Shown here: one piece after another, positions 1-64,000 of the stretch
Layout: each line of letters opens with the position of its first letter
How positions within the stretch are numbered: the stretch's first letter is position 1
Source: Desulfurococcaceae archaeon
GTDB taxonomy: Archaea; Thermoproteota; Thermoprotei_A; Sulfolobales; Desulfurococcaceae
Length of the DNA stretch: 64,000 bases
Assembly: GCA_038888155.1 (NCBI GenBank)
Contig: JAWAJB010000001.1
Location: 128,001 to 192,000 of the forward strand
Reading direction: 5' to 3'
Notes under the pieces: model-generated
Seen by the model: the letters and a program-made list of their open reading frames with translations, nothing else
Told to the model about the DNA's origin: nothing
The model's database searches: none
Made by a program: the position numbers and the translations under genes

Positions 1-1
1 A

Positions 2-919
2 ATAATGATCGGCGTTGCTTATGCTGCATCAATTGGCGGGATAGGGACGCCCGTTGGAACGCCGCCTGTTCCAATAACTATTAGGAACATAAAGGACACA
101 ACTAACATAGATATCGGCTTTGCAACGTGGATGTCTTGGGGCGTGCCGCTTTCCCTTGTACTGACTTTCTTTGCTTGGCTATTTTTGACAAGGCTATTTA
201 AGCCAGAGGTTAAGCGGATCGAGGGAGGGCGAAAAATAATCGAAACCGAGCTAAATAAAGTTGGCAAATTGGAGGGAACTAGACTTAAGGCGTTTATTCT
301 ATTCCTAGTTGCAGCATTACTGTGGATTGTTGATCCCATAGCCTCACAATACGTAGATAGGTGGACTTACATTGTGTCTTTGATTATAATAGTAATGTTG
401 ATCTCACCGGGCACAGGAGTACTAAGCTGGAGAGATGTGTCTAGGGATGCAGATTGGGGAACGCTATTCTTAGTTGCAGGAGGACTGGCTCTAGGAGGAG
501 GTTTAAGAACAACTGGCTTAATAGATTTGTTCGCTAGGAGCCTAGCACAGTATTTCTATGGATATCAACCCCACTTAGTCATTGTTTTTATAAGCTTAGT
601 TTCAAGTCTCGCTATAACGGTGTTTTGTAGTATTACAGCGACAAGCTCTACAATGGTTCCAGTAGCTATAGGAATAGCTAGGGCTCTGAACTTACATCCC
701 CTTATCGCTGGTGTTGCCTCTGGCGTAGCCTCGTGCTTTGCATTTCTATTACCAGCGAACACCCCACCGAACGCTATAGCGTATTCTTACGGCTACTTTA
801 AGAGCTACGAGATGGCCAAAGCGGGAATAATTCTAATATTGCTATCCGTACTAATATCACTGCCATTTACTCTATTTCTTGCGCCGCTTATTACAAATAT
901 CCCTCTGTTTTTTCCATAG
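2..919 (+). CDS. DASS/SLC13-family sodium:anion (di/tricarboxylate or sulfate) symporter, 5'-truncated by window edge
   Basis: Hydrophobic protein with family motifs YAASIGGIGTPVGTPP and AFLLPANTPPNAIAY; frame is open to the window start. Confidence 0.85.
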   Translation: MMIGVAYAASIGGIGTPVGTPPVPITIRNIKDTTNIDIGFATWMSWGVPLSLVLTFFAWLFLTRLFKPEVKRIEGGRKIIETELNKVGKLEGTRLKAFILFLVAALLWIVDPIASQYVDRWTYIVSLIIIVMLISPGTGVLSWRDVSRDADWGTLFLVAGGLALGGGLRTTGLIDLFARSLAQYFYGYQPHLVIVFISLVSSLAITVFCSITATSSTMVPVAIGIARALNLHPLIAGVASGVASCFAFLLPANTPPNAIAYSYGYFKSYEMAKAGIILILLSVLISLPFTLFLAPLITNIPLFFP

Positions 920-930
920 GACTTTCCATC

Positions 931-1395
931 AATGATCTTCTTGATCTACGCCCCTCTTACACTCTAGGCGAGCTGGTACCTGTCGAGGGGCACTATGGGC
1001 TTCTCGCAGTAATCGGATGTGCCCCGTGAGTAGTGTTGGGTGGCGGCTCTTTATACTCCGCTCATTGAACTTCAATCTTTTTAAGGAGTTGTAAACAACT
1101 TTGCCCCCATCATTGAAATGGGCTACCTTGTTTAAACAACTCTATCACGGTATATAGACATCAAGGGGTAGTAATAGCTTTGAACATTTTCGTTACCTAT
1201 AATAGGCTTATGAGCTATAGTCGCCGCAAATTCAACCACGATATCGCTTTTGGTAAAGCTGTACTTGACTAAGTCACTAAAAGCAGAAGGCTTTAAGCGC
1301 AAGCCAGCTATAACGCTGGCTTGGAGGAAGGGGAATTGCATTTCAATTCAATATAATGGGGTTACTAGAAGGCCTGATCGGTAACGACACTAGAG
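931..1395 (+). pseudogene. Possible decayed remnant of a cation:proton antiporter (CPA2-like) C-terminal half
   Basis: Stop/frameshift-broken hydrophobic fragments in plausible order: MIFLIYAPLT, HYGLLAVIGCAP*VVLG, ELQSF*GVVNNFAPII, LVKLYL..EGFKRK..RKGNCISIHIMGLLEGLIG; resemblance judged by eye only. Confidence 0.25.
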
Positions 1396-1401
1396 ATGGA
1401 C

Positions 1402-2652
1402 TCATGTGGCTAGCAATATTTTTTCTCTCTCTAAGCGCCATAGAGATGCCAGCAGAATTATTGCAGATAGCATAACAAGAGCTGACAAGCTAAAAGCAGT
1501 CAACCGATAATCTCCGTATACATAGCTCTGTATAGACAGTATGCTGTAAGTGTAAGGCACAAAGGACAACAGTATTAATACGTGTATTGGCAACCTATAA
1601 AAGTCTATGATCCACCCTGAGACAAAGAAGGCTAGACCTATAACGGAGAAAAGGCTAGCTATATTACTTGCTGTTCTTATCCCCCTAGTTCTAGATATGA
1701 ACGGTATCGATATTGAAACAGTTACGAGGATTGTTAAAAACCCCACTAGTGCGTGAAGTATTATCAAATTAATGTCAAAAAGAGCTACAAACCTGCTACC
1801 TAAGGCTGTTATCAGAGTCCCGAAATACACCAGGAGACTCCCTATATCAGCTAGTGAGGCTACTGATCCAATGATAGAGGCAGCTATGACCTTTGAGGCA
1901 AAGATTTCCCAAACACTGACAGGTGTTGCGAGGAGCATTTCCATAGTCTTTCTCTCCCGCTCCCCCACTATGCTGTCAACTATAAACGATGATGCAGGCG
2001 TGACGATGAATGAAAGGGAGAGTATTAAGAGTTTAGCTATGAACGGCCTGATGATATCCTCTGGTTTAGCTTGCTCTCCGCTAGGAGAAATGTATATAGG
2101 CGCCTTCACTTGAAGGGGGCTCCGAATGGCGTGTAGGCTATAATTAGTTAGCCCTGACCTAATCGCAATTTCCTCGATCTTTAGCTCTGAGATCTGGTCG
2201 GATAATGTCTCAATAAGCCCCCTTACGTCCTGCTCTGCTTTGTTTAGCCTGTCTTCCGGGACGCCGGTCCTTTTAATTAGTTCAATATATGCTACCCTAT
2301 CAAAGCTAGTTAAGTTCGCGCTGAATTCCCTCGGGATGACAACTATCAAATCTATTGTGAAATTTCCCAGCGCAGTGGCAACGTCTTCTTGGTTTAATAC
2401 AATATATCCTTGATTTGCTAGGTAAGTAGTCATTTTACTGAGGATCAATGTGCTGAGTTCGCTTGACTGGTAGTCTTCGTTAACTATAGATATAACAACT
2501 GGCTGGAATTGCATAAGAATTGCAGTAAGCATTCCTATAGCCGGCAATGATATAAGTGGAAAGAAAATAGTAGTGAGTATTAGCTTCTTATCGCGGCATA
2601 TCTCCTTGACCTCTTTCCATAACAAGGCGCGTAGGTTCCTATAAGATCTCAT
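1402..2652 (-). CDS. ABC-2 type exporter permease (NatB-like)
   Basis: N-terminal WKE..R motif, GERERKTMEMLLATPVS motif, multiple TM helices; follows ABC ATPase. Confidence 0.85.
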   Translation of the reverse strand: MRSYRNLRALLWKEVKEICRDKKLILTTIFFPLISLPAIGMLTAILMQFQPVVISIVNEDYQSSELSTLILSKMTTYLANQGYIVLNQEDVATALGNFTIDLIVVIPREFSANLTSFDRVAYIELIKRTGVPEDRLNKAEQDVRGLIETLSDQISELKIEEIAIRSGLTNYSLHAIRSPLQVKAPIYISPSGEQAKPEDIIRPFIAKLLILSLSFIVTPASSFIVDSIVGERERKTMEMLLATPVSVWEIFASKVIAASIIGSVASLADIGSLLVYFGTLITALGSRFVALFDINLIILHALVGFLTILVTVSISIPFISRTRGIRTASNIASLFSVIGLAFFVSGWIIDFYRLPIHVLILLSFVPYTYSILSIQSYVYGDYRLTAFSLSALVMLSAIILLASLWRLEREKILLAT

Positions 2653-2654
2653 GT

Positions 2655-3371
2655 TCAGTCTCCCGTGAGCTTTATAAACACTTCTTCGAGATTTCTCGCG
2701 TTGTGCTGTTTAATCAGTTGCCAAGGAGATCCCTCCGCTATAATTCTACCTTCATGTACTAACCCAACTTTATCGCAGAGGTCCTGGATCTCAAGCATGT
2801 TATGGCTACTCAGTATAGCAGAGGCTTTATTCTCTATAACGTATTCCTTAATGGCTTTCCTCACCCTAAAGCTAGCGTGCACGTCTAACCCAGCAGTAGG
2901 CTCATCAAGTAGTGCCACTCTGGGTTTTCTCATCAACACCAATGCCAAGAGAAGCCTGCGCTTCATGCCCTTGCTGTAGTTTTTCGTGAGATCGTTAACT
3001 CTCTCACCAAGGCCAGCTATTTTCACGCCGTACTCTACGCCCTCCTTAGTCAAGTTGTATAGCATTGAATATAGAAATATGTGCTCATAGCCGGTAAGTA
3101 AATCATAAGTGTTAGCATCCTCGGGGAGGTAGCCTATCATGTTCCTAACTGCAGCGTAGTCTGAGTAGGGGTCTAAGCCGTGTACGTAAACATTACCTTG
3201 ATCTGGTTTAACGAGCCCTGCTATAATTCTCAACAAAGTAGTCTTTCCCGCCCCATTGGGACCGACGAGCCCGTAAATTTCGCCTTCGCTCACTCTGAGT
3301 GAAATTCCCCGAAGTGCAACTACGTTGTTGTATTTTTTGTAAATCCCCCTTAATTCAACGGCAACACTCAT
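2655..3371 (-). CDS. ABC transporter ATP-binding protein (NatA-like)
   Basis: Walker A GPNGAGKTT, signature YSKGM, Walker B LLDEPT, H-loop SSHN. Confidence 0.93.
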   Translation of the reverse strand: MSVAVELRGIYKKYNNVVALRGISLRVSEGEIYGLVGPNGAGKTTLLRIIAGLVKPDQGNVYVHGLDPYSDYAAVRNMIGYLPEDANTYDLLTGYEHIFLYSMLYNLTKEGVEYGVKIAGLGERVNDLTKNYSKGMKRRLLLALVLMRKPRVALLDEPTAGLDVHASFRVRKAIKEYVIENKASAILSSHNMLEIQDLCDKVGLVHEGRIIAEGSPWQLIKQHNARNLEEVFIKLTGD

Positions 3372-3436
3372 CTAGTAATACCCTGTGGATTTTAATAACG
3401 AAAAAAAGTTATATCCTGTAATACCACATACTAGAC

Positions 3437-4144
3437 TTGGGAGTTTTCGTGCTTTCTAACATCGCTGACAAATTGAGGCTTTTCATTGAGAGGTTTGGCG
3501 AGAAAGGCTTACTAGTAATTAAAGCTGCGTATGAGGTTTATCAAGATCCAAATGTAGATCACAGGCTTGGCGATTTCAGCTTTAAGCACATTGTGTTGAG
3601 ACTAAACAATGTTGGACTAAACTACAACCCTGCCAATATACTCAGAATACTAGAAAAAGAATATGGAATTTTAGAGAAGTCTTACTCTTCGTCGAATCAG
3701 ACATGGTGGAAGTTTATAGATCCGGAAACTGTTCGCAGTATTTTAAGTGAACACTACGGCACTCCACTTGATGACCCGAGGATTAAGGCTCTCTTGATCA
3801 AATATAGGAGCATGGAGCCCCGAACTACACTTGAAGCCCTAAGGCGTTTGGCTGTTAAGGAAGCTCTTTCAAGCGGAGACAAAGAGATGTTCAAGAGATT
3901 CGTCTTCAACGAACTAGATAAGATAGTGGACCTAGAGATGGAGATGGAGAAATATGAAGAAACTTTCTACGGCGAACTTTACGTACTCAGGGAAGTGTTA
4001 AGTCTGGCGGAAATGATCTCCAGCAAACTTGAAAAGACGCGCTTCAAAATAAGTATGAAGGAAGAGGAGGTACGCTTAAATGCTAATACACGAACTGGTA
4101 TCATCAAGAATACTTCCTGCACTAAGGGGAATAATAGCCCATAA
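3437..4144 (+). CDS. Hypothetical protein (possible N-terminal winged-helix, helical C-terminus)
   Basis: Long ORF with protein-like composition, divergent from ABC ATPase, overlaps next gene; no motif recognised with confidence. Confidence 0.65.
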   Translation: MGVFVLSNIADKLRLFIERFGEKGLLVIKAAYEVYQDPNVDHRLGDFSFKHIVLRLNNVGLNYNPANILRILEKEYGILEKSYSSSNQTWWKFIDPETVRSILSEHYGTPLDDPRIKALLIKYRSMEPRTTLEALRRLAVKEALSSGDKEMFKRFVFNELDKIVDLEMEMEKYEETFYGELYVLREVLSLAEMISSKLEKTRFKISMKEEEVRLNANTRTGIIKNTSCTKGNNSP

Positions 4145-4955
4145 GTTAGACGCAATGGGCGTGAGTCAGCGAAAAATTGCATACTACCTTGAAGTAACGC
4201 AGCCCATGGTAAGTAAAATTTTGAGGAGGCCTTTAAGTGAATTCTACGTTGACCTAGAAAAACTGGGGATTCAAAGGGACCTAGTAGAACATTACGTTGA
4301 AATACTAACGGAGATGGTTAAGGGTGGGGACTACGATAAGTTTATATCGACTACTTTTAATGTCATTAACCAATTTGCTTTAAGTGCTGCATGTAATTTA
4401 AGAAAAAACATTAGTACGTTGTGCAGTTCAGGATTCTTTAGGGACCCCGATATAGAGTACTATAAGAGTGCGCTATTTAGGCTTATGGGAATTCGAGGCC
4501 TAGAGAGAGTTATTCCAGAGGTAGGGTCTAACCTCGTTTATGCTCCTAGGGCGCCTAACAATACTGGCGACATTATTGGGCTAACAGGAAGAATAGTGAA
4601 GACTCTCAGCGGTGTTGCTTTTTATGGAGAGCCAGTCTACGGGGGCAGTAAATACGTCGCTAGAATCCTCATTATAGCTACAAAGTACAACCCCAAACTG
4701 AGATTCTGCATCAATATCAAGTACAGTCCGAGTATAAGGGTTACCATCGAAAAGATTGGTATTCCAGTTGCAGATACAGGTCCACACTTGAGAGAGGAAG
4801 ACTTTTGGGAGAACGTCGAAAAGGCGCTAACTCAAAAGCCTATAGCAATTTGTGATCATGGGGGACTTGGCCTAGAGCCAATAATTTATATTCTCGCAGA
4901 GAGTAGCCAACAACTGGAGTCTATTATTAGGGCTGTTGTAAGTGGTCTACAGTGA
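4080..4955 (+). CDS. HTH transcriptional regulator fused to ThiN-like (thiamine-phosphate synthase fold) domain, ThiR-like
   Basis: HTH SQRKIAYYLEVTQPMVSKIL; ThiN-domain motifs IPEVGSNLVYA, GRIV, D.GG.GLEP; SD GAGGT before ATG. Confidence 0.8.
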   Translation: MLIHELVSSRILPALRGIIAHKLDAMGVSQRKIAYYLEVTQPMVSKILRRPLSEFYVDLEKLGIQRDLVEHYVEILTEMVKGGDYDKFISTTFNVINQFALSAACNLRKNISTLCSSGFFRDPDIEYYKSALFRLMGIRGLERVIPEVGSNLVYAPRAPNNTGDIIGLTGRIVKTLSGVAFYGEPVYGGSKYVARILIIATKYNPKLRFCINIKYSPSIRVTIEKIGIPVADTGPHLREEDFWENVEKALTQKPIAICDHGGLGLEPIIYILAESSQQLESIIRAVVSGLQ

Positions 4956-5887
4956 AGGTTTACTCTGATGTGTGCATTGTTGGAGGCGGCGCTGCGGGTG
5001 GAGTTCTCTCGTACTATTTATACAGGAGCGGCTTTAGCAAGTTACCAGTTTACTATTACTCTGAAGTGAGCGTGAGTGCCGTAAAAGCACAGGGCGGTAT
5101 TTACGTAACTGATGAGAACAGACGCGTTGACTACCTTGTACCTGTTATCCCGAGGCACTATGAAACCCCTATAGACGAGTGCAAATTTGTTTTTAATACG
5201 GTCAAAGCCTACAGTGTTCCTCAAACAATTGAACTAATGTTAAATATAACACAACCAAGTGGAGTAGTCATAATGCTTCAAAACGGCTTTGGGAGTTTAG
5301 AACTCGCAGAGCGATCTCTGCAAGGTAGGCAAGTAGCTGGGGGCGTTATACACTATGGCGCCCAGAGAGTAGGGCATGGAAGGGTGTTGTACCACGGCGG
5401 TAATACAATAATAGCTGGTTGCAGAAACAGTCTATGCTTAGACCTCCTTGAGATTAGCAATGCTCTCAGGCTGGGGGGCCTCTACCTACTTGTAACGAGC
5501 AATATAGATTTCTATAGATGGCTTAAACTAATGATTAACGCTGTTGTAAACCCCCTCACTGCTATTACTAGGGGCCCCAATAGGGTAGTCCTCGAAAAGG
5601 AGGGCCTTGAGCTAGCAAGGGCAATTATTGAAGAGATATGCGAAGTTGCAAGAGGTTATGGATACGCCTTCAACCCCACCGAAGTCTTAGACTACTTAAA
5701 GAGCGGTATAGAGAGCGTGGCAAGCAATATATCAAGCATGGCGCAGGACGTCATAAATAATAGGCCAACTGAAATTGATTTCTTAAATGGATTTGTCGCG
5801 AAAAGTCTAGGTAAAGAGTCAAGCATCAATTACATTTTGACTTTAATTATAAGGCTCATCGAAAGAGGGTACAAGTTAAAAAGTTAA
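4952..5887 (+). CDS. panE: 2-dehydropantoate 2-reductase (ketopantoate reductase)
   Basis: GxGxxG, VKAY, LQNG, W.KL..N...NPLTA, SSMAQD, TEIDFLNG motifs; adjacent to panB. Confidence 0.9.
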   Translation: MKVYSDVCIVGGGAAGGVLSYYLYRSGFSKLPVYYYSEVSVSAVKAQGGIYVTDENRRVDYLVPVIPRHYETPIDECKFVFNTVKAYSVPQTIELMLNITQPSGVVIMLQNGFGSLELAERSLQGRQVAGGVIHYGAQRVGHGRVLYHGGNTIIAGCRNSLCLDLLEISNALRLGGLYLLVTSNIDFYRWLKLMINAVVNPLTAITRGPNRVVLEKEGLELARAIIEEICEVARGYGYAFNPTEVLDYLKSGIESVASNISSMAQDVINNRPTEIDFLNGFVAKSLGKESSINYILTLIIRLIERGYKLKS

Positions 5888-5905
5888 CAACATCAATTAT
5901 TTCGA

Positions 5906-6724
5906 GTGGTGGACTTTTTGAAGAAGATCACAGTAAGAGATATCATAAAATTGAAAGGACACGAGAAAATAGCCATGATTACGGCGTATGACTACACTAC
6001 AGCCAAACTTGTTGATGCCGCTGGTGTTGACATAATACTGGTTGGCGACAGCGTAGGAATGGTTGTACATGGCTATCACTCAACTCACCCAGTTACCATG
6101 GAAATGATGCTTCTTCACACTTCGAGCGTAGCTCGAAGTAGTCCTCGCGCACTAATTGTGGGAGATATGCCCTTTATGAGCTACGAGGCAAGCATCGAAG
6201 ACGCTGTGCGAAATGCAGGTCTCTTGGTAAAAGCGGGAGCTGAAGCAGTGAAAATAGAGGGAGGTAGTGAGGTGTCTGATACAGTGAAAGCTCTTGTAAG
6301 GGCAGGCATTCCAGTAATGGGGCACATAGGGCTAACTCCACAGAGAGCTCTACTTATAGGTGGATACAGAAAACGTGGTGTCCGTGAGGCCGAGCGAGAG
6401 GTATTAATAGAAGATGCTAAGGAGCTAGAGAGAGCCGGTGCATTCTCAATAGTTATAGAGTTCACTGCAGCAGATGTAGCGGAGACTATTACCAGAGAGC
6501 TGACCGTACCAACGATCTGTATTGGCAGTGGTCCTTTCTGCGATGGTCAAGTTCTAGTGCTACACGACGTCCTTGGATTATCGGAGAGTTTGCCTCCTTT
6601 TGCTAAGAAATACGTTGACCTAAGAAATATCATATCGGAATCCATTAAGAAATACGTAGAGGATGTAAGGGCGGGCGTTTTTCCAAGCAGAGAGCACTAC
6701 TTTTATGCGAGCGAGAAAAAATAG
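5906..6724 (+). CDS. panB: 3-methyl-2-oxobutanoate hydroxymethyltransferase
   Basis: MITAYD, LVGDS, DMPFMSY, VKIEGG, GHIGLTPQ, DGQVLV motifs. Confidence 0.97.
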   Translation: MVDFLKKITVRDIIKLKGHEKIAMITAYDYTTAKLVDAAGVDIILVGDSVGMVVHGYHSTHPVTMEMMLLHTSSVARSSPRALIVGDMPFMSYEASIEDAVRNAGLLVKAGAEAVKIEGGSEVSDTVKALVRAGIPVMGHIGLTPQRALLIGGYRKRGVREAEREVLIEDAKELERAGAFSIVIEFTAADVAETITRELTVPTICIGSGPFCDGQVLVLHDVLGLSESLPPFAKKYVDLRNIISESIKKYVEDVRAGVFPSREHYFYASEKK

Positions 6725-6726
6725 CT

Positions 6727-8001
6727 TTACTCCTTTTGTCTCCATCGCAACTTGACGCCAAGTATTACTATGTCCCTGTTAAAGATGATAACTGACATCG
6801 CTATCTGCAAGACACATATGAGTATAGATGAGAGGGTAGAGATTAATGCGTATATAGGCTGTCCAATTATTAACGAGACCATATATACTACAGGCATTGG
6901 TACAACTGCTATACCCGAGAGAATAGCGACAACTGCATTTAGCTGAACTCCTAGAAACATAAACATAAATCCAATTCCAAAGTAGAGGAACATTATTGGC
7001 ATAGTTAACAAACTAGCTGTCCTCTCATCTGGCGACAATGAGCCCATTATTATGCCAAGAGAGCCTGAGGAAATTAAACCCAGAACTAACGCTATAGCTA
7101 TAGAAGTCAGGAAAGCTGGCACTAGGTCAAAGCCAAGCGATCTTGACATCTCTGAAATCATCTCCAATGGAGAAACATTACCTACTTCTATTCCTTGAGG
7201 TAGCGTAAATGAGAACATACCTATAAGTCCCGCGATATACACGGCAGAAAACAGCAAGGTAGCTAGCGATGCCCCAACGATTTTAGCTATCACTATACTG
7301 CTTCTCCTAATGGGTTGTGACAAGAGCATCTCAAATGCCTTTTCTACCTTCTCGAAAGCAACTAGCTGAGAGGCGTAACCAGCGTTAGACCCAACAACTA
7401 TTGTAATTAATATTGGAAGCGTTGTTAGCACTGATGAGATGGCCATCAGTAAGTCTGTCCTAACCTCTTTGTCATAGAACAGAGCAGAGCCCTGTACATT
7501 AACAGAGAATCTAATATGCGGGGGTTCCCCGCCGTATGCAATGCTTAATGCTACGGGCATCAACCTTTCGATTAAACTCGAAATTTGGGCAAATAGAGCT
7601 ACCTTGGTTTGAACTAGTATTGATGAATACGACTCAACGCTAACCATTCCATTTAAGACTAAAACGCTCTCCCTGCTAGTTGCATTTACCGAAAAGCCTT
7701 CAGGGATAAAGATGCCCACGCCAGTATCCTTAACTGCCTCTCTTAGAGATGCGTATACCTTAACCCTTCCGCCCATAGTTTCATTTAGTAAAATAACTAG
7801 TACGCGAGTAAGCTCTGTATCTTCTCCCAAGACTAATCCAATACTTCCTTTAAATACCTCCCTTTGGGCTTCTTCTACGCTAAATCTCATTATTCCGCCG
7901 AGGGCGAGGTAAAATGCAAATATTACAACTATAGTCACAATGAAAGCTGGGTTCTTCAAAAAGGCTTTTACCTCTCTCTTAATTAAAGGCAGCAGAGTCA
8001 T
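6727..8001 (-). CDS. ABC-2 type exporter permease (NatB-like)
   Basis: EKVEKAFEMLLSQPI motif, multiple TM helices, overlaps ATPase gene. Confidence 0.85.
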   Translation of the reverse strand: MTLLPLIKREVKAFLKNPAFIVTIVVIFAFYLALGGIMRFSVEEAQREVFKGSIGLVLGEDTELTRVLVILLNETMGGRVKVYASLREAVKDTGVGIFIPEGFSVNATSRESVLVLNGMVSVESYSSILVQTKVALFAQISSLIERLMPVALSIAYGGEPPHIRFSVNVQGSALFYDKEVRTDLLMAISSVLTTLPILITIVVGSNAGYASQLVAFEKVEKAFEMLLSQPIRRSSIVIAKIVGASLATLLFSAVYIAGLIGMFSFTLPQGIEVGNVSPLEMISEMSRSLGFDLVPAFLTSIAIALVLGLISSGSLGIIMGSLSPDERTASLLTMPIMFLYFGIGFMFMFLGVQLNAVVAILSGIAVVPMPVVYMVSLIIGQPIYALISTLSSILICVLQIAMSVIIFNRDIVILGVKLRWRQKE

Positions 8002-8738
8002 ATCCTTACTACCTTCTCCTTTAATTTAATGAAAACTTCTTCGAGGTTAATTGCCTCCAATTTATTCTTGAGGTCTGAAGATGTTCCCTCTCCTATTAGC
8101 TTGCCTTTATATATTATTCCAACTCTCTGTGCAAGGTATTCTACTTCAAGCATGTTGTGACTACTTAGGAGTACTGTTATGTTGTGATCTTTATTGTACT
8201 TCCTTATGAGGTCCCTGACATATAGTGCTCTTTCAACATCTAGCCCTGCGGTGGGCTCATCGAGGAGTAACAGCCTAGGCTTAGAGGCTAAAGTTACGCT
8301 TAGAGCTAATATCCTCTTCATACCCTTGCTGTATGTTCTAACTGGTCTCCTTAAATCCCTTCCAAGACCGCTGATCTTTATGGCCTCCTCTATAGCTTCT
8401 TCTAATAATTTACCAGTAAATCTAATAGAGAGCATAAACTTTATGAAATCTGCCCCAGATAGGTCTCTGTAAGCACCTGCCTCTTCTGGCAAATAGCTCA
8501 TTAGAGACCTCGCCTTTAGGGGGTCCTTGACTACGTCAATGCCATATACTTCAACTTTGCCTCTAGTTGGCTTTATTAGAGTAGCAATAATCCTGAGAGT
8601 TGTTGTCTTGCCGCTACCGTTAGGCCCTATTAGTGCGTATATCTCTCCATGATCTACAGTAAGAGAGAGGTCGCTCAATGCCACAACGTTTCTACCATAT
8701 ACTTTAACGAGGTCGCTAATTGTAACAGCAGGTTGCAT
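7998..8738 (-). CDS. ABC transporter ATP-binding protein
   Basis: GPNGSGKTT, YSKGM, LLDEPT, SSHN. Confidence 0.93.
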   Translation of the reverse strand: MQPAVTISDLVKVYGRNVVALSDLSLTVDHGEIYALIGPNGSGKTTTLRIIATLIKPTRGKVEVYGIDVVKDPLKARSLMSYLPEEAGAYRDLSGADFIKFMLSIRFTGKLLEEAIEEAIKISGLGRDLRRPVRTYSKGMKRILALSVTLASKPRLLLLDEPTAGLDVERALYVRDLIRKYNKDHNITVLLSSHNMLEVEYLAQRVGIIYKGKLIGEGTSSDLKNKLEAINLEEVFIKLKEKVVRI

Positions 8739-8825
8739 ATGACTACACCGCGCTATTTTGTTTGGCGTGCGGTCGGCTTTTGATAAAATAATAGACAGTA
8801 ACTTGCTTATTAAATTAACAAAATT

Positions 8826-10115
8826 GTGTTGAGGATAAAGAATTTGAGGTTTAAGTTGCTCTATATTGTGCTAGATGGTGCCGCCGATAGCCTAAACGAT
8901 CGTCCGACCACTCTCGAGGTCGCAGAAAAGCCTGGGCTAGATGAACTAGCTAGAAGAGGAGCTTGCGGGTTAGTGTACCCTGTTAGCAGAGGTATAGCGC
9001 CCGAGAGCGATTTAGCTGTAATTTCCATACTTGGGTACAACCCCCAAGATGTATATACAGGTAGAGGGCCCCTCGAGGCTCTAGGGGCTGGTCTATGCCT
9101 CAATGAGGAGTTTGAAGTTGCATTTAGGGCGAATTTTGCAACAATAGATGTAAAGTCAAAGAGGATTGTAGACAGAAGAGTTGGAAGAAATTTAAGAACA
9201 GAAGAAGCTGTAGAGCTAGCTAAAGCTCTGAGTAACGTAGAACTTGGCGTGCATGCAGGTTACGCTAAAGTTATTTCAACAATAGGGCATAGAGCTGTTG
9301 TGATCATAGGCAGTAGAGAAAAAAAGCTATCGGCAATGGTTAGCAACAACGACCCTGCATACGTGAGGAAGGGATATGTAAGCGTAGCAGTTGATAGGCC
9401 GGAACACTACATCCGCGAGATAACTGCCATAGAGGACACCCCAGAGGCTCGGGCTACTGCTGAGCTAGCCAACACTTTCTTCAATATAGCTGTTGAGACA
9501 TTATCTACGCATCCAGTTAACATCAAGAGAGTGGAGAGTGGGTTGTTTCCGGCCAACGCAATATTGCTACGCGATGCTGGTAATAAGATCCCAAGAGCAA
9601 CTCCTCTGAGAGAAAAATTTGGCTGCAGGTTCGCCGTGTTAGCAGAGATGCCAGTTGAGATAGGCATTGGAAGAGCCTTTGGAGCTGAAACTATAGCGCT
9701 AGATCCTCCCACCGGCAATACCCAACTTGATTACGAAAAAAGGCTTGACGAAGCGATAAAAGCTACCAAGAGAAGCGACATTGTGTATGTACACCTAAAG
9801 GGTCCAGACGAACCTGGACACGATGGCGATATGGAGCTCAAAAAGAAGCGGATAGAAGAGATTGATAGGTACTTCATGCAACCGCTATTAGAGTACCTAG
9901 ATGATTTATCCATTTTAGTTACAACAGACCATGCCACGCCACCAACTAAGAGGGCGCACACAGATGATCCAGTACCTTTCGCGTTTTATGCCCATAGTGT
10001 AACTCCCGATGAAGCTACTAAATTTACTGAAAGAGAGTGCTCAAAAGGGTCCCTTGGCACAATAGATCATGGCTGGCTTTTGCTACCGATGATACTTAAC
10101 AAGTACCTCAAGTAG
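8826..10115 (+). CDS. apgM: Archaeal 2,3-bisphosphoglycerate-independent phosphoglycerate mutase (AlkP superfamily)
   Basis: VLDG, PESD (Ser nucleophile), GRGPLEA, HLKGPDEPGHDG, TTDHATP, HTDDPVP. Confidence 0.9.
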   Translation: MLRIKNLRFKLLYIVLDGAADSLNDRPTTLEVAEKPGLDELARRGACGLVYPVSRGIAPESDLAVISILGYNPQDVYTGRGPLEALGAGLCLNEEFEVAFRANFATIDVKSKRIVDRRVGRNLRTEEAVELAKALSNVELGVHAGYAKVISTIGHRAVVIIGSREKKLSAMVSNNDPAYVRKGYVSVAVDRPEHYIREITAIEDTPEARATAELANTFFNIAVETLSTHPVNIKRVESGLFPANAILLRDAGNKIPRATPLREKFGCRFAVLAEMPVEIGIGRAFGAETIALDPPTGNTQLDYEKRLDEAIKATKRSDIVYVHLKGPDEPGHDGDMELKKKRIEEIDRYFMQPLLEYLDDLSILVTTDHATPPTKRAHTDDPVPFAFYAHSVTPDEATKFTERECSKGSLGTIDHGWLLLPMILNKYLK

Positions 10116-10126
10116 AGTGATCTATT

Positions 10127-11017
10127 TTGAGCGTAGAAGTCGTTGTGCCCTTGCACGTATCTGGTATATGGATCCCTCGGATCTCGGATAATCCGCTTGA
10201 AGCGGGAAGCCTCGGCGCTGGATTAAATCTCGCAATGTATCTAAGGGCTAGAGGCTCTAAAGGACCCTGTAGAATAACATTAGGGGGGGTTAGCGTTCTT
10301 AAAGAGCAGGCAAAGTATATTTGCAGTGAGACGGGCGTAAATGTAGAGACTAGGGCTCTTTCTCCAGTATCGCTAGGACACGGGTTTGCTTTATCAGCTG
10401 CTCTCCTTATATCCCATTCACTTATATCTTACCTACATGTAAACAGGCCACTAATTAAAGCTTTACAGAGAGCCCATACACTTGAGGTACAATACGGTAC
10501 TGGCCTGGGAGACGTAATAGCTGAACATACTGGAGGGTTTGCCGTAAGGGTAAAGCCCGGCGCACCAGGTATAGGGCTCGCTTATAGAATTATTCCTAGG
10601 GAACACGTGTCCCTAGTTGTGGCCGATCTGGGAATAGAGGAGCCTACGTTTAGGATGCTTTCTAAAATGAACCAGGAAATGTACAGCCGAGGCAACATCC
10701 TTCTATCCGAGGTTGTTGAAAAAGAGGACTTGAGGATCTTCTTTGAGTTTTCTAGGATATTCACTAGTATGTTGTTTGATTACAGTGAGATCAATGGTTT
10801 CCTCAAGAGAGTAAAAGGAGTTATTGACTACTACCTCAAGAAATCTGCCCTAATAATATGGGCTGAGCGGGATTTCACCTACGACATTGTTAGCGAGCTT
10901 CGAGGGAAGGGTATTAAAGTGATTCCCACTACTATATCCCCTATAGGGGTCACAATTGTATATACCGGCCAATCACCCTCGAAGACAAAGTCTACTGATA
11001 AGAGAGAAAATGGTTGA
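10127..11017 (+). CDS. Pantoate kinase (GHMP family, PoK)
   Basis: [25 protein letters not shown]...TGLGDV, PGAPG; overlaps PPS gene. Confidence 0.88.
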
Positions 11018-11750
11018 GGGGTTCAGAAGAGGTCTTGTTGTTGCAGAGGGCTTAATAGCGCATGGAAGGGGTGAGTGTTTCGACTATTTAATAGGCGAGA
11101 ATACACAGCTTTTTGCTGCCAAAGCTATCGAAGCAGCGATAGCGGCAATGCTCTTAGCAAAGTATCCCGTCATATCTGTTAATGGAAACGTTGCAGCTTT
11201 AGTTCCCCGCGAAATAGTAGAACTTGCAAAGGAAACAAAAGCAAAAATAGAAGTTAATCTCTTTCACAGAACTCGCGAAAGGGAGTCAGCTATCGCAAAG
11301 TGGTTAGCTGAACACGGCGCCACTGAAGTTTTGGGAGAGGGCGACGACGCTGCAGCTACTATACCCGAGCTATTCAGCGAGAGAAGGCGCGTAAGCCCGC
11401 GTGGAATACTTATCGCGGATGTCGTGTTAGTGCCGCTCGAAGATGGGGACCGAACAGAGGCTCTGAGAAAAATGGGGAAAGTGGTTATAACAATAGATTT
11501 GAATCCCCTCTCCAGAACGGCTCGCGCAGCGAATATTACTATAGTGGATAACGTAGTTAGGGCTTTGCCAATGATGGTAGAAAGAGCGAGAGAGTATAAG
11601 GGATATTCCAGCGAAACGCTAAAAAGAATATTAAGTGAGTACGACAATAACAAAATCCTTCAAGATGCCCTAAGACATATCTTAAATAGGCTAAAGGAGC
11701 TGTCTGAGTCCTCGCTCACGGTAGGCACACTGAAACCCGATATACACTAG
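10956..11750 (+). CDS. 4-phosphopantoate--beta-alanine ligase (phosphopantothenate synthetase, PPS)
   Basis: [42 protein letters not shown]. Confidence 0.95.
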
Positions 11751-12252
11751 AGTTATAATGACAAACAGTTTTCCATGTTAGCTACATAATTCACTTACAC
11801 GCTATTGTCTTTGTGCTACGCTTTAGATGGGAATGGGGAAACTAGAGCAGTTTTATGGAGAAGGTATCCGCATTGAGTTTCGCATACGAGTTGTTTCTTC
11901 TTCACTCATTTAAGTAAGTAAAGTGCCTGTGAATTTGCGAATTTTATAGATCTCGTCCTTTTCCAAGACACAGCTTAGGGATATAATGGGAGTTCTTTTG
12001 CTTGATAATAATTGCTTTCAACGCAGTATTTTCATGCCTCTTCCTCGTATATCACTAAATTTTTCACTTCACAATTACCGCCAGAACTGTAATAGCCCCG
12101 CGGCACTCGGTAGCTATATAAGTTCTAGCGTTCGGGCGCAACTCGCCTATAAAATTACAACTTTGCCCAATTCATCGAGGTGATATCCGCTTCTAAGCGT
12201 TTTAAAAATAACATCCTTAAAAACTTATTGATATAATCTACAGAGGGAGTAG

Positions 12253-13173
12253 ATGATTAAGTTATCTATTGCCAACACCTGCTTGGAAATACACGCCAAT
12301 GAAATACACAAACTGAATGAATTCTTTGGCTCGGAATTCGCAAGGAGGTATATTCCCAGTATAAACGTAAGTGAAACTTGTTTGGGGAGTACTTCAGCTG
12401 TAATATACTGGCTAAAGGGAGAGGGGTTCCAAGTTCTCAGCAGTAGTTATTCAAATTACGGGCCCGATGTATATGTAGTGTGCGGCGACTTACCTAGGGC
12501 TTACACAAATGAGTCTCCTATCTTCTTTCTACTTCAAGTTTTGGCGAGAGGACTGGCTAAAGCCGGTCTAGTACTACTAACAGACACTGTTGCTATAACT
12601 ACCAAGAGCAAGAGTATCCTGCTAATGGGATTTCCCCACACTGGTAAAAGCACAATAGCTACAATAGCCGTGAACAATGGTCTTACTGTTCGCTCCACTG
12701 AGAACACCGTTGTGAAAATTAAAGAGAAGTCGCTCAAATTAGTTGGCGGGACAAGGGTTTTAGTATTTGACCCGAAAATTAAAGATCTATACGGGGTAAA
12801 AGTTGAGCCTACTAGTAAAACAAAACACGGGTATGAAATACTAGACCTTGACGCATTAGAGCCTTCTTCAATAAATAAAGGAGAGGTTGGCATTGATGAG
12901 CTCTACGTTATATACACTTCTTTCTCAGCTAAAGGGTCATCAATCTCCCCTATAAAGGGAAGGAAAATTGAAAAACTTATCTGGTACTTTGCTACTAGTC
13001 TAATTAAGGGGCTCGATTACTACGAACCGTATCCGCTAAATCTACCTATAGATCAACCAGTAGCAGAAACCCTTGTAAAATTCGTCGAGATAGTAAAAGA
13101 AAATTACTCAAATAAATTCTACGAAGTCTTCGGATCTCCCCTAGATGTAGTTAAAGCTATTTTAGGAGTATAG
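12253..13173 (+). CDS. Uncharacterised P-loop NTPase/kinase (HPr kinase-like arrangement)
   Basis: Walker A GFPHTGKST after hydrophobic strand, followed by STEN at the position of the HPrK DD motif; SD GAGGGAG. Confidence 0.6.
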   Translation: MIKLSIANTCLEIHANEIHKLNEFFGSEFARRYIPSINVSETCLGSTSAVIYWLKGEGFQVLSSSYSNYGPDVYVVCGDLPRAYTNESPIFFLLQVLARGLAKAGLVLLTDTVAITTKSKSILLMGFPHTGKSTIATIAVNNGLTVRSTENTVVKIKEKSLKLVGGTRVLVFDPKIKDLYGVKVEPTSKTKHGYEILDLDALEPSSINKGEVGIDELYVIYTSFSAKGSSISPIKGRKIEKLIWYFATSLIKGLDYYEPYPLNLPIDQPVAETLVKFVEIVKENYSNKFYEVFGSPLDVVKAILGV

Positions 13174-13176
13174 ATC

Positions 13177-14412
13177 TCACTTTTTTCTTAAGGAGCTAAC
13201 AATGTAGTCCACTACTAGTCTAGCAATTTCGTGCTTGTGTATTAAGCCATCTCTTAGTATGCCGCTACTATCAACAACTATAGCATCTAGGTACTCTTTT
13301 CCAAAGCCAGCTCTCTCTGACACAATGTTATTGGCTACGACTAAGTCTAAGTTGTAATCGGACATTTTTTCTTTGCCCTTTCTCAGCAGCTCCTCGCCGC
13401 TTTGGGACTCTGCAGCAAAGCCTATCAATACGCGAGGTCTCTTAATTATGCTCTTAATAACCTTAGGGGTGGTCTCTAATTCCAATATTAGCTTTGGGGT
13501 GCTTCTCGTTGGGATCTTTACTTCACTCGAGCTAATCGGCCTGAAATCAACGGGAGCACCTGCAAAGACAGCGGCTTCATGAACTTGCTCCTTTGTTAAA
13601 GACTCTATAGCCTTGGCCATGGAATCTGTAGTATCAGCGTACACGGGCTTGACCATGTATGGGATCTCGGTTGCTAGAGGGCCATGAACCAATGTAACTT
13701 CTGCGCCCCTGCACGCTGCCTCCCGCGCAATTAAAACACCCATTAAGCCTGAACTTGGATTGGTAATTACTCTAACGGGATCTATATATTCTCTTGTGGG
13801 TCCAGCTGTAACAATTATTTTTGTCCCCCTTAGATCTCTGCCTCTATTAACGGAGGCATCAATGCAATGCGCTAGGTCATCCAGTGGAGGGTACTTAGCC
13901 TTATCCTCCTCTATTAAAGAGGGTATGATAATAACGCCTTGTTCTTCTAAGACTTCAAGTGATCTCCTGTATTGTGGAGAGCTCATTAATCTTATGTTCA
14001 TTGCTGGGACTACGACAATCCGCTTTCCAGCTCCAAGCATAGTTACAGCAGTTAGTGACAAGAGTTCATCGAGTACCCCAAATGCGATTTTACACATAGT
14101 GTTAAGAGTGGCAGGCGCCACTATAAGTGCGTCTCCCCATTTAGCAAGGTCTATGTGTTCAGTCTCTCCAGTCATCTCAATGTAGGGCTTGTTACCTGTA
14201 GCCCAGTGAAAGAGATCAGGTCCTACTAGTTTAGTTGAAAACCTCGTCATAATTACTTTCAGAGAAGCTCCCATTCTAATTAGTCTTCTAGCTAGATCTA
14301 CAGATCTATATAGCGCAACAGATCCTGTAACACCTAAAACGATGTTCTTTCCGCGCAAGGGTTGATAAGCAAAAGAACTTAACTCTTCGCCTGCAGATAA
14401 TTCCTTTTTCAT
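13177..14412 (-). CDS. coaBC: Bifunctional phosphopantothenoylcysteine decarboxylase / phosphopantothenate--cysteine ligase
   Basis: GVTGSVA, HIDLA, APAT.N, PAMN, TAGPTREYIDPVR..N.SSG.MG, GFAAE. Confidence 0.96.
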   Translation of the reverse strand: MKKELSAGEELSSFAYQPLRGKNIVLGVTGSVALYRSVDLARRLIRMGASLKVIMTRFSTKLVGPDLFHWATGNKPYIEMTGETEHIDLAKWGDALIVAPATLNTMCKIAFGVLDELLSLTAVTMLGAGKRIVVVPAMNIRLMSSPQYRRSLEVLEEQGVIIIPSLIEEDKAKYPPLDDLAHCIDASVNRGRDLRGTKIIVTAGPTREYIDPVRVITNPSSGLMGVLIAREAACRGAEVTLVHGPLATEIPYMVKPVYADTTDSMAKAIESLTKEQVHEAAVFAGAPVDFRPISSSEVKIPTRSTPKLILELETTPKVIKSIIKRPRVLIGFAAESQSGEELLRKGKEKMSDYNLDLVVANNIVSERAGFGKEYLDAIVVDSSGILRDGLIHKHEIARLVVDYIVSSLRKK

Positions 14413-14458
14413 AATTACCCCCACAGTAATATACAGTAACTAGTTGAGGCTTTTATTT

Positions 14459-14998
14459 ATGGAGGAGGTCCCAATAAATAGCATATATAAGGAGGCACAA
14501 TTGAAGCTTGAAACATCTGCACGCGGCTATAGCGTGCGTAATGCAAGCACTGACGATCTAGATAAAGTAATAGAAATAAACATGGTCTCCCTTCCAGAAC
14601 ATTACCCACGAGTATTCTTCGAAGAGATCTTAGGAGAGTGGGGCAAGGCATTCTACGTGGTCGAGTCGCCTAACCGCGAAATCGTAGGCTACATTATGAC
14701 GAGAATCGAGCTGAAGCCGGCTTTTTTCAAATACTTTTTGGCCAAGAGCGGACACGTAGTTAGTATAGCTGTACTAGAGGAACATAGAAGGCGCGGTCTT
14801 GGCTATGTATTGATGGCTTTCTCCATGAAGAGCATGCACGAAGAGTACAACTGTAGTGAGACGTACCTTGAAGTTAGAGTTTCGAATACGCCCGCAATAA
14901 AATTGTACGAGAAACTCGGCTACAGGAAAGTGAAAATAGAGAGAGGATACTATTTAGATGGCGAGGACGCTTTTGTAATGGCCAGAAGACTTCCATAG
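14459..14998 (+). CDS. Ard1/RimI-type N-terminal acetyltransferase (GNAT)
   Basis: LPEHYP, GHVVSIAV, RRRGLG, LEVRVSN.PA..LY, YY.DGEDA. Confidence 0.92.
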   Translation: MEEVPINSIYKEAQLKLETSARGYSVRNASTDDLDKVIEINMVSLPEHYPRVFFEEILGEWGKAFYVVESPNREIVGYIMTRIELKPAFFKYFLAKSGHVVSIAVLEEHRRRGLGYVLMAFSMKSMHEEYNCSETYLEVRVSNTPAIKLYEKLGYRKVKIERGYYLDGEDAFVMARRLP

Positions 14999-15056
14999 CT
15001 ATAAAGTATTAAAATTGTTTTTACCCTTGAACTTATTAGGATGGGTGTTTTGCCTC

Positions 15057-16355
15057 ATGGAATTTAAACAAGTGGCAAGCTTATTAAGTGATGCTGCAGT
15101 AGATCAACACGTGTGTATACGTGGATGGGTATACAGAAAAAGTATTGTAGGTAAAAAAGCGTTCATTAGGGTGAGGGATTCCTCGGGTGTTATACAAGTA
15201 GTGATCGACTCCGCAAGGCTAGGCGAACACGTTATTGGAGACCTAGAAGAAACATCCCTTGAGGCAAGCGTTAGTACATGCGGTAAAGTAAAGAAAAGCG
15301 AGAGGGCCCCAGGTGGTTACGAGCTTGAAGCAGACTACTTCACAATTATAGGACCCAGTAGAGACTTTCCCATTAAAGGGGGCGAGGGAGTTGATTATCT
15401 TCTCGATATTCGACATCTATGGATTAGAAGTCCCCTATTCACTAAAGTATTTAAAATAAAGCACACGGTTCTGAAGGCGGGGAGAGACTACTTTAATAAC
15501 AATGGCTGGTGGGAAGTTACACCTCCCATTTTGACTTCGTCAGCGTGCGAGGGAGGAGCTACACTATTTCCCGTGGATTACTTCGGCTCAAAGGCATATC
15601 TAAGTCAGAGTGCCCAACTGTACCTTGAAGTTTTAATATATGTGCTAGAAAAAGTGTGGAGCTTGACTCCAAGTTTCCGGGCAGAGAGGTCAAGGACTAG
15701 GCGCCACCTTGCTGAATATTGGCACCTAGAGCCCGAAGCAGCGTGGTACGACATGAACGACATGATGAAAGTTGCCGAGGAGCTGGTTTCATATATTATC
15801 GAGAGAATTCTTGAGGAGAGAATGGGAGATCTAGTTGAACTAAACAGGAACATCGAGGTCTTGAAGAAGTCTGCTAATATCCCATATCCAAGAATGAAGT
15901 ACGACGAAGCTATTGAGATCCTCCAGAAAAAGGGAATTGACGTTAAGTGGGGAGACGATTTAGGCGCAGATGAAGAAAAGATCCTAACTTCAGATTTTGA
16001 AACGCCAATATTTTTAACACATTTCCCAAAGAACATTAAGAGCTTCTACATGAAGATCGATAGTTCAAGGCCTGACGTTGTGCTAGGTTTCGATCTCCTA
16101 GCCCCTGAGGGCTATGGAGAAATAATAGGGGGCGGTCAACGCGAAGATAGCTATGACATTTTATATAAAAGAATGATTGAACAGGGGTTAAGTCCCAGTG
16201 AATACCAGTGGTACCTTGATCTAAGGAAGTACGGGACAGTTCCCCACAGTGGATTCGGGTTGGGAATTGAGAGAACTGTTATGTGGATAGCAGGGTTAGA
16301 TCATATTAGGGAAACTATACCGTTTCCAAGGTTCAGAGAGAGAATATATCCGTAG
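15057..16355 (+). CDS. asnS: Asparagine--tRNA ligase
   Basis: OB-fold N-terminus, LSQSAQLYLE, FRAERS.TRRHLAE, GEIIGGGQRE, PHSGFGLGIER; ATG at 15057 after GGGTG SD. Confidence 0.93.
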   Translation: MEFKQVASLLSDAAVDQHVCIRGWVYRKSIVGKKAFIRVRDSSGVIQVVIDSARLGEHVIGDLEETSLEASVSTCGKVKKSERAPGGYELEADYFTIIGPSRDFPIKGGEGVDYLLDIRHLWIRSPLFTKVFKIKHTVLKAGRDYFNNNGWWEVTPPILTSSACEGGATLFPVDYFGSKAYLSQSAQLYLEVLIYVLEKVWSLTPSFRAERSRTRRHLAEYWHLEPEAAWYDMNDMMKVAEELVSYIIERILEERMGDLVELNRNIEVLKKSANIPYPRMKYDEAIEILQKKGIDVKWGDDLGADEEKILTSDFETPIFLTHFPKNIKSFYMKIDSSRPDVVLGFDLLAPEGYGEIIGGGQREDSYDILYKRMIEQGLSPSEYQWYLDLRKYGTVPHSGFGLGIERTVMWIAGLDHIRETIPFPRFRERIYP

Positions 16356-16391
16356 GTAATCGCCATTTTACTAGGAGACAATATCTACAGA

Positions 16392-17045
16392 GTGCTTTCG
16401 AATACATACAACCTGGACTTGAGCAACTTCGTAGCGTGCAAACTACGCGGCGCTACACTGTACGAGTTCTTAGTGGCAACAATACTGAGCCAAAACACTA
16501 CAGATTTGAACGCTTGGAAGGCATATGTAAGCTTGAAGTCTAAATACGGTGTGATAACTCCCGAGAAGATCTCAACGGCTAGCACAGATGAAATTGCCAG
16601 CTTAATAAAAGTTAGCGGCATGCATAGAGAGAGAGCTATTAAAATAAAGGAGCTAGCGAGAACTTTCCTCGAGATAGATATTGAAGAAATTATGCTTAAC
16701 TACATCAAAGGAGGGGACTTTGAAGGCGCTAGGGAGGAGCTTCTCAAGTTGCCTGGAATTGGATATAAGAGCGCGGATATAACTTTACTAATGTACTACG
16801 AAGTACCGGTATTTCCAGTAGATACACACATAGCGAGAATAACGCTACGACTTGGTTACGTTAAAAACTTAAACTACAATGATATCAGAAACTTCTGGAT
16901 GGAGAATACGAACCCTAAGTACTATTTGCCCCTTCACTTACTTCTGATAATACATGGAAGAAATACTTGTAAATCACGCAAACCTATGTGCAGTAAGTGT
17001 AATATTGGGGAACAATGTAGCTTTAATAAGGGCAAGTCAATTTGA
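16392..17045 (+). CDS. nth: Endonuclease III (HhH-GPD glycosylase with 4Fe-4S cluster); start may be further upstream
   Basis: ILSQNTTD, LPGIGYKSAD, PVDTH, C-x6-C-x2-C-x5-C. Confidence 0.92.
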   Translation: MLSNTYNLDLSNFVACKLRGATLYEFLVATILSQNTTDLNAWKAYVSLKSKYGVITPEKISTASTDEIASLIKVSGMHRERAIKIKELARTFLEIDIEEIMLNYIKGGDFEGAREELLKLPGIGYKSADITLLMYYEVPVFPVDTHIARITLRLGYVKNLNYNDIRNFWMENTNPKYYLPLHLLLIIHGRNTCKSRKPMCSKCNIGEQCSFNKGKSI

Positions 17046-17908
17046 CGCGAGGATCGCTACTCAAAGAAATAGCAAAGAAATCGCTTGGAGACAACTTCGC
17101 TGCATTAGTGTGGAGGCGAGTTGAGCTCGTAGGGGACATAGCAATCATTCGGGCGCCTTTTAACTTAGAGGCGTCCAGTCTAAAGCCTCTTGGAGAAGAG
17201 CTCCTGAAGACTCTACCATATGTTAAAAGTGTTTGGGCTGCGCTACCAGGAGTTAATGGACAGTTTAGGCTTAGAAGCCACATTTGGTTAGCAGGCGAGC
17301 ACAGGAGCGAAACACTGTACAAAGAACATGGATGCTCGTTCAAGGTTGACATAAATAAGGTTTACTTATCACCGAGTTTAAACTACGAACACATACGTGT
17401 AGCTAAGCAAGTAAAACCAGGCGAGGTCGTTTTAAACATGTTTGCGGGAGCAGGGCTCTTCAGTATTATAATTGCTAAACACGCAAAACCACATAAAGTC
17501 TACAGCATTGATATTAGCCGTGACGCCTATAACTACATGGTTGAAAACATTAAACTGAATAGAGTAGAGGAGATAGTCGTTCCGCTGCTGGGCGACGCCA
17601 AAGACGTAATTGAGTTCAGCCTCAAGAACGTATCTACAAGGGTGTTAATGCCATGCCCAGAACTCGCACTACAGTACTTGCCATACGCGATTAAATCCCT
17701 GTCTGATCAAATGGGGTTTGTACATTTATATTTACACATAAAGGCCAGTAAAGGTGAACACTGGCGAGATAAGGTAACGTCTATGATTACCACTAAATTG
17801 CGTGAGTTGTCGATAGATAAATTTGAGATAATTAATATGAGGAAAATAAGGAATGTCGGACCTAGGACTCATCAGGTTGTTGTTGATTGCGCATTAAATA
17901 AGTGTTAG
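17042..17908 (+). CDS. Met-10/Trm5/Taw2-family class I SAM-dependent tRNA methyltransferase
   Basis: GDIAI, T.YKEHGC.FKVD..KVY.SP, MFAGAG.F, RVLMPCP. Confidence 0.85.
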   Translation: MTRGSLLKEIAKKSLGDNFAALVWRRVELVGDIAIIRAPFNLEASSLKPLGEELLKTLPYVKSVWAALPGVNGQFRLRSHIWLAGEHRSETLYKEHGCSFKVDINKVYLSPSLNYEHIRVAKQVKPGEVVLNMFAGAGLFSIIIAKHAKPHKVYSIDISRDAYNYMVENIKLNRVEEIVVPLLGDAKDVIEFSLKNVSTRVLMPCPELALQYLPYAIKSLSDQMGFVHLYLHIKASKGEHWRDKVTSMITTKLRELSIDKFEIINMRKIRNVGPRTHQVVVDCALNKC

Positions 17909-17954
17909 AAAAATTAGTTACAAAGAAGAGGATTTTGGAGATAGAGGTAATTAA

Positions 17955-19277
17955 ATGCTTGGAACTAAGGTCTTAAACTTAGCGCTATTCTTCTTTGTTG
18001 TCTCAGCCACCTTAATACCGCCTTTGCTGCCAAATGAGAGCTCAGTAAATAGAGTAGTATCCAGTGAGGCAAGCGCATATGAATGTAGCGTGCTCTACTT
18101 CTTTAATGGTATAGCTATATTTAATTCTGCCCTCACTCAAGAACTAATGCTCGAGACTCCATATAATATAACACTGAGGGACGGCTTTGAGCAAGTAGTT
18201 GAGCACATTTTATCCTATAACTTAGTATTTAATGACACGGCTAGGGCGTTTACGTTCAGAGCTGAGGCAAATAAGAGCTTTGAGGGCTTCTTTATAAGCA
18301 AAGTAAAGATTTGCTCTAGAGAAATGAACAGTACCCTTAGCATGCTTTTGCTTGCATACCAATACCCAATATATCAGTTATCCCCTAGGGGAGAAATACC
18401 CGCAGAAGTAATAGAAAACTACCTGAGAGAGCCCAGCAAGAAAGTTATTGAAAGCTTAATTCCGGCCTATGAAAAATGGTTTAAGAGCAAATACAACATG
18501 CAACCAAAAAACGCCAGTCAGCTTGGAATAGCTTCTACAGCTTCATACTTTATTTACAGAGTGTACCTAGACTACGCTGCTGAAGCTCTACCTAGGACAA
18601 TTGATGAAGTAATTGATACGCGTCGCGGAGACTGTGATGATATGTCCCGGGTGTTAGTAGAGCTACTTAGCTACTTTGGAATACCATCAGTTATAGTATG
18701 GGGTTATGTTTACATACATAGCTTCAACTACACTAGTCCTGTTGAGAACGTAACATATAAGTTCATAAATAATGGGCCTCACGCATTTGTAATGGCATAC
18801 ATAGCAGGCATGGGGTGGGTTTCCCTTGACTGGCTTGCCGGATCGCTCCTAACATATCCATTTATAGTCGAAGACTACAGTAGAGAAACAGCTGTTGTAA
18901 ACGAAGCAATTGTAGAATTCGTTGAACTGCACAAGGAAATCAATGCAACACAAATATTTGTAGTACTTGATGAAGGGGGCTTGCAGAAATACATAGGTAG
19001 TCCAATAACAACTGAAGGGCTACAAAGCTACTTTGAACATCTGTTATATGGGAGAGATAAAGAGCTTTACACGAGTGCCCCTGAAAACTTAACTAACGAT
19101 GATACTAGCAATGGACCAGGCCACTATAACACGACAACGACAAGTAATCTAACCCACCAATTCAATGATGTAATCAAACTAATAGAGCGTTGGTATATTG
19201 AAATTATACTGATTGCTTTAGTGATCATACTCGTAAGCATAATTATCCTAGCTTTAATGGCGCGAGCCATTAAATAA
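17955..19277 (+). CDS. Membrane-anchored secreted transglutaminase-like protein
   Basis: Signal peptide, GDCDD (Cys), PHAF (His), W..LD (Asp) triad, N/T-rich linker, C-terminal TM helix. Confidence 0.8.
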   Translation: MLGTKVLNLALFFFVVSATLIPPLLPNESSVNRVVSSEASAYECSVLYFFNGIAIFNSALTQELMLETPYNITLRDGFEQVVEHILSYNLVFNDTARAFTFRAEANKSFEGFFISKVKICSREMNSTLSMLLLAYQYPIYQLSPRGEIPAEVIENYLREPSKKVIESLIPAYEKWFKSKYNMQPKNASQLGIASTASYFIYRVYLDYAAEALPRTIDEVIDTRRGDCDDMSRVLVELLSYFGIPSVIVWGYVYIHSFNYTSPVENVTYKFINNGPHAFVMAYIAGMGWVSLDWLAGSLLTYPFIVEDYSRETAVVNEAIVEFVELHKEINATQIFVVLDEGGLQKYIGSPITTEGLQSYFEHLLYGRDKELYTSAPENLTNDDTSNGPGHYNTTTTSNLTHQFNDVIKLIERWYIEIILIALVIILVSIIILALMARAIK

Positions 19278-19284
19278 AGGCGAG

Positions 19285-20448
19285 CTACCCCTTAGCTTTA
19301 GGTTTCTTTTCTTTTGCACCGGCGACTTCTATTTCGTAGCATTTAACTCCTACATCGAGTATTTTTTTGAAGAAGTGATCAAGATATCTTATAAAAGTGC
19401 CTCTTTGACCTATAAAGGCACCATAGGAATTTCTATCTACCCTTACAGCTAAGTTCGGGCCTTCAAAGTCTACCTCTACAATGTGCTTATATATCCAGCT
19501 CACTGGATGAATTGCCCGTATGAATGGCTTAAAATCGAGCGTAACTTCTATGGACCTTAACTTCAAGCCTACTTCTTTTTCTATCGATGTAATTCTCTCC
19601 CCTCCTTTTCCAACAACTCTGCCCAAATGGCCCTCTTTTACAATTAGCAAGGCATCGGGGGAGTGCTCGCTATGTACATTGTTTTGCTTCTTTAAATCAA
19701 CTAAGCTGACCGCAGTAATAACCTCGGCATCCGGAGCGTGGATTTTGGTTGATGAAATGACTGACTTCTCAGTATCATCGAGGGTTCTGCTTCTCAACTT
19801 TGACTCTAACAATAGCTTAATTCCTCTCCTTGCACCGGGTCTCACTATGTCCTTCAAGCCTAAGTCAATGACTTTTGCGTTTTCCTCCCCTAATAGCAGT
19901 TCCCTCAACATGGAGACCGAGTCCTTACTGCCTATAGGGCGTTGAAATATAGGGTCGCCTGCAACGATTAGCCTACTGTTCACGCCCAACCTCGCTATTA
20001 CCTCTATCGCGCTTTCAACGGGCAAGCTCTGTGCATCATCAACAAGGATGATTGAGTCGTCAAAGGTTCGTCCCTTAATGTAACGCGAATCCGCGAAAAC
20101 CAATAGGCCCCTATTGATTAAGTCTCTTAGCTTATCCAAACTCATGTAGCCAGATACTATATCCTCTAAATAAGATGATACTACTTTATAGTAAACATCT
20201 CCAATATCAGCTACTGTTAACTCTTTGCCTGATACAACATCTATAAGTGGTCTAGTTATGATAAATCTCTTATACTTGCCTGAAATTACTGAATCCAGCC
20301 CGTACAATATGCTTATTAGGCTTTTACCGCACCCAGTTGGTCCAAATAACCCTATTACTTCATATTTCCTATTTGCTAATGCCTTCAATAATTCCTCCTG
20401 ACCTGCTGACTGCGGCTTCAATTTTGCGAACACTTCCCCGCTGTGCAA
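19285..20448 (-). CDS. PhoH-family ATPase fused to C-terminal KH domains
   Basis: P.S.GQ, GPTGCGKS, ITRP, KGRTF, DDAQ, GDP..Q; KH GxxG loops VVGKGG and FIGQRG. Confidence 0.85.
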   Translation of the reverse strand: MHSGEVFAKLKPQSAGQEELLKALANRKYEVIGLFGPTGCGKSLISILYGLDSVISGKYKRFIITRPLIDVVSGKELTVADIGDVYYKVVSSYLEDIVSGYMSLDKLRDLINRGLLVFADSRYIKGRTFDDSIILVDDAQSLPVESAIEVIARLGVNSRLIVAGDPIFQRPIGSKDSVSMLRELLLGEENAKVIDLGLKDIVRPGARRGIKLLLESKLRSRTLDDTEKSVISSTKIHAPDAEVITAVSLVDLKKQNNVHSEHSPDALLIVKEGHLGRVVGKGGERITSIEKEVGLKLRSIEVTLDFKPFIRAIHPVSWIYKHIVEVDFEGPNLAVRVDRNSYGAFIGQRGTFIRYLDHFFKKILDVGVKCYEIEVAGAKEKKPKAKG

Positions 20449-20721
20449 ATTAATATCGCCTCAGGCTTCAGTGCTCATTTCCTGGATCTTTAATCTACAG
20501 TTGTAATTTTAAATACTTACAAGTTCCTGAAGTTTGAGGGATAAGATCTCAAAAGTGAATTGCAGAAGAATTTCAAAAAGCTCTTCGCGAAATCAAAAGC
20601 GCACACGGCCGATCCCCGCCAATAAAGTTAATAAACACTATTAAGAAACACCTCACGAGTTTTCTTGTAAAGGTATTATTACCCGTAGTTGGGAAACAAA
20701 CGAATTGAGCCATGGCTCTTG

Positions 20722-21465
20722 CTAGGCAGTTTCAAAGGGTGCAAGTAGATAAACTACTCTCCCTATTCCAACCGAGAACTCTGCCTTTAGCGGCATTTTG
20801 TTAGCGAACTGAAGAGATACCATGTCCGATACTTTAGAGATACCAAGTATGTTTACAATCTTAGCCGTGTCGTAAATTGAACTAGCTGGCTCGAGAACCT
20901 CTAAGTTAATAAGTGCCTGAGAGCCTGTAGAGAACTTCGTTTCAACTCTACCTGTACCTGATGATCTTATAATTAGGGCGTCTTGAGTCGCGCTAATTTC
21001 TGTGTTGCCGCCTATAGCTTCAATGTCCTCAATTGCTTTTTTTAGCGATTGAGTCATTATTTTCGCCGTCACGGTGAAGTTCAAGCTTAGCTCGGGAATT
21101 TCCGGCAAAGGTACGTCCAGGTTCCTGAATTTGTATTTCCTACTCAAAATGCCGCCAGAGCCTATATTAAACTTGACATAGTCGCCTTCAGGCTCAATAG
21201 CTAAATTTTCTCCTTTCTTTATGTGCTTGAATATTCTCCCTATATTGTTTACTGAAATACCAATATTGTAAACATCAGAGACATCGTACTCGAGAAACAT
21301 ATCTTTGGGGAAGAACACGTCTATCATCGACGACTGATCGACGTCAAGAGCTTTTATGCTTAAGCCCTCTTGGGAGAGCCTTATTGACAGCTCCTCGGCT
21401 ATTTTACCAACAGCTTCAATGACGTCCCTGAATAATTTCGCCTCTGGTAAGACAACTCGCGTCAA
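20722..21465 (-). CDS. pcn: DNA polymerase sliding clamp PCNA (one of the crenarchaeal paralogs)
   Basis: 247 aa, GL.IKALD....MID, F.EY, C-terminal P.K.EF......YLLAP. Confidence 0.92.
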   Translation of the reverse strand: MTRVVLPEAKLFRDVIEAVGKIAEELSIRLSQEGLSIKALDVDQSSMIDVFFPKDMFLEYDVSDVYNIGISVNNIGRIFKHIKKGENLAIEPEGDYVKFNIGSGGILSRKYKFRNLDVPLPEIPELSLNFTVTAKIMTQSLKKAIEDIEAIGGNTEISATQDALIIRSSGTGRVETKFSTGSQALINLEVLEPASSIYDTAKIVNILGISKVSDMVSLQFANKMPLKAEFSVGIGRVVYLLAPFETA

Positions 21466-21528
21466 AATATCACCAACTTTTAAAATCTAACTCCTAGACT
21501 TAAAACCTCTCTCATCACAATTGACTTG

Positions 21529-22200
21529 CTAATTGGTGTTAATTGGAATTGGGGTTACGCCAAAGAAGTCCATAATATCGTATTTCTCGCGGATAAACTG
21601 GGGCAACTCCTTGATTGATACTATCAAGACTCCTTTATGAAGTCTTAAACTGGGAGTTAGGAGGGTTACTATTAGTGGTATAATATTCCTTGTTTTTTCA
21701 AGTACCCTGTACCTCGATGTTGCATAGAGAAAATACTTGGCAAATTTATGGATTCTCTCCTGGTGCTTTGTTGCAGCATCTGCTAGTTTTGCTCCACTGG
21801 AGACAGACCAGTGCTTGCAGTCAACCGCTAAGCTAAAACCAGTTGCTGTATCTATTCCCAAGATATCTATTTCAAATCTAACTGGGCGTGTTATCTTTAC
21901 CCCATGAACTACTTCGAAATTGAATTCGCTGAGAACGTAAGATGATATTACTTCGAAATCCTTCCAGCTGAGGTACTCGCTTATTTGTTCAATCCTTAAG
22001 CCTCGACTTAGTAATTTTAATGCAATAGAAATGGGATCAGTTGCTATAATTTCCTCGCCGTTGATCATAACCGAGTCAGAGTTGCTGCTGAGAATATTCA
22101 GTAAAAATTGATCAGAGTATCCAGTTAGACCTACGAGCTCCCCCAGCATTATTTTTCTATATTTTAAAATCATTAAGAGCACTTTTTCATCAGATTTCAT
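21529..22200 (-). CDS. Mrr-like PD-(D/E)XK restriction endonuclease-fold protein
   Basis: LSWKDFE, EIDILG, AVDCKHW motifs. Confidence 0.75.
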   Translation of the reverse strand: MKSDEKVLLMILKYRKIMLGELVGLTGYSDQFLLNILSSNSDSVMINGEEIIATDPISIALKLLSRGLRIEQISEYLSWKDFEVISSYVLSEFNFEVVHGVKITRPVRFEIDILGIDTATGFSLAVDCKHWSVSSGAKLADAATKHQERIHKFAKYFLYATSRYRVLEKTRNIIPLIVTLLTPSLRLHKGVLIVSIKELPQFIREKYDIMDFFGVTPIPINTN

Positions 22201-22292
22201 GTCGGCTTTTACCTAACCATTTTACTTACCTGTTCCTATAACAGAATATTCATTTATTACTCTTACAAATATTTGCTTGAGTGGTGTAACCC

Positions 22293-23270
22293 GTGGGTAG
22301 CGAACTTTTTGAAGCAACTAGGAACCAAGTGTTGCAAGAAGAAGTGCTTGACTTCACAATTGGGGACGACATGTCTCTGTGCGAGCTTATAGAGAGCTAT
22401 GGTAAGTCGCACGGATTTATGGCCAGCCACATATACAAAGCAAGCAAAATACTTTCAAATATGATTAGAGATCAAGACGCTACACGCATACTGTCGTTTA
22501 CAGGCAATATTGTGTCGACGGGCTTGAGGGGTGTTATTGCACAGCTCATCCGCGAAGGAATATTTCACGCAGTCATTACAACTTGTGGAACAATTGACCA
22601 CGACATAGCTAGAGGGTCGGGATACAAGTATTATAGGGGAGATTGGACCTACGATGATACGATGTTGCACGCTATTGGTATACACAGACTTGGAAACATC
22701 CTAATCCCGACAGAGAACTACGGTTTGGCCGTTGAGAAATTTGCACGAGGTCTACTAGAAGATCTCGCCAAAGTGAAGAAAAAGTGGAGCGCTTGGGAAG
22801 TGTTATACGAGGCTGGTAGAAGAATAAAGGATAACAACAGCATTTTAAGTGCTTCTTACGAGCGCAAAGTACCTGTATTTGTGCCCGGGATATACGATGG
22901 CGCTTTTGGTTCGCAGATCGTATTTAATTTCCACTCATATGGCGTAGATATAGATCTGCTCTCCGATGAAAGGAAGATCATGGAACTAGTCGTTTCTTCG
23001 AAAAAACTGGGTGCGCTAATTATAGGCGGGGGTATTAGCAAGCACCATACTATTTGGTGGGCCCAGCTTAAGGGAGGCCTTGATTACGCAATATATATTA
23101 CAACTGCAGTGGAGTACGATGGGAGTCTTAGCGGGGCCCACCCGAGGGAGGCAATTACTTGGGGCAAAGTAAAGCCGGATAGCAAGCACATTTTAGTTCA
23201 TGGAGATGCTACTGTTGTACTGCCTCTTGTTGTTGCTGGTTCAAAGTGCATGTTAAGGATGACAAGTTAA
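22293..23270 (+). CDS. dys: Deoxyhypusine synthase
   Basis: FTGNIVSTG, HRLGNI, GGGISKH, DGSLSGA, EAITWGK (catalytic Lys). Confidence 0.96.
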   Translation: MGSELFEATRNQVLQEEVLDFTIGDDMSLCELIESYGKSHGFMASHIYKASKILSNMIRDQDATRILSFTGNIVSTGLRGVIAQLIREGIFHAVITTCGTIDHDIARGSGYKYYRGDWTYDDTMLHAIGIHRLGNILIPTENYGLAVEKFARGLLEDLAKVKKKWSAWEVLYEAGRRIKDNNSILSASYERKVPVFVPGIYDGAFGSQIVFNFHSYGVDIDLLSDERKIMELVVSSKKLGALIIGGGISKHHTIWWAQLKGGLDYAIYITTAVEYDGSLSGAHPREAITWGKVKPDSKHILVHGDATVVLPLVVAGSKCMLRMTS

Positions 23271-24613
23271 TGGAAGTTCACATTGGATTAGATGATATTG
23301 ATTCAATAAAGGGAGGTTGTACCACTCATTTCGCAGTGAAGATAGCTTGGGAGCTATATAGGAAAGGCGCAAATTTCCTCGATTATCTCAATATAATAAG
23401 GCTGAACCCAGCTGTGCCTTGGAAAACTCGCGGAAACGGCGCTGTAGCAGTAAGGCTTCAAGCTAGATCTCCAGAAGAAGTAAAAGACTTGTGGGAGTTC
23501 TTAGTATGCGAGCTAGAAGATTATATTAGTGAATTGCAGGACCAGAAGCATCAACCGAGCATTGTACTATACGAGGGCACCGTCCCACCAGAGTTCGCCT
23601 CGATTGCAAGAAAAGCGCTCTGTGACTTAGTTCCAATAGAGCTTGTATTAAGAGTCTTGGAGAACTACACGAACGCTAGAATATATGCTCCCCGTGGAAA
23701 GAGGGGCGTTATAGGAGCTGTCGCTGCGATAGGGTACACAATGAAGAACTCCGACTACACATACGAGCTAATAGCGTACAGGAAAAGAGAGTACTGGGGA
23801 GAACCTCGCCTTGTTGATGAAAGTAGCGTTCGAGAAATAGATAAAGAATACGGCAAATACACTTTTCTAAACTACGACTACAGCAAGGACAGGGTTCTAA
23901 TTACCCCGAGGGGGCCAGATCCGATATTATATGGTTTGAGGGGGGAAGACCCTTCAATTTTACTTAGCGCATCTAAAAAGCTAAGGGTGTATGAACCAAT
24001 TGAGTACATTGCGATTTTTAGAACAAATCAACATACAGATAGCCACATTTGTGGCGTAAGTAGCATTTGCGATATAAGGCCATATATGTGTGTCTCGGTT
24101 AGAGGCGTAGTCAAATCTAAGCCGAGAAGAGGGGTTGGTGGCCACTTGTTCTTCAACATATGCGACGACAAGTGTTGCATAGCTGTCGCTGTTTATGAGC
24201 CCACAAAGGGGTTTAGAAACACAGTAGAGCAACTTGAGGTCGACGACGAGGTAGAGGCACTCGGTTGCATTAGGCCCCCAGGACCTACCCATGGGCTAAC
24301 TCTCAACCTCGAGAAAATCAAGGTAGTTAAACTTGTCCCGAAAGTTATATATGAGAATCCTAGGTGCCCTAAATGTAGCGCAAGAATGGAAAGCGCGGGG
24401 AAGGGGAAGGGATTTAGGTGCCCTAAATGCGGATTCCGAGATCGCTCCATTTCAAAGATACCTATTAATATTGAGAGGCAGTTGAAGCCAGGCTGGTATC
24501 AACCGCCGCCAAGCGCCTTTAAGCACTTAATGAAACCTATTGCTAGGTTTGGACGAGAGAGAATTTCTTTTAGTGAAGCCGTCATAGGTGCATTCATATT
24601 TAAGTACGAGTAA
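23270..24613 (+). CDS. tiaS: tRNA(Ile2) agmatinylcytidine synthetase
   Basis: IGLDD.DS..GGCTT, RLNP..PWKTRGN, GPDPILYGLRG, TNQHTD, OB-fold YEPT, Zn ribbon CPKC..CPKC; ATG overlaps dys stop. Confidence 0.95.
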   Translation: MEVHIGLDDIDSIKGGCTTHFAVKIAWELYRKGANFLDYLNIIRLNPAVPWKTRGNGAVAVRLQARSPEEVKDLWEFLVCELEDYISELQDQKHQPSIVLYEGTVPPEFASIARKALCDLVPIELVLRVLENYTNARIYAPRGKRGVIGAVAAIGYTMKNSDYTYELIAYRKREYWGEPRLVDESSVREIDKEYGKYTFLNYDYSKDRVLITPRGPDPILYGLRGEDPSILLSASKKLRVYEPIEYIAIFRTNQHTDSHICGVSSICDIRPYMCVSVRGVVKSKPRRGVGGHLFFNICDDKCCIAVAVYEPTKGFRNTVEQLEVDDEVEALGCIRPPGPTHGLTLNLEKIKVVKLVPKVIYENPRCPKCSARMESAGKGKGFRCPKCGFRDRSISKIPINIERQLKPGWYQPPPSAFKHLMKPIARFGRERISFSEAVIGAFIFKYE

Positions 24614-24795
24614 GTTATTCGCGAGCCCCTTGTTTTAATTCGCTCGGGACCCGTTGAATTTCAGAGCGAAGATTTACTATTAGCACAAGGTTCTTAGAAG
24701 CTATGAGTCCAACTTACTTTGCTGGTTGCCTATCAAGTTAAGGCATAAATGTTGAGCAAAATATGAAAAACATAACTTTATTGTAAAGAGCACGG

Positions 24796-25653
24796 CTATT
24801 TTAGGTTGGCCTTTAAGCTTTCGATTGCATTGCAAGCCATTGATGCAATTTCTATAGTATTAAGCATTTTTCTAGCAGAGCTAGCAATAAACCTCACAGT
24901 ATATGCATCCAATCTCTCCATAATATCCCACTCCTCCAGCAAGTCTGCAACTACTGAATCGCGGAACACTAGCTCGACTTTGTAGGGCTTGCTGAGCTCT
25001 ACAGTTCTCACAGCACCATCTCTAACTTTGCTGGATGCCTCTTTTACTCCCGCCCTTACGCTCTTCTCAATATATTCAAGGCTGGGGTAGAGAGCCGAGT
25101 ACCTTGAAACGCCCTTCTTTAGCGGTACAAAAACTACCCACGGCGCATGAAGCTCTACATCTTTCCTTAAGTGCTCATCACCAGCTAGGAAAGCTACAGG
25201 TACTCCTATCTCTCCAGCATATAATGAGTTTAGAAGAAATTCACTAGCTCTCACACCGTTAACTCGTATCTCTGCAAATGCCCGCCCATTCAACGTGTGC
25301 TCAAGGATTCCGTGAGGCGTTCCAGCTGCAGCGTGGTACCCAAGGAATAACACTGCTGTAAAACTTTTATCAATTGATGAAACCATGCTAAACGGTCTGG
25401 GATACCCCTGTAGAACGTGAACTCTGCTATCTAGCTCTAGGTACTCAAGGTTTGTCATTAGACCGTGACTGTCTGACACAAAGACTTCGTTAAATCCGTT
25501 GTTATATAATTCATCTACAGCTACGTTAGTTACCTTAGTCATTATTTTGGATGCTCTAGCGAATTGGCTACCCCAAGGACTTGTCATTGTTCCTGAGACT
25601 ACGCCAGGCATTCCCTCAATGTCAACCGATATATATGCTTTCATACACATCAC
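24796..25653 (-). CDS. M55 family D-aminopeptidase (DppA-like)
   Basis: ISVDIEG, DSHG, GYHA, LEHT, SEF.LN, AGD. Confidence 0.93.
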   Translation of the reverse strand: MMCMKAYISVDIEGMPGVVSGTMTSPWGSQFARASKIMTKVTNVAVDELYNNGFNEVFVSDSHGLMTNLEYLELDSRVHVLQGYPRPFSMVSSIDKSFTAVLFLGYHAAAGTPHGILEHTLNGRAFAEIRVNGVRASEFLLNSLYAGEIGVPVAFLAGDEHLRKDVELHAPWVVFVPLKKGVSRYSALYPSLEYIEKSVRAGVKEASSKVRDGAVRTVELSKPYKVELVFRDSVVADLLEEWDIMERLDAYTVRFIASSARKMLNTIEIASMACNAIESLKANLK

Positions 25654-25788
25654 CCTGTTAGATTACCACTTAGTTAAATAAAATAGATGACTTGTGAACT
25701 ATATTAGCTAATTCATGACAAAGTAACCATGAGCGCCGTATTTATGGGAAACTTTTGTTAATCTAAATATTGAATTATTGTTGAAGAT

Positions 25789-26532
25789 GTGAGTGTTGTG
25801 GTCGCTATAAACACGCGCGTAAGTACAGAACTGGAGCAGAGTAAGGAGGTAGCAGCTAGGGAAGCTTGTAAGATATTTAGCTCATTTGCAGATGAAGTTA
25901 GAGTGTTGGGCTTAGGTACAGGTACAAGCGTTAAGAAGTTCATAGATGTGTGTTTGGAGTTTCTCAAACTAAAAGAAATAGTTGCTTCTTCTCTTGATAC
26001 GGTATTGTACTTAACCAGGTATAACGTGAAAGCCATAGATTTGCTGTCCGTTGGTGGAGTGGATACCTACATAGATGGTGCTGATGAAGTTAGCGAGAGA
26101 CTCGATTTAATTAAAGGCCGCGGTGCAGCTCTACTTCGAGAGAAAACGCTAGCCTATATGTCCAATAAAAGAATATACATTGTAGATTACACAAAGTACA
26201 ATGGAGTTGATTACTTATACACTAAACACGTCCCAATAGAGGTTATACCCCCAGCCCTCAACTACGTTTTAAAGATCATCAGAGGGGCGGGGCTATTTGA
26301 GCCGTTGGTAAGATCTGGAGGAGGCAAAGACGGCCCCATTATAACGGATAACTTTAACTTTGTCGTTGATCTCAAACCGCTTAAGCCTATAACTAACGCA
26401 GCTGAAGCTCACCGCGCCCTAAAATCCATTCATGGAGTTGTGGAGACTGGTATTTTTCCATCAGAAGACCTAGTGGATCTTGTGATCATAGGATACCCCG
26501 ATAGGGCTGTGGTAATGCAGAGAAAGAGTTGA
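25789..26532 (+). CDS. rpiA: Ribose-5-phosphate isomerase A
   Basis: GLGTGTS, DGADEV, KGRGAALLREK, GKDGPIITDN, GVVETGIF. Confidence 0.95.
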   Translation: MSVVVAINTRVSTELEQSKEVAAREACKIFSSFADEVRVLGLGTGTSVKKFIDVCLEFLKLKEIVASSLDTVLYLTRYNVKAIDLLSVGGVDTYIDGADEVSERLDLIKGRGAALLREKTLAYMSNKRIYIVDYTKYNGVDYLYTKHVPIEVIPPALNYVLKIIRGAGLFEPLVRSGGGKDGPIITDNFNFVVDLKPLKPITNAAEAHRALKSIHGVVETGIFPSEDLVDLVIIGYPDRAVVMQRKS

Positions 26533-26593
26533 CGAAATGCTTTACTTTGACTGCAGCAATTTGGAGAGATTTAATAACTTACCGTGATGTAAT

Positions 26594-27031
26594 TTGAAGA
26601 GAATTACTCATGCGATTTTCGCTGTTGCTTTCCTGTCAACTACTAATTTGTGGAGAACAGGTTATGTATCCTTATATGCGTTCATAGCAATCCTTGGATC
26701 AATGGTACCGGATTTTGATTTAAAGTTGGAGCATAGAAAACTACTTCACAATATATTCATTCCTCTGCTAATATCAATAGCGATTTATTATATTCCTTTT
26801 CCTTTTACATATCCTAAGTTCCAATGCGTGGCGTCTTTACTCATTGGCTGGCTAAGCCACATTATACTAGACTTAATAACGATTAGGGGGGTGTACCTAA
26901 TCTACCCCCTAATCGACAAAAGTTTCAGCCTAAAGCTGTGCAGGAGCGATAGCGCTCTGTGGAACACTCTAATATCGGTGGCATCCCTTCTCGTTATAGC
27001 CTCTGGGATAAGATCGCTTGTTTACCCTTAA
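26594..27031 (+). CDS. Membrane metal-dependent hydrolase (YdjM/DUF457-like)
   Basis: TH, PDFD, HR.L.HN, SH..LD motifs with TM segments. Confidence 0.8.
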   Translation: MKRITHAIFAVAFLSTTNLWRTGYVSLYAFIAILGSMVPDFDLKLEHRKLLHNIFIPLLISIAIYYIPFPFTYPKFQCVASLLIGWLSHIILDLITIRGVYLIYPLIDKSFSLKLCRSDSALWNTLISVASLLVIASGIRSLVYP

Positions 27032-28503
27032 GGCTTTTTGAGAAAGGCTCTATATGCTAAGAAGCCTAGTAGGATACAAATTGCGACGTTAATCAGCAAG
27101 CCACCAGTTATGTACATGTATGATGTTCTCATCGTGTCCTCTGCGGCTTTCCGCACCAGCTCAACGTCCATCAACTTCACCTGAAGTATATCCCTTTCGC
27201 TTTCGCACTTTGATAGCCTGCTCTCTACATTATTCAGTGTTGTATTTAGTTGAGCAACTGTGGCGCGAAGATCGTTAACGTCTTTCTCCAAGTCTTTAAC
27301 TCTGCTAGCTAATTCTAGCCCTCCAATATTTCTTAGCGGTAATGCCGAGCTGAATGAGAAAAGTACCCCGATTGCCTGGGAGACAGAGACCTCGCTTGCA
27401 ACTCCGCTACTGGAAAGGCATGTAGATGCATAAACTATTGAGGGTGCCTCTTCGTTGACATCTAAAAACAGCGCTAGGTAATTAGGCTTCTTGAGCGCTG
27501 TGTACTTGGTTAAAGTAGATAAAATCATATCATAAAGTCTTTCCTGAAAGCCGCGCATATGCTCTTCTCCTAAGATGAGCTTTACTAATGAAAGGTTGGG
27601 GACGTACATTATGTAAACTCTGTTATCAGTGTCTACAAGTGCACGGCTCAATATAACTTGAATTGAATCAATTGATTGGTTTAACCACCACAACTTAACC
27701 TCATCGGGAAGACTCCGAGCTAAGTCAATGTTGTTGAGCAATAGATGCCAGTGAGTTGTAATACCCTCAAGCTCTCCTATTCCGCGAGATGTAGAGCCAG
27801 AGCTTCTAATAGCCCCCGGGAAAAACAGCTTAACGCTTTTACCTGAAACATCGAAAGCGTAGAACGATATGTAATAAATGCCGCTCCTTTGATCTATTTT
27901 AGTGGCATTGAGCCTCAGAGGGCCGAGTGCCCTGCTCAATGATACATTGTGCGTTACAAGTGTAAGATTATAGGATGAAAGGACAACGTAAAGCTCGTCG
28001 CCCGAGGAAATTATCCCTATATCCGTGTTTAACTCATCCCAGAATACCGAGCTATTAGTTTCAATTTCAAAAACTTTTGGGGGAATGAGGGCATAGGCGG
28101 CGTTGATTGTCGGGTTTATGGCGGCGCTGTGAGCGCTGGGGTCAACAATAGGAATATCGATTAGTGTGCTATTGCTCCAAATAGCTGAAATTCTCGTTTG
28201 GTTAACTTCACTAATATTGATGTCGTGTAATGAAAAATCTGAGAGAGTTGGCCTGCTACCAGTTATTAGCCAATATAGGTAAAAATCTGCAGAAGCATTT
28301 GCCTCTCTGTAGAGTGGAGTTGTGTACGCACTTAAGCCGCTAGCAACTGCCTTCTCAGCTAATAACTGCGGATTTCCCCAAGGTATATAGAAAATGAATA
28401 GGTACTCATAATTACACTGGGCTGAGGTAATTGCAGCATTTAAGCTAATGACTATAAGCAAAAACATGAAAGCGCTGAAGATCTTCCCCATGTTTATATC
28501 CAC
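27028..28503 (-). CDS. Secreted, C-terminally membrane-anchored surface glycoprotein with coiled-coil stalk
   Basis: Signal peptide, many N-x-S/T sequons, heptad region RVKDLEKDVNDLRATVAQLNTTLNNVESRL, C-terminal TM + KKP. Confidence 0.7.
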   Translation of the reverse strand: MDINMGKIFSAFMFLLIVISLNAAITSAQCNYEYLFIFYIPWGNPQLLAEKAVASGLSAYTTPLYREANASADFYLYWLITGSRPTLSDFSLHDINISEVNQTRISAIWSNSTLIDIPIVDPSAHSAAINPTINAAYALIPPKVFEIETNSSVFWDELNTDIGIISSGDELYVVLSSYNLTLVTHNVSLSRALGPLRLNATKIDQRSGIYYISFYAFDVSGKSVKLFFPGAIRSSGSTSRGIGELEGITTHWHLLLNNIDLARSLPDEVKLWWLNQSIDSIQVILSRALVDTDNRVYIMYVPNLSLVKLILGEEHMRGFQERLYDMILSTLTKYTALKKPNYLALFLDVNEEAPSIVYASTCLSSSGVASEVSVSQAIGVLFSFSSALPLRNIGGLELASRVKDLEKDVNDLRATVAQLNTTLNNVESRLSKCESERDILQVKLMDVELVRKAAEDTMRTSYMYITGGLLINVAICILLGFLAYRAFLKKP

Positions 28504-28585
28504 CTAGAGCTAGTTATTCTAAAGAGGTTATAATATAAAAGGAGTAGTAATATACGAAATTTGAGGCTCTAGAAGGAGGCATACC

Positions 28586-29512
28586 TTGAGTGCTTGGGTA
28601 AGGAGATTAACTGGTTCCGAGCTTGTATTCTCTGTCCTAGAGGAGCTAGCTAAGATCGCAGAAGAGGGAAGCAAAGATCTATTCTCGAAGAGATTAGTTG
28701 AAGTGGCTGACTACGTAATTAGCGAAAGACCTTGTTCGATGGCTATTGTAAACATGGTGCGGTCTATTTTTCTCTACCTTCTCGACAAGGGCTTCGATGG
28801 AGTTAGTAGCTATATCAATAGCCTTAAAGATAAATACAACGATACACTATGGAAAGCTTCTGAAATAGCGTCTAAACGAGTAGTCACTGGCGATAAAATA
28901 CTAACAAATAGCAATAGTTTAGCAGTAAGGAGGTTTCTCAAAATACTGCACGATCAAGGAAAAGAAATTGATCTATACATTACAGAGTCCCGACCCGGCA
29001 ACGAGGGAATACTAGTAGCCGAATACGCGGACGAACTTGGCCTAAAAGCGCACTTAATTGTTGACTCCGCTGCTAGGTTTTTCATGAAAAACGTTGATAA
29101 GGTATTCGTGGGCGCTGAAGCTATAGCTACAAATGGGGCAGTTGTCTCAAAAGTCGGCACCAGCCTAATAGCACTCGTGGCCAAGGAGGCTAGAAAAAGA
29201 TTTTTTGTAATTGCACCTAGTTACAAGTTCAGCTATGAGACTGTTTACGGAGAGCTCTTCAAAGTACCAGAGGGAGGGCTAGAGCTAATAATAGACCAAG
29301 AAAGAGACAAAAATCTTGCGCCTAGTTTCACGGCGCGAGTCCCTATCTACGATGTTACTCCACCAGAGTACATTGACGCAGTTGCGACTGAGTACGGCAT
29401 GATAGCGCCCCAAGCGTTGCCCTTGCTCGTTAGGAGCTTATGGGGAACGTACCCGCCCACAGTGACTCCACTTACTGATATACTTGTAATTTACAAGAGT
29501 TCTTGCCGATGA
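28586..29512 (+). CDS. eIF-2B/ribose-1,5-bisphosphate isomerase family paralog, probably non-catalytic
   Basis: ESRP..EG, DSA, GAE...NG.V.SKVGT, YDVTP; TNSNS in place of THC. Confidence 0.8.
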   Translation: MSAWVRRLTGSELVFSVLEELAKIAEEGSKDLFSKRLVEVADYVISERPCSMAIVNMVRSIFLYLLDKGFDGVSSYINSLKDKYNDTLWKASEIASKRVVTGDKILTNSNSLAVRRFLKILHDQGKEIDLYITESRPGNEGILVAEYADELGLKAHLIVDSAARFFMKNVDKVFVGAEAIATNGAVVSKVGTSLIALVAKEARKRFFVIAPSYKFSYETVYGELFKVPEGGLELIIDQERDKNLAPSFTARVPIYDVTPPEYIDAVATEYGMIAPQALPLLVRSLWGTYPPTVTPLTDILVIYKSSCR

Positions 29513-29521
29513 GGTGCAACT

Positions 29522-30508
29522 ATGGAGATTCCCATTGGTGTAATTCAAATAGCTAGGGATATTGAGTCTATGAAGATCAGAGGAGCTGGTAAAATAGCAA
29601 GAGCTGCGGCTGAGGCCATGATAGTAGCTGGAGTAGAGTACAATGGTCCAAGAAATATAAATGATTTCAAGGGATATGTGGCTCGAGTGGCTAAGCTACT
29701 TATATCAACTAGGCCCTCGGCTGTCAGTTTGCCAAATGCTGTAATCTATGTAATGGCACAACTGAGGAATAAGTCAAGCTACGAGGAGGCTAAAGAGTCC
29801 TTAATTTCAGCGGCTAAAAACTTTATAAGGAATTCCGAGGATGCGGTCAGAAAAATTAGCGAATTCGGGGCGAAGAGGATCAGAGATGGCTCAGTAGTTC
29901 TCACTCATTGTCATAGCTCAGCTGCAGTTGAAGTCATTGTTAATGGTTACAAACAGGGCAGAGTGGTAAAAGTTTATAGCACTGAGACAAGGCCATTCCT
30001 ACAGGGCAGGCTAACAGCCTCACATTTGATCAAATGCGGCGTCCCTACTGTTCAAATCCCCGATAGCGCTACAAGATACATTATGCACGAAGTAGATTAC
30101 GTTGTTGTAGGTGCCGACACTGTTACAAGTAATGGGGCAATTGTTAATAAAATTGGAACAAGCCAAGTGGCACTCGCAGCAAAGGAAGCTAGAACAAGAG
30201 TCTATGTGGCAGCTGAATCATATAAATTCTCTCCAATGACCCTTATAGGAGAGCTCGTTAAAATAGAGTATAGAAGCCCTGAAGAAATTGTTCCAAGGGA
30301 GTGGCTTAATAAACACCCAGAGGTAAGGGTATTAAACCCTGTCTTTGATGTAACTCCACCCGAATACGTTGATGCAATCATAACAGAGTTCGGCGTACTC
30401 CCTCCTCAGGCATCTGCACTTATATTAATCGACAAGCTGGGCTGGACTCTAGAAACCATAAAGTACTCCGAAGACATTGTATCGAACCTCGAGAAAATTA
30501 TAGGTTAA
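29522..30508 (+). CDS. Ribose-1,5-bisphosphate isomerase
   Basis: MKIRGAGKIA, TRPSAVSL.NA, LTHCHS, ETRP..QG, GAD....GA..NKIGT, NP.FDVTP. Confidence 0.92.
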   Translation: MEIPIGVIQIARDIESMKIRGAGKIARAAAEAMIVAGVEYNGPRNINDFKGYVARVAKLLISTRPSAVSLPNAVIYVMAQLRNKSSYEEAKESLISAAKNFIRNSEDAVRKISEFGAKRIRDGSVVLTHCHSSAAVEVIVNGYKQGRVVKVYSTETRPFLQGRLTASHLIKCGVPTVQIPDSATRYIMHEVDYVVVGADTVTSNGAIVNKIGTSQVALAAKEARTRVYVAAESYKFSPMTLIGELVKIEYRSPEEIVPREWLNKHPEVRVLNPVFDVTPPEYVDAIITEFGVLPPQASALILIDKLGWTLETIKYSEDIVSNLEKIIG

Positions 30509-30513
30509 GGCGA

Positions 30514-30801
30514 GTGAATATGGTTATTTTTCGAAGGACTAAGAAAAAAAGCCCCGAGGAAATGCGAAACGAGCTTATCAAATTAATTGATGAAAGCAGG
30601 GAGGCTGTATACAAAGAGGCGTTCTATTCCCATCCATCAGTAAGAGGAATAGTAGAAAGCATAAATAAGCGTTGGGAGGCAGCTGGGTACACTGGTAAAC
30701 CTATAGACTACGCCACAGTAGATGAGGTTAAGGCTCTCTACAAAATTGCGAAAAAGATAGCTCAACTTGAGCCCAGTGAGTTAGAGGAAGAATATTTTTA
30801 A
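30514..30801 (+). CDS. Hypothetical protein
   Basis: 95-aa charged helical ORF directly after R15P isomerase on same strand. Confidence 0.65.
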   Translation: MNMVIFRRTKKKSPEEMRNELIKLIDESREAVYKEAFYSHPSVRGIVESINKRWEAAGYTGKPIDYATVDEVKALYKIAKKIAQLEPSELEEEYF

Positions 30802-30864
30802 TGAAATGTGTACTAAATAAAAGTGAGTATTTTTAATAGCCTTAGAGTTAAGGTGTAACTGGAG

Positions 30865-31230
30865 TTGAGTGATACAGAGGCGCTTAGAGAAAAGGTTATA
30901 GAGGTACTGGAGAGCATTATTGATCCAGAAATAGGTATTGACGTGTACAACCTCGGGCTAATATACGATATACAAGTCATCGACGATAAAAATGTTAAGA
31001 TCTCTATGGGATTGACAACGATTTTTTGTCCACTTGCATCGATAATACCCCTCATGATATCAGAACAGCTGCGTGTTAGGCTGGGGATAGAGGCAGATAT
31101 CAGCGTGGTTTATGACCCTCCCTGGACACCGTTGAGGATGACTGAAAAGGGTCGCTCCGCTTTTAAAGAGAGGTTTGGCTACGATATTGTTGAAACTTAT
31201 TTACAGTCGTTTAGGTTAATCAACAAGTAA
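30865..31230 (+). CDS. Metal-sulfur cluster assembly factor (DUF59/SufT-like)
   Basis: [24 protein letters not shown]. Confidence 0.92.
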
Positions 31231-31243
31231 AGGTGTACGCGAT

Positions 31244-32626
31244 TTGAGCTGGAGCATTTTAGTTCTACTGAGGGAAAAGCCCGACTTGCTGAAAGAATAC
31301 GTAAAAAAGAGATTTATGGATCTTTCCATTGTTGATAAAGCGTATGAGTTGGATCTCCTGTGGCGCAAGCTTTTAACAACCGTCCAAGAGGTAAGACACA
31401 AGCACAATATAATAAGTAGAGAGGTGTCAAGGCTCCCAGAGCACGAGAAAGAGAAGAAAATAGATGAAGCAAGGAGGTTGCTAGACGAGTTAAATAGACT
31501 TGAAAGCGAACTAAAAATTGTCGAGCAACAGAGAGAGGATATCCTACTGAATCTACCAAATATCGTTCATCAAAGTGTACCTTTAGGTCCTGATGATAGT
31601 TATAATGTCCCCCTTAGATTTTGGGGGAAACCGAGAGTTTGGGTTGAGTACCTGGAGCAGTTTAAGCAGCAGACCGAGAGATTTGGATTTAAAGTGGATT
31701 ACGAGGCTATTAATTGGAGACCTGTTGGTCATGCGGACGTACTAGAAAACGCTCTCAACCTAGGAAATACCATAAAGGCCGGAGAAGTTGCTGGGAGCAG
31801 GTTTTACTACTTATTTGATGATATAGTCTTCTTGGACATGGCTTTACTAATGCACGCCGTCAACCACCTGACCAATAAGGGCTACAGACTTGTTCTTCCA
31901 CCTTACATGTTGAGACATAAAATCATGATGGGGGTTCTAGACCTAAAGGCATTTGAGGATGCAATCTACAAAATCGAGGGTGAGGACTTATACCTTATAG
32001 CCACTGCAGAGCACTCTCTAGCTGCACTACACGCATTTGAAGATCTACACGAAGAGGACCTGCCCCTTAAATACGCGGGGATTTCTCCCTGTTTCAGAAA
32101 AGAGGCAGGCGCTGGGTCAAGGGACCTTAAAGGTATATTCAGGGTACACCAATTCCACAAGGTCGAACAGTACGTTTATGCTAGGCCCGAAGATAGCTGG
32201 GAGTTAATGGAGGAGATGATATTCAACGCCGAAGAAGTGTTCAGAGAGCTGGAGCTGCCATATAGAGTTGTTAACATCGCAAGTGGCGATCTTGGCGCGC
32301 CTGCAGCAAAGAAATATGACCTAGAGACATGGATGCCTGCTCAGGGCCTGTATAGGGAAATGGTCAGCTGTAGCAATACAACCGATTGGCAGAGCTATAG
32401 GTTAAAGATAAGGCTTATCAGGAGGAAAGGGATGATCAGGGAGTACGTGCATACCCTCAATAGTACTGCTATAGCCAGTACTAGAGCTATTACTGCTATA
32501 CTGGAAAATCACCAGAATGAGGATGGAACGGTGACAATACCTAGAGCGCTTAGGAAGTACTTAGAGGTATTTAACAGGGCTCCAAAGGATTTCATACATC
32601 CCTACAAAAAAGAGCGACCTACGTAG
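31244..32626 (+). CDS. serS: Serine--tRNA ligase
   Basis: N-terminal coiled coil, [36 protein letters not shown]. Confidence 0.97.
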
Positions 32627-32918
32627 CTGTTTAAGGCAATTACTTTGGTGAAGTTTCAATGTACATTTCATGTTAAATTCCAGCTAGCAAAATGGTAACT
32701 TAAATATAGTCCTCTCGGAAAGCAACCCTAGAGGAAAGGTGCCTAGCTCCATTCTGGGTTGAAGGGAGGTAGTGAAGCCGAGGACTTATAGAAAGGCATG
32801 TAGATAGGGCACTTAAGTTTGCATTTATAACAGCCGCTCCCTCGTGTACAGCGAAGTATATTACTTAACCCAGCCCTTTAAAAGCGAATTCTCTAAATCG
32901 TGTCGTTGGGGACAAAAA

Positions 32919-33281
32919 TTGAGCATCAATAAAGTAATTGTTGAAGTGCAGTTAGATTTTAGCGAGGAGAGCGATCGAGCATTAAAAACGCTGTTCAACG
33001 TAGCCGAAGAGCTACTCGATAAATACGAGCTTTGGGTGGAGATAATCCCCGTTCATTTATGGTTTTCAGATCCATTGGAAGCTGAACTATCTGATCTACC
33101 CAAGATATTTATAAATGGGAAGTTGAGGTTTATCGGCAAATCACCAAGCAGAAGGGAAGCCCTTAACGCTATTTTAGAGCACGCCAATACCCCACCTAAA
33201 CGGGTTGAAACTGCGAGCAACACTATAAACTCGAGGATCGATTTTGACGGCGGTATTCCAGAGGTTGCTCTAACATTCTAG
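32919..33281 (+). CDS. Small thioredoxin-fold-like protein lacking CxxC
   Basis: LPKIFING (cis-Pro loop pattern) and G..P; TTG start at 32919 after GGGG SD preferred to 32844. Confidence 0.55.
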   Translation: MSINKVIVEVQLDFSEESDRALKTLFNVAEELLDKYELWVEIIPVHLWFSDPLEAELSDLPKIFINGKLRFIGKSPSRREALNAILEHANTPPKRVETASNTINSRIDFDGGIPEVALTF

Positions 33282-33300
33282 GCAGGTATGGGAATTCTTA

Positions 33301-33313
33301 GAAAATTATATAA
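33301..33313 (+). promoter_or_regulatory. BRE/TATA promoter for the putative K-turn RNA
   Basis: GAAAA-TTATATAA about 25 nt upstream of 33338, with no downstream protein ORF on this strand. Confidence 0.55.
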
Positions 33314-33337
33314 GGGTCTTAGAGCAAATTACACTTA

Positions 33338-33530
33338 GCCGAGAACTCTTCGCCACGGTGAGACGGGCTTATTCGCACAGTTCGTTCCAGTACTGGCTTG
33401 CTTTATTATTTAGCAAAACAACAAGCTAATATATCGCCATACTAGATAAGTGGAACAAGCTAATAAAACTGTAGCTATAAATGAACGCGGAAATGAATAA
33501 TTGTATAAGTGGCGAGGAGTTCGATGAGGC
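33338..33530 (+). ncRNA. Putative ~190-nt non-coding RNA closed by a 14-bp stem and a terminal kink-turn
   Basis: GCC-GA-GAACTCTTCGCCAC (33338-33356) pairs with GTGGCGAGGAGTTC-GAT-GA-GGC (33509-33530): 14 bp with one G-U, 3-nt bulge, tandem G.A, 3-bp NC stem. Confidence 0.6.
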
Positions 33531-33571
33531 ACCTCGGAGAATTAAATGTGAAAGTTTCACGCCATTGAGCA

Positions 33572-34381
33572 CTATCTAGGTGCTCTCTTCCTTAGCCACG
33601 TTGTGGTATGTTCGTGGGCTAAATAAGCTGCGTTCTCTTCATCCCCCTTTAGTAAGTAGTAGTAAAAGTAAGTTGAAGTAAAGTAATCTCCTGCACCTGT
33701 TTTGTTCTCGGCAACGTAATCCACTGGCAGATCAATTGATTTTACAGCACTTGAGCTTATTAAAATAGACTTGTTCGGCCTAATTGTAACAACCATAACC
33801 CCCTTAAGGCGCTTAGATATCTTCTCAGTAGCATCTTTTAAATTCGACGACAATGTAAGCGCTAGAAATTCCTCAAGATCTGCGTGGATTACATCTGGTA
33901 CTTCCAGTGCTATCATTGCCTCTGGGGTAGAGTCTAGAACTAACTCGCCTTCCCTTACTCTTCTCAAAAAACCCTGTAGATCTACGGCCAGCAGCTCGGA
34001 GCCGCATTTAATACCCTTAAGAGTTGATATGCTAACTTCTCCAATAACAGGGTTAACAATTGAGTAACACTGACCTTCGTGCATGTTCCACGGATATATA
34101 GATGGCGCTAGTTCAAGTGCCCTTATTCTCCTTGTGCTGCCTAAGTATTCTATTTTGAAAATGTTTGCAGTGCTTGAGTACTGTTTTACATTTATGTAGG
34201 CGCTAATGGGATGGCTTATGAGTCGATGACTGTACGCAGCATAGACTTCTACCTTGAGGTTTCGCTCAATGAGCGGTATCGCAGAATAGAATGACCCACC
34301 TCCGTGTGCGGCTTCTTCTTTTACTTTACCAATGCTTATTAGATCTATTGTGGGATTGCCGTAAATGCAGAACCTCTTCAA
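33572..34381 (-). CDS. PfkB/ribokinase-family carbohydrate kinase
   Basis: GN...D, GGGS.Y, D.QG..R, TGAGD.F. Confidence 0.8.
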   Translation of the reverse strand: MKRFCIYGNPTIDLISIGKVKEEAAHGGGSFYSAIPLIERNLKVEVYAAYSHRLISHPISAYINVKQYSSTANIFKIEYLGSTRRIRALELAPSIYPWNMHEGQCYSIVNPVIGEVSISTLKGIKCGSELLAVDLQGFLRRVREGELVLDSTPEAMIALEVPDVIHADLEEFLALTLSSNLKDATEKISKRLKGVMVVTIRPNKSILISSSAVKSIDLPVDYVAENKTGAGDYFTSTYFYYYLLKGDEENAAYLAHEHTTTWLRKRAPR

Positions 34382-34662
34382 GATTCATCCTCGGCTTTGC
34401 TACTGAGCAATTTCTCGACTCTCTTCTTTTGTTCAAACAAATGATAGCCTTTAATGTGCTCTATAAGATCTTCGACAGAGTAGAAAAATGAGTTTTCATA
34501 TTTGTAGTTAACCGGGGGGGTCTCGCCTAAACACTTTGACGCAGCATGGGCACAAATAGGGCAAGAAATGAGGCCCGTTATTTTGTCTCTACACGTCCTG
34601 AACCTTATTCCCTCGTGGTCGACTTCAAATAACTCCCACCTGGGCTCCCAAGTATAGGCCAA
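34378..34662 (-). CDS. Small zinc-finger-like protein
   Basis: CPIC ... F....DL.EH...H pattern; TTG start after GAGGTG SD. Confidence 0.7.
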   Translation of the reverse strand: MAYTWEPRWELFEVDHEGIRFRTCRDKITGLISCPICAHAASKCLGETPPVNYKYENSFFYSVEDLIEHIKGYHLFEQKKRVEKLLSSKAEDES

Positions 34663-34673
34663 AGGTTAAAACA

Positions 34674-34726
34674 CCTCAGTCGGTTGATCCATCCTCACCA
34701 ATCAGGGGCCTAAAGTCTCAGCACCT
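34674..34726 (-). ncRNA. Box C/D 2'-O-methylation guide sRNA, both guides complementary to 16S rRNA
   Basis: C GTGCTGA - GACTTTAGGCCC - D' CTGA - TTG - C' GTGAGGA - TGGATCAACCGA - D CTGA; guides complementary to conserved archaeal 16S GGGCCUAAAG and CGGUUGAUCC. Confidence 0.85.
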
Positions 34727-34747
34727 AATTGTACTTGATATTTAGTG

Positions 34748-34761
34748 CTTATATTATTTTT
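34748..34761 (-). promoter_or_regulatory. TATA-like promoter for the C/D sRNA and downstream genes
   Basis: AAAAATAATATAAG on minus strand about 25 nt upstream of the C box. Confidence 0.45.
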
Positions 34762-34885
34762 CTTGTTACAATATCTTTGGATCAAAAGTACTAGTGTTCG
34801 TCGAAAATTAGAGGAGTCGTCCTTGATCGTATGAGTTTTTGGTCAAAAAAATCTAGTTTTTCTGTTTTTAAAAGATAGATAGTCC

Positions 34886-35524
34886 CTATGGGGGTTTAGG
34901 AAGTATAATGCTCTTCTTGTATGTAGCCGGATTGAATGAGTTGCTATCTAATTTAACAACGCTATATCCACTTGTATACTTCAAGAACTCGTCTACTGGC
35001 TTAATTGGGAGGGTTAATCCCTGAGTCCAATAGTGTATAGGCATTACATTCAACGGATTTGCCTTCTCGATAATAGTCCAAGCTTCGCTCGGCTCTATGG
35101 TAAAGGTCCCGCCGACTGGTATCATGAGGAGGTCTACACCGCTGAGCTTTGCTAATGTGCCTTCAGGTGGTACTTCCCCTAAGTCGCCTAAATGCGCTAA
35201 CCGCATGGCCTCTACTTCAATTATGTAAATAGCGTTTTCTCCTCTTCTCTTACCCTGCTGTTTATCGTGATATGTCTTAATTCCAGCTATCTTAATGTTA
35301 TCGATGAGGCTCTCCCCATAAAACATTTTAAATATCCTTGTCTTGTCCTTTGAGACAACATTCACAGCGTTGTGATCAAAGTGATCATGAGTTGAGAGAA
35401 CAATATCTGCCTTAACGGCAGGTCTATTCAATCCAATACTAGTGCCATCGTGTGGATCTATTACAATAACGTAGTTATCTATTGATACAGATACGCACGC
35501 GTGCCCGTGCCAAGAAACTATCAT
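34886..35524 (-). CDS. MBL-fold metallo-hydrolase
   Basis: W.GHAC, IDP, THDHFDH, HLGD, PVGG.FT, PIHY. Confidence 0.9.
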   Translation of the reverse strand: MIVSWHGHACVSVSIDNYVIVIDPHDGTSIGLNRPAVKADIVLSTHDHFDHNAVNVVSKDKTRIFKMFYGESLIDNIKIAGIKTYHDKQQGKRRGENAIYIIEVEAMRLAHLGDLGEVPPEGTLAKLSGVDLLMIPVGGTFTIEPSEAWTIIEKANPLNVMPIHYWTQGLTLPIKPVDEFLKYTSGYSVVKLDSNSFNPATYKKSIILPKPP

Positions 35525-35600
35525 AGGGAGCCAACCGATTTAGTAATATACCCTACAATAAATAAATATTAAATCTCAGGCATTACCTTGGTGCTACGCA

Positions 35601-37004
35601 TTGAGCCTAGAGTTATTGGGCATAGTAGGGGCGCTACTTGTACTGCTTCCACAAGTATTAGTTTATTTTGTCCACTCAGCAATGCTCCTCGTAGGTAAGG
35701 AAGAACGACCAAAGCCGCGAAAACCCGGGAACTCAAAGAATATCTCATTTATAGTGCCAGTTAGGAAGGAGCCCCTAAACTACATAGAAGAAGCAGTTAA
35801 ATACGTAGGCTCGCTCGGCGTAGCTAACTACGAAGTAATTGTTGTATCTGATGACGACGAACAGCTGAAAGAGGAATTATTCGGGCTAATCAATAGGTTG
35901 AGAAATGAGGGCTTCAACGTATGGATTATCTGGAGAAGTGTTCCAAGAGGGCTGAGAACTGGGGCCTTGAACTTCGGTTTATATGCATCCATAGGTGACT
36001 TTATTTATGTTTTAGATGTTGACTCAAGGCCTGAAAAGTGTTTCTTTGTCAATGCAATAGAGGTCCTAGAAGGCTGCAGAGACTGCATTGGTGCCACTGG
36101 TCGGTGGGAGCCATTGAATGCAGATAGCAGAGTAAGCGAGGCGCTAGCGCTTGGCTTAAAATTCCTAGCAAGAGTACTTTACAGGGCTAGGGATAGAGTT
36201 GGCCTGTTCGTATATCCTCTGGGAACGGGAACGCTCTACAAGTCTCGCCTACTCAAAGAGGTTTTAGGAGGATGGGATGAAAGTAAGATACAAGATGACA
36301 TGGAAATTGGTACCCGAATCATGTACTCTGGGTTCCGAGTTGCATACATTGATGAGTGCGCTATATACGTAGAAAACCCGTCTTCGTACAGAGCCTTTAG
36401 GATACAACAATCGAGGTGGGCCTATGGAGCAATGGATGTCGCTATGTCCAACATAAAGTACATATTTAGGTCAAGGCATCCATTGTTGGTTAGAATAGAG
36501 GCTTACCTTTATCTACTCCAATACCTGCCTCAGTCGCTTGTCTTTATAGGTACAACGATGATGTGTATTTCGCAGCTTATCTGTCCAGCAGACAGCTTAA
36601 AGGACTTAATTTTATTGGCGATTCTGTGGATAGCTGGCCTATCCTCATACTCAATCCTGATGATCAGGGAAGCTTTTTCTGGAAAGAGGCTGTGGGACTT
36701 TATTGTGCTGGCGGGAAGGCTGTCAGCTTTCTCCACAACAGTGTCCCCCTACGTAGCTTTTTATTCTGTTAAAGCTTTACTTAGATTCAAAGAAACTTAC
36801 CAAAGAACGCCCAAGGGAATTTACCAAAAAATACATTCGTCGACTCGCTTTCCGTGGGAACTAGTACTTGGGGTGTTAATTACAGCAGTCGGACTACGTG
36901 CCTTCTTTGCGGAGTCTGTGATAACGGCCTTGTGGCTAATATCCATGGGCTCAGCTTACCTTTATACTACTTATCGATGTACACAAGACGTATTCTACGA
37001 TTAG
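35601..37004 (+). CDS. Membrane glycosyltransferase family 2 (processive, QxxRW type)
   Basis: GALN, DVD, QDD, QQSRW motifs with N- and C-terminal TM helices. Confidence 0.88.
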   Translation: MSLELLGIVGALLVLLPQVLVYFVHSAMLLVGKEERPKPRKPGNSKNISFIVPVRKEPLNYIEEAVKYVGSLGVANYEVIVVSDDDEQLKEELFGLINRLRNEGFNVWIIWRSVPRGLRTGALNFGLYASIGDFIYVLDVDSRPEKCFFVNAIEVLEGCRDCIGATGRWEPLNADSRVSEALALGLKFLARVLYRARDRVGLFVYPLGTGTLYKSRLLKEVLGGWDESKIQDDMEIGTRIMYSGFRVAYIDECAIYVENPSSYRAFRIQQSRWAYGAMDVAMSNIKYIFRSRHPLLVRIEAYLYLLQYLPQSLVFIGTTMMCISQLICPADSLKDLILLAILWIAGLSSYSILMIREAFSGKRLWDFIVLAGRLSAFSTTVSPYVAFYSVKALLRFKETYQRTPKGIYQKIHSSTRFPWELVLGVLITAVGLRAFFAESVITALWLISMGSAYLYTTYRCTQDVFYD

Positions 37005-37067
37005 GGCCAGCACTTAAATCACCTTAAAAGCCTATTTCACTAAGAGAGTGTGTTCGGTGTTCAATAC

Positions 37068-39719
37068 ATGCTTAAGTACGTTACTGACGAACTAAGCGAT
37101 GGTGAAGTACTAGGTGCGCTAAAGCCTTATATTAGAATGTGGTTTCGGAGAAAATACGAATCGCTAACGCCTGTCCAGAGGAAAACCATACCAATAGTCA
37201 AACAGGGTAGTAGCGTTCTAGTCTCGAGCCCAACTGGGACGGGGAAGACATTAGCTGTTTTCCTCGGGATCATAGACAACATATACGATCTCTACGAGAA
37301 ATATGGAAAATTGCCAGATGGCGTTTACGCAGTTTATGTCAGCCCCCTTAGGGCTTTAAATAACGACATGAGAAGAAATCTCTATGATCCAGTGATAGGT
37401 ATTTTAGAAATTGCACGCGAGGAGGGCATTAACTTACCTGAAATAAAAGTAGCTGTGAGGACAAGCGATACAAGTTCATACGAGAAGCAGAAAATGCTGA
37501 AAGATCCACCACACATTTTAATAACAACACCTGAGAGCCTCGCTATTACTCTAAGCGCCCCTCGTTTTAGGGAACTGCTTAAGAATGTCCATGTGATCGT
37601 AGTCGATGAAATACACGATCTTGCTTCAAGTAAGAGGGGGAGTCACCTAGCTTTGAGCATAGAGAGACTTGAGAAGCTTGCAGGTAGGTCTTTGCAGAGA
37701 ATTGGGCTCAGCGCAACAATAGCTCCACTTGATGAGGTTGCGCTGTTTCTTGTAGGGTATAAAGATGGCGGCGAGCCCAAGGATTGTTTTATAGTTGATG
37801 CTAGGTTTGACAAGAAAGTTGACATAAGGGTAGTGGCGCCTATAAAAGATCTTGTGCATACTCCTTCTGATATCATCAATGAGTCGATATACAAGAAAAT
37901 CCTAGAGCTAATCAAGAGGCATAAGACTACTCTGATCTTTACAAACACAAGAAGCGCAACTGAAAGAGTAGTTTTTAAGCTAAGAAAAATTATGGAAAAC
38001 GAACACATACTAGATATAGATGAAATTGAGGCCCATCACAGTAGCCTCAGTAGGGATTTGAGACTAGATGTTGAGGAAAGACTAAAGAAAGGGCACCTGA
38101 GAGTTGTCGTAAGCTCTACTTCTTTGGAGCTAGGCATAGACGTTGGTTATATCGACTTAGTGTTGCTTTTGAGTAGCCCAAAGAGCGTTACTAGGCTTTT
38201 ACAGAGAGTTGGAAGATCTGGCCACCATATACGCGCGATGAGTAAGGGTAGAATTATAGTTGTCGACAGAGACGACCTAGTTGAGTGCGCTGTTCTAAGC
38301 AAATTAGCGCGCGAGAGAAAAATAGATAGGATCAGAATACCCAAGAATCCGCTAGATGTTCTTGCACAACAAATAGTTGGAATGGCGCTCGATAGTGATT
38401 GCAAAATTGAAGAGGCTTACAACCTAGTCAGGAGGACATATAGCTTTCATGATCTGAGCTACGGCGATTTTCTCAACGTTGTACATTACCTAGCAGGCAA
38501 ACTGGGAGGCTTTTATGAGTACCAGAAAGTGTATTCAAAGATATGGGTAGATGAAAATAAGGGAATTTTTGGAAGAAAGAGAACAACAAGAATGATTTAT
38601 CACTTGAACTTAGGCGTCATACCTGACGAGAGCAAGGTTAGAGTATTTAATACTGACAACAAATACGTTGGAGACCTAGAAGAGGGCTTTGTTGAATACT
38701 TAACACCTGGCGATCTCTTTGTTCTCGGCGGACGCGTATATGAATTTCTCCACAGCAAGGGGTTTACAGCTTTTGTTAGAAATGCCGACGGGCAGAGACC
38801 CACAGTCCCAACGTGGTTCAGTGAAATGCTGCCTTTATCTTTTGACTCGGCAGTAGAAGTGGGTAAGTTTAGGAGAATTGTTTCGGAGATGCTGGACGCT
38901 GATGGTAGAAGTATTGTACTCTCGTATTTAATAAAAGAATATAAGCTTCAAAAGCAAGCTGCCGAGTCTATATGCGATTATATACTGGAACAAAAGCTCT
39001 ATACAGGTAACCTAGTGCCCTCAGATAAATTAATCCTAGTAGAGATCTACGACGAAGAGACTCGAAGAAACGTGATTGTACACTCGATTTTTGGTAGAAA
39101 AGCTAACGACGCACTTGCGAGACTACTAGCGTATACAGTTGGATCCAAGCTTGGCGTAAATGTAAAAATTACTGTCACCGATAACGGCTTTATGTTGACG
39201 CTTCCGGGCCACCCAGTAGCTAACTACGCCGAGCTGCTAAAATCAATTCCAATTAAAAGCGTGTGGGACACGCTAACTAAGGCAATAAGGAGAACCGATC
39301 TCGTAAAGCGAAGATTTAGGCACGTGGCAGTGCGCAGCTTTATGTTGTTGAGAAGATATAGAGAAGCAGAGAAGTCTCTCGGCAGACTCCAATTAAACGC
39401 TGAAGAGCTCTTAAAGGCAGTTGAGGAGATAAAGGAATTTCCAGTGCTAAAGGAGACTTATAGGGAAATACTTATGGATTACATGCACATAGATGAGGCA
39501 ATAAAGGTTATCGAGGGTATACAAAGGGGAGATATCGCGGTTAGAGAGATAGGGCCGCTCGATGTGCCTTCACCCTTTGCCCACAGCATCGTTGCTCACG
39601 GGTACACAGACGTAGTCCTAATGGAGGATATGAGGCGCTTAATAGCTAGACTACATGAACTCGTAATTGGAAGGCTTAAATCGCTCGGTTTGGAACTTGA
39701 AAATCCCGCCCTTACGTAG
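37068..39719 (+). CDS. lhr: Lhr-family ATP-dependent SF2 helicase
   Basis: SPTGTGKT, SPLRALNND, ITTPESL, DEIH, GLSAT, HHSS, SLELGID, QRVGRSGH, P.WFSEML. Confidence 0.93.
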   Translation: MLKYVTDELSDGEVLGALKPYIRMWFRRKYESLTPVQRKTIPIVKQGSSVLVSSPTGTGKTLAVFLGIIDNIYDLYEKYGKLPDGVYAVYVSPLRALNNDMRRNLYDPVIGILEIAREEGINLPEIKVAVRTSDTSSYEKQKMLKDPPHILITTPESLAITLSAPRFRELLKNVHVIVVDEIHDLASSKRGSHLALSIERLEKLAGRSLQRIGLSATIAPLDEVALFLVGYKDGGEPKDCFIVDARFDKKVDIRVVAPIKDLVHTPSDIINESIYKKILELIKRHKTTLIFTNTRSATERVVFKLRKIMENEHILDIDEIEAHHSSLSRDLRLDVEERLKKGHLRVVVSSTSLELGIDVGYIDLVLLLSSPKSVTRLLQRVGRSGHHIRAMSKGRIIVVDRDDLVECAVLSKLARERKIDRIRIPKNPLDVLAQQIVGMALDSDCKIEEAYNLVRRTYSFHDLSYGDFLNVVHYLAGKLGGFYEYQKVYSKIWVDENKGIFGRKRTTRMIYHLNLGVIPDESKVRVFNTDNKYVGDLEEGFVEYLTPGDLFVLGGRVYEFLHSKGFTAFVRNADGQRPTVPTWFSEMLPLSFDSAVEVGKFRRIVSEMLDADGRSIVLSYLIKEYKLQKQAAESICDYILEQKLYTGNLVPSDKLILVEIYDEETRRNVIVHSIFGRKANDALARLLAYTVGSKLGVNVKITVTDNGFMLTLPGHPVANYAELLKSIPIKSVWDTLTKAIRRTDLVKRRFRHVAVRSFMLLRRYREAEKSLGRLQLNAEELLKAVEEIKEFPVLKETYREILMDYMHIDEAIKVIEGIQRGDIAVREIGPLDVPSPFAHSIVAHGYTDVVLMEDMRRLIARLHELVIGRLKSLGLELENPALT

Positions 39720-40443
39720 ATTCCTCGTGTTTTGAGGAGTTGCCAAGTATTTTCTCTAGTACCTTATCGTTTAAATCGTAAACAGATTTCGCGATAGCTC
39801 TTACATATTCATCGCTAGGCGTTGACTTGGGGAAGTTTATTCGAATGGCGAGTGCCTTTTTAAAGGCCTCTTTTTCATCTCTGTTTCTAACCTCGCCCCG
39901 GTATATAGCCTCTGTCAAAAGCAGCCCAATAAAGAACTTAGCGTAGTTTCTCACCGTTTTCTCCTCTTCGGGGAAGACCTTGAGAATTTTGTGTAAAATA
40001 TTTTTAAAATCCTCTTCAGATAGGAATCCCAGTAAAAGCATAGTTAGAGGTAATCTAAGCAACCTTGCAACAGTATTGCTCTCTATTGTACCAGATGGAG
40101 ACATCTTTGCCAACTCTTCGCGCGCGACTTCAAAGCGGTCCTCAAGTATACTGTGTAAAGCTCTTTCGAGAATCCCCTCAATGTAGAATATATTATCAAA
40201 AAGCTCTGGGTACTCTTGGTCTAACTTAAGTCCATGTTTCCCAACGACGTACAGTGTTGCCATTTCTTTATCGTAGATATCTTCTGGTACTGCCTTACCT
40301 CGTATTGGCTGGATCTTCTCTGATTGATAGGCTTTCTTTAGTATTTCAACGGCATCTCCTCGCTTTATTCTATCTGCGGCTTTTACTAACTCTCCGAGTA
40401 AAGAGACTGCTACCTGTATTCTTTTTCTGTGAGGCGATCTCAC
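39712..40443 (-). CDS. Conserved crenarchaeal protein (DUF2192-like)
   Basis: I.PIRG...P.DIYDKEMATLYVVGK.GL motif recognised from crenarchaeal proteins. Confidence 0.65.
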   Translation of the reverse strand: MRSPHRKRIQVAVSLLGELVKAADRIKRGDAVEILKKAYQSEKIQPIRGKAVPEDIYDKEMATLYVVGKHGLKLDQEYPELFDNIFYIEGILERALHSILEDRFEVAREELAKMSPSGTIESNTVARLLRLPLTMLLLGFLSEEDFKNILHKILKVFPEEEKTVRNYAKFFIGLLLTEAIYRGEVRNRDEKEAFKKALAIRINFPKSTPSDEYVRAIAKSVYDLNDKVLEKILGNSSKHEEST

Positions 40444-40621
40444 GACTGCTAGTCACCTTCAGCGATTTGGCTCCAATGAGATTTCTTTACCGAGACCAAA
40501 ATTACTCTTTTCTGTAGTACTCTTTATATTTGATTTCTCTAGTTGTCAAAGGTATCTATCCACGCATTCGACTTGTTCATTAACCTGCTCTTTTCGGCAA
40601 CGAGTTCAATAGATTGAGTGC

Positions 40622-40999
40622 TCACTGTTTCCACTGGTATCTTACCTTGATGTACCCCAGCGACTCTAGGATCTCTACATACCAGCCCGCTATCTGCACG
40701 AACAGCAGTTTTTTGGCCTCTGTGCAGTCTACAACAACTCCATAGGCTTCTTTAAAGGCTTCTGAGCACAGGTCGCAGTCAATTGAGCTCTCGAATTTTG
40801 TTCTAATTAGTTCAATAATGTCGCCAAACGACAAACCAGCCTCGCTAATAGCTTTAATTATTTCCGATAAAATTTCTGAAGTAGGTAGCAAAGATGAACA
40901 GTCTTCCTTTAGCTGTTTGCACTTTTTCATATAACCTAAGAGGAACCTGTAGTCCTCAATAACACTTCCAGTCGATAGGAATGGTCTCTCGTCCATCAA
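40622..40999 (-). CDS. Hypothetical protein
   Basis: 125-aa ORF overlapping the upstream HTH gene stop. Confidence 0.65.
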   Translation of the reverse strand: MMDERPFLSTGSVIEDYRFLLGYMKKCKQLKEDCSSLLPTSEILSEIIKAISEAGLSFGDIIELIRTKFESSIDCDLCSEAFKEAYGVVVDCTEAKKLLFVQIAGWYVEILESLGYIKVRYQWKQ

Positions 41000-41349
41000 G
41001 CCTGAGACCCTATTATGCTTGAGAGCTTCGCCTTTATTTCTTGTTTATGCCTCTCGTCGACTAATCTGTAAAGCCTATCTATGGCCTCAACGAGGTCGTT
41101 AATCAATATCGATATTATTGTATCTCTCTCGTATGTCGCAGACGATTCTATTGCTTTCGCTAACACTTCATCGCTTGGATGTGATATTCTCTTAGTGTAC
41201 TTTCTAACTGCCGTGGGGGATACAGCAAGTATTCTGGCAAGCTCCGTTATGCTCCTAGTGGAGAGCATTAGCTCTATAATTTTATACCTAGCGTCCTTGC
41301 TAATCCAGTGAACTGGGAAATTTGTACTCTCTACGTTCTCGAAGCCCAC
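40996..41349 (-). CDS. HTH (XRE-like) DNA-binding protein
   Basis: RSITELARILAVSPTAVRKY...SHPSD. Confidence 0.8.
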   Translation of the reverse strand: MGFENVESTNFPVHWISKDARYKIIELMLSTRSITELARILAVSPTAVRKYTKRISHPSDEVLAKAIESSATYERDTIISILINDLVEAIDRLYRLVDERHKQEIKAKLSSIIGSQA

Positions 41350-41442
41350 TTAACATCACCTGCGTCGTTGCTTTTAAACGGTCTCTATAATTCTAATAAT
41401 ATGACGAATATTAAAAGGACTTCAAAGTGTTGAGGGTCCGCC

Positions 41443-42336
41443 GTGAAACAGCAAATGCTAGTATACTACGGTGATCTTAAAATTATCGAATACCCCGGCG
41501 TAGTAATACGCAATGGCCTGCTCGTAAAGCCGATTTACGTGTATGTAGGCGAACTCGAGAGGGGATTAATTGGGGGGAATATCCCGATTACGAGGCCTGT
41601 AGTTTTAGGCTCTACAGGAGTTGTAAAAGTAGTTGAAGTGTTCGACAAGTCAACAGAGTACACTGGCAAAATGTGTACAGTCTCCCCTCTGGGCAAAGAT
41701 GGTATTCTCGGGATTGGCGAAGATGGCCTCCTTGCGTCATATGCTTCAATTCACTCTTCACATGTAGATGAAGAAACAACGAACTCAACGCCTTTTGATG
41801 CTATAAGGCCAATAATTAAGCACGGAGCTGAATTGGCGTATAAATCAAGCGAGCCTGTTTTGATAGAGGGATGCGGATTAATAGGCTTGGCAGCAGGGCT
41901 TATCCTTAGATATGGAGGCGTTGAGCCTGTTTTCTACTGTGAGTCCAGTGCTAGAAATGCCTTCGGCTTGAGTTTTCACGTAAATACCCACATTAGTAGC
42001 ATCACAAAAAAGTGGAACACTGTTATCTTGACTGATACCAGCATGCGCTCAAAGCACAGGCTATTGACAGGTGTAGACTACAATAGGCTTGTGATTTCAA
42101 AGTTGACGCTGACAAGTTGGCTTCCAATTAGAGAAACACTTTCCAGCGTTAAAGTAGAGATAGTGGGTAAAAATGAGCGCTGTGATAATATGAATGGGGA
42201 CAACTTCAAAAAAGTCCTCGGCGATGTAACTAAGAACATTAAAGTTTATCAATTGAGCAAGCTAGAGGATTCTATTGGTCTTCTTCCTCCTCGCGGTCTA
42301 GGGAGCATTTTTATATTTAGCCCTAACTTACAATGA
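41443..42336 (+). CDS. Degenerate medium-chain dehydrogenase/reductase (GroES-like + Rossmann) homolog
   Basis: P.VLG..G...V.EV, G...DG.LA.Y, VLIEGCGLIG; Zn ligands absent. Confidence 0.6.
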   Translation: MKQQMLVYYGDLKIIEYPGVVIRNGLLVKPIYVYVGELERGLIGGNIPITRPVVLGSTGVVKVVEVFDKSTEYTGKMCTVSPLGKDGILGIGEDGLLASYASIHSSHVDEETTNSTPFDAIRPIIKHGAELAYKSSEPVLIEGCGLIGLAAGLILRYGGVEPVFYCESSARNAFGLSFHVNTHISSITKKWNTVILTDTSMRSKHRLLTGVDYNRLVISKLTLTSWLPIRETLSSVKVEIVGKNERCDNMNGDNFKKVLGDVTKNIKVYQLSKLEDSIGLLPPRGLGSIFIFSPNLQ

Positions 42337-42358
42337 AAAAAGATAAAAAATTAACTAC

Positions 42359-43588
42359 CTAAGCCTCTTTAATTAGTTTTCCTAATCTTGCAATGCCCTC
42401 CTTTATTTGCTCGAAAGTAGGATAGCTGAAGTTGAGCCTCATGCTGTTCTTACCGCTGTTATCGACGTGGAATCCTGAACCAGGAATATATGCTACTCTA
42501 TACTGCTCGACAGACTTGGGTAATAGCGCATCTGCGTCAAATCCCGGCTTATTAACGTAGAGAAACACGAAGAGGCCGCCAATCGGGTTAGAGTGCCATA
42601 CATACTCTGGGAAATTCTCCTTTATTGCATTTAACATTGCTTCCTTCTTAGCTTTATATAGCGGAAGGGCTTTTGCTAAGTTTCTTTCCACGATACCTTG
42701 TTTAATAGCCTCAGCTGTAATTAGCTGATCCACATTTGAGGTGTGTAGATTTACAAATGACTTCACTAACTCGGCCTTTGATATTACATCTTGGTCTCCA
42801 ACTATCCACCCTACCCTCAGGCCTGGAGATAGTATTTTACTGATCGTGCTCGTGTAGACAATGCGGCCTTCTTTATCCATTGCCTTGAGCGGAGTTATGT
42901 CTACGTCTTTCTCGAATACTATATAACTATATGGGTCGTCCTCAAATATGATCAAATCATATTTAGATGCTATTTCGAGGAGGTGTTTCTTTCTCTCTAA
43001 GCTCATCGATACTCCACCGGGGTTCTGTGCGACCGGGATTGTGTATATGTACTTAACTTTCGAAAGCTCCTCCTTAGGTAGAGATGATAACTTTTGCTCT
43101 AATAGGTCAGTCTTCATGCCGTACTCGTCAAATGGAATGCCAATAAAGCGCACTCCTGAGACCTTAAATGCACCTATAGCAGATATGTACGTCGGGTTCT
43201 CCGTTATCACGTAGTCGCCTGGGTTGGCAAATATCTTGCCCACTAGGTAAAGGGACTCTTGGCTGCCAGTGGTGAGAATGATTTCGCTGTTTGGATCGCA
43301 TTTTATTCCCTTTGTTTTATTAACGAAGCTGCATATGGCTTCGCGAGCGTCGAACACTCCCTTTGTCTCTCCATATTGCAGTGCAACTGTGCCGTACTTA
43401 GTTATTACCTCTTTTGCAATTTCACCTATTTCTTCCTTGGGGAAAGTCGCTGGATCGGGATAGCCGCCCGTGAACGTAATCACGTCTTTTAATTTCCTCA
43501 TAATAGCTGCGAGAGCTCTTACTGCAGAAGGTTTCATGCTTAAAGCTAAGGTACTGTAGTACCTAGAGTAGTCAACCACGCATACCAC
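42359..43588 (-). CDS. PLP-dependent class I aminotransferase (aromatic / 2-aminoadipate-like)
   Basis: GGYPDP, LQYG...G, TTGSQ, ENPTY, QNPGG, EDDPY, STISKILSPGLRVG, MRLNFS. Confidence 0.92.
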   Translation of the reverse strand: MVCVVDYSRYYSTLALSMKPSAVRALAAIMRKLKDVITFTGGYPDPATFPKEEIGEIAKEVITKYGTVALQYGETKGVFDAREAICSFVNKTKGIKCDPNSEIILTTGSQESLYLVGKIFANPGDYVITENPTYISAIGAFKVSGVRFIGIPFDEYGMKTDLLEQKLSSLPKEELSKVKYIYTIPVAQNPGGVSMSLERKKHLLEIASKYDLIIFEDDPYSYIVFEKDVDITPLKAMDKEGRIVYTSTISKILSPGLRVGWIVGDQDVISKAELVKSFVNLHTSNVDQLITAEAIKQGIVERNLAKALPLYKAKKEAMLNAIKENFPEYVWHSNPIGGLFVFLYVNKPGFDADALLPKSVEQYRVAYIPGSGFHVDNSGKNSMRLNFSYPTFEQIKEGIARLGKLIKEA

Positions 43589-44130
43589 CGGTAGTTTTTA
43601 TAATGTTTTAAGCTTATAAATTTATAGTAGTTTGAATTATAAGTAATTATAGAATAAAATAAATAGGAAAGGCTAAAATTATCATATTCCTTAGATGAAA
43701 TATATATAAAAGATATGCTTACAGCTAAAAAATTACTATATATATCCTAACATATTTCGCTCAACACCGTGATAAAACAAGGCTAATTAGTTCACGCGCT
43801 TTTTGCAGGAGTCAAGATCAAGGTGAGAAGTTTGAGGTTTGGTTTAATTAGTCATGTAAATTTATGGGGGTTGGTATAAGCGGTAAAAATTGTTACTAGA
43901 ATAAATTGCTAAATAAAAATATTCCTGCCCGTTTAAATTGCAGTTTGGGAATAAAACGGGCTACTCTTAGGAAATTTCACAAGATAGTTGAACTATAATC
44001 AAAGATCATCTAGCTTCTCCTAGCGTAGCTCCTTGGTAACCTCTTAAGTTCGTGGCGAAGGGATATTAACATTGGATTCATTGATGGAGAGAGGCTTAAC
44101 GAGGGAGGAAAAACACGGCTGTCTAAATCT

Positions 44131-44535
44131 CTATAAAGTAGGCCTATATGCTATACCGTAGTATATAAGTCCGTGCTCACCGTCGCTAGATACCTTTCTT
44201 ATTACAGGCTCCATCAGCATTCCAATGCTAAGCTCAGCTAACAAAACATCAGTTAAAGGAGCCACTATTCTCGCCTTAGTGTTTACTGTTTCAAGTAAAC
44301 CCAATACAACTGGTTTCCTGTCCTCGAAGCCATCCATGGCATTATAAATTACTGTCCAGGTGATTAGCTTGGCCCTCTCGTTAATTAACTCAATATACTC
44401 AATTTCCCTCGACCCACATGACCTGCACTTATCTGCCGGCGGATACAGTGTTCTTCCGCATGCTCTGCATTTGCTGGCTACTAGCCTATATCTGTGGACT
44501 CTTGTTCTCCAAAACGGGGGTATAATTCCCTTCAT
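44131..44535 (-). CDS. DUF35 Zn-ribbon/OB-fold protein (thiolase/HMG-CoA synthase scaffold family)
   Basis: CRACG..YPP...CRSCG, TWTVI, G.I.YG; directly downstream of HMG-CoA synthase. Confidence 0.9.
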   Translation of the reverse strand: MKGIIPPFWRTRVHRYRLVASKCRACGRTLYPPADKCRSCGSREIEYIELINERAKLITWTVIYNAMDGFEDRKPVVLGLLETVNTKARIVAPLTDVLLAELSIGMLMEPVIRKVSSDGEHGLIYYGIAYRPTL

Positions 44536-44554
44536 ATTTCAAACACCTCACATA

Positions 44555-45610
44555 TCACTCTCTGTATATCAACCCTCTGTACTTAGAGTAAAACGCGTAG
44601 TTTATGGGGCTTTTCCTAGCAAGGTAGTCATTAACTGTTGGGGCCTTATCTATTTTCGTTGATATGTTATCTGCAACAACGAGGCTGAACGCATCTGAGC
44701 CCGCCCCGCTACCGAAAGGAGCTAATAGAATGCGTTGTCCTGGCTTCGCCTGATCCAATATTCTCGCTAATCCTATTAAAGCTGATGCATTATAGCTGTT
44801 GCCTATAAATGGAGTTACAAGACCTTGTACTACCTTTTCCTTGGGGAACCCCAGCATTCTAGCAACTCGAAGTGGGAAAGTTCCATTTGGTTGGTGAAAT
44901 ACAGCGTAATTGAAGTCGTCGGGTTTGAGACCTGTCTTCTCGAATAGCGTTTTAACAGCTCCAATAATGTGCTTAAAGTAAGCGGGTTCACCTGTAAAAG
45001 CTTCACCGTGAGATGGGTACTTTGAAAAGTCCCTTCTCCAAAAATCGGGAGTGTCAGTAACGTAAGTTGCACTAGCCTCGAAGTATGCTACTGCCTCTTC
45101 TCTTCTCCCTATAACAAAGGCAGCTGCAGCTGATGATGCTGTGAACTCGAGTACATCACCAGGATTTGCCTGAGCAGTATCGCTACCAATTACTAAAGTA
45201 TACTTTGTTAAACCCGAGGCAACCGTTCCTATGCTTACCCTTATTGCCTCGCTAGCAGCCCTACATGCGAATTCCCAGTCTGTCGCCATTGTATGTGGGG
45301 TAATGCCAAGAGCCTCTGCTATGATGGTCGCAGAGGGCTTAACTGCGTAGGGCTTGCTCTCGGTTCCAAACCACACTGCTCCTATATCCTTTGGATTTAC
45401 TCCTGCTCTCCTAAGGGCATTCCTAGCAGCTTCCCATCCCATTGTGACGGCATCTTCATCGAATCCTCCTACACTCTTCTCTTGAACTCCAAGTTCTTCG
45501 GGTTGATCCGGGCTAAATCCCCAGACTTCGGCAATTTCTTTTAAACTTAATCGCCACCTTGGAATGTACGCCCCCCAGCCAACGATGCCGACAAGTTCCT
45601 CGGGCTTCAA
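44555..45610 (-). CDS. Hydroxymethylglutaryl-CoA synthase (archaeal type)
   Basis: GTESKPYAVKP, FAC (catalytic Cys), DTPDFWRR, FHQPN, GN.Y, FGSGAGSD. Confidence 0.93.
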   Translation of the reverse strand: MKPEELVGIVGWGAYIPRWRLSLKEIAEVWGFSPDQPEELGVQEKSVGGFDEDAVTMGWEAARNALRRAGVNPKDIGAVWFGTESKPYAVKPSATIIAEALGITPHTMATDWEFACRAASEAIRVSIGTVASGLTKYTLVIGSDTAQANPGDVLEFTASSAAAAFVIGRREEAVAYFEASATYVTDTPDFWRRDFSKYPSHGEAFTGEPAYFKHIIGAVKTLFEKTGLKPDDFNYAVFHQPNGTFPLRVARMLGFPKEKVVQGLVTPFIGNSYNASALIGLARILDQAKPGQRILLAPFGSGAGSDAFSLVVADNISTKIDKAPTVNDYLARKSPINYAFYSKYRGLIYRE

Positions 45611-45680
45611 AAATATGCACCTTGGTAATAATAGCTCGGATTAAAATATAACTTTATCGCCGAGAGGTGCAGATCTGGTT

Positions 45681-46745
45681 TTGGTAAGTATTGTGGAACA
45701 ACTCAATATCTTAGGAAGATTTAGCAATGGCAGATTAATATATAGAGTACCGAAAAATGCACCTACATTCGGTTATATCGCGTTTGGAATTGTTGATAGG
45801 GGCACTAATGTGCTTCAAGTTAGGCCGACAACTATCTGTCCGCAAAACTGTATTTTCTGCAGCGTTGATGCAGGCACGCGCTCAACTCATAGGTGGGCTG
45901 AATACATTGTAGAACCAGAGGCAATCGTAGAAGGCACCAAGGCGGCAATCGCCGAGAAGGAGAGCAACGTTGAAGCTCTTCTCGATACTGTTGGAGACGT
46001 GCTCACGTATCCTCGCCTAGTCGATCTAGTGAAATCTCTCCGTGAGACTGGGGGCGTTAAGTCCATAGCACTAGAGACTCATGGGTTGTTGCTTTCTAAG
46101 CAACTAGTAGATAGATTAGCAGAGGCCGGTCTCAGTAGGATAAACCTTAGTTTAGAAACCCTGAATGCTGAAAAGGCACGCTACCTCTACGGTACAAGTG
46201 CATATAGGTTGGATAGAGTAGTAGAGGTCGCAGAATACGTCGCCAGGGAAACTCCGATTGACCTTCACGTTTCACCCGTCTGGCTACCGGGAATAAATGA
46301 TAAAGATATTGTTGATGTAATAAATTGGGCTTTGCGAATAGGGGCAGGAAAGAAATGGCCTCCGGTTAGTATCCAAAAATTCGTAAAGCATAAACACGGC
46401 AGAGGGTATGGTCTAAGGGAGGTAAGCTGGGGTGCCTTTTGGCATTTCATTGAAGACCTCCAGAGAAAACTCGGCACAAGGCTAAAGTGGAATATGAGCG
46501 AGTGGGGGATGCACTATACTAAGAGAGTGCGTAACTTCTTGCGAGAAGGAGACATAGTCGAAGTTAATGTTATCTCACGAGGATGGCTACGTGGAGAGTA
46601 CCTAGGAAGCTATCAGCGCAGATCCCTAGTGGCTCTTTTCTCAGATCAAGGGTGGTTGAGGATAGGTCAGAAGTACCTAGCTAAGGTACTTAGCAATAAA
46701 GATGGGTTAAATCTCGCAAAAGTTGTTAAGCCGTGTAGGTTTTAG
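45681..46745 (+). CDS. Radical SAM protein with C-terminal TRAM-like domain (uncharacterised archaeal family)
   Basis: FG.VDRGTN.LQVRP, CPQNCIFC, PVWLPG.ND, Q....KHGR. Confidence 0.88.
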   Translation: MVSIVEQLNILGRFSNGRLIYRVPKNAPTFGYIAFGIVDRGTNVLQVRPTTICPQNCIFCSVDAGTRSTHRWAEYIVEPEAIVEGTKAAIAEKESNVEALLDTVGDVLTYPRLVDLVKSLRETGGVKSIALETHGLLLSKQLVDRLAEAGLSRINLSLETLNAEKARYLYGTSAYRLDRVVEVAEYVARETPIDLHVSPVWLPGINDKDIVDVINWALRIGAGKKWPPVSIQKFVKHKHGRGYGLREVSWGAFWHFIEDLQRKLGTRLKWNMSEWGMHYTKRVRNFLREGDIVEVNVISRGWLRGEYLGSYQRRSLVALFSDQGWLRIGQKYLAKVLSNKDGLNLAKVVKPCRF

Positions 46746-46751
46746 ATCTGC

Positions 46752-46970
46752 CTATTTTTTTCTCTTAGAGGTAGAGATCAATGATACTACCCCGTGTATT
46801 GAAAGGGCCAACCCCATTATGGACAGCGCATAGCACAATAGCAGAAGCGGAATGTTAGAAGGAATTACCCTTATAACGGCGAGGAATGTGACAAACCAAC
46901 CAGTGAATAGCATGAAAGATCCAATCATGATCTCAAGTTTTTCCGAGTATTTCTCCATCCTACTCGGCAT
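46752..46970 (-). CDS. Small two-TM membrane protein at end of peptide ABC operon
   Basis: 72 aa, two hydrophobic helices, basic tail, overlaps ATPase stop. Confidence 0.6.
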   Translation of the reverse strand: MPSRMEKYSEKLEIMIGSFMLFTGWFVTFLAVIRVIPSNIPLLLLCYALSIMGLALSIHGVVSLISTSKRKK

Positions 46971-47970
46971 AAAGCCAACACTTCACTTTACTCCCACTAG
47001 AAAGGTTTGTCATGGGTGGCTCCTCTATTTTACATTTATCTCTAACGTGTGGGCACCTCGGCCACAGCCTACAACCTTGTGGAGGCTTTATTAAGTTAGG
47101 CGGTTCGCCCGGCAAGGTTTCCTTTAATATGTGCCTGTTCTCAGGATCGGGATCTGGTAGAACGTTTATAAGCGCCCTAGTGTATGGGTGTTTTGGACTA
47201 TAGATTAGCTCCCTCGAGCTCCCCATCTCTACTACTTGGCCAGCGTACATTACCATTATTTCGTCAGAGAAATACTTTGCAGTTGCAAAATCGTGAGTTA
47301 TGTATATGACCGTTAGATCATATTTGTTTTTTAACTCTCTGAACATTGTCAATATCTCAACACGTACAGACGCATCTAGCATTGAAACTGGTTCGTCGGC
47401 AACTACTAATTTGGGGCCCAGCACAAGTGCCCTAGCAATAGCCACTCTCTGCAACTGCCCACCGCTTAGCATGTGGGGGTATTTATTTAAGAAATCCTCG
47501 GGGGGAGTAAGTCCTACTTCTTTGAGTATTTTGTAAATCCTCTCCAACCTCTCTGTTTTCTGGACTCCATGTATCCTCATAGGCTCCTCTAGGATTGCTT
47601 TTATAGTCATAAATGGCGGCATTGCACCGTATGGATCCTGTTGAATTAAGCCTACCTTTGTAGTGTAAATTTTCCTCAAAGTAGTTCTAGAGACCTTGGT
47701 GATATCAACTCCATCAAACAATATATTACCGCTGTAGGCTGGTACAAGTCCCATAATAGCCCTCGCCAACGTTGTTTTTCCACAACCGGACTCGCCAACA
47801 ATGGCCAATATCTTACCTTTAGGTACACTAAATGAAACTCCATCAACTGCCCTTACATATCCTGCTATTGTGAGAAACTTTCTTATAGGGTACCATACCT
47901 TGAGGTCTTTGACTGCCAATATATCTGTATATTTTCCTACCTCCTTAGCAGGTAGACTATTTTCCACCAT
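46960..47970 (-). CDS. Oligopeptide/dipeptide ABC transporter ATP-binding subunit (OppF/DppF-like)
   Basis: GESGCGKTT, LSGGQLQR, DEPVSMLD, HPYT, C-terminal GCRL.PRCP. Confidence 0.93.
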   Translation of the reverse strand: MVENSLPAKEVGKYTDILAVKDLKVWYPIRKFLTIAGYVRAVDGVSFSVPKGKILAIVGESGCGKTTLARAIMGLVPAYSGNILFDGVDITKVSRTTLRKIYTTKVGLIQQDPYGAMPPFMTIKAILEEPMRIHGVQKTERLERIYKILKEVGLTPPEDFLNKYPHMLSGGQLQRVAIARALVLGPKLVVADEPVSMLDASVRVEILTMFRELKNKYDLTVIYITHDFATAKYFSDEIMVMYAGQVVEMGSSRELIYSPKHPYTRALINVLPDPDPENRHILKETLPGEPPNLIKPPQGCRLWPRCPHVRDKCKIEEPPMTNLSSGSKVKCWLYAE

Positions 47971-48916
47971 AAAGCCAACACCTCACGTATTCCTCTGGTC
48001 CGAGTTTAGTTAGAGGAGGAGGCTGTTCACATATAGCCATTGACCTAGGGCACCTAGGCCTGAACCTACACCCTTTCGGTGGACTTATTAAACTAGGAGG
48101 AGTACCAGGTATAGAGGTTATTGGGGCGTCTGATCGTAGCCTTGGGACGCTCCCCAAGAGGCCCTTGCTGTAGGGATGGAGTGGATCAACATAGGTTTTC
48201 TCTGCGGGCCCAAGCTCCACTATCTGGCCGGCGTACATTACAGACACTTTATCAGCCAATTCGCTTGAGGTGGCTATATCATGCGTTATAAGTATGTAAG
48301 TTACATTCATCTTCTTTTTTAACACCTTTAACATGTTCATAATATTTGCTTGAGTCATTACATCGAGCGCTGACGTTGGCTCGTCTAATATAACTACTCT
48401 AGGGTTCGTTATCAGGGATAGGGCTATTACTATTCGTTGCCTCATCCCACCGCTTAATTCAAATGAGTACCTCCACAAGAAGTCTTCAGCTATTCCTACT
48501 TGCTTAACAATTTCTTTTGCCTTCTCTACCGCTTCCATCCTAGGCGTCTGAAAGTGCACTACTAGAGGCTCGATTAGGTGATCAATTACTTTTATTACGG
48601 GATTTAGAGAGTTTATTGCAGCCTGTGATACATAAGTTATCTTCCTCCACTTTATTTTCCTATCAAACTCTGAGCTGTCCATACCAATGGTTTCAACTCC
48701 ATCAACTACTACGCTACCCGATAATTCAGCAACGTTTCTTGGAAGAAATCTTATTATAGCGCGAGCGAGGGATGTTTTACCGCAACCGGATTCCCCGATT
48801 AGCGCTATTGCCTCCCGCTCCCTAAGAGAGAAAGTTGCATCCTCTACTGCCCGCACAATTCCGCTCATAGTCCTATAGTACAGCTTTAAGTCACTAACTT
48901 TAAGTACCTCTGACAA
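47957..48916 (-). CDS. Oligopeptide/dipeptide ABC transporter ATP-binding subunit (OppD/DppD-like)
   Basis: GESGCGKT, LSGGMRQR, DEPTSALD, HPYS, GCRFRPRCP. Confidence 0.93.
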   Translation of the reverse strand: MSEVLKVSDLKLYYRTMSGIVRAVEDATFSLREREAIALIGESGCGKTSLARAIIRFLPRNVAELSGSVVVDGVETIGMDSSEFDRKIKWRKITYVSQAAINSLNPVIKVIDHLIEPLVVHFQTPRMEAVEKAKEIVKQVGIAEDFLWRYSFELSGGMRQRIVIALSLITNPRVVILDEPTSALDVMTQANIMNMLKVLKKKMNVTYILITHDIATSSELADKVSVMYAGQIVELGPAEKTYVDPLHPYSKGLLGSVPRLRSDAPITSIPGTPPSLISPPKGCRFRPRCPRSMAICEQPPPLTKLGPEEYVRCWLYGGK

Positions 48917-48927
48917 GCTTTCACCAC

Positions 48928-50370
48928 CTATACTTCCCTTAACCTAGGGTTGAATACGCGGTCTAGGGTAAAACCTATGGAGGCAAACGCTATTGCCATC
49001 AAGAACAGCATTAATGCTGGCGCAAGTATCCAGTGATAGTATCCCTGAGGCAAAGCGGCGTACTTGTACGCCTCATCTAATACCTTCCCCCAAGTTATTA
49101 CCCTGGGATCAGAGATTCCCAGTATTGCGAGAGCGGCTTCAAGGAAGACGAAGTTAGGAATTGCCGTAACGATATTGGGTATAAGTACTGGAAGTACCCG
49201 TGGAACCATGTACCTGAAAATAATTCTAAAGTTACCTGCTCCATATGCCCTAGCTGCTTCTATGTAGGGCATTTCCTTGATTTGCAGAAACATTGCCCTC
49301 ATGCTCTTAAGTCCACCGCTCCACGCATTGAATAATACTATAATCCACAAAAGTGTCCACAATGTAAAGCCATAGAACAGCCATAGCATTATAATAGTTG
49401 GTAGGAAAGGCAAGATCATAAACGTTTCATTAACTCTCTGGATAACAGTGTCAATTATTCCGCCGAACCACGCACTAATGGCAGCTATTATCATTTCAAG
49501 TAACACTGTTAAAAGAGATGCTGTTAACCCAAAGGAAATTGCTATGGGCGCCCCCCATGCAATAGCCATGAATAAATCTCTTCCGAGTCTATCTGTTCCT
49601 GCAAGTCCATAGCTTGTCCCGTAAATTATGAGTCTCACTTCAAGAGTCGAGTTTATATCGCCACTCCAAGTCTCAAGTCTAAGTTCGTACGTGCCTTTTA
49701 ACAACCTATATTTTCCGCTTTTAGCCAAATAATCCTCGTCAGCGAATAGCACTTTGAGCGGGTCGAGAGCGGCGGGGTTTAACTTAACTCCGTAAATTTT
49801 CTCTACCTGATCTACATAGCTTAGTAAATATGTTGGTATCTCCCCTGGTTTTACTTCTATGCTCGCGAACTTCACCCCTCCTCTATAGTAGCCTGTATCT
49901 ATTGGCACGGAAATGCCGCTAGGCTTTCTCCAAGTGATGTTCACGTATACTGTATCATTTGTGCTTATGAATAGCTTATAGGCTACCTTTGATGGAAAAT
50001 CATCGTAATTGTACTCCACGGTCCCCCTCATTAAGCCAATAACAGCGAAAGGAGTTCCAAATCGTTCGATTACTTGCCTATGCTTTGAGAAGCCCTGGCT
50101 TATACTGCTATCCAAGACCAGTGAGCCTTCAAGTTCTCTTGTACCTGTAAACATAGTAATCCAGCTAGGTTTCGCGTAAGATGGGTACTCAAGCCAGGAC
50201 TCAGGGCTGTTCCACTTGTATATCGCTTCGTCATAGGGCCAAGTCACCATTGCATATATTGATAAAGCCGCGAAGAAAGCTATTAGAATTACTCCCACAA
50301 AGAAGGATTTATAGTGTAGTAGTCGCCTCAGCGTAGCGATCTCTCTGCGGAAAGCCATATTACTCGCCAC
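48928..50370 (-). CDS. Oligopeptide ABC transporter permease (OppC/DppC-like) with large extracellular insert
   Basis: GTDRLGRD, YIEAARAYGA (EAA loop), WG..L, LDRVFNPRLR. Confidence 0.92.
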   Translation of the reverse strand: MASNMAFRREIATLRRLLHYKSFFVGVILIAFFAALSIYAMVTWPYDEAIYKWNSPESWLEYPSYAKPSWITMFTGTRELEGSLVLDSSISQGFSKHRQVIERFGTPFAVIGLMRGTVEYNYDDFPSKVAYKLFISTNDTVYVNITWRKPSGISVPIDTGYYRGGVKFASIEVKPGEIPTYLLSYVDQVEKIYGVKLNPAALDPLKVLFADEDYLAKSGKYRLLKGTYELRLETWSGDINSTLEVRLIIYGTSYGLAGTDRLGRDLFMAIAWGAPIAISFGLTASLLTVLLEMIIAAISAWFGGIIDTVIQRVNETFMILPFLPTIIMLWLFYGFTLWTLLWIIVLFNAWSGGLKSMRAMFLQIKEMPYIEAARAYGAGNFRIIFRYMVPRVLPVLIPNIVTAIPNFVFLEAALAILGISDPRVITWGKVLDEAYKYAALPQGYYHWILAPALMLFLMAIAFASIGFTLDRVFNPRLREV

Positions 50371-51478
50371 CCACCCTCACGCGCGGATCAACTATTCCGT
50401 ATACTAAGTCAAGAGCAATTACGCTTACTGCTAGTAGATATGCGTATATTGTTACTATTCCTATGATAACCGGTGGATCCGGGGCCTGTATTGCCTTGGC
50501 GAGGACTGAGCCAAGCCCTGGCCACTGAAATACAGACTCTGTAATTATTGCGCCCATCCAGGAGCCTATTATTGTTAGCACTAACGTAGTTATTATCGGC
50601 GGCAGCGTCGGCCTCAATATATACCTACGCTCAATTATTCTATTAGGTATGCCTCTAGCTTTAGCATACTCTACGTATTCTTCAGTTGAGAACATGAGAA
50701 AATATGTTCTGTAATAATATATACCTATTGGGGCGTATGCAATGAGCCAAGAGAGCGTTGGTAGCGCCATGTGCCAAAGCACGTCAATGGCGTAGAGCAG
50801 AGTGTCCTCAGGGGGAAGCGGACTAACCATTCCTCTACTAGGGAAAATCCTAAGCCCAAAGGAGAATATCATAATTAAGAACAAGCCATAAAACCAACCG
50901 GGTAGCGAGGAGAAAGGCGCTAGACTTACAAGGACTTTATCTAGAAGAGAGCCGTATTTCCTTGAAAGCGTTAATCCTCCAAGTATTTCTATAACAAAAA
51001 TCAACATGTTGGCTGTAGTAAATAGCAAAATGGTAGGAGGAAGGCGTTCAGCTATGATATCCCATACCCTGTGCGAGCCCTTATCGCTTGATAGCACCAT
51101 GGCTCTCCCTAGGCTCAAAGTCAAAGCATCTCTGAGATAGTAGAACAACCTGATTAAGAAGGGTTTATCGAGGCCTTTCTTGATAATTTCTAATCTAACC
51201 TGTTCTTCTACCCACTCCTGCTTGCATAATTGGATGCACGTAGAGTTTTCAGAACCACATCGTTGGGTACACATGTTTTCAACGCCTTTCCTAACGTTCT
51301 CGCTTAGGAACATCTGATTTACAGTAAAGCGTGCCTCGTATTCAACAATCTCATCTACTTTTCCACCTAGATTGGCCACCACAATAACTAAAAGCACAGC
51401 TACTACGAGGGATGCTGCAACAACCACCGTTCTTAATGCCAAGTATCTTGCAAGCCTTTTAGCCTCGCCGGTTTTCAA
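50360..51478 (-). CDS. Oligopeptide ABC transporter permease (OppB/DppB-like)
   Basis: RLP.TILL, H..LP, YV.YAKARG, E.VF.WPGLG, DPRVR. Confidence 0.92.
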   Translation of the reverse strand: MKTGEAKRLARYLALRTVVVAASLVVAVLLVIVVANLGGKVDEIVEYEARFTVNQMFLSENVRKGVENMCTQRCGSENSTCIQLCKQEWVEEQVRLEIIKKGLDKPFLIRLFYYLRDALTLSLGRAMVLSSDKGSHRVWDIIAERLPPTILLFTTANMLIFVIEILGGLTLSRKYGSLLDKVLVSLAPFSSLPGWFYGLFLIMIFSFGLRIFPSRGMVSPLPPEDTLLYAIDVLWHMALPTLSWLIAYAPIGIYYYRTYFLMFSTEEYVEYAKARGIPNRIIERRYILRPTLPPIITTLVLTIIGSWMGAIITESVFQWPGLGSVLAKAIQAPDPPVIIGIVTIYAYLLAVSVIALDLVYGIVDPRVRVGGE

Positions 51479-51594
51479 TTAAAAGACACCTATAGACTAT
51501 TTTTGTTACAAGGTAATGCCTTCGCGTCCTTTTATATCCAGGAATAAAATATAAAGAGATTTTATAAATAAAAAGTTTTTAAATGAAAAAACTT

Positions 51595-54432
51595 CTATTT
51601 GGGTTTCTTCATTAATGCTACTATTGCCACTATAACTGCGACTATTGCCACTATAGCCGATACGTATGCAATTGTTCTTAGAGATTCTACTTCATTTCTC
51701 AAAGCAGTTAGTTGAGGCACAACTGTTGTCTTTAAGGAGTTGAGCTCCCTTTCTAGAGCGTCGATCTCGCTTAGTACTTCAACCCTAATCTTTCCTAGGG
51801 CTTCAGCAATATATTCAGTTATGGGAGCTACCGTTATGTAGGTATCTTTAACTGTAGGTATTCCCACCAATTTTGATACTGCAATTAGCCTTAATTGCAT
51901 TGGCCCTGCTGGCAACGAAGCCGTTTGTTCTTCTGATAATGTCACTTTATACAATCCCCTGGCTACTGGAGAGGCTTCACCTGTTATGCTGCCGCCTGGG
52001 TATATTAGAATGTATCTTATGAAATCAACGTATTCGTTCGCGTATAGCTCGCCTGTTGGTGTTAACACCCTTATACTTATATCTGCTCTATCTCCAGGAA
52101 TTACTTTGGGTGGCACCTCGATCATTAGCGCTGGCGATGGGGGCTCTGCTAGAAAAGCGTACTTATCTGCTTTATCGATGTGATTGCGATATGCCCTGAG
52201 AACTACAGATTTCGCCACAGGATCAACTCTATATAGATAAAATGGACCGTTGCCAACGTAATAGTGTCCATAGGTGCTATACCAACTCTTTAAATTGCTG
52301 TACCTAGCGCTAACTTCTGCTTCAGACAGGTACTTTGAAAGTACTTCTTTGTAAGGTATCCACTTCTCCTGTATAGATTTCTCAAGGTACTCGGCGATTA
52401 TCGGTAACGATGGGCCTTTAGTTAAGTCTGCCCACTCCACGTCAAGCTGACTTGCCTTTGTGTCCGTGAAAGCTAGCCTTCCATCTCTCTCGGCCTTAGC
52501 GACCATTTCAACTACGTGCCAGGGACCGACGCCATACGAGTAGACAGGCCAGAAGGCGTTGGCTGCTCCCGCTGCGCTCCACTCAGCGTCCATATACCAC
52601 GTATCAGTGTAGTATTCTATCACTAGCGGATCTTCACTGATGATCTTGAATCCCCTGAACATGCCAAACCAGTTCTGGAATGTTGCCAAATACGATTCAT
52701 CGTAAAGCTTACTTCCAGGGCACGCCCTATCAAAAGTCATTATGAATGTGTAGATTATGTCAGATAGATCAAATGGGCTTCCATCGTGCCACTTATACGC
52801 ACCTTTAAATAGAGATTCATCGTAGTACACTTTCACCTTAACAAGCGAGGTGGTTGACACTTCCTCGATATCTGGCATGTATGCTTTAACGACGTCCATA
52901 TTGTTTCTCGCTTCATTAACTGTTAAAATCTTGCCCGACTTGCAGTCATATACATACCAAGCGTCTGTGGGAACTTCGTTCTTATTTACGAACTTTAGTT
53001 CAACCCAGTCAAGTGTCTTCGTTATTGGTAGCCCGCTCTCGGCGTAAACCTCAGCTTTCTTAACCCTGTGTGGCCAGTATAAGCCTGAATAAGGATCTGC
53101 TATTACTGCTGGCTCGCCCATCGCTCTAAGAATAGTTTGATCGTAAATCCAGTTTGATCCACCCACGGGGTTCCATGGATCTACGAATATATTACCCATA
53201 GAAGCTTTTAAGCTGCCTCCTACGAGTCTCTGACCCGTATCTGGGTTAATTTTACCGACAGTCCAAGCCCATAGCCATGATCCTGAGTATCCACTTGCTA
53301 AATCTGATGAAATTGTTATGTATTTCTGCCTAGGCCATACAGCCACTCTGTGAGTGATAAAGATCCTCTGGTTTTCAACGCTCATTGATAGCTCGAGGGC
53401 TTTTACCATTAGCTCCCTTCTCTCTTCTAGGGTGGCATAATTGTTGTAGTACAGCTTAGAGGCTGCGTCGAAGAACTCAGGAGTGTTTACTATTCTCTGC
53501 CAAATTAAGTCGGGCATCCCAAGCTTAGTGTAGAAGAAGCCGAAGTTTGAGGCCTCGTCTCTAGCCACTTCAGTGGTGATCCAACCAGCTGTATACAAGT
53601 GCATTGTTCCATCGTATGGATCTCTTCTCCAAAGCGGCGATAGCTTTCTTCCGTCGCCATAGTACCTAAGCACTGTGAAGCCCAGTTGTTCAAGCTGAGA
53701 GGCTAAGTAGTCTCCTATATCTCTCCTGGCATCCTCTGTTCTGATCAACACTATTAATATAACGGGTTGATCTTTATAATACCATTTCCCCTCAACTAGC
53801 TTTGCTCCTAGCTTCATCATTTCCTCGAAGATTATTGATTTTCCCTTATCGAAGTCGTACTTATACCTTTGCTCTATGTTCATAATTACATCGTAAAGCC
53901 TACCGTAGTCAGGGAAGCTAGGCGCTAGTGCAGTGTACCTCGGCGTCGCAAGGCCGCCCAATATTTGCGTTGCTATGAACTCCCTGTTAATGATGTAGTG
54001 CAGTGCCTCCCTGATCTTCCTGCTGCAGAAGGGGTTGAAGAGAATCTTACCTTGAACTGTTGGGTCGGGCAACTTGCTCGGGTTGGGGAAAACTGGCTCG
54101 ATTATCTCGCCAGTCGCTTCATCCATTTTGCATGCGTAATTGACAGTGATCTCATAATACAGACCATATGACACAGAATACGGCAGTCCGGCTTGTTGAA
54201 TTCTCTTGAATAGAGCCGGCAACCCTATAGAGTCGTGCCACCAATCTATCTCTCCGGATATCAGCCTCTCTACTCCTATTGCGGGATCACTGCTATCTAT
54301 TATTACTTCGTCTGCCCATGGTCCATTGGGCGCTTGTTGTTGGGCTATTGCAGGAGTAGTCAATTGAATTAAACCTACAAAAACTAAGAGGACTAATAAT
54401 ACACTTAACACACGTCTCAAGATGAAGTTCAC
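51595..54432 (-). CDS. Peptide ABC transporter substrate-binding protein (family 5) with coiled-coil and C-terminal TM anchor
   Basis: Signal peptide, NPF...KIREA...I.RE, WNP.GG.NW.YD, WHDG......D, GNGPFYL, C-terminal TM + KKPK; real start may be TTG at 54420. Confidence 0.9.
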   Translation of the reverse strand: MNFILRRVLSVLLVLLVFVGLIQLTTPAIAQQQAPNGPWADEVIIDSSDPAIGVERLISGEIDWWHDSIGLPALFKRIQQAGLPYSVSYGLYYEITVNYACKMDEATGEIIEPVFPNPSKLPDPTVQGKILFNPFCSRKIREALHYIINREFIATQILGGLATPRYTALAPSFPDYGRLYDVIMNIEQRYKYDFDKGKSIIFEEMMKLGAKLVEGKWYYKDQPVILIVLIRTEDARRDIGDYLASQLEQLGFTVLRYYGDGRKLSPLWRRDPYDGTMHLYTAGWITTEVARDEASNFGFFYTKLGMPDLIWQRIVNTPEFFDAASKLYYNNYATLEERRELMVKALELSMSVENQRIFITHRVAVWPRQKYITISSDLASGYSGSWLWAWTVGKINPDTGQRLVGGSLKASMGNIFVDPWNPVGGSNWIYDQTILRAMGEPAVIADPYSGLYWPHRVKKAEVYAESGLPITKTLDWVELKFVNKNEVPTDAWYVYDCKSGKILTVNEARNNMDVVKAYMPDIEEVSTTSLVKVKVYYDESLFKGAYKWHDGSPFDLSDIIYTFIMTFDRACPGSKLYDESYLATFQNWFGMFRGFKIISEDPLVIEYYTDTWYMDAEWSAAGAANAFWPVYSYGVGPWHVVEMVAKAERDGRLAFTDTKASQLDVEWADLTKGPSLPIIAEYLEKSIQEKWIPYKEVLSKYLSEAEVSARYSNLKSWYSTYGHYYVGNGPFYLYRVDPVAKSVVLRAYRNHIDKADKYAFLAEPPSPALMIEVPPKVIPGDRADISIRVLTPTGELYANEYVDFIRYILIYPGGSITGEASPVARGLYKVTLSEEQTASLPAGPMQLRLIAVSKLVGIPTVKDTYITVAPITEYIAEALGKIRVEVLSEIDALERELNSLKTTVVPQLTALRNEVESLRTIAYVSAIVAIVAVIVAIVALMKKPK

Positions 54433-54479
54433 CTGTTAGTAAAGTAAGAGGACCTCATCCTTATAAATATTATACACTA

Positions 54480-54564
54480 TGCGGGGGGTGGGATTCGAAC
54501 CCACGCAGGCCTACGCCATCGGGTTCTAAGCCCGACCCCTTTGACCTAGCTCGGGCACCCCCGC
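54480..54564 (-). tRNA. tRNA-Leu (anticodon TAG), no intron, CCA not encoded
   Basis: GCGGGGG/CCCCCGC acceptor stem, anticodon stem TCGGG/CCCGA with loop CTTAGAA, long variable arm, GGTTCGAATCC T-arm. Confidence 0.97.
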
Positions 54565-54570
54565 AACACT

Positions 54571-56007
54571 CTATTTCTCTAGATTCCCTTTAGGGTTAAA
54601 AATATAGCTACTAAGATCCGCTATTATTTGCCTAACAGCCTCCTGGGCATACCTGTATAGAAGCTCTGGTATTATGTTCTGTTCTCTATACTTCTCTAGC
54701 TCTTCGACGTCAATTACTTTAGTGTCTCCACTTGGGTAAACTACTATATCCACCAAGAGATCGTGGTATTTCACTAGGCCTGGTCCTAACTCAGGAGGAG
54801 TATTTACGTTTACGTATGATCCAATCCATTTGTCTTTCCTGTAATAGTTATGTGACAGCGCGGGCTTGGTTGTGTTAATTAGAACATAATCCAGATCTTC
54901 GGGTTTTTTCTCTATGCCTAGACCGTCGTATATCCCGGAGAACTCTATTACCCTTTTCACAACTACTGTAACATCTTTGCCTAGGGGCGCTACTTTAATT
55001 ACTTTGCCCGGCTTTAACCTAATATTCTCCCCTGTAGGCTTAATGTGAATGAGCTCTAAGTTGCCGGCCTTTAATAGATTTTTAGCAATGTGTTCAGATA
55101 CGCTTATCGTGGCGAGCTCTTCTTTATTTGGACAGCTTTTAGATAATACATGCTCAACAAGGTCAACTGTTTCGCCGAGACCAGCAGATTTCAAGCTGTG
55201 GTGCCCCCCAATAGTTGTCGCTACCCCTCTCCTAATATCATCGAGGATTTTTTTGGCTAGGCTGGTCAGGCCGAGTATACCTATGAATTCGCCCTCGCGC
55301 AGCTTCATTGGCGCTGCTACTTTATTTACCTGCGACACGATCTCTGAGTATTCCGCGAGTAAGCGATCTATTTCGCTAAATATTGCTTCAGTTGTGGCGT
55401 ACTTTGAACTACTTCTAAAGTGAACTCCTAAACCTGTTCCCAAAAGCTTAGAGGTAGCTACTGAAGACAGCCTTGCCCTAACTTCATGATCAACTATGTG
55501 TTCAGAGAAAGTTAACTTTGGATCTCCATGTATAAGCACTACATACCTACCCACAAGTCTAAAGTTCCTTGTTAAATAAAGCGTTTCGTTGGGTTTAACG
55601 GCAGGTCTCTTCACGCCTACAATTGTCACGTCGCCCGCGTCTTCCTTGCAGGGCGAGAGAGTGCCCTTAGCGTCCCCTATGTCAACTGCACAAATACTTC
55701 CCTTCCTGTCTGTGACTTTGCCTAGGTAGACAGCGTGGAGCTCTATCTGGGAGCTCCAGTTAAACACGTACGCGAGCTTCTCGAGTAAGGTACTATAAAC
55801 AGATTTAGCCTCATGGGGGAAGCCGACTACTAAGAGCTCGTCGAGTGAATCGGCGTCTTTAACTGTTACATCACATGGATGGACTTCAAACTCCAGCCCC
55901 AATCTCTCCCTTATTTTTTCACTTGCCTCGACGAGCTTGAATCCTGTATCTACCAGCAATTTTGACAGAGCTGTTGCATACATTCCCCTAACTCTCACCG
56001 ATGCCAT
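54571..56007 (-). CDS. FAU-1 RNA-binding protein / probable ribonuclease (S1 + DUF402)
   Basis: VRVRG.YATAL, LDD.R.....TI.GHH..K, G.YDGL...K, Y.N.NTP.E, Y.DL.VD. Confidence 0.88.
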   Translation of the reverse strand: MASVRVRGMYATALSKLLVDTGFKLVEASEKIRERLGLEFEVHPCDVTVKDADSLDELLVVGFPHEAKSVYSTLLEKLAYVFNWSSQIELHAVYLGKVTDRKGSICAVDIGDAKGTLSPCKEDAGDVTIVGVKRPAVKPNETLYLTRNFRLVGRYVVLIHGDPKLTFSEHIVDHEVRARLSSVATSKLLGTGLGVHFRSSSKYATTEAIFSEIDRLLAEYSEIVSQVNKVAAPMKLREGEFIGILGLTSLAKKILDDIRRGVATTIGGHHSLKSAGLGETVDLVEHVLSKSCPNKEELATISVSEHIAKNLLKAGNLELIHIKPTGENIRLKPGKVIKVAPLGKDVTVVVKRVIEFSGIYDGLGIEKKPEDLDYVLINTTKPALSHNYYRKDKWIGSYVNVNTPPELGPGLVKYHDLLVDIVVYPSGDTKVIDVEELEKYREQNIIPELLYRYAQEAVRQIIADLSSYIFNPKGNLEK

Positions 56008-56019
56008 AATGGAGCCTAC

Positions 56020-56298
56020 CTAGTCCTTAATAGTCTCAAGGAGGGCTATTACTTGCCAGATCCTTGTGCGAGCGCTCAACGGCATGTTGGGATCCTGGCT
56101 CACCTGATCAAGAGCGCCTATTGCATTTGCGGCCCTAACGCCCAAGGAGTATCTCTCATCCCTTAGGTGGTTTAAAGCCTCAGTGGCTGCCCTCCTAATG
56201 TTCCTGGGAACTGCAGTATCGTTTATAATTGTGGCAAGCATATAGATAGCGCTTTTAACTTTGGCCTCATTATCAACCGTCCTGCTCAAGAAATTCAC
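56020..56298 (-). CDS. UPF0147 family protein
   Basis: D..VPRNIRRAA, DPNMP...RT.IW. Confidence 0.9.
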   Translation of the reverse strand: MNFLSRTVDNEAKVKSAIYMLATIINDTAVPRNIRRAATEALNHLRDERYSLGVRAANAIGALDQVSQDPNMPLSARTRIWQVIALLETIKD

Positions 56299-56381
56299 CC
56301 CCTAGACACTATATAAACATAAAAATATCTTATCATTTATGAGGGTTAAGCAGACCTAATATATTTTAGAGGCTTTAAATA

Positions 56382-56735
56382 ATGGACGTCAAGGCTGATC
56401 CGGTTAAAATAATGGCTGAGCTACTGAAATCTGGAGCTACTATGCTCGCTGAAACTTGTCCTGTTGAAAGGTGCAACTTGCCTCTATTTAAACTTAAAAG
56501 TGGCGAAGTAGTTTGCCCTGTTCACGGAAAAGTGCACGTTGTTAAGACAGAAGAGGAAGTTAGAGAAGTGTACTCCAAGGAGTATATGGCTTACGTGGCG
56601 GGCAGAATAGAGCAATATGCCCTAAAAAGCGTTGAAGCGCTCTTAAATGCTCCAGACGCAGATCCCACGGATTTAATCAAGTGGTTAGAAGTGCTAGAGA
56701 GAGTGCAAAGGTTGAAAGCAACCATTAAGAAGTAG
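56382..56735 (+). CDS. UPF0148 / Sjogren autoantigen-like Zn-ribbon protein
   Basis: MAELL.SGATML.E.CP...C..PLF.LKSG...CP.HG. Confidence 0.88.
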   Translation: MDVKADPVKIMAELLKSGATMLAETCPVERCNLPLFKLKSGEVVCPVHGKVHVVKTEEEVREVYSKEYMAYVAGRIEQYALKSVEALLNAPDADPTDLIKWLEVLERVQRLKATIKK

Positions 56736-57351
56736 TTCGTCGATCTAATTCATGGTTAACTAATTTCTCGACATCTTTGTATACCTCAATAATGCCCCTT
56801 GATGCATTTACGCTTATGAGTAGCCCTTTTTCAACCATCCACAGATATTTTTCGCGGACTTTTCTCAGGAGTAAAATTTCCTCGAATTCTGGAAACCTCG
56901 AGAGCGCGCCCTTCTTCCTAGCTATAGCTTCTTCCGGGCTTACATCGAGGTAAAGCGCTATATCTGGCGTTAAGGCCCACTTATTGATCTCTAGGATCCA
57001 ATCAGCCGGGGCACCACAGGCTGACTGATACGCAACGCTGCTGTAAAGATACCTATCTGAGATGACGATAAACCCCTTGCTAAGGGCGGGCTCTACCTCT
57101 AACTTGAGGTGTATTAATCTATCTAGCGCGAACGCGAGCGAGTCAATGTAGGGATCTCTGAGGCCTCTGTACTTGCCTCTAATTGCTAAAACTACATCTG
57201 AATCTGTTGGCTCGTATGTGTACAACGCTTTGAAACCTCGCTTAGATAAACTTTCTGCTAGAGCCTTAGCAATAGTTGTCTTTCCTGATCCATCGATGCC
57301 CTCTAATACTATGAATAGCCCTTTACTGATGTTCGCAGGCGCGGAGCTCAA
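56725..57351 (-). CDS. tmk: Thymidylate (dTMP) kinase
   Basis: EGIDGSGKTT, EP, F..DR..H, SDRY..SS.AYQ, PD...YLDV. Confidence 0.95.
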   Translation of the reverse strand: MSSAPANISKGLFIVLEGIDGSGKTTIAKALAESLSKRGFKALYTYEPTDSDVVLAIRGKYRGLRDPYIDSLAFALDRLIHLKLEVEPALSKGFIVISDRYLYSSVAYQSACGAPADWILEINKWALTPDIALYLDVSPEEAIARKKGALSRFPEFEEILLLRKVREKYLWMVEKGLLISVNASRGIIEVYKDVEKLVNHELDRRTTS

Positions 57352-57724
57352 CTCCTTTTACCTCAATGCAATTATGCGGAGACAAGTTAATCAAAGCTTC
57401 AATTGACTCTGTAGAATATAGTGGAATCTCTGCTAAAACGCAGCCAGCGACTAGCATTGGCTCTAGATCTTCAACAATCATGCAAACAGGGCCCTTGGAG
57501 TTCTTCTTTAAAGCGTATATAATGTAAGGTCCAACCGTGCTTCCCCTAGTTCCCTTAAAGACAAGGACTTTGCCGGGTAGGCACACATTATTCTCTCCTA
57601 CTAGACATCCAGTTTCAGGGTTTACCTCGCCGAAGAAACTTATATAACGATTAAGTAAGACTGGCTCGCCTCTACAATAGCCTGGAACTACGGTTTTAAC
57701 TTTAATTGCTTGCTCTGCAAACAT
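57323..57724 (-). CDS. Aconitase X swivel (small) subunit; phosphomevalonate dehydratase small subunit candidate
   Basis: ISFFG.V.P.TG, GK.LVF...RGSTVG.Y; overlaps AcnX large gene. Confidence 0.88.
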   Translation of the reverse strand: MFAEQAIKVKTVVPGYCRGEPVLLNRYISFFGEVNPETGCLVGENNVCLPGKVLVFKGTRGSTVGPYIIYALKKNSKGPVCMIVEDLEPMLVAGCVLAEIPLYSTESIEALINLSPHNCIEVKGVELRACEHQ

Positions 57725-58880
57725 GACTGATAACCTCCTCGGTTTTGGCTAGCCTCACCTTCATGCCGTGAATTCTCTTCAAGTAAAAAGCAGCTTTGCC
57801 GCTATTTGTGACTACTACATCAAATTTACTCTTAAGTCTTGAGACGACGGGACAAGTGCCTGTTGCTACGTTTACCCCAAGAGCTTTCAATGCGTAGATT
57901 GCAGGTCTGAGCTTCAGTAAATACTCTGGGGGGATAGTGATGAGCAGCTCACCGCGTTTAACCCCGCTGTATTTCCGCACGAGCCTTAGAATATTTAACA
58001 ATTCCCATGGATGTAGATGAGGACAACCTATGAACCCCAACACGCTGTCCCCCCTAGAAACGGGTTCACCAGTGTAGTCTTCAAGTTCAAATTTATCTAC
58101 TTCGACCTTTTCCTCTATTTCTAATCTGTAGGTATTGTGGGGCGTAACTCCACTTAATACTGCTAGAGCGTGATTGCCGCTTGCAGCCATAGATGAAAGA
58201 AGTAGCTTAATTTCGCTTAGATCCCCTGCAAAGCCCTCTAGGTAGGGAGAGTCCTTTACGTGCTCTCCAAGCCAGAGACCAATAGCTCCAGGGGGATTAC
58301 TCAGTAAATATTTTGGTATTTTGACGTGGACTTTCGCAGCTCTGTTCTCTAGGAGGTGTAGCCCTGAGTTGTATGTGTAGCCTGTAATAGATGAAGCAAG
58401 AGCTACAGGCCCTCCCTCTCTATTGGTAAAAGCGCCGTAAATAGAGTTTGCAAATATAACAGCGCTGCTTTCCCCCCAGGCGAGGTGCTCGGCTGGAAGC
58501 GGAAACCTGTAGTAATAGGGAATACATGTGTATATTGGCTTAAAGCCCATGCCTATTAGTGCACTATCTATCTCTCTTTGTCTATCAATGAAGCTGTTAT
58601 CTATTATGTTTCCAGATAAACCTGAGTAGTCTACGCAGCCGGGGTTAATAGTAGTGAATACCCTAGACCTGCCGCCATTCCTGTAAAAATCTAGTATCAA
58701 ATCTAAACCGTATTTCCCTATATTTGTATATGAGACGCCAGACACGTGGACGTGCTTTACCTCTATGAGGTCCTTGGCTCCAACTGCTTCGCCGATCCTG
58801 ATTAGTAGCTCTATTGCCTTAGCTGTAGCCCATCCGTAATCTCCTCTGAGCATTTTCTCTTGCTCGCTATTTAGATGCAT
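57702..58880 (-). CDS. Aconitase X catalytic (large) subunit; phosphomevalonate dehydratase large subunit candidate
   Basis: HVSGVS, TINP, TCIPY, AWGESSA..FANS, NREGGP, GCPH, TCPVV, TNSGKA. Confidence 0.9.
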   Translation of the reverse strand: MHLNSEQEKMLRGDYGWATAKAIELLIRIGEAVGAKDLIEVKHVHVSGVSYTNIGKYGLDLILDFYRNGGRSRVFTTINPGCVDYSGLSGNIIDNSFIDRQREIDSALIGMGFKPIYTCIPYYYRFPLPAEHLAWGESSAVIFANSIYGAFTNREGGPVALASSITGYTYNSGLHLLENRAAKVHVKIPKYLLSNPPGAIGLWLGEHVKDSPYLEGFAGDLSEIKLLLSSMAASGNHALAVLSGVTPHNTYRLEIEEKVEVDKFELEDYTGEPVSRGDSVLGFIGCPHLHPWELLNILRLVRKYSGVKRGELLITIPPEYLLKLRPAIYALKALGVNVATGTCPVVSRLKSKFDVVVTNSGKAAFYLKRIHGMKVRLAKTEEVISHVCRASN

Positions 58881-60172
58881 TAAGGTATCTCCACCCTCTT
58901 GTACTTCTCGAGCGGGTCGCCTCTAGGCCTAAGGGCAAGAACTATTACTTTATCCCCCGTTCCGTCAGAGCCCCTTGGATCCAAGGAGCTCCCTCTGAAA
59001 TCCCTTAACACTACTATGTCTTCGCTACCCCTCGACCGCGTAGCAATGGCCCACTCTATGGCAATAGGGTCCTCAAGGTTTATATCATCATCAACTACTA
59101 CTACGTGCTTGACACTGGGGTGTGCAGATATAGTTGCAATACCAGCTAGCTTAGCATCTCCCTCAGTGCAATCCCTCCCAACGGAGACGGCAGCGTGTAG
59201 CCACGTAAACCCACCTTCTGTTAGCCTAACTTCCTTAATGCACGGCACTACTCTTTTCAGCTCAACGAATATTTTAGCCTCTCTAGGAAATCCCATTAGC
59301 AGTTGGTGCTCCCATAGGCCAGGAACAATAGAATGAACAACCAATGGACTGTTGTTTATCTTCGGCACGTAAATTCGCTCAGCTGTGAACACTGGTTGTT
59401 CGCGGGCTTTATCTACTAGCATGAGCATGTCAGTAAAAGGCCCCTCCACAGCTCTCTCATTTTGCGAGATCACTCCCTCAATGACTACACTAGCACTAAT
59501 GGGGACTGGGATATTGTAATTAGGCGTTTTAGCAACCCTATGCTCGCCTCCAAGTTTAGCGCCAACGTTCAGCTCAAAGACTCCTAGGCGCGGGCTGGTA
59601 GCAGACGCAATTTCATGGAGGGGGTCTACCCCGAGAACTACAGCAACCGGTGCATCTCTGTTTCTCTCGAAATATCTAGACACTATATAGTTGAGATGCC
59701 TCGGCACTATTCTAAGCACTGCCTTATCGCGAGAGAGGTACATTGTTCTGTGATAGCTCGAGTTGCACATAGAGTCTAGACAAATGATGTATATTGAGCT
59801 TGTTAAGTAATACCCTCCATCTTCCCTATAAAACTTTATAAAGGGTAGCCGCGAAAGATCTAAGTCTGCTTCTGTGAAATAATCGCTGAAACTAACTGCC
59901 TCTAGCTGGCCAGGAGAGCTCTGAGCTTTCTCCAGCGCGCTGTAAGCTTCTTCGAGGTTCTTGACTCCGAGCAACGAGACTATGTCTCTGCGCCCTGTCA
60001 ATAAATTAGCGTAAAGTGAAATGTCCTCGTTGCCCTTTAACCTGAAAACTGGTATCTTGTCCTTGTTCATGTAGCTTAGTCTAGTTGCATCATATTCCCG
60101 TTCAATGATGCCGTGATCAAAGATCTGCTTGTTCAACATGTAGCTAAATTGCTTGAGGCTGTTAATGTTCAA
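58880..60172 (-). CDS. UbiD-family prFMN-dependent decarboxylase; trans-anhydromevalonate 5-phosphate decarboxylase candidate
   Basis: D.G.YLT, N.S.HR, RIVPRHL, EGPF.D, EH..LMG, K.V.VVD.D, GSSLDP. Confidence 0.88.
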   Translation of the reverse strand: MNINSLKQFSYMLNKQIFDHGIIEREYDATRLSYMNKDKIPVFRLKGNEDISLYANLLTGRRDIVSLLGVKNLEEAYSALEKAQSSPGQLEAVSFSDYFTEADLDLSRLPFIKFYREDGGYYLTSSIYIICLDSMCNSSYHRTMYLSRDKAVLRIVPRHLNYIVSRYFERNRDAPVAVVLGVDPLHEIASATSPRLGVFELNVGAKLGGEHRVAKTPNYNIPVPISASVVIEGVISQNERAVEGPFTDMLMLVDKAREQPVFTAERIYVPKINNSPLVVHSIVPGLWEHQLLMGFPREAKIFVELKRVVPCIKEVRLTEGGFTWLHAAVSVGRDCTEGDAKLAGIATISAHPSVKHVVVVDDDINLEDPIAIEWAIATRSRGSEDIVVLRDFRGSSLDPRGSDGTGDKVIVLALRPRGDPLEKYKRVEIP

Positions 60173-60177
60173 GGTAT

Positions 60178-61419
60178 TTACACCTCTACGTATTCTTCAT
60201 TATAGTCTGGCGTTAGTTTTATTTTTGAGACCTTGAGAACTTCAACCTTCCCTGTGTACTTTGTCCTGAGCAGTACTTCCCTCGTCTCGAAGTTAAATTT
60301 TTCAATTATACAAGGGTAGTCGAATTCGCCTAATTGCCCTACAGCACAGTAGAGCCCCTTCTCTACACCGTATTGGTGAAGCTTAACCCTCTCATAGTTA
60401 TGCCTCTTGAGCTCCTCGCTGCTGTACCCCTTAATGGACCCGTAAAGGTTAAGAGATCCAAATAGCCTAGAGGCGTAAAGTACCTTTCCATCTACATAGT
60501 TAGAAATTGTAGCCGCGTTAACCTCTAGGCCGTGTAACAGGGGGAGGCCCTGCACTATTACGCTGTTTATTTTAGATTTAACAATAGGGGCTCCCTCTAG
60601 GAACTCGCTGTACTTTGAGCTTCTCAAATTTCTCCTCTCTTCCCGACTGCGGACTTTCCTGTGAACAGGCGCCCTAACCTCATAAACACTTATATTGAAC
60701 TCTGAATAGCGGGCGAAGAGACCTTTTAGCTCTTCTCCTACTACGATAATGGCGTCTGGCCTGAACATCTCTATAAGGCTGTTCTTATAGTCTATGGCGC
60801 GTTCATCCTTAACCCATCCATCTGTGTCGAGCAAGATATAGTGGAAGCCGTCTTTGTTGGCAACTTCTACGAGCCTCCTGACTCCACTTATAATAGCCCA
60901 AGTGTGGGCCTGAGGTTTAACATCTCCTATGAATACCATTTTATTGGGCTTAACTTCGCTGACCCAGTAAACTGGGCTATATGCGTAGCCAAGTGAAACA
61001 AACCCAGGAGGACCGATGTCAGCCTGCCCTATATCGCTGTCTATTACTGCCGCCTTTATTCCACTGGATAGCATGGTGTTGAGCATTAATGTAATAAGCG
61101 AAGTTTTACCGCAATCTGTGCAGCCGAGGACTGCTACTCTCCTTAGTCCCTTGCTAAGTATGTCCTGCACTATTTGCTTTTTTTCTTTATACGGATCTAC
61201 ACTGTCAAGCCTCTGCACTTGCTCTTCACTAATTAAAGTTATATCTAAGTCGCACAGGTCAACGGCTGTAGCTACGTAGTTCCTAGCCTTGTGGACAACA
61301 AAGCTTTCACCTTCGCTAATTACCTTGCCGTGGACATCGAGGCGCCCCACTTTAACGGAGACGGACATTGGGCCGAAAAGCTTAACGGCGTCGCCCTTAG
61401 ATAGCCTAAGAGATGGCGT
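60178..61419 (-). CDS. Clp1/Nol9-type polynucleotide 5'-hydroxyl kinase; probable non-canonical ACG start at 61419
   Basis: G.TD.GKTS, D.DIGQ.DIGPPG, DTDGW, RS.EERR..R; N-terminal domain sequence continues 17 codons upstream of the ATG at 61368. Confidence 0.85.
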   Translation of the reverse strand, partial: TPSLRLSKGDAVKLFGPMSVSVKVGRLDVHGKVISEGESFVVHKARNYVATAVDLCDLDITLISEEQVQRLDSVDPYKEKKQIVQDILSKGLRRVAVLGCTDCGKTSLITLMLNTMLSSGIKAAVIDSDIGQADIGPPGFVSLGYAYSPVYWVSEVKPNKMVFIGDVKPQAHTWAIISGVRRLVEVANKDGFHYILLDTDGWVKDERAIDYKNSLIEMFRPDAIIVVGEELKGLFARYSEFNISVYEVRAPVHRKVRSREERRNLRSSKYSEFLEGAPIVKSKINSVIVQGLPLLHGLEVNAATISNYVDGKVLYASRLFGSLNLYGSIKGYSSEELKRHNYERVKLHQYGVEKGLYCAVGQLGEFDYPCIIEKFNFETREVLLRTKYTGKVEVLKVSKIKLTPDYNEEYVEV

Positions 61420-62067
61420 TTAAACCACCTCTACGCCTTTGCTGAGGGCAATCTTGTATGCTGCATAAATGTCTCTATGCCTAAATGGCTTAAGCCCTTT
61501 CAACCTCCTAGACGAGTAAATTGCCTCTTCAATTCTCCTCTTCCTTGGAGAAGTTTCCGCTTCGTCTACTAACTCTATAGATGAAAGGTTGAATTTTTTC
61601 TTCAAAAACTCTATGATATTAATAGACTTAGGGCCTGCGCCTATTTTAATCTTAACTTTTTCAAATGGAATGCAGCTGAGAACATAAGAGAGGTCGTCCT
61701 CTAATTCCCTAAGCCCTCCCTCCCCGTAAAAAATCAGCTGATCATCACCTAGAAAAACATAGCTGAGAACGGATCCTGGATCGATGCCCATAACTATGTT
61801 CGCGTAGCCCCCAATCATATGGGAGGCGAGGATAGCCTCCTCTACCTTCCTGCAGGACTTATCTGGGTCATAAACTACGAGGAGATCTCCACGGCCTGAG
61901 AGCTCTTTAAGGACGAGGTTAAAATCGGTGTAGACGACGCTGCTGTAAGGCACCTTGTCGCTCGTGTAATAGTGTTGGAATAGGAGGTCACGCCTCCTAA
62001 GAACGCCTAACACTTTTAAAAACCACTTCGGATCGTAAATCGCGATAACTAGAGCTCTCCTCTGCAA
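61420..62067 (-). CDS. Uncharacterised protein with C-terminal RNase H-like (YqgF/RuvX-like) domain
   Basis: MGIDPG, IKIG.G, VDEAETS, D..AA..IA motifs. Confidence 0.6.
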   Translation of the reverse strand: MQRRALVIAIYDPKWFLKVLGVLRRRDLLFQHYYTSDKVPYSSVVYTDFNLVLKELSGRGDLLVVYDPDKSCRKVEEAILASHMIGGYANIVMGIDPGSVLSYVFLGDDQLIFYGEGGLRELEDDLSYVLSCIPFEKVKIKIGAGPKSINIIEFLKKKFNLSSIELVDEAETSPRKRRIEEAIYSSRRLKGLKPFRHRDIYAAYKIALSKGVEVV

Positions 62068-62134
62068 AACTCCCCTACCAGCTGTTTTTAACTAATAACC
62101 CATGTACGCTTTTTAGATTTCTAGGTGATGCCTT

Positions 62135-62767
62135 ATATACAGTGCCTACAGCGGAAGCCGAGAGCTAGATAAACTCATAGATAGCTCTTCTGCTGTGCTT
62201 TTCTACGGTCCCGCTGGAGCTGGTAAGACAGCTATATTGTTAACTGTCGCAAGCAATTTGTGTAGCTTTCATTTCTGTATTTACATATCAACTGAAGAAA
62301 CTCTTCACTACGACCGCATCTCTAGGGCAATCAACGCGTACGATAAAACATTGTTCGCAGAGGCGTACGATATGAACACCCTACTGAGGGTTGCAATTGC
62401 GACATCGGTGCTTAAGCCCAAGTTTATATTTGTGGATAGCGTTAATGCGCCAATGCGAGTAGAAGCTCGCAGAGAGACTACAACAACTAAGCAATCGTTT
62501 ATTATCAGCTTATTACTTGAAACTGTTAGAGAGCAGGGCGGAAAGCTGTTCGCATCTGCCCAAGTAAGGGTTGGAGAGGACGGAACGCTAGAGGCGTCCG
62601 GCATGAAGCTGTTTGACTACTACTTCGATACCATAGTAGGTGTATTTATTGGAGAGGGAGGAGTAAGATATATTAAACCCGTTAAAACAGGCACTAGAGT
62701 TGACTTCAACGAGATTGTATTCCGAATAACAGAGACTGGTGTCTCTTGGCTTGAAGGAAATTATTGA
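62135..62767 (+). CDS. RecA-superfamily ATPase (RadB/aRadC-like); probable non-canonical ATA start at 62135
   Basis: SGSRELDKLI upstream of called GTG, Walker A GPAGAGKT, ISTEE, Walker B FVDS, conserved Q. Confidence 0.75.
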   Translation: MYSAYSGSRELDKLIDSSSAVLFYGPAGAGKTAILLTVASNLCSFHFCIYISTEETLHYDRISRAINAYDKTLFAEAYDMNTLLRVAIATSVLKPKFIFVDSVNAPMRVEARRETTTTKQSFIISLLLETVREQGGKLFASAQVRVGEDGTLEASGMKLFDYYFDTIVGVFIGEGGVRYIKPVKTGTRVDFNEIVFRITETGVSWLEGNY

Positions 62768-63266
62768 CTACGCGATGTGGACTATAAAGTATTACTTGCC
62801 TCCAATGATCGCAAACGCTACGCCAGTTCTAATAAGGGGCACTACGCCAATAGATGGCGGGCGCTACCTTCGAGACGGAAAACCCATATTCGGTAAAAAT
62901 AAAACGTGGGAGGGCTTTATAGCTGGAACCATAGAGGCATATATTGCGGGAGCCTGTCTGGGGATCATTTTCTCTGATTACGCCTTGCCGCTGTTATCTT
63001 TGGGGGCAGGCTTATCTGCCTTATTTGGGGACTTAATGGGGGCCTTCATAAAGAGGCGCGCGTCTATCCAGCCGGGGGATCCCGCGCCAATTCTAGATCA
63101 ACTGGACTTCGCTCTTGCCGCAACTGGATACTACTACGCGTTTGGCGTAAACGAGGTAATGGCGCAGCCAACTTATATAATTTTGACCCTCATTCTAGTT
63201 ATAGCTCTCCACATAGCTACAAATAGAGCTGCGTATGCGCTAGGTTTAAAACACACGAAATTCTAG
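62739..63266 (+). CDS. carS: CDP-archaeol synthase
   Basis: P.MIANATP, PID.G, FG.NKTWEG, GDL.GAFIKRR, P.LDQLDF, H..TN..AY. Confidence 0.93.
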   Translation: MSLGLKEIIDYAMWTIKYYLPPMIANATPVLIRGTTPIDGGRYLRDGKPIFGKNKTWEGFIAGTIEAYIAGACLGIIFSDYALPLLSLGAGLSALFGDLMGAFIKRRASIQPGDPAPILDQLDFALAATGYYYAFGVNEVMAQPTYIILTLILVIALHIATNRAAYALGLKHTKF

Positions 63267-63321
63267 GTTTAAAAGGTATATTTATTTTATATAAGGGGAA
63301 AAGAGTAAAGGGGGATGCAAG

Positions 63322-63612
63322 CTGGCTAAGTATCCCAAAACGATAGCTACTTATTGCCCTAAGTGTAGAGCGCATACAGATCACTCCGTGGCTATATATA
63401 AGCAGGGCAAGAGAAGAAGCCTAGCAGAAGGCGAGAGAAGATATGACAGAAAGAAGGAAGGATATGGCTCTAAGAGAAAGCCTGAGCAGAAGAGATTTGC
63501 TAAAACAACCAAGAAAGTTGTCCTAAAGCTTAAGTGCAACAAGTGCGGGTACATAGTGCACAGAAGGGGCATTAGGCTTAAAAAGGCTGAACTAACAGAG
63601 GTGGCCAGGTAA
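63322..63612 (+). CDS. rpl44e: 50S ribosomal protein L44e; probable CTG start at 63322
   Basis: In-frame upstream extension [23 protein letters not shown] then YKQGKRR, GYG, KTTKK, CNKC. Confidence 0.95.
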
Positions 63613-63812
63613 TGAGGAAGAGAAGAATACTTATACCAATGCCGAGGAGCAGGTTCTACAGAGTGGTCTGCAAAAACTGCGGCGCTGAGAACATTGTCTT
63701 CAGCCACGCCACTTTTCCAGCTAGGTGTAAAGTCTGTGGAGTTAGCTTGTTAACAACGGCAGGAGGAAAAGTAAAGATAGCAAACGCTGAAGTTGTTGCA
63801 GAGCTCGGGTAA
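63612..63812 (+). CDS. rps27e: 30S ribosomal protein S27e
   Basis: P.PRSRF.RV.C..C....IVFSHA....C..C...L..GGK. Confidence 0.95.
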
Positions 63813-63891
63813 AGCCCTACTAAGATTAAAGGCTTATTATCTCAATCAACTTATTAGTTCTTGTCTTATTTGAATGGCATAGGTGAGCTAC

Positions 63892-64000
63892 GTGAGCAGA
63901 GATCAATTGATGGGGTGGCTTCTGCTAATCTCTTCTGTTGCTGTCATAATCGCGTATACTTATTTAATGTTTAGCGGCTTCTGGGAGATACTAACAAAGA
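63892..64000 (+). CDS. Small membrane protein, 3'-truncated by window edge
   Basis: AGGTGA SD then GTG; MSRDQLMGWLLLISSVAVIIAYTYLMF.. open to window end. Confidence 0.7.
   Translation, partial: MSRDQLMGWLLLISSVAVIIAYTYLMFSGFWEILTK

Follow-up and report, generated by a model that had tools for sequence, protein, structure and literature searches.

Which kind of gene occupies the gap between two protein-coding genes of a Desulfurococcaceae archaeon, where a stem and a kink-turn hold together the two ends of an AU-rich segment? Within a DNA stretch of 64,000 nucleotides (hereafter the window), an earlier note made from the letters alone had singled out positions 33338-33530 as a candidate new class of L7Ae-bound RNA presenting a large single-stranded loop, which might be a guide, a sponge or the carrier of a small ORF; a MITE was named as the alternative. 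We followed up this proposal computationally. We conclude that 33338-33531 on the plus strand is a stand-alone non-coding RNA gene with its own archaeal promoter. A GC-rich, covarying stem brings the two ends of its product together, a strictly conserved kink-turn lies beside a terminal helix of 3-4 bp, and the depth of the element in an RNA library is far above that of the neighboring genes.

Sequence elements, predicted fold and neighboring genes

The sequence features described earlier for 33338-33530 are all present where they had been placed. Upstream lies the BRE/TATA element GAAAATTATATAA (33301-33313, plus strand), whose TATA core ends 24 nt before 33338. The RNA probably starts with GCC (33338-33340), the 5' strand of the NC helix, and it is exactly here that the junction in a contig from run X9, discussed below, restarts. 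Next come GA (33341-33342), the non-bulged strand of the tandem sheared G.A pairs, and GAACUCUUCGCCAC (33343-33356), the 5' strand of the clamp stem P1, which forms the C helix of the kink-turn. After an AU-rich interior loop of 152 nt (33357-33508), the 3' strand of P1 follows as GUGGCGAGGAGUUC (33509-33522), then the kink-turn bulge L1-L3, GAU (33523-33525), the GA of the bulged strand (33526-33527) and the 3' strand of the terminal helix, GGC (33528-33530). One further A at 33531 makes up the probable 3' end, as placed by the same X9 contig. The 5' GCC pairs with the 3' GGC, and GA at 33341-33342 stands opposite GA at 33526-33527. The D-like strand is thus 5' and the C-like strand 3', as had been claimed. 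One correction concerns the helix labels: by the usual kink-turn convention, C helix is the name for the long stem, situated 5' of the bulge on the strand that carries it, and NC helix that for the terminal GCC/GGC.

P1 consists of 14 bp, of which 13 are Watson-Crick pairs and one is a U.G pair. On the plus strand, the fold has an energy of -55.4 kcal/mol (z = -3.3), and 0 of 200 shuffles were as good. Because the minus strand folds nearly as well (z = -3.5), the strand cannot be read from energy alone. It is the plus strand, however, that the promoter and the G.U and G.A pairs all indicate; the one mismatch in the stem is a G-U pair there only, and becomes A.C on the minus strand.

Three further features lie on the plus strand within the interior: an SD-like GGTGA (33357-33361), the palindrome CCAGTACTGG (33387-33396) and two copies of the 12-nt direct repeat AACAAGCTAATA (33420-33431 and 33454-33465). 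All three had been reported correctly, but they belong to this species only, and its relatives do not share them.

On the 5' side, the gene is always preceded by a gene for a 145-aa thioredoxin-fold protein without CxxC (32844-33281, plus strand in the window). The model of this protein has a pLDDT of 68, and Foldseek returned weak thioredoxin-like matches (best E 4.6e-3). On the 3' side lies a convergent gene for a very divergent PfkB/ribokinase-like protein of 269 aa (33572-34381, minus strand), whose PfkB match falls below the cut-offs. A neighboring 94-aa protein matches no family. None of these neighbors yielded a lead. The stretch 33532-33846 directly downstream of the RNA gene is a possible read-through region or 3' trailer, antisense to the 3' end of the kinase-like gene, and contains a T4 run at 33836-33839.

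The locus matches no known RNA family

An Rfam 15 scan of the 64-kb window at gathering thresholds found only a tRNA-Leu. A permissive scan of 33100-33800 gave three matches at chance level (E 0.57-3.6), and the best nearby C/D match (11.5 bits against a cut-off of 45) was on the opposite strand and outside the element. The locus therefore matches no Rfam family, in keeping with its earlier description as unannotated.

We considered and rejected several established classes. RNase P RNA and SRP RNA, also in reduced forms, gave no match at the locus, and the real copies are found elsewhere in the genome: RNase P RNA on the same contig (154.5 bits) and two SRP RNAs elsewhere in the assembly (142 and 132 bits). 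As a box C/D sRNA, the element would have its boxes in reversed order (5' GCCGA, 3' GAUGAGGC); there is no 5' box C (RUGAUGA) and no 3' box D (CUGA), most members of the family described below have no internal box pair, and no guide was found beside the D box. As an H/ACA sRNA, it would lack the pocket and the 3' ACA, and its long stem corresponds to the C helix instead of the NC helix; an ACA after P1 is confined to large forms of the RNA. Rfam scans and feature checks therefore agree with the earlier remark that hallmarks of SRP RNA, RNase P RNA and H/ACA RNA are missing.

A syntenic RNA family in Desulfurococcaceae

A DNA similarity search of 40 related genomes yielded only one 40-nt match (E 0.007), and such a search is unproductive here because even same-genus proteins are only about 40-50% identical. 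Relatives were reached via synteny instead. The conserved gene order comprises seryl-tRNA synthetase, the thioredoxin-fold protein, a gap, and the convergent PfkB-like and 94-aa genes. In 19 of the 23 loci having both flanking genes, the gap holds a similarly built RNA gene, with a TATA element about 24 nt upstream, a 5' G(C/U)NGA(G/A) followed by a stem and, at the 3' end, the stem followed by (G/A)AUGA(G/A)(G/A)C. Three of the other four loci have a gap of only about 35 nt, and the fourth has 143 nt without the motif. When named genome records were scanned with an alignment of the upstream protein, 25 of 30 loci contained the RNA; all 30 belong to Desulfurococcaceae or Desulfurococcales MAGs, Thermosphaera sp. 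and Desulfurococcus sp. among them. Loci found later by model or pattern kept the same neighbors in 22 out of 22 cases, and complete genomes of the Desulfurococcaceae family also carry the RNA.

Altogether, we collected 37 distinct homologous sequences, always between the same two genes and only from Desulfurococcaceae. They comprise a small form (164-220 nt) and a large form (255-314 nt). The small-form covariance search, model R1, was run over 151 genomes of the order and matched 8 of the 18 genomes of family f1 as well as the window's own genome, and none of the 132 genomes in 12 other families of the order, a result that applies to small forms, as R1 is blind to large ones. With laxer filters in 40 genomes, R1 detected 12 of 16 same-genus genomes plus genera g6 and g8; it missed four genomes known to carry the large form. 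Because R1 does not detect large forms, little can be concluded from its negatives outside the family. We also searched 325 genomes of the order with an exact pattern that combines the second helix P2 (see below) with the kink-turn strand; it occurred once each in 17 of 62 f1 genomes, in 0 of 262 genomes of other families and not at all in the reversed control. The RNA family is therefore restricted to Desulfurococcaceae, as far as it is detectable.

The RNA gene has been lost in 4 of 16 species of the same genus, and several genera lack it as well. In the four same-genus genomes without the syntenic RNA, R1 found no copy elsewhere, and it did find the positive control. Since the gene is absent there without a copy elsewhere, the RNA is dispensable in those four species.

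Conservation and covariation of the clamp and kink-turn

An alignment of the small form (A1, 15 sequences) contains 21 clamp pairs, with 90.7% of cells paired and both-side changes in 16 of the 21. None of 500 shuffles reached any of five measures, and slid controls paired at 37-49%. RNAalifold independently returned 16 pairs, 14 of them with compensatory changes. In the large form (A6, 11 sequences), 99.7% of cells are paired and 9 of the 14 P1 pairs show double changes. To P1 the large form adds another helix, P2 (CCACCACCGCC / GGCGGUGGUGG), with a 5'-strand bulge of about 30 nt between the two. All 11 pairs of P2 are invariant, and a single flanking pair covaries.

The kink-turn is preserved even more strictly. 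Both sheared pairs, G.A and A.G, are retained in all 37 homologues. The bulge L1-L3 is GAU in 34 and AAU in three of them, so that L2-L3 is AU throughout (37/37). The pair that closes the C helix (-1) is G-C in 33, A-U in two and G-U in two. At 3n.3b, we found C.G in 25 homologues, A.A in nine and other combinations in three, whereas 4n-4b is C-G in 36 and U-A in one, and 5n-5b is G-C in 37 of 37. As judged from its sequence, the segment 33338-33343 plus 33522-33530 qualifies as a kink-turn, with its C helix, 3-nt bulge, tandem sheared G.A/A.G pairs and NC helix. The 5' flanks, aligned without gaps, share a TATA-like consensus, aAAa.ttTAtAAggg, at -36 to -22 in 33 out of 33 homologues, and oligo-T directly follows the 3' GGC in many large-form, g8 and g24 genes. 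Thus, the stem covaries and the tandem G.A pairs persist in relatives, and covariation that includes G.U pairs, together with the TATA element, upholds the claim of a structured, previously unannotated RNA gene on the plus strand with its own promoter.

These data also bear on the proposal that the element is a mobile one, a MITE whose 14-bp terminal inverted repeats are flanked by GA, or else the carrier of a small ORF. The inverted repeat with its flanking GA does fit a MITE, and a 32-codon ORF starts at 33481. A BLAST search of 33300-33570 against the 2.42-Mb assembly, however, returned only the segment itself, and the 13 other matches were 14-26 nt long with E values of at least 0.16. A scan of both strands of the 2.42 Mb for kink-turn clamps with a perfect 12-bp stem gave four matches; only the 33338 element has the GAUGA strand, and each of the other three contains two to three G.U pairs. 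Because the only BLAST match is to itself and there is a single convincing clamp genome-wide, we reject the MITE reading: the element is single-copy and occupies the same fixed syntenic site in every locus. As for a small ORF, the longest ATG-initiated ORFs in 33 homologues range from 2 to 62 codons and are mutually unrelated, so no ORF is conserved, and the one in the window extends beyond the 3' end of the RNA. The promoter at a fixed distance and the G.U-containing covariation speak against both versions, and we regard either as extremely improbable.

The interior loop

No consensus structure emerges for the interior in relatives. With energy parameters for 85 C, pairing probabilities are 0.80-0.98 for the clamp and 0.27-0.46 for the interior; for the RNA in the window, the values are 0.87 and 0.27, respectively, and only P1 is predicted to remain. 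The earlier idea of a large single-stranded loop is thus consistent with modeling, in which the AU-rich interior is mostly unstructured and has no consensus fold. At the same temperature, the 3-bp terminal helix of the window RNA is not predicted on its own, as would be expected if the ends had to be held together by a protein or by ligation.

The interiors contain AUACA 59 times, against 10.4 expected, although the kinship of the sequences inflates this count. UAUACAG occurs in 11 and GUUUUU in 12 of 33 interiors, counts that are inflated by relatedness as well. The window's own copy has no AUACA, so what such a loop might display is not uniform. Loop sequence is poorly conserved among homologues.

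A loop of this kind could belong to a base-pairing guide or chaperone, U3-like or atypically C/D-like, whose loop pairs with pre-rRNA, tRNA or mRNA. L7Ae-type kink-turn RNAs are typically guides, the loop is large and single-stranded, and short motifs recur among homologues. In addition, two members from genus g24 contain another K-loop inside the RNA, closed by a helix of 6-8 bp, an arrangement that recalls C/D plus C'/D'. These two members are, however, the only convincing cases, and an internal K-loop is not general (16 candidates in our scan against 20.9 in shuffles). Complementarity to rRNA, examined in five complete genomes against each genome's own operon with 1.5-kb flanks, reached 13-16 nt, which does not exceed the shuffle maxima (15-18 nt), and the sites differ between the genomes. 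For tRNA (49 tRNAs of the RNA's own assembly), the best run was 11 nt against a shuffle mean of 11.3. The suggestion of a guide for rRNA or tRNA therefore found no support. Together with the missing 5' box C, 3' box D and guide beside the D box, and with the variable loop, this makes a guide or chaperone doubtful.

Transcription, RNA ends and possible circularization

Nine public runs contain the stretch, and two of these, X6 and X9, are metatranscriptomes; all were available as contigs, for which depth is one mean per contig and strand is not shown. In X6, a 485-nt contig covers 33362-33846 at a depth of 434.5, a mean that cannot separate the RNA from the 316 nt downstream, and leaves out 33338-33361. 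The contig of the upstream gene has a depth of 6.9, and three contigs of the kinase-like gene have depths of 6.4-7.4. This step of about 60-fold is hard to explain by DNA carry-over and therefore speaks for a highly abundant transcript, which may have a read-through tail ending near the T4 run. RNA-library contigs thus cover the element, as expected if it is transcribed.

In X9, a 169-nt contig runs from 33377 to 33531, and the letters that come next, GCCGAGAACTCTTC, are identical to 33338-33351. The joint of 33531 to 33338 was absent from the two DNA runs compared and from the high-depth X6 contig, which runs into downstream DNA. It is what a 194-nt circular RNA would give, and this one contig, at a depth of 2.19, suggests such a molecule. 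Reverse-transcriptase template switching between abundant molecules could mimic the joint, which would even then mark abundant RNA ends at 33338 and 33531. The joint places the RNA ends within one base of the coordinates proposed earlier.

How might such ends be joined? Hand inspection of the flanks found no bulge-helix-bulge (two 3-nt bulges with 4 bp between them) at the ends; the only alternative end pairing is one of 5 bp (33339-33343 with 33533-33537), with bulges of 8 and 11 nt and flanks that are not conserved. The genome encodes two L7Ae-family proteins (one a PF01248 match of 103 bits), RtcB and Nop5. A search of the assembly for the Rnl3-type ligase family, TIGR01209, found no member, which makes RtcB the likelier ligase. 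A 5' triphosphate, which the RNA would have if its transcription began precisely at G33338, is not a substrate for RtcB. According to the parts of PMC9014305 drawn on here, the Thermococcus ATP-dependent ligase (Rnl) circularizes C/D sRNAs only where a terminal stem juxtaposes their ends; as in those circular sRNAs, a helix holds the ends of the Desulfurococcaceae RNA together, and it is likewise a candidate circularization substrate.

The X6 contig and the deep synteny can also be read differently. The element might be a cis-acting or antisense regulator of the convergent kinase-like gene, in which case transcription from the RNA promoter would read into the 3' end of the kinase-like/Zn-protein operon and the clamp would be a processing or stability module of the antisense transcript. 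The X6 contig indeed ends 316 nt beyond the RNA, at 33846 within the kinase-like gene, and in genus g1 the 3' end of the RNA lies close to the kinase stop codon. Gene order is kept at every locus across at least 14 genera, even though the kinase-like protein is only 25-50% identical, and it is because this synteny is so deep that a link to the neighboring gene is a serious rival. Against it, many relatives have oligo-T right after the 3' GGC, as expected for termination there, and it is the clamp and kink-turn that are under selection, while the downstream overlap is not. Where the RNA has been deleted (loci L013-L015), the flanking genes are still there, unchanged. Moreover, the contigs give no strand, and the X9 junction contig sets the end at 33531. 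On balance, we consider regulation in cis unlikely.

A proposed kink-turn ribonucleoprotein and its relation to known systems

The reading that we favor, with moderate confidence, is that of a family of trans-acting sRNAs with an L7Ae-type kink-turn, probably circularized, that display their AU-rich loop as a scaffold or sponge. L7Ae would bind the kink-turn, which by its sequence resembles both the U4 5' stem-loop and the C'/D' motif and follows the logic C helix - G/A-A-U - GA - GGC versus GCC - GA - C helix. We infer this binding from the invariance of all the sequence features that define a standard kink-turn. The terminal helix, protected by protein, would set the mature ends, and ligation of these, with RtcB as the likelier enzyme, would yield a 194-nt circle. 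At the growth temperature, only the clamp is predicted to stay folded, and the RNP would show a largely single-stranded, AU-rich loop of 120-250 nt, rich in AUACA-type motifs. It might then serve as a stable scaffold or sponge that presents the loop to a protein partner, a role that appears more likely than that of a modification guide. A scaffold or sponge is favored only by exclusion, because the guide and coding readings found no support.

The kink-turn itself, as the only strictly conserved element, could be what matters. The RNA would then be a decoy that titrates L7Ae, or L7Ae plus Nop5, and buffers a protein that is autoregulated through kink-turns. The high depth of the RNA-library contig would fit such a decoy, as would the regulation of translation by Sulfolobus L7Ae via kink-turns in mRNA leaders described in part of PMC5539422. 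One or two sites per RNA would nonetheless make a poor sponge for a very abundant ribosomal protein, and a decoy leaves the invariant P2, the long loop and the loss of the RNA in four species unaccounted for. We think it slightly more doubtful than a guide.

Returning to the scaffold or sponge RNP, we compared it with known systems. Archaeal C/D and C'/D' motifs likewise form a kink-turn in which tandem G.A pairs occur together with an AUGA strand, and C'/D' shares the order of a 5' D-like strand (CCGA) and a 3' C-like strand ((G/U)(C/U)GAUGA). The RNA looks like a C'/D' motif in which a long stem topped by a giant loop has taken the place of the usual loop. Unlike C/D RNAs, it has neither the pair of 5' box C and 3' box D nor a 10-12-nt guide beside the D box, its NC side is a fully paired terminal helix of 3-4 bp instead of guide strands, and 3b.3n is G-C or A.A, not U.U. 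The RNA is also 164-314 nt long, whereas C/D sRNAs are about 50-70 nt, and it matches no Rfam C/D family.

The local kink-turn sequence is the same as in the eukaryotic U4 5' stem-loop and similar to U3 box B/C. The logic of U4 and U3 is a C helix, an (A/G)AU bulge, GA and a short, G-C-rich NC stem opposite CC-GA. In U4, a very small loop closes the short NC stem; in U3 B/C, the GA-only strand lies 5' of the UGAUGA strand, as in the Desulfurococcaceae RNA. The likeness is nevertheless local and without demonstrated homology, and the rest of the RNA is unrelated; archaea are not known to have a spliceosome. Binding of a Nop-domain protein to the kink-turn, as this likeness might suggest, is purely conjectural. 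A bolder version would be an abundant archaeal RNP of a kind not recognized before, guide-less and covalently circular, in which the ligated ends form a hairpin like the U4 5' stem-loop that recruits L7Ae plus Nop5; we hold this to be improbable. If the RNA is circular with such a hairpin, an NC stem of 2-3 bp would be closed by a tiny loop.

Other close parallels are P. abyssi sRkB, sRkC and sRk52, which are described in the part of PMC3124441 used here as non-guide sRNAs of about 130-216 nt that bind L7Ae and have no assigned function. Their one or two kink-turns or K-loops and their similar size recall the Desulfurococcaceae RNA. They come from a different phylum, however, and show no sequence relation to it in Rfam and DNA searches; as far as that part of PMC3124441 describes them, they lie in repeated intergenic or IS200/IS605-linked regions, whereas the RNA described here is single-copy with conserved synteny. 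L7Ae RIP-seq partners in S. acidocaldarius include C/D sRNAs, rRNA, RNase P RNA, SRP RNA and mRNAs, according to the sections of PMC5539422 cited here. Other abundant and stable RNAs with a long terminal stem and a large loop or repeated motifs, namely 6S RNA, CsrB/RsmZ and Y RNA, may be functional analogues only, with no known sequence, structure or protein partner in common.

A literature search found no description of this RNA in the texts covered, which did not include supplementary tables such as those listing the 21 unassigned sRNAs of PMC5539422. The earlier term "new class" stands in that the RNA matches no described family; it goes too far in that the broad kind was already known from Pyrococcus abyssi, as outlined in the part of PMC3124441 considered here. 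The RNA is a new family, or a variant, within the known broad kind of L7Ae-binding non-guide kink-turn sRNAs.

Implications

Eukaryotic snoRNPs and the kink-turn modules of U4 and U3 descend from archaeal kink-turn RNPs. Among the known archaeal clients of L7Ae, almost all are rRNA, guides, RNase P RNA or SRP RNA. Here, a single-copy sRNA that occurs family-wide and is apparently abundant in one metatranscriptome uses the kink-turn the "wrong way round": the NC helix leads to its ends and the C helix to a giant loop. It offers a new model for what kink-turn proteins do besides guide assembly, for how Thermoproteota without an Rnl3 ligase define RNA ends and ligate them into circles, and for how a long AU-rich RNA is kept stable in hyperthermophiles at high temperature. 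It also exposes an annotation gap, a gene invisible to Rfam-based pipelines in every Desulfurococcaceae genome, cultured genera included. If the guide-less circle were true, the C/D protein machinery would be serving a job other than methylation guidance, and the RNA would match, on the archaeal side, the kink-turn modules that eukaryotes use outside guidance in U4 and U3.

Source assembly and neighbouring genes

The stretch analysed here corresponds to C1:128001-192000, that is, contig C1 of the source assembly, G000. This assembly looks composite: it measures 2.42 Mb, as against 0.9-1.5 Mb in 16 genomes of the same genus, has a contamination figure of 6.4%, and contains two SRP RNA genes on separate contigs as well as a full 16S copy on contig C31 together with partial 16S pieces on contig C4.

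A tRNA-Leu gene (anticodon TAG; 54479-54565, minus strand) was the sole tRNA of the window. We also obtained a weak match to the C/D-box-like RNA sR43 at 33605-33646 (minus strand), within the coding sequence of the kinase-like gene; it scored 11.5 bits where the cut-off is 45, had an E-value of 3.6, and was taken as a chance match. Adjoining the kinase-like gene is a gene for a 94-aa protein (34378-34662, minus strand) with a CPIC...H...H pattern, which is conserved in this position family-wide; searches of Pfam and NCBIfam matched this protein to no family at significant E-values. On the other side of the RNA gene, the thioredoxin-fold orthologue at one syntenic locus (L025:772-1200) contains one in-frame stop codon.

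Loss and elaboration of the RNA gene

In four congeneric species the RNA gene has been cleanly lost from between flanking genes that are both intact. The remaining gap is about 35 nt at loci L013, L014 and L015 and 143 nt at L018, and model R1, a covariance model of the small form that misses large forms, found no other copies in these four genomes. Homologues from genus g24 (L052:837-1025; L077:1501-1688, minus strand) carry a second, internal K-loop-like element, in the order GC(A/C)GA, 7 nt, GAUGA(A/G)GC, with a closing helix of 6-8 bp.

The large-form RNAs (loci L030-L033, L054-L064 and L078-L094) carry helix P2, CCACCACCGCC / GGCGGUGGUGG. The sequence of P2 is unchanged over at least eight genera, while the adjoining stem P1 covaries freely, which suggests that P2 may be recognised in a sequence-specific manner.

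Follow-up and report, generated by a model that had tools for sequence, protein, structure and literature searches.

Introduction

In Escherichia coli, infC and pcnB start at AUU codons, and other rare non-canonical starts occur in bacteria. The archaeal genes described here are proposed to resemble infC and pcnB in that the normal initiator tRNA reads, with lowered efficiency, a one-mismatch codon following an SD. In bacteria, however, the fidelity of this step is set by IF3 and fMet-tRNA, as opposed to aIF1, aIF1A and aIF2 with Met-tRNAi in the present case, and infC and pcnB are single autoregulated genes, whereas here about 1% of genes, ACG starts included, would be concerned. To our knowledge, ACG is not listed as a start in NCBI table 11, and the usual gene callers are limited to ATG, GTG and TTG.

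Start-codon measurements in E. coli cover all 64 codons (bioRxiv 10.1101/063800), and non-canonical initiation codons have been confirmed by N-terminal proteomics in Deinococcus deserti (PMC2830850). As far as the latter report is drawn on here, it shares with our case prokaryotic housekeeping genes with starts other than ATG, GTG or TTG, by which annotation was misled; it concerns a bacterium with protein evidence, whereas the archaeon treated here is known from sequence comparison alone. In eukaryotes, near-cognate initiation (at CUG, ACG, AUU, AUA and others) is under the control of eIF1 (PMC4705826; PMC5666671). The factors e/aIF1 and e/aIF2 are homologous and the tolerated codon set is the same, but eukaryotic ribosomes reach such codons by scanning, in a Kozak context, whereas in the genes below they would be placed by SD pairing, mostly 7 nt past GGUG.

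For archaea, AUG, GUG and UUG are the only start codons given in the portions of two reviews considered here (PMC7531240; PMC4705826). Sulfolobus aIF1 has been reported to discriminate against non-canonical codons (PMC6237735; PMC8211752), and about 30% of the putative alternative start sites found by ribosome profiling in Haloferax were near-cognate and were set aside (PMC7261190). Archaeal initiation as presented in these portions is SD-led and uses the same factors, as proposed here, but they contain no primary conserved genes, such as those of MCM and L44e, that depend on CTG, ACG, ATA, ATT or ATC. Archaeal gene pairs that overlap or abut can also be translationally coupled through termination-reinitiation (PMC10666635). 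One of our cases, the ACG of a Clp1-like gene, resembles the coupling outlined there in abutting an upstream TAA with its SD inside the upstream gene, as does the ACG of a flavoprotein gene in a sister species. Most other cases, among them L44e, MCM and an ATPase, have no abutting preceding gene, which rules coupling out as a general explanation.

Three genes with candidate near-cognate start codons

The window analysed here is a stretch of 64,000 nt from a hot-spring Desulfurococcaceae archaeon, whose genome is available as a draft from a mixed metagenome bin (G000). The comparison genomes include a sister species (G012) and a member of another family of the order (G028). An earlier sequence-only reading of the window had pointed to three genes that need ACG, ATA or CTG as start codons, each about 6 nt after a strong SD, amid many TTG and GTG starts. 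All three codons were located as described, at 6, 7 and 7 nt respectively, which coincides with the spacing peak of canonical starts at 6-7 nt past GGTG. The 38 comparable genes of the window include 15 with TTG, 13 with ATG and 3 with GTG. We propose that ACG, ATA and CTG are the real translation starts of the Clp1-like, RadB-like and L44e genes, that they are placed by the SD, and that starts of this kind are special neither to the region nor to the organism, occurring in about 1% of genes; we assign this reading a probability of roughly 0.7.

The first of the three, with its surroundings, comprises the following features.

60178..61419 (stop codon included), minus strand: Clp1-like P-loop (polynucleotide kinase) gene, 413 codons from ACG; Pfam CLP1_P, E = 1e-37
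61419-61417, minus strand: ACG, proposed start codon of the Clp1-like gene, directly 3' of the upstream gene's TAA (61422-61420)
61431-61425, minus strand: SD GAGGTGG, within the last codons of the upstream gene; gap from GGTG to ACG of 6 nt
61420..62067, minus strand: conserved gene 5' of the Clp1-like gene, no Pfam family; TTG start at 62067-62065, aligned with the TTG of the sister species, and TAA at 61422-61420

The ACG opens the stop-to-stop frame of the Clp1-like gene, 0 codons from the preceding stop, and the first canonical codon is the ATG at 61368-61366, codon 18. Homology to relatives extends from residue 2 on, with 10 of 16 aligned residues upstream of that ATG identical to the sister species. 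The codon aligned with the ACG is ATG (10) or TTG (5) in all 15 alignable relatives, 14 of which have GAGGT(G/A/T) as SD, the remaining one (L026) having AAAGTG. The duplex of the SD with the 16S tail amounts to -12.7 kcal/mol. The junction of TAA and ACG, on the same strand, is spanned by one 315-nt contig of an RNA run (X9), which as one contig is no proof of a single transcript; reinitiation on the ACG by ribosomes that have just terminated at this TAA may contribute as well.

The L44e gene lies at the other end of the region.

62775..63266, plus strand: CDP-archaeol synthase gene (Pfam CarS-like), a local control with canonical start candidates at ATG 62775 and at a GTG and a TTG upstream
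63309-63316, plus strand: SD-like AGGGGGAT before the L44e gene, duplex -9.1 kcal/mol
63322..63612, plus strand: ribosomal protein L44e gene (Pfam Ribosomal_L44), from the proposed CTG start at 63322-63324 to the stop
63612..63812, plus strand: ribosomal protein S27e gene, with a canonical ATG overlapping the L44e stop (TAATG)

Here the CTG follows the SD core by 7 nt, the core being GGGGG instead of GGTG; relatives have AGGGG or AGGTG at this position. The frame is closed by a stop 9 codons before the CTG, with no ATG, GTG or TTG between, and its first canonical codon (GTG 63388-63390, codon 32) lies past the CPKC zinc knuckle. Upstream of this GTG, 17 of 22 aligned residues are identical to the sister species. 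The codon aligned with the CTG is canonical in 15 of 15 same-genus loci (TTG in 7, GTG in 4 and ATG in 4), and in the four more distant loci the canonical start comes at the next codon.

The third gene is the least straightforward.

62123-62128, plus strand: SD AGGTGA of the ATPase gene; its TGA (62126-62128) is an in-frame stop that bounds the ATPase frame on the upstream side
62128..62130, plus strand: ATG, -1 out of frame with the ATPase gene, part of GGTGATG; opens a frame of only 14 codons
62135..62767, plus strand: RadB/KaiC-like P-loop ATPase gene, from the proposed ATA start at 62135-62137, 7 nt past GGTG, to the stop

The stop formed by the SD lies 2 codons before the ATA, no ATG, GTG or TTG intervenes, and the first canonical codon is a GTG at codon 23, immediately 5' of the Walker A motif. 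Alignment with relatives, the sister species among them, begins at residue 2. Many relatives share the ATA in frame, and most also have an in-frame ATG or GTG 2-4 codons upstream. Relatives with GTGATGCTTATA at this site have the ATG in frame, whereas one extra C in the window throws the GTG-ATG out of frame, and a one-base insertion behind an ATG would be an equally simple description of this DNA. What we read as a TATA-like box at 62110-62119 would place the transcript start of the ATPase gene near or after its SD.

For the RadB-like gene only, translation could instead begin at the out-of-frame ATG (62128) and shift by +1 into the gene frame, a route apparently taken in the order's aRF1 genes, which carry a conserved out-of-frame ATG mini-ORF. 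The ATG does lie one base out of frame immediately before the gene, and the corresponding ATG or GTG of relatives is in frame. It abuts GGTG at a spacing of 0, however, whereas the ATA lies at the optimal 7 nt, and its frame (ATG CCT TAT ATA CAG TGC ...) lacks the prfB-like signature of a slippery codon followed at once by a stop, the first stop coming 14 codons on. The gene for dihydroorotate dehydrogenase, moreover, has the same AGGTGATGCCTTAT string as the ATPase gene, followed by ATC at 7 nt. We consider a frameshift at this site very improbable.

Sequence reality and gene integrity

The three sites were compared with Logan contigs from three DNA runs (X2, X3 and X5) and the RNA run X9, which come from other samples and two studies. 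The ACG is bridged by contigs of X2 and X9 with 0 differences, and the CTG is bridged and unchanged in X2, X3 and X5, contigs from both studies, again with 0 differences. The ATA and its SD are bridged in X2 only; one contig each in X3 and X5 begins or ends at most 8 nt away, and with such breaks in two of three DNA runs there may be a sequence variant at this site.

That G000 is a draft and a mixed bin would favor sequencing or assembly error as the source of these codons, and editing of ACG to AUG in the RNA would likewise yield a canonical start. The same letters were recovered, without a difference, in contigs assembled independently from other samples and from another study, and they are therefore not sequencing errors; the sequence-only reading had thought three independent errors the less likely case, and these contigs exclude them. 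As for editing, the single X9 contig reads ACG and reveals no difference between RNA and DNA, although the library may hold carried-over DNA, and AUG is not obtainable by editing from CUG, AUU or AUC. Together, error and editing appear extremely improbable.

At all three loci the sequence is thus real, the N-terminus is conserved, the frame is closed upstream, and an SD is present and correctly spaced. By alignment, relatives place canonical codons at the same position for ACG and CTG, and a homologous canonical start was found only in part for the ATA.

A different view would be that the three genes are damaged, either silenced by a start mutation or truncated at the N-terminus to begin at the next canonical codon, the cluster marking a locally relaxed or recently mutated region. 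ACG and CTG are indeed derived states, present only in G000 among the relatives examined, and three such cases within 2.2 kb form a tighter cluster than a uniform rate of 1% predicts, at which they would be improbable. By simulation, finding 3 of 9 near-cognate genes within 2.5 kb has P = 0.00075, in a test that is post hoc. Yet each of the three frames is open over its full length, with complete Pfam matches and the SD kept, so that no pseudogene signs were seen in these genes. An L44e beginning at codon 32 would be without its first CxxC, and an ATPase beginning at codon 23 would start at the Walker A motif. Samples of two studies have the same letters, an ACG start common to G000 and G012 orthologues indicates that such codons can persist, and the other cases include MCM, which is essential. 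Gene damage is accordingly an unlikely account of the locus.

Candidate near-cognate starts across the genomes

Cases were found elsewhere in G000 as well as in G012 and G028, contrary to the possibility, raised by the sequence-only reading, that they are confined to one contig region. In comparison with G012, at least 12 of approximately 990 genes in G000 have CTG, ACG, ATA, ATT or ATC as a candidate start and no usable canonical one, including those of MCM helicase (ATA, versus GTG or ATG in 11 same-genus loci) and PEP synthase (ACG/ATT, versus ATG or TTG in 12 loci). Approximately 15 genes of G012 likewise lack a usable canonical start, and in both genomes the near-cognate codon lies mostly 7 nt past GGTG. 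Of 22 listed cases, 21 have a core of the GGTG type (GGGGG for L44e) ahead of the codon, at a distance of 5-8 nt and mostly of 7 nt. Counted from the near-cognate codons, Pfam domains begin at residues 2-23, with CYTH and TatD each at residue 2, which bears out the expectation that standard gene callers truncate these proteins: a caller restricted to ATG, GTG and TTG would cut conserved N-termini. The median SD is stronger for near-cognate genes (-9.8 versus -7.4 kcal/mol), a comparison that is partly circular, as SD strength helped to find them.

A rule-based scan considered 975 reciprocal best pairs of G000 and G012, requiring a conserved N-terminus upstream of the first ATG, GTG or TTG and a best SD score of 8 or more. 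One of the five near-cognate codons was in frame 5-8 nt past GGTG in 8 of 9 genes in G000 and 9 of 10 in G012, against 12.8% and 13.1% of internal SD-like control sites (binomial p = 6e-7 and 1e-7, respectively). C4:+133222, a match by the formal rule, is probably a conserved promoter with the real ATG further on. Conversely, an ABC ATPase gene with ACG 7 nt past GGGTG is missed by the formal rule, having a stronger AGGAG further upstream.

A homology-free test was restricted to ORFs of at least 150 codons that are closed upstream by the TGA of GGTGA and contain no canonical codon among codons 1-8. Codon 3 of these is ATA, ACG, ATT or ATC in 7 of 7 ORFs in G000 and in 5 of 16 in G012, a far less clean result; in G028 it is ATA in 3 of 3.

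Near-cognate starts could alternatively have accumulated only in G000, through loss of start-codon proofreading by an altered aIF1 or aIF2. Their genome-wide occurrence there and the very frequent use of TTG (163 of 455 conserved starts) are in keeping with such a loss. The cases in the sister species, however, match those of G000 in kind and number (9 of 10 by rule, about 15 overall), its proportions of ATG, TTG and GTG are similar, and the three ATA cases of G028 belong to another family. The aIF1 of G000 shows a normal alignment to solved aIF1 and eIF1, and its conserved SUI1 motifs, LQGDQR among them, are intact. An organism-specific defect is hence quite improbable, and near-cognate starts look like a lineage-wide, low-frequency property: by these sequence criteria, roughly 1% of genes would start in this way in G000 and G012, as would some genes of a further family in the order. 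The earlier suggestion of relaxed, SD-dominated initiation, with stringency unusually low genome-wide owing to altered proofreading, is supported in part: the genome-wide extent stands, whereas an unusual status of G000 is not supported, since G012 has the same pattern and rate and G028 has its three ATA cases, nor is an alteration of aIF1, whose motifs are preserved.

The first genome-wide screen had returned about 200 matches in both genomes, mostly noise from shadow ORFs of conserved genes and from conserved promoter or SD DNA, which was cleaned by an overlap filter and by requiring that the partner's aligned residues be coding. Small SD-less 'orphans' were dropped as shadows of tRNA, rRNA and other RNA genes (GRDLNPRG and similar), a transposase fragment and a gene fragment. 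A KsgA pair was also dropped, its upstream 'conservation' being the overlapping end of the neighboring gene. The idea of a dedicated 'cassette' was not convincing: 4 copies of the 13-mer GGTGGTTTAAACG were counted across 31 genomes, and of those in G001 one precedes a zinc-ribbon gene with an ATG 16 codons on, the other no long frame.

Initiation machinery and proposed mechanism

Among the 69 tRNAs detected by ARAGORN in the whole bin, no initiator tRNA with a non-CAU anticodon was found; the sole initiator-type tRNA (A1:U72) has CAU, and those with CAG are long-armed Leu tRNAs of the ordinary kind. The 16S gene was located by an Rfam family search. In the mechanism we propose, the strong SD would pair with the 3' end of 16S rRNA (...GGAUCACCUCCU) and this pairing would set the codon 6-7 nt past GGUG in the P site, where the ordinary initiator Met-tRNA (CAU) could then take a codon with one mismatch, output presumably being below that from AUG. 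Initiation at the near-cognate codons, insertion of Met and reduced efficiency are inferred. The pattern suggests that the near-cognate set of the eukaryotic scanning system is also tolerated by the aIF1/aIF2 system when an SD lies at the optimal distance. If about 1% of the genes of an archaeal order need such starts, public protein sets would hold truncated or missing versions of their products, including MCM, a ribosomal protein and central metabolic enzymes.

Several SD-spacer-start strings recur in unrelated genes. Besides the one shared by the ATPase and dihydroorotate dehydrogenase genes, AGAGGTGGTTTAAACGC is identical in the Clp1-like gene of G000 and the flavoprotein gene of G012, and GGTGAAGAAGTACGATA in two further G000 genes. 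This recurrence, and the ACG start conserved between G000 and G012, would fit a more speculative and rather doubtful hypothesis, in which near-cognate starts 7 nt from GGUG are, beyond tolerated mutations, a selected tuning layer of these hyperthermophiles, giving low or condition-dependent output (set for example by temperature or the amount of aIF1) for genes of replication, repair and the ribosome. A joint tuning of the three neighboring genes at the divergent promoter near 62.1 kb would then be conceivable.

As a separate observation on the translation machinery, a mini-ORF for a prfB-like +1 frameshift is present in the aRF1 genes throughout the order, with a conserved out-of-frame ATG and the sequence ATG AGT TTT TAG.

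Start codons of the genes at 60.2-63.8 kb

Six genes occupy 60.2-63.8 kb of the window:

60178-61419, minus strand: Clp1-like P-loop kinase gene
61420-62067, minus strand: conserved gene with no assigned family, directly ahead of the Clp1-like gene
to 62767, plus strand: RadB/KaiC-like ATPase gene
between the ATPase and L44e genes, plus strand: CDP-archaeol synthase gene
to 63612, plus strand: ribosomal protein L44e gene
after L44e, plus strand: ribosomal protein S27e gene

Three of the six (Clp1-like, ATPase and L44e) have no canonical codon (ATG, GTG or TTG) upstream of the conserved N-terminus. The Clp1-like frame opens with ACG (61419-61417, minus strand), adjoining the TAA of the upstream gene and preceded at 6 nt by GAGGTGG; its earliest canonical codon is codon 18. 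The ATPase frame is shut upstream by the TGA within AGGTGA (62123-62128) and carries ATA at 62135, 7 nt 3′ of GGTG, with the earliest canonical codon (codon 23) at the Walker A motif. In L44e, a CTG (63322) is preceded by AGGGGGAT, and the earliest canonical codon is codon 32, beyond the first CxxC.

Gene order around the three genes is conserved genus-wide. The L44e start position is NTG GCN AAR/AGR TAY CCN in all 15 same-genus loci (TTG in 7, GTG in 4, ATG in 4), and four more distant loci have a canonical start one codon further downstream. All 15 alignable Clp1 relatives have a canonical start followed by CCN (ATG 10, TTG 5), with the Shine-Dalgarno (SD) sequence kept within the last codons of the upstream gene as GAGGT(G/A/T) in 14 and as AAAGTG in one (L026). 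The ATPase is a less clear-cut case on these alignments. Many relatives read (A/G)TG GTG (A/G)TG CTT ATA in frame, and the leader in the window organism's assembly (G000) is GTGATGCCTTATA, in which one extra C shifts those upstream canonical codons out of frame. In the sister species (G012; TGA TAG CTT ATA) and one other species the upstream frame is closed, and ATA likewise lies 7 nt after GGTG. The ACG and CTG of the window are derived states, found among relatives only in G000, and one ACG start is common to G000 and G012; near-cognate codons (CTG, ACG, ATA, ATT, ATC) thus emerge repeatedly, and some at least are retained.

Sequencing error, which the sequence-only reading had kept as a less likely source of these codons, is not tenable for ACG and CTG, despite the low depth (3-7) of the Logan contigs compared. 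Contigs of four other runs showed zero differences from window 61200-63500. The CTG is spanned in runs X2, X3 and X5 (two studies). For the ACG, X2 and the metatranscriptome run X9 (a contig of 315 nt) span the site, and an X3 contig covers it with a 30-nt flank on one side. That single X9 contig showed no C-to-U change at the ACG. The ATA/SD site is spanned in X2 only. Contig breaks fall no more than 8 nt from the ATPase start in two independent runs, an X3 contig starting at 62130 and an X5 contig stopping at 62137; this may reflect a strain variant at that spot or only low depth.

Putative near-cognate starts genome-wide

G000 is a mixed bin (contigs C1-C134, 2.42 Mb): its two 16S genes, a complete one on C31 and a partial one on C4, are only 81% alike. 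Eight small contigs (C29, C71, C76, C80, C88, C92, C94, C98) have 99-100% protein identity to G012, and relatives are few or absent for many of the small AT-rich ones. The window's organism corresponds to C1-C6 (about 1.25 Mb), which behave as a single organism with ~58-69% protein identity to G012, and genome-wide G000 counts were restricted to these six contigs.

The whole G012 genome was compared with G000 using stop-to-stop ORFs and reciprocal best hits (985 pairs after filters). G000 codons homologous to SD-led canonical starts of G012 were ATG in 206, TTG in 163 and GTG in 86 of 662 genes; in the reverse comparison G012 codons were ATG in 205, TTG in 134 and GTG in 118 of 631. In both directions, genes were termed orphans if at least 4 identical aligned residues lay upstream of the first canonical codon, the partner was coding at those residues and protein identity was at most 90%; the SD subset had a top score of at least 8 and an in-frame codon 5-8 nt after GGTG. 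G000 gave 13 orphans, 9 in the SD subset and 8 of these with a near-cognate codon, and G012 gave 21, 10 and 9, respectively. Internal SD-like sites set the null at 12.8% (4880 sites, G000) and 13.1% (6227 sites, G012), giving binomial p of ~6e-7 and ~1e-7. One G000 match, C4:+133222, probably reflects a conserved promoter; the ABC ATPase (ACG), a true-looking case, escapes the rule. Orphans lacking an SD were rejected as RNA-gene shadows and fragments.

Since a start codon at 7-nt spacing shares its frame with the TGA of GGTGA, we also scanned, independently of homology, ORFs of at least 150 codons closed upstream by this TGA and read codon 3. Codon 3 was canonical in 37 of 58 such ORFs in G000, 54 of 93 in G012 and 26 of 34 in G028, a genome of another family in the order (919 kb of 1.32 Mb scanned). 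Among G000 ORFs whose first eight codons include none of the canonical ones, codon 3 was near-cognate in 7/7 (ATA 3, ACG 2, ATT 1, ATC 1); the corresponding counts were 5/16 in the noisier G012 scan and 3/3, all ATA, in G028.

Genes with proposed near-cognate starts

G000 Clp1-like kinase: ACG
G000 RadB-like ATPase: ATA
G000 L44e: CTG
G000 ABC ATPase: ACG
G000 PEP synthase: ATT, or the adjoining codon ACG, the latter aligned with ATG/TTG of 12 relatives
G000 MCM with intein: ATA; GTG/ATG aligned in 11 relatives
G000 CYTH protein: ATT; Pfam match begins at residue 2
G000 dihydroorotate dehydrogenase: ATC
G000 116-codon gene: CTG
G000 340-codon membrane protein: ACG
G000 301-codon membrane protein: ATA
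G000 200-codon gene: ACG; G012 orthologue also ACG
G012 RidA, TatD, NuoC, flavin reductase: CTG each
G012 flavoprotein: ACG
G012 ABC ATPase: ATA
G012 methyltransferase: ATT

Together, the two scans support the proposal that near-cognate starts occur genome-wide, at least 12 of ~990 G000 genes having a putative one. The companion idea that this organism is unusual is not supported, with ~15 such genes in G012 and the three ATA cases in G028. The G000 MCM gene (C2:178785-182492, L126) encodes 1234 residues including an intein (Pfam Intein_splicing); the MCM of one relative (G002, 1236 codons) also has an intein, and most relatives' MCM genes have ~700 codons.

Possible mechanism of initiation

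Ordinary SD-led initiation is the simplest reading of the near-cognate starts. In 21 of 22 aligned cases the codon is preceded by a GGTG-type core (GGGGG in L44e) at a distance of 5-8 nt, most often 7 nt; spacing at canonical starts peaks at 6-7 nt with a wider spread. An SD at optimal distance would offset one codon-anticodon mismatch, and an abutting TAA, as in the Clp1-like gene and the G012 flavoprotein, could also permit reinitiation by terminating ribosomes. Median SD strength is -9.8 kcal/mol for near-cognate genes versus -7.4, a partly circular comparison because SD strength helped find these genes. The 16S 3′ end on C31, which may not be the window organism's, is ...GGATCACCTCCT. The sole initiator-type tRNA has anticodon CAU (A1:U72; ARAGORN, G000:C1:243055-243327, minus strand, outside the window); the prediction carries an insert of ~200 nt at a non-canonical position, which may represent a long intron or an erroneous call.

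Altered aIF1, put forward from the sequence alone as a cause of low stringency, is disfavored: the protein shows a normal alignment with solved aIF1 and eIF1 and retains LQGDQR, a motif containing the residues whose mutation relaxes stringency in yeast. Two articles attribute to Sulfolobus aIF1 a discrimination against codons that are not canonical (PMC6237735, PMC8211752). In passages from two reviews, AUG, GUG and UUG are the only start codons named for archaea (PMC7531240, PMC4705826). In Haloferax ribosome profiling, ~30% of the putative alternative start sites had near-cognate codons, and these were set aside (PMC7261190). We found no description, in literature outside subscription journals, of primary archaeal genes depending on near-cognate codons.

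A post hoc simulation gives P = 0.00075 for three cases falling inside 2.2 kb. Strings of 14-17 nt that span SD, spacer and start are repeated without change ahead of unrelated near-cognate-start genes, exceeding chance among ~27 start regions: AGAGGTGGTTTAAACGC (window 61417-61433 and G012:C4:11711-11723), AGGTGATGCCTTAT (window 62123-62136 and G000:C2 around 193640) and GGTGAAGAAGTACGATA (G000 C2(-)233673 and C4(-)71289). A dedicated signal found no support, one such string occurring at only 4 places in 31 genomes.

A mini-ORF ahead of aRF1

In-frame starts are missing from the aRF1 gene of G012 and of most of the 30 relatives compared across the order. The loci are:

G012:C4:85700-87133 (L143): aRF1 of the sister species
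L184-L213: further aRF1 loci
G000 C1:479039-479785 (L195): G000 copy, outside the window

Instead, the -1 frame holds an SD-led ATG, which opens a 3-codon mini-ORF with a stop, ATG AGT TTT TAG C, with variants ATG AGC TTT TAG C and ATG AGT GTT TAG. One genome has ATG AGT CTT TGA C, the motif of E. coli prfB. Slipping by +1 on TTT would lead into the aRF1 frame with its conserved (V/A)FSY..EEQ, and by its sequence the arrangement looks like prfB-type autoregulatory frameshifting. Such autoregulation was described in 2012 as absent from archaeal homologues (PMC3521657), and the available portion of a 2021 review of archaeal recoding makes no mention of aRF1 frameshift autoregulation (PMC8211752). 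In G000 the mini-ORF is kept, and an in-frame ATG is also present.
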